Part shown: positions 1 through 5,751 of the stretch, in pieces
How positions within the stretch are numbered: position 1 is the stretch's first letter
Layout: each line of letters opens with the position of its first letter
Source: Octopus sinensis
Taxonomy: Eukaryota
Reading direction: 5' to 3'
Assembly (NCBI RefSeq): GCF_006345805.1
Contig: NW_021829839.1
Coordinates: 1 to 5,751, forward strand
Length of the DNA: 5,751 nucleotides
The notes under the pieces: model-generated
The model's database searches: none
Seen by the model: only the letters and a program-made list of their open reading frames with translations
Told to the model about the DNA's origin: nothing
Program-made: the position numbers and the translations under genes

Positions 1-120
1 CGTGTGGGTGCGTGTGTGTTTATGTACGTGTTTACACGCGAGTGCGTGTGTATGCTTATAGGCTTGGAGGCGTATATGTACGCGTGTATGTGGGTGTATA
101 TATCCATGATGATATGTATG
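1..120. repeat. Degenerate (TG/TA/CG)n microsatellite
   Basis: Alternating purine-pyrimidine low-complexity sequence. Confidence 0.85.
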
Positions 121-868
121 GTACTAGAAGTCCATTTAATTCAAGGAACCAGATTAAATGCTCATCAGCTCTGATTTACAACGCATTAAGTCCCCAGACG
201 AAACTGATGATGTACTGACAATTCTACAACTAAATTTTATCAATCTCCTGACCACCATACTTGGTCCATAACTCTATACATCCCTTATCTTTACATTCTT
301 TTACACTTTTATCATGTTTTTATCAGGTTTTTTACTTTTATTTCTATTTCTATTTTTACTTTATATTTCTTTATACCCCCTTTACATCTACTTACAACCC
401 TTTATCCTCTACATTTTATATTATTCTATACTTACACTTTTTATACATTTTTTATCCCTCGTCCCGAACTCTCGCCCCTCCATCTTCACCTCTATATATG
501 TATTTATTTATTTACATTACCTCAACATCCAATTTTCCTCATTCTACATTGAGAGAAGAAAGAGATGGACGCTTCAACTCTATGCTGCTGCCGCATTATG
601 TCGTACGTGAGTGAGAGGATTTGCATCCCCAACCAAGAATTTTTGATGTAACACATGTCCTTGTGGAAGCTGTTGTGCGCGGCTGAAGAAGGCCACAGAC
701 ATACATTATGCATTGTTATAAATCTGTCTAATAAAGGCCCGAAACATATGTACCGCTGAATCCTTCGCATCATGTTTTTATTTTATTTTGAACAATTTAC
801 TCCACCACCTACACCACCAAACGGTATACACAGGTGCTTATAATTATCAAGTACTCACCCCGAATTTC
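121..868 (+). mobile_element. Probable Penelope-like element (PLE) terminal fragment or retrozyme-like element carrying the hammerhead
   Basis: Bounded by a degenerate (RY)n tract (1-120) and an abrupt junction to (TA)n at 869. Contains a G-poor, T/C-rich tract (~280-550) followed by a type I hammerhead with palindromic stem III, a type known from PLE termini. No reverse transcriptase ORF is seen. The left boundary is approximate. Confidence 0.55.
679..756 (+). ncRNA. Type I hammerhead ribozyme (self-cleaving RNA)
   Basis: Stem I GCGG(679-682)/CCGC(753-756); core CTGAAGA(683-689); stem II A690.C740 then GGCC(691-694)/GGCC(736-739), extended by AGACA(697-701)/TGTCT(725-729); core GAAA(741-744); stem III is the palindrome ACATATGT(744-751); cleavage triplet GTA(750-752). 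All conserved single-stranded core nucleotides are present in type I order; the usual G10.1-C11.1 pair is A.C. Confidence 0.85.
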
Positions 869-966
869 TATATATATATATATATATATATGAATATATA
901 TATATATTTATATGGAGAGATAAAGAGATAGAGAAAAGGAGAGAGGGTGAGAGACAAAGTATAGAT
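869..966. repeat. (TA)n microsatellite (869-912) followed by degenerate (GA)n tract
   Basis: Read directly from the sequence. Confidence 0.93.
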
Positions 967-1372
967 AAAATTAGGTCTAATGATAATAATTGGAGTATTC
1001 AATAAGTGCTCAAGTTGTTTTTCTACGCAAAACTCCGACTGGAACTGTGACTAAAAGAAGAAGTGGAACTGTCAATTTTTATCAATGGATGGGTGTAAGT
1101 AATTCATCATTAAGCGAGCAGATATATGGTAGAAAGAAAGAGTGAAGAGGCAAAAAAATTGATAAAAATGCAGAGCATGGAATTTACCGACTGTTATTTA
1201 TAGCTTTTCTACTTCGAGTTCAATCGTTAAAAACGAGTTATTTACCTTCATATGACGTAAATGTTATATATTTCATTCTGTTTTATTTCGTTCCATTTTA
1301 TTTAATTTCGCTGGGAAAACTTGAAGACTTCCTGTATCTGTATATAAACTAAGGAACAAATTCCTTCATCCT

Positions 1373-1402
1373 TCTCTCTGTCTCTCTCTCACACACACAC
1401 AC
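1373..1402. repeat. Compound (TC)n(AC)n microsatellite
   Basis: Read directly from the sequence. Confidence 0.9.
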
Positions 1403-1584
1403 TTGACACTTAACTCAGACGACGAAATTTTTAGTATCAAAACCATAAAATTATATAATTGAAACGGGGAACATTGAACATATAACATATACGTACCAGC
1501 TTCCCAGCTGTCTCTTACAGAGGTGAAAGTTTTATATATCAAATCGAATTCAAATCCCCATTCAAACATACAAGAAACCCCATT

Positions 1585-1586
<2 letters not shown>

Positions 1587-1644
<58 letters not shown>

Positions 1645-1660
1645 ACACACACACACACAC
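1587..1660. repeat. (CA)n microsatellite
   Basis: Near-perfect CA run with one interruption near 1643. Confidence 0.97.
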
Positions 1661-1961
1661 CTCGGTGTTATTAAAATACCAGCTAAAATGCACGACATAT
1701 TTACTTGTACTTTAAACCACCGTTTGTTTCATTCCATCCCCAAAAGGAGATACCTGAGAAGTAGATTCCTGTTGCAACATGGATGATGTGATGCAACGGC
1801 TTTAAAGGCCGTCCAGTGGTCAGAGATGATGAATAAATAATACAAGACAAGAGAATAAACTGGACAATGATTTGCACATAACATTTTTACACGTGTTTCA
1901 GTGACCATCAAACGCTGATTGCGTAAACGAATGACTTTTCTTAGAAGCAATCCCAGGAATC

Positions 1962-2186
1962 GGTTTCGAATCTTGGCACAGGATCAGCAAAATCGGGTCA
2001 TGGGTAAGCCGATTGTATCGATCCCAGTGATCCAATGGTACTTATTTAATCGATCCCGAAAGGAGGACAAGGCAAAGTGGTAAAGTCGACCTAGGCAGGA
2101 TTTGAACTCAGAACGTAAAGCCGGACAAAATGCTGACACCAAGCATTTTGCTCGGCGTGCCAACCATTCGGCTGTCTCGCCGCCTT
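1962..2186 (-). mobile_element. tRNA-derived SINE, family A, copy 1
   Basis: Reverse complement starts AAGGCGGCGAG and has Pol III B box GAGTTCAAATCC (2098-2109). Central GTCGACTTT..CCTTTCGGGATCGATTAAATAAGTACCA domain and tail TGTGCCAAGATTCGAAACC. Colinear end-to-end with 3810-4022. Carries a private 8-bp tandem duplication at 2071-2086. Confidence 0.9.
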
Positions 2187-2224
2187 CATGCGATCTGGCA
2201 ACTATGGGGGAAAGGGGAGGAAAA

Positions 2225-2379
2225 CGTGCGCGTGTATGCATGTCTGTGTGTATATAGTACATATGCATAGGTAAATACAAACATACATATATACATACGA
2301 ATACATATATCTGTGTATGTATATATATGTATATATATATGTGTGTGTGTGTATGTGTGTACACATTTATACATATATA
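2225..2379. repeat. Degenerate (TA/TG/CA)n microsatellite
   Basis: Read directly from the sequence. Confidence 0.9.
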
Positions 2380-2421
2380 GACACAGGAGTGGCTGTCGGG
2401 TAAGAGGCTTGCTTTCCAACC
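2380..2421 (+). mobile_element. Truncated 5' head of a different tRNA-derived SINE family
   Basis: GACACAGGAGTGGCTGTCGGGTAAGAGGCTTGCTTTCCAACC has an A-box-like TGGCTGTCGGG and resembles an abundant octopus SINE head recalled from memory. It stops before the B box. Confidence 0.6.
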
Positions 2422-2763
2422 TGGGTCAAGAGGATGGTTATTGGAAGACCCTATGTCTGGCAACAGGACTCTGCACCATGCAACGCAAGCATGAGAACCC
2501 AGTCCTGGCTGTCAGACAATTTCTGCGATTACACCACCTCTAGCATCTGGCCATCTAACTCCCCAGACTGCAACCTCCTTGATTATTATGTGTGGGGCGC
2601 AGTTGAGTGAGAGACCAATAAAATTCCTTGTGACACCAAAGATGAGCTGAAGGCAAGGATTATGGCAGCATTCACCAACTTAAATAAGGAGACCGTCCAG
2701 AAGAGTTGCAGGAAATTCCGAAGTTATCCGGAGGCCATGGTTGAAGCCAATGGGAATTTTATT
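2422..2763 (+). pseudogene. DD37D transposase catalytic and C-terminal fragment (not in the ORF track)
   Basis: Manual translation from 2422: WVKRMVIGRPYVWQQDSAPCNASMRTQSWLSDNFCDYTTSSIWPSNSPDCNLLDYYVWGAVE*ETNKIPCDTKDELKARIMAAFTNLNKETVQKSCRKFRSYPEAMVEANGNFI. QQDSAP and WPSNSPDCNLLDY motifs are present, with exactly 37 residues between D(2467) and D(2581). In-frame TGA at 2608. Confidence 0.93.
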
Positions 2764-2874
2764 ATTTCAAGATATTTTATGTAATTTTGGTAAATATATC
2801 TGTTAAAATGAGATGTCAGTGTTATTTTCATTTTTGCATAATTTAGACGACATTTTTATTCACACCGCACCCTG
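2422..2874 (+). mobile_element. 3' portion of a Tc1/mariner DNA transposon, DD37D (maT) family
   Basis: Transposase remnant at 2422-2763, then a 3' UTR and a terminus ...CACACCGCACCCTG|TA (reverse complement TA-CAGGGTG). The TA target at 2875-2876 begins a (TA)n tract. No left TIR is found. Confidence 0.9.
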
Positions 2875-2883
2875 TATATATAT

Positions 2884-2943
<60 letters not shown>

Positions 2944-2952
2944 GTGTGTGTG
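2875..2952. repeat. Compound (TA)n(TG)n microsatellite
   Basis: Read directly from the sequence. Confidence 0.96.
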
Positions 2953-2974
2953 AGTTGATTAAAAGACAGTGAAC

Positions 2975-3210
2975 AGCGCTTTTGGCTTTCGAATGAAAAG
3001 CCACTCTGCTGGCTGGGTGAACAGACCAGCACTCCGCCTGGCTGGAAGGCAATCCCGTCGCAAGGTGACCCATTGAAGGTTGAGTGAACTGGAGCAACTT
3101 GAAATGAAGTGTTTTACTCAAGAACCCAATGCGCCGCCCGGTTCCAGGAATCGAAAGCTCGAGCTAGCAATCGTAAGTGCAACACCTTAACCACTCGGCC
3201 ACGCGCCTTC
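2975..3210 (-). mobile_element. tRNA(Arg)-like CORE-SINE (possibly related to octopus OR2)
   Basis: Reverse complement begins GAAGGCGCG with A box TGGCCGAGTGG (3191-3201), an ACG anticodon-like loop (GCA-CTTACGAT-TGC), a degenerate B box CTTTCGATTCC (3147-3157), then CORE-like TTCTTGAGTAAAACACTTCATTTCAAGTTGCTCCAGTTCACTCA. The 3' boundary is approximate and the family name is tentative. Confidence 0.8.
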
Positions 3211-3213
3211 AAC

Positions 3214-3290
3214 CACGTGCGCGTGCATGCACATATGCGTATGTGTGTGTGAGTGTGTCTGCCTTATGTATGTATGGTTATGCGTTTATG
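3214..3290. repeat. Degenerate (TG/TA/CG)n microsatellite
   Basis: Read directly from the sequence. Confidence 0.8.
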
Positions 3291-3456
3291 GACACTACAT
3301 CTTAAATTATTGTCCACCAATCCCATCAACCTAAGTCAATAAAAAAGACTCCCCTTGCAAGAAATCGTTGCCAAATCTTCCTCAAATACTCTTCTATCGT
3401 TTTCATAAATGTTTAAACGTAAAGACCAAACCGAAACTGAACACCAGAAAATGAGA

Positions 3457-3737
3457 CAGGACGGACAAAGCTAGAAAACCAGGACCGACACAGCTACAAA
3501 TCCGAGACCGACACGGCTTAAAATCCAGGACCGACACAGTTTGAAATCCAGGACGGACACGGATAGAAATCCAAGACACACATAGCTAGAAATCCAGGAC
3601 GGATACAGCTAGAAATCCAAGACGGACACGGGTAAAGATCCAAGACGGGCACAGCTAGAAATCCAATACGGACACGGGCAGAAAACCAGGACCGACACAG
3701 CTAGAAATCCAGGACGGACACTGGTAGAGATCCAGGA
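3457..3737 (+). repeat. Minisatellite, 12 full units of 23 bp, consensus CAGGACGGACACAGCTAGAAATC
   Basis: Units start at 3457, 3480, 3503, 3526, 3549, 3572, 3595, 3618, 3641, 3664, 3687 and 3710, with a partial unit at 3733. Substitutions only, no indels. Confidence 0.97.
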
Positions 3738-3809
3738 TGACGATAAATTTTGGACAGAGAAATATTTCTTTACAACACGTGCGACTCTATGTTTAATATA
3801 TAAATGTGT

Positions 3810-4022
3810 AAGGCGGCAAGCAGGCGGAAGCGTTAGCACGCCGGACAAAATGCTTAGCGGTATTTCGTCCGTCTCTACTTTCGGAGTTTAAATTTCGCAG
3901 AGGTTGACTTTCCCTTTCATTATTTCGTGGTCGATGAAATAAGTACCAGTGGATCACTAGGGTCGATGTGATCTACTTACTCATTGCCCCGAAATTGCTG
4001 GCCTTGTGCCAAAATTTGAAAC
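3810..4022 (+). mobile_element. tRNA-derived SINE, family A, copy 2, with target-site duplication
   Basis: Starts AAGGCGGCAAG, has degenerate B box GAGTTTAAATT (3884-3894), and shares the central domain and tail of 1962-2186. Flanked by TAATATATAAATGTG (3794-3808) and TAATATATGAACGTG (4023-4037), 13/15 identical with two transitions. Confidence 0.92.
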
Positions 4023-4038
4023 TAATATATGAACGTGC

Positions 4039-4292
4039 TTCGTGTTGAGTTTCAGTCTGTATTTCTTGTGCAGCGCCGTTTCTAATAAGTTACAAAATGT
4101 CGTTTGTAATATTATTGCAAGTTTTTTAAGTATGTTACAAGATCCTCTCCTTTCTGAAAGAGTCTATAATTTTGAATGGCAGGTATTCTACGTTCGGTTT
4201 CTAAGAATGTCATTTGCAGTACTGCTACATGAATATCGAGCGCGATCGTACAGCTTTTTAGTTCCATTAAGGGGCTTTTAATACCTTTAATG
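4039..4292 (+). repeat. Left arm of a long diverged inverted repeat (appears to continue at ~3788-3809 beyond the SINE)
   Basis: 4166-4292 aligns to the reverse complement of 4610-4736 at about 98/128 by hand. 4039-~4134 aligns with gaps to the reverse complement of ~4791-4904. Confidence 0.88.
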
Positions 4293-4609
4293 TTTCTACA
4301 GAGAATGTCTGTCGCTACGAATCTGCATGAAATAAGCTTTAAATCTCCTCGAAAGACAAGAGTCACATAAATTCTACGACTTATTTACACAAACAACATC
4401 TCTTTACAAATAATGCACAGAAATACACGAGAATAATAACTAGCAATGACAGCAACCACTGCAATAGGAATACGTACAATTTCCGCTGTCAAGTCTCTTT
4501 TTCCAACGCCAAGGAACTGCACAGAAAGCATTCAATAATAAACACTTTATTTACAAAAATAATCCTTGTAATATATGACAGTAAGAAACACAAAAGTTAC
4601 ACACGACAT

Positions 4610-4926
4610 CATTAACGGCATTAAAAACACTTTTATAGAATTAAAAGATCTTTATGATAACACACGATATTCATGTAGCAATACATGGATGATATTCTTA
4701 ATACCTGAACATAGAATACCTGCCATTCCAAATTATGGCAAAATCTTATTGTATTGAGCCTTTGAGATTATATAGAGGCGTGAGGAACGGCATCTATAAA
4801 ATCTTGCATTTAATATAGAGATATCATAAATGACACAGGTAATTGATACGAAGCGACGCTGCACCGGAGATATCAACGTTCAAAGTAAAACCTAGCAACA
4901 CGAATCTTGTTGATATGATAAGCATA
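4610..4926 (-). repeat. Right arm of the long diverged inverted repeat
   Basis: For example TAGAATACCTGCCATTC (4712-4728) is the exact reverse complement of GAATGGCAGGTATTCTA (4174-4190), and CGATATTCATGTAGCA (4665-4680) of TGCTACATGAATATCG (4223-4238). Confidence 0.88.
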
Positions 4927-5164
4927 CAAAGTTTTGAAATAGTTTGAGATAACAAAAGGGCTAAAACAAATAGGTATCACGACTGAACCCGCTTTGTATC
5001 CTAAACAATCTACAACAGCATTTACATACACACACATTCAAACAAACTTTACCATGCAAATTACAACAGCGTACCTTAGACATCTCGTCCTGCTCCATAC
5101 GCGTATCGACCATAAGTACTCGATAAACAATTCCCTGCTTTTCTTAGGGTGCCTATATTGCGCC

Positions 5165-5177
5165 ATACACGTACGCA

Positions 5178-5221
<44 letters not shown>

Positions 5222-5255
5222 ACACACACACACGAACGCATACACACACACACAC
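5165..5255. repeat. (CA)n microsatellite with degenerate edges
   Basis: Read directly from the sequence. Confidence 0.96.
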
Positions 5256-5499
5256 TGAATGGTGATTAGGTACAAACGGTCTTTAGGTTAGTTAAAATAT
5301 GTTTGTGACATTTTAATTATCTAAAGGCAAATTCACTGCATATACCCAGAAGGAAAAGATTTCTTTTATGACAAAAGGTGTAAAAACACTGTATCTGCCC
5401 AATGCTTTCTCCCATCTCGTTCCTGGCTCTTTTGCTTCCCTGAATGTGAAATACCAAAGAGGGATGACCTTGCGCAGATTGCGCTACTGGACCACCAGA

Positions 5500-5539
5500 T
5501 GTGTGTGTGTATATATAATATATATATATATATATATAC
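5500..5539. repeat. Compound (TG)n(TA)n microsatellite
   Basis: Read directly from the sequence. Confidence 0.93.
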
Positions 5540-5751
5540 AGATAAAAATGGAGAATACATCTAAATCAAATATCAATTACCAGATAATACCAGTCAACAT
5601 ATTTATTAAACCACCACATAAGAGACTGTAGGTTTAAACAAAAAGCAGACCAAATCAGTGTACATAAAGGAATGTAATATAAAAAAGTGTACATAAAAGA
5701 GTAATGTTGTATAATAAGTAGAATATATAAAAAAGAGAATATAAATATAAG

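Follow-up and report, generated by a model that had tools for sequence, protein, structure and literature searches.

An Octopus sinensis contig carries, at positions 683-752 of its forward strand, an intact type I hammerhead ribozyme motif with a helix II arm of 51 nucleotides. Is this a real hammerhead, what carries it, and what would such an arm do? The window analysed here is one whole contig (NW_021829839.1) of 5,751 nucleotides. The genome searched measures 2.72 Gb.

The original prediction named a full hammerhead core and three stems, and both are there. The core consists of CUGANGA (CTGAAGA in the DNA, C3 to A9) at 683-689, GAA (G12 to A14) at 741-743, A15.1-U16.1 and NUH; together these take up 683-689, 741-744 and 750-752. 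The 5' strand of stem I, GCGG at 679-682, pairs with CCGC at 753-756. Stem III at 744-751 is the palindrome ACATATGT (= ACAUAUGU), for which an 8-bp duplex between two copies is predicted at -7.0 kcal/mol. The hammerhead consensus would place cleavage after GUA, which is to say after A752, between 752 and 753. Three helices with an open stem I make this the type I layout, judging by the pair check and by covariation in a sister group.

The helix II arm spans 690-740. A690 and C740 adjoin the core; next come GGCC at 691-694 paired with 736-739, a bulge on the 3' side, a 5-bp helix and a weak tip. Where G10.1-C11.1 would be expected, the helix closes with an A690-C740 mismatch, or else A690 is an insertion next to a G691-C740 pair and a bulge. 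The 5-bp helix has two alternative registers. AGACA/TGTCT (697-701/725-729), the one originally named, can form, with an ensemble probability of 0.14, but ACAGA/TCTGT (695-699/723-727) competes with it at 0.38. A further subfamily of the same element, with 361 copies, has C696T and T725C, favouring an AGAC/GTCT register. The relative called family B below favours ACRGA/TYTGT, and varies between A and G at the site of A690. A proposed extension of stem I (662-669/763-769, probability 0.19) can be drawn but is not conserved: the shared variants C766G and A769C break it, and one subfamily has a different 5' side. With a 51-nt arm and an unconserved stem I extension, the motif lacks the canonical retrozyme-type features, which are a 4-bp helix II, a short loop 2 and contacts between loops 1 and 2.

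Could AT-rich repeat DNA have produced this match by chance? Shuffled sequences are at least as stable as the region 655-775 (z +1.2), whose minimum-energy fold differs from the hammerhead. Rfam is silent too. A check against Rfam had been proposed, and it failed: the window has no Rfam hammerhead match, and this includes Hammerhead_1 (RF00163). Yet Rfam also finds no hammerhead in 20 related long-arm loci, and none in 20 short-arm Hydra-type loci. The model therefore does not cover this group, and a long arm cannot be the only reason for the miss. Across the genome, RF00163 gave 7 short-arm matches among the best 74 of 265,813 candidates.

The controls are clear. CTGANGA-N30-60-GAAAC-NNNN-GTH matches the window once, and none of 200 shuffles. 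The intact-core pattern of the window's own family, family A, has 1,450 genome matches where its control has 0; a pattern with a G-C-closed arm and a 28-58-nt spacer has 8,950 where its control has 4. The motif also sits where a ribozyme is expected in its carrier element. For practical purposes these controls exclude a chance match, and the hammerhead motif is confirmed as real.

The original prediction likened the motif to the hammerheads of Penelope-like elements (PLEs) and retrozymes, and a PLE as carrier has held up. Positions 1-868 (+) read as the 3' UTR, or pseudo-LTR (pLTR), of a Hydra-type PLE. Family A copies match the window from 1 to about 868 and then continue into (TA)n, which in the window is the insertion target at 869-913. 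An inverted, 5'-truncated partner is frequent. An AC-rich 'tail' at 800-868 (+) lies between two preferred 3' ends of these copies. The best 40 of 1,250 candidates for the segment 640-800 were scored, and the 29 other loci fetched vary from the window only at 792.

The contig starts within the element, so the window holds no element ORF. In longer loci an ORF for reverse transcriptase and endonuclease (RT-EN) lies upstream of the motif; it is intact in L077 and L079, with 836 aa from the ATG. Among 30 loci chosen by the 5' part of the ORF, 11 also have the motif on the 5' side of that ORF. The predicted cut there falls 192-204 nt 5' of the ATG (6 loci). Consecutive predicted cut sites are 4,366-4,769 nt apart (7 loci), for an element unit of 4.4-4.8 kb with a 3' UTR of 2 kb. 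Between cut and ORF start there is another ATG, at 772, which in the upstream pLTR copy opens a frame of about 24 codons (read from L049).

There is a single ORF, RT followed by GIY-YIG endonuclease, as motifs and homologues indicate. With pLTRs, partial tandems, inverted 5'-truncated copies and a tail all present, this is how a PLE is recognised. The protein has RWA (39-41), DKT (126), YRDD (357), a CxCX5C linker and VIY..YIG (715-732). Measured against the Hydra clade as defined in section 11 of PMC8557442, the element has DKT for DKG, the CxCX5C linker without CCHH, CxxC and CxH (around E and N, near the protein end), and insertion into (TA)n. RWA stands at the position of the Hydra RWK motif, where aligned homologues mostly have RWK or RWR. 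At 4.4-4.8 kb the unit exceeds the 'generally under 3 kb' given for Hydra elements (PMC8557442), which is a tendency and not a strict criterion. Named homologues at 32-38% identity include proteins of Solemya, Argonauta hians and Watersipora. The RT went unrecognised in Pfam and PDB searches; among 27 aligned members, Pfam matched GIY-YIG in one and an RT family in none. The clade assignment therefore rests on motifs and homologues, and on that footing an autonomous Hydra-clade PLE is supported as the carrier. Family A is a young element, with its 1,450 intact-core copies.

Two other labels were considered. Neptune clade was dropped on the Hydra-clade definition (PMC8557442). A non-LTR retrozyme was rejected since the window's element codes for protein and the window has no tandem unit. 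A large Hydra-type group (L044, L134, L156, L157) lacks the cysteine linker before GIY-YIG and is still abundant.

The rest of the window contains other repeats. A frame at 2404-2610 resembles, by motif, what we take to be a fragment of a Tc1/mariner transposase; it has no Pfam match. A 23-nt minisatellite runs for 12 copies through 3457-3737. By eye, 1995-2075 and 3909-3989 are an inverted pair of related SINE-like repeats, and 3100-3210 (-) is tRNA-like, where ARAGORN finds no tRNA. Two 48-nt inverted repeats at 4166-4213 and 4689-4736, 85% complementary and 475 nt apart, are possibly a MITE.

If the motif works, its copies should preserve it, which was another check proposed at the outset. 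Among 76 aligned family A copies, sites with variants shared by at least three copies number 0 of 20 in the core and stem III, 4 of 50 in the arm (all at the tip), and 17 of 100 upstream (562-661). A bias enters this count, as the first 30 loci had been picked by their 99% identity over 640-800.

The ends of genomic copies tell a different part of the story. Most of the 104 distinct alignment ends gather in two groups, with 43 at 781-802 and 49 at 864-881; these coordinates are shifted by a few bases, and some alignments are broken by short indels. Both groups lie 3' of the cut site and flank the AC-rich tail. Copies starting at 753 are not enriched: there are 7 matches, 3 of which are small indels, against 10 and 4 at control positions. 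New DNA copies nearly always span the cut site, so their template would be uncut or re-ligated RNA.

Copies that span the site, with no excess of 5' ends there, would also be expected if the fold were kept for dimerisation or for protein binding in RNP assembly, with cutting in vivo rare or never happening. Core mutants of an Anolis Poseidon element left insertion unaffected, and RNA-seq ends were absent at its site, according to the accessible part of PMC11167929. It remains that the full core occurs in more than 10,000 copies from many families (found with patterns that select for the core), and that family A has no shared core variant. For these reasons a non-cutting fold appears unlikely.

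Contigs from sequencing runs, guessed to be RNA, that end at 755 were considered as cleavage evidence. T725C and word length explain them, and ends do not pile up among the contigs listed. The hexamer AATAAA (730-735) sits 17 nt 5' of the predicted cut and, together with a T-rich run at 772-790, resembles a poly(A) signal. It was rejected as a conserved one, being present in only 5 of 16 long arms.

Would one copy cut by itself, or are two needed? The original prediction was a palindromic stem III of the dimer type, and comparison bears this out. Stem III is 8 nt long in all 16 long-arm clusters, in 11 distinct sequences, and its centre is pairable in 15 of them; the descriptors left this centre free, with one source pattern fixing the flanking purine and pyrimidine. 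The lone exception is family B, with a non-standard G-A. Across the genome there are 104 centres of two purines and 69 of two pyrimidines, against 8,950 matches of the open-centre pattern, where the patterns differ slightly at the flanking positions and copies are not independent events. In the sister-group alignment, called A4, the centre pair is UA in 18 sequences, UG in 8 and CG in 5, and unpaired in 0 of 31. The central two bases would be unpaired in a monomer and must pair in a double hammerhead. Pairable centres are therefore comparative support for a dimer. Dimer cleavage has been predicted and partly shown, at low rates, in the accessible parts of PMC4209133, PMC6765202 and PMC3088659.

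A monomer would have to make do with a stem III of 2 bp, capped by the 4-nt loop AUAU, and the long arm might then provide stability or tertiary contacts. Energetically this is not far-fetched, the forced monomer hammerhead lying merely 2.7 kcal/mol above the minimum, and invertebrate retrozyme hammerheads with a 2-bp helix III and a tetraloop are described in what is accessible of PMC7229834. Such a monomer needs no self-complementary loop. The clusters nonetheless vary in sequence while keeping a centre that can pair, in 15 cases out of 16. Cleavage as a monomer is accordingly very doubtful.

Folding calculations add some detail. In the monomer ensemble a rival hairpin (668-673/679-684), which would hide stem I and C3-U4, has a probability of 0.52, against 0.025 for stem I; its 5' side differs in another subfamily. 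A forced double hammerhead comes to -47.2 kcal/mol, against -35.4 (2 x -17.7) for two forced monomers. The free dimer fold, at -50.6 kcal/mol, is better than the forced double hammerhead because of the rival hairpin.

The extended stem II of the original prediction (51 nt, 690-740) turns out to be far from alone. Loci L001-L180 contain 213 motifs in 21 clusters, of which 16 have arms of 42-77 nt and 5 have arms of 14-31 nt; copy-level counts are dominated by a few families. The G-C-closed pattern excludes the window's family, so the genome's long-arm total exceeds 10,000. Between long-arm clusters, arm sequence and length vary widely, and stem I, which the descriptor requires, comes in 14 distinct sequences across the 16. 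Several long-arm clusters are preceded by EN or RT genes of the same type. A ribozyme was not seen next to the ORFs of L045, L090 and L091, or 3' of the ORF in L166. It is supported that the long arm is a property of the whole lineage and not of a single family.

Some related loci differ in ways worth recording. Family B, seen at L161:1865-3270 (G000:C1:50741800 onward), is non-coding, its unit of about 545 nt being repeated head to tail 2.6 times between two (TA)n stretches. Each unit has a long-arm hammerhead with a helix II like the window's and G-A at the stem III centre, and the family makes up most of 128 pattern matches. It looks like a retrozyme-like, non-autonomous partner of Hydra elements. 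In L099/L100 (G000:C16:25146363-25146839), hammerheads with short arms, whose 8-nt stem III is of the same kind, stand in tandem 431 nt apart. L044:7882-7924 (-) is a short-arm hammerhead close to the published Hydra-1_oBim motif, with an RT at 8268-8729.

Outside this genome, long arms are harder to find. The best 78 of 359 confirmed Hydra-type loci on metagenome contigs, which are marine, include 53 with a hammerhead on the sense strand; under the strict descriptor none of the 78 has one on the antisense strand. Many of these contigs are short, so missed motifs mean little. The 53 distinct arms measure 10-25 nt, and most of these motifs have a stem III of 9 or 10 nt. We made a quick, unrooted RT tree from 49 rows, 30 of them metagenome loci. 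A branch with an SH-aLRT of 100 separates the 5 long-arm rows from all 31 short-arm rows. The long-arm side also holds 2 Argonauta proteins and 8 rows whose ribozyme is unknown. The position of the Argonauta proteins, together with the L044 motif close to Hydra-1_oBim, points to an octopus as the probable host. All five families of this RT branch with a known ribozyme have the long arm. This is consistent with a single origin of the long arm, host and arm length being confounded in the tree.

Covariation had been suggested as a check as well. It is seen in the sister long-arm group, not in family A. The A4 alignment of 31 sequences has a 12-bp helix II in which 7 of 12 pairs have changed on both sides and 86% of cells are paired. 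Counted over the whole structure, double-changed cells come to 59, where shuffles give 25; when the partners are slid, 33-50% pair. The structure was read from those same sequences and the shuffle control is inflated by relatedness, so this covariation counts as support and not as a probability.

Does the arm do anything? It may be an AT-rich insertion tolerated by a working hammerhead, with no role of its own, and paired merely to stay clear of the core. Arms diverge between clusters in sequence and in length (42-77 nt), and the window's arm has a weak tip. The genome also has short-arm motifs whose stem III is of the same type. Such a neutral arm is a serious contender, somewhat short of even. 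It fits less well with an arm in 5 of 5 families of one RT branch, and with double-sided changes along a 12-bp helix. The window's own arm (690-740) is not significantly structured compared to shuffles (z -1.23); of 19 representative arms, 13 fold better than shuffles at z <= -2. Whether the arm has its own role is about even.

On balance, and going by sequence, we favour slow, mainly dimer-dependent and probably protein-assisted cleavage, with the arm as a peripheral scaffold. Two copies would pair through the ACAUAUGU palindrome into a double hammerhead, which would cut slowly and mainly when paired. The element's own protein probably assists. The partners could sit on separate RNAs, or be the upstream and downstream pLTRs, 4.4-4.8 kb apart, of a single read-through transcript. 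A cut after GUA would yield a unit-length RNA starting about 200 nt 5' of the ATG, for use as mRNA or for circularisation. DNA copies would be templated by uncut or re-ligated RNA. The 51-nt arm would be a lineage-specific structure kept as base pairs outside the chemistry, likely a scaffold for docking or protein binding. In all this, the sequence, element context, copy numbers, covariation, arm lengths and tree split are observations; we infer the cleavage, the dimer use, the help from protein and the role of the arm.

An mRNA might even be the main product, if cleavage served chiefly to supply uncapped message for cap-independent translation of the ORF. The upstream motif copy, 192-204 nt 5' of the ATG, is suitably placed, and type I hammerheads in the 5' UTRs of fungal viruses are a precedent (accessible part of PMC13725137). 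The upstream ATG at 772 speaks against it, as does the arm being 5' of the cut, which means that it would be lost with the other product in a linear RNA. This makes translation as the main purpose quite improbable.

Hammerheads in PLEs are not new, and neither are those of the Hydra clade. Craig et al. (2021, PMC8557442) describe Hydra-clade hammerheads that, like this one, are type I, on the sense strand, in the pLTR and with an AC...GT stem III, in elements with the same (TA)n target and protein motifs. Their listed motifs have a stem II of 3-7 bp, loops of 3-10 nt and a stem III of 9-10 nt; the motif in the window has an arm of 51 nt, in a range of 42-77 nt over the clusters, and a palindrome of 8 nt. 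The list includes Hydra-1_oBim of Octopus bimaculoides, with a short arm (PMC8557442, File S2). The copy of a similar motif at L044 adjoins an RT only 28-29% identical to that of family A. File S2 also has a few non-canonical plant PLE motifs with 29-35-nt loops; of what turned up in print, these and the Naiad half cores mentioned below come nearest to the long arm.

The minimal PLE hammerheads (Cervera and de la Pena 2014, PMC4209133; Lunse et al. via PMC6765202), going by the accessible text, resemble this one in three ways: helix III is short and palindromic, cleavage is predicted to take place in dimers, and helix II starts with an additional or mismatched base. What is called a 'larger than usual' helix II there has 7-8 bp (PMC4209133, accessible text), in contrast to the multi-helix arm found here.

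Poseidon of Anolis (PAc; Frangieh et al. 2024, PMC11167929), again in its accessible part, is alike in having a hammerhead near the junction of pLTR and ORF, and two preferred 3' ends around an AC-rich tail, both 3' of the cut. Its tail sits between two RT start sites. Poseidon belongs to a different clade and its ORF starts inside stem II, while the ORF here is about 200 nt downstream. Its hammerhead is protein-assisted and not needed for insertion.

Non-LTR retrozymes similarly have type I hammerheads in repeats, but in tandem units of 170-400 nt, going by the accessible parts of PMC7229834 and bioRxiv 10.64898/2026.07.22.740005, while the window's element is autonomous and codes for protein. 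Family B, with its non-coding 545-nt tandem unit in (TA)n, is nearer to these. The accessible part of that preprint does not mention molluscs, and that of the giant squid paper only counts its 235 Rfam hammerheads.

Helix II arms of 40-80 nt in Hydra or cephalopod elements are not described in the full-text literature searched; subscription papers and the supplements of PMC4209133 may show some. The original prediction of a variant possibly from an uncharacterised cephalopod family holds up by comparison, though a short-arm Hydra hammerhead is already listed for Octopus bimaculoides. What appears to be new here is the long helix II arm. Earlier work already has hammerheads in the pLTRs of PLEs and in Hydra elements, including one Hydra family of Octopus.

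A bolder reading is, in our view, speculative and rather doubtful. One octopod Hydra branch may have gained a long, structured helix II module that acts as a protein-gated dimer switch, bound by the RT-endonuclease, deciding between cut mRNA and uncut template. It would come with more than 10,000 ribozymes missed by standard descriptors, and with non-autonomous, retrozyme-like partners that have the same arm.

In any case, short limits on helix II in descriptors can miss some 10,000 motifs in one animal genome. The far-apart core halves of Naiads, recorded as 'HHR_half_core' by Craig et al. (PMC8557442), may merit re-examination. Why Penelope-like elements keep a slow, dimer-type hammerhead is a standing question, and the data here give comparative support to the double-hammerhead model. 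This octopus genome also supplies the material for testing it: some of its elements are young and intact, its ribozymes form 16 or more diverged clusters, and nature has already exchanged one stem III palindrome for another.
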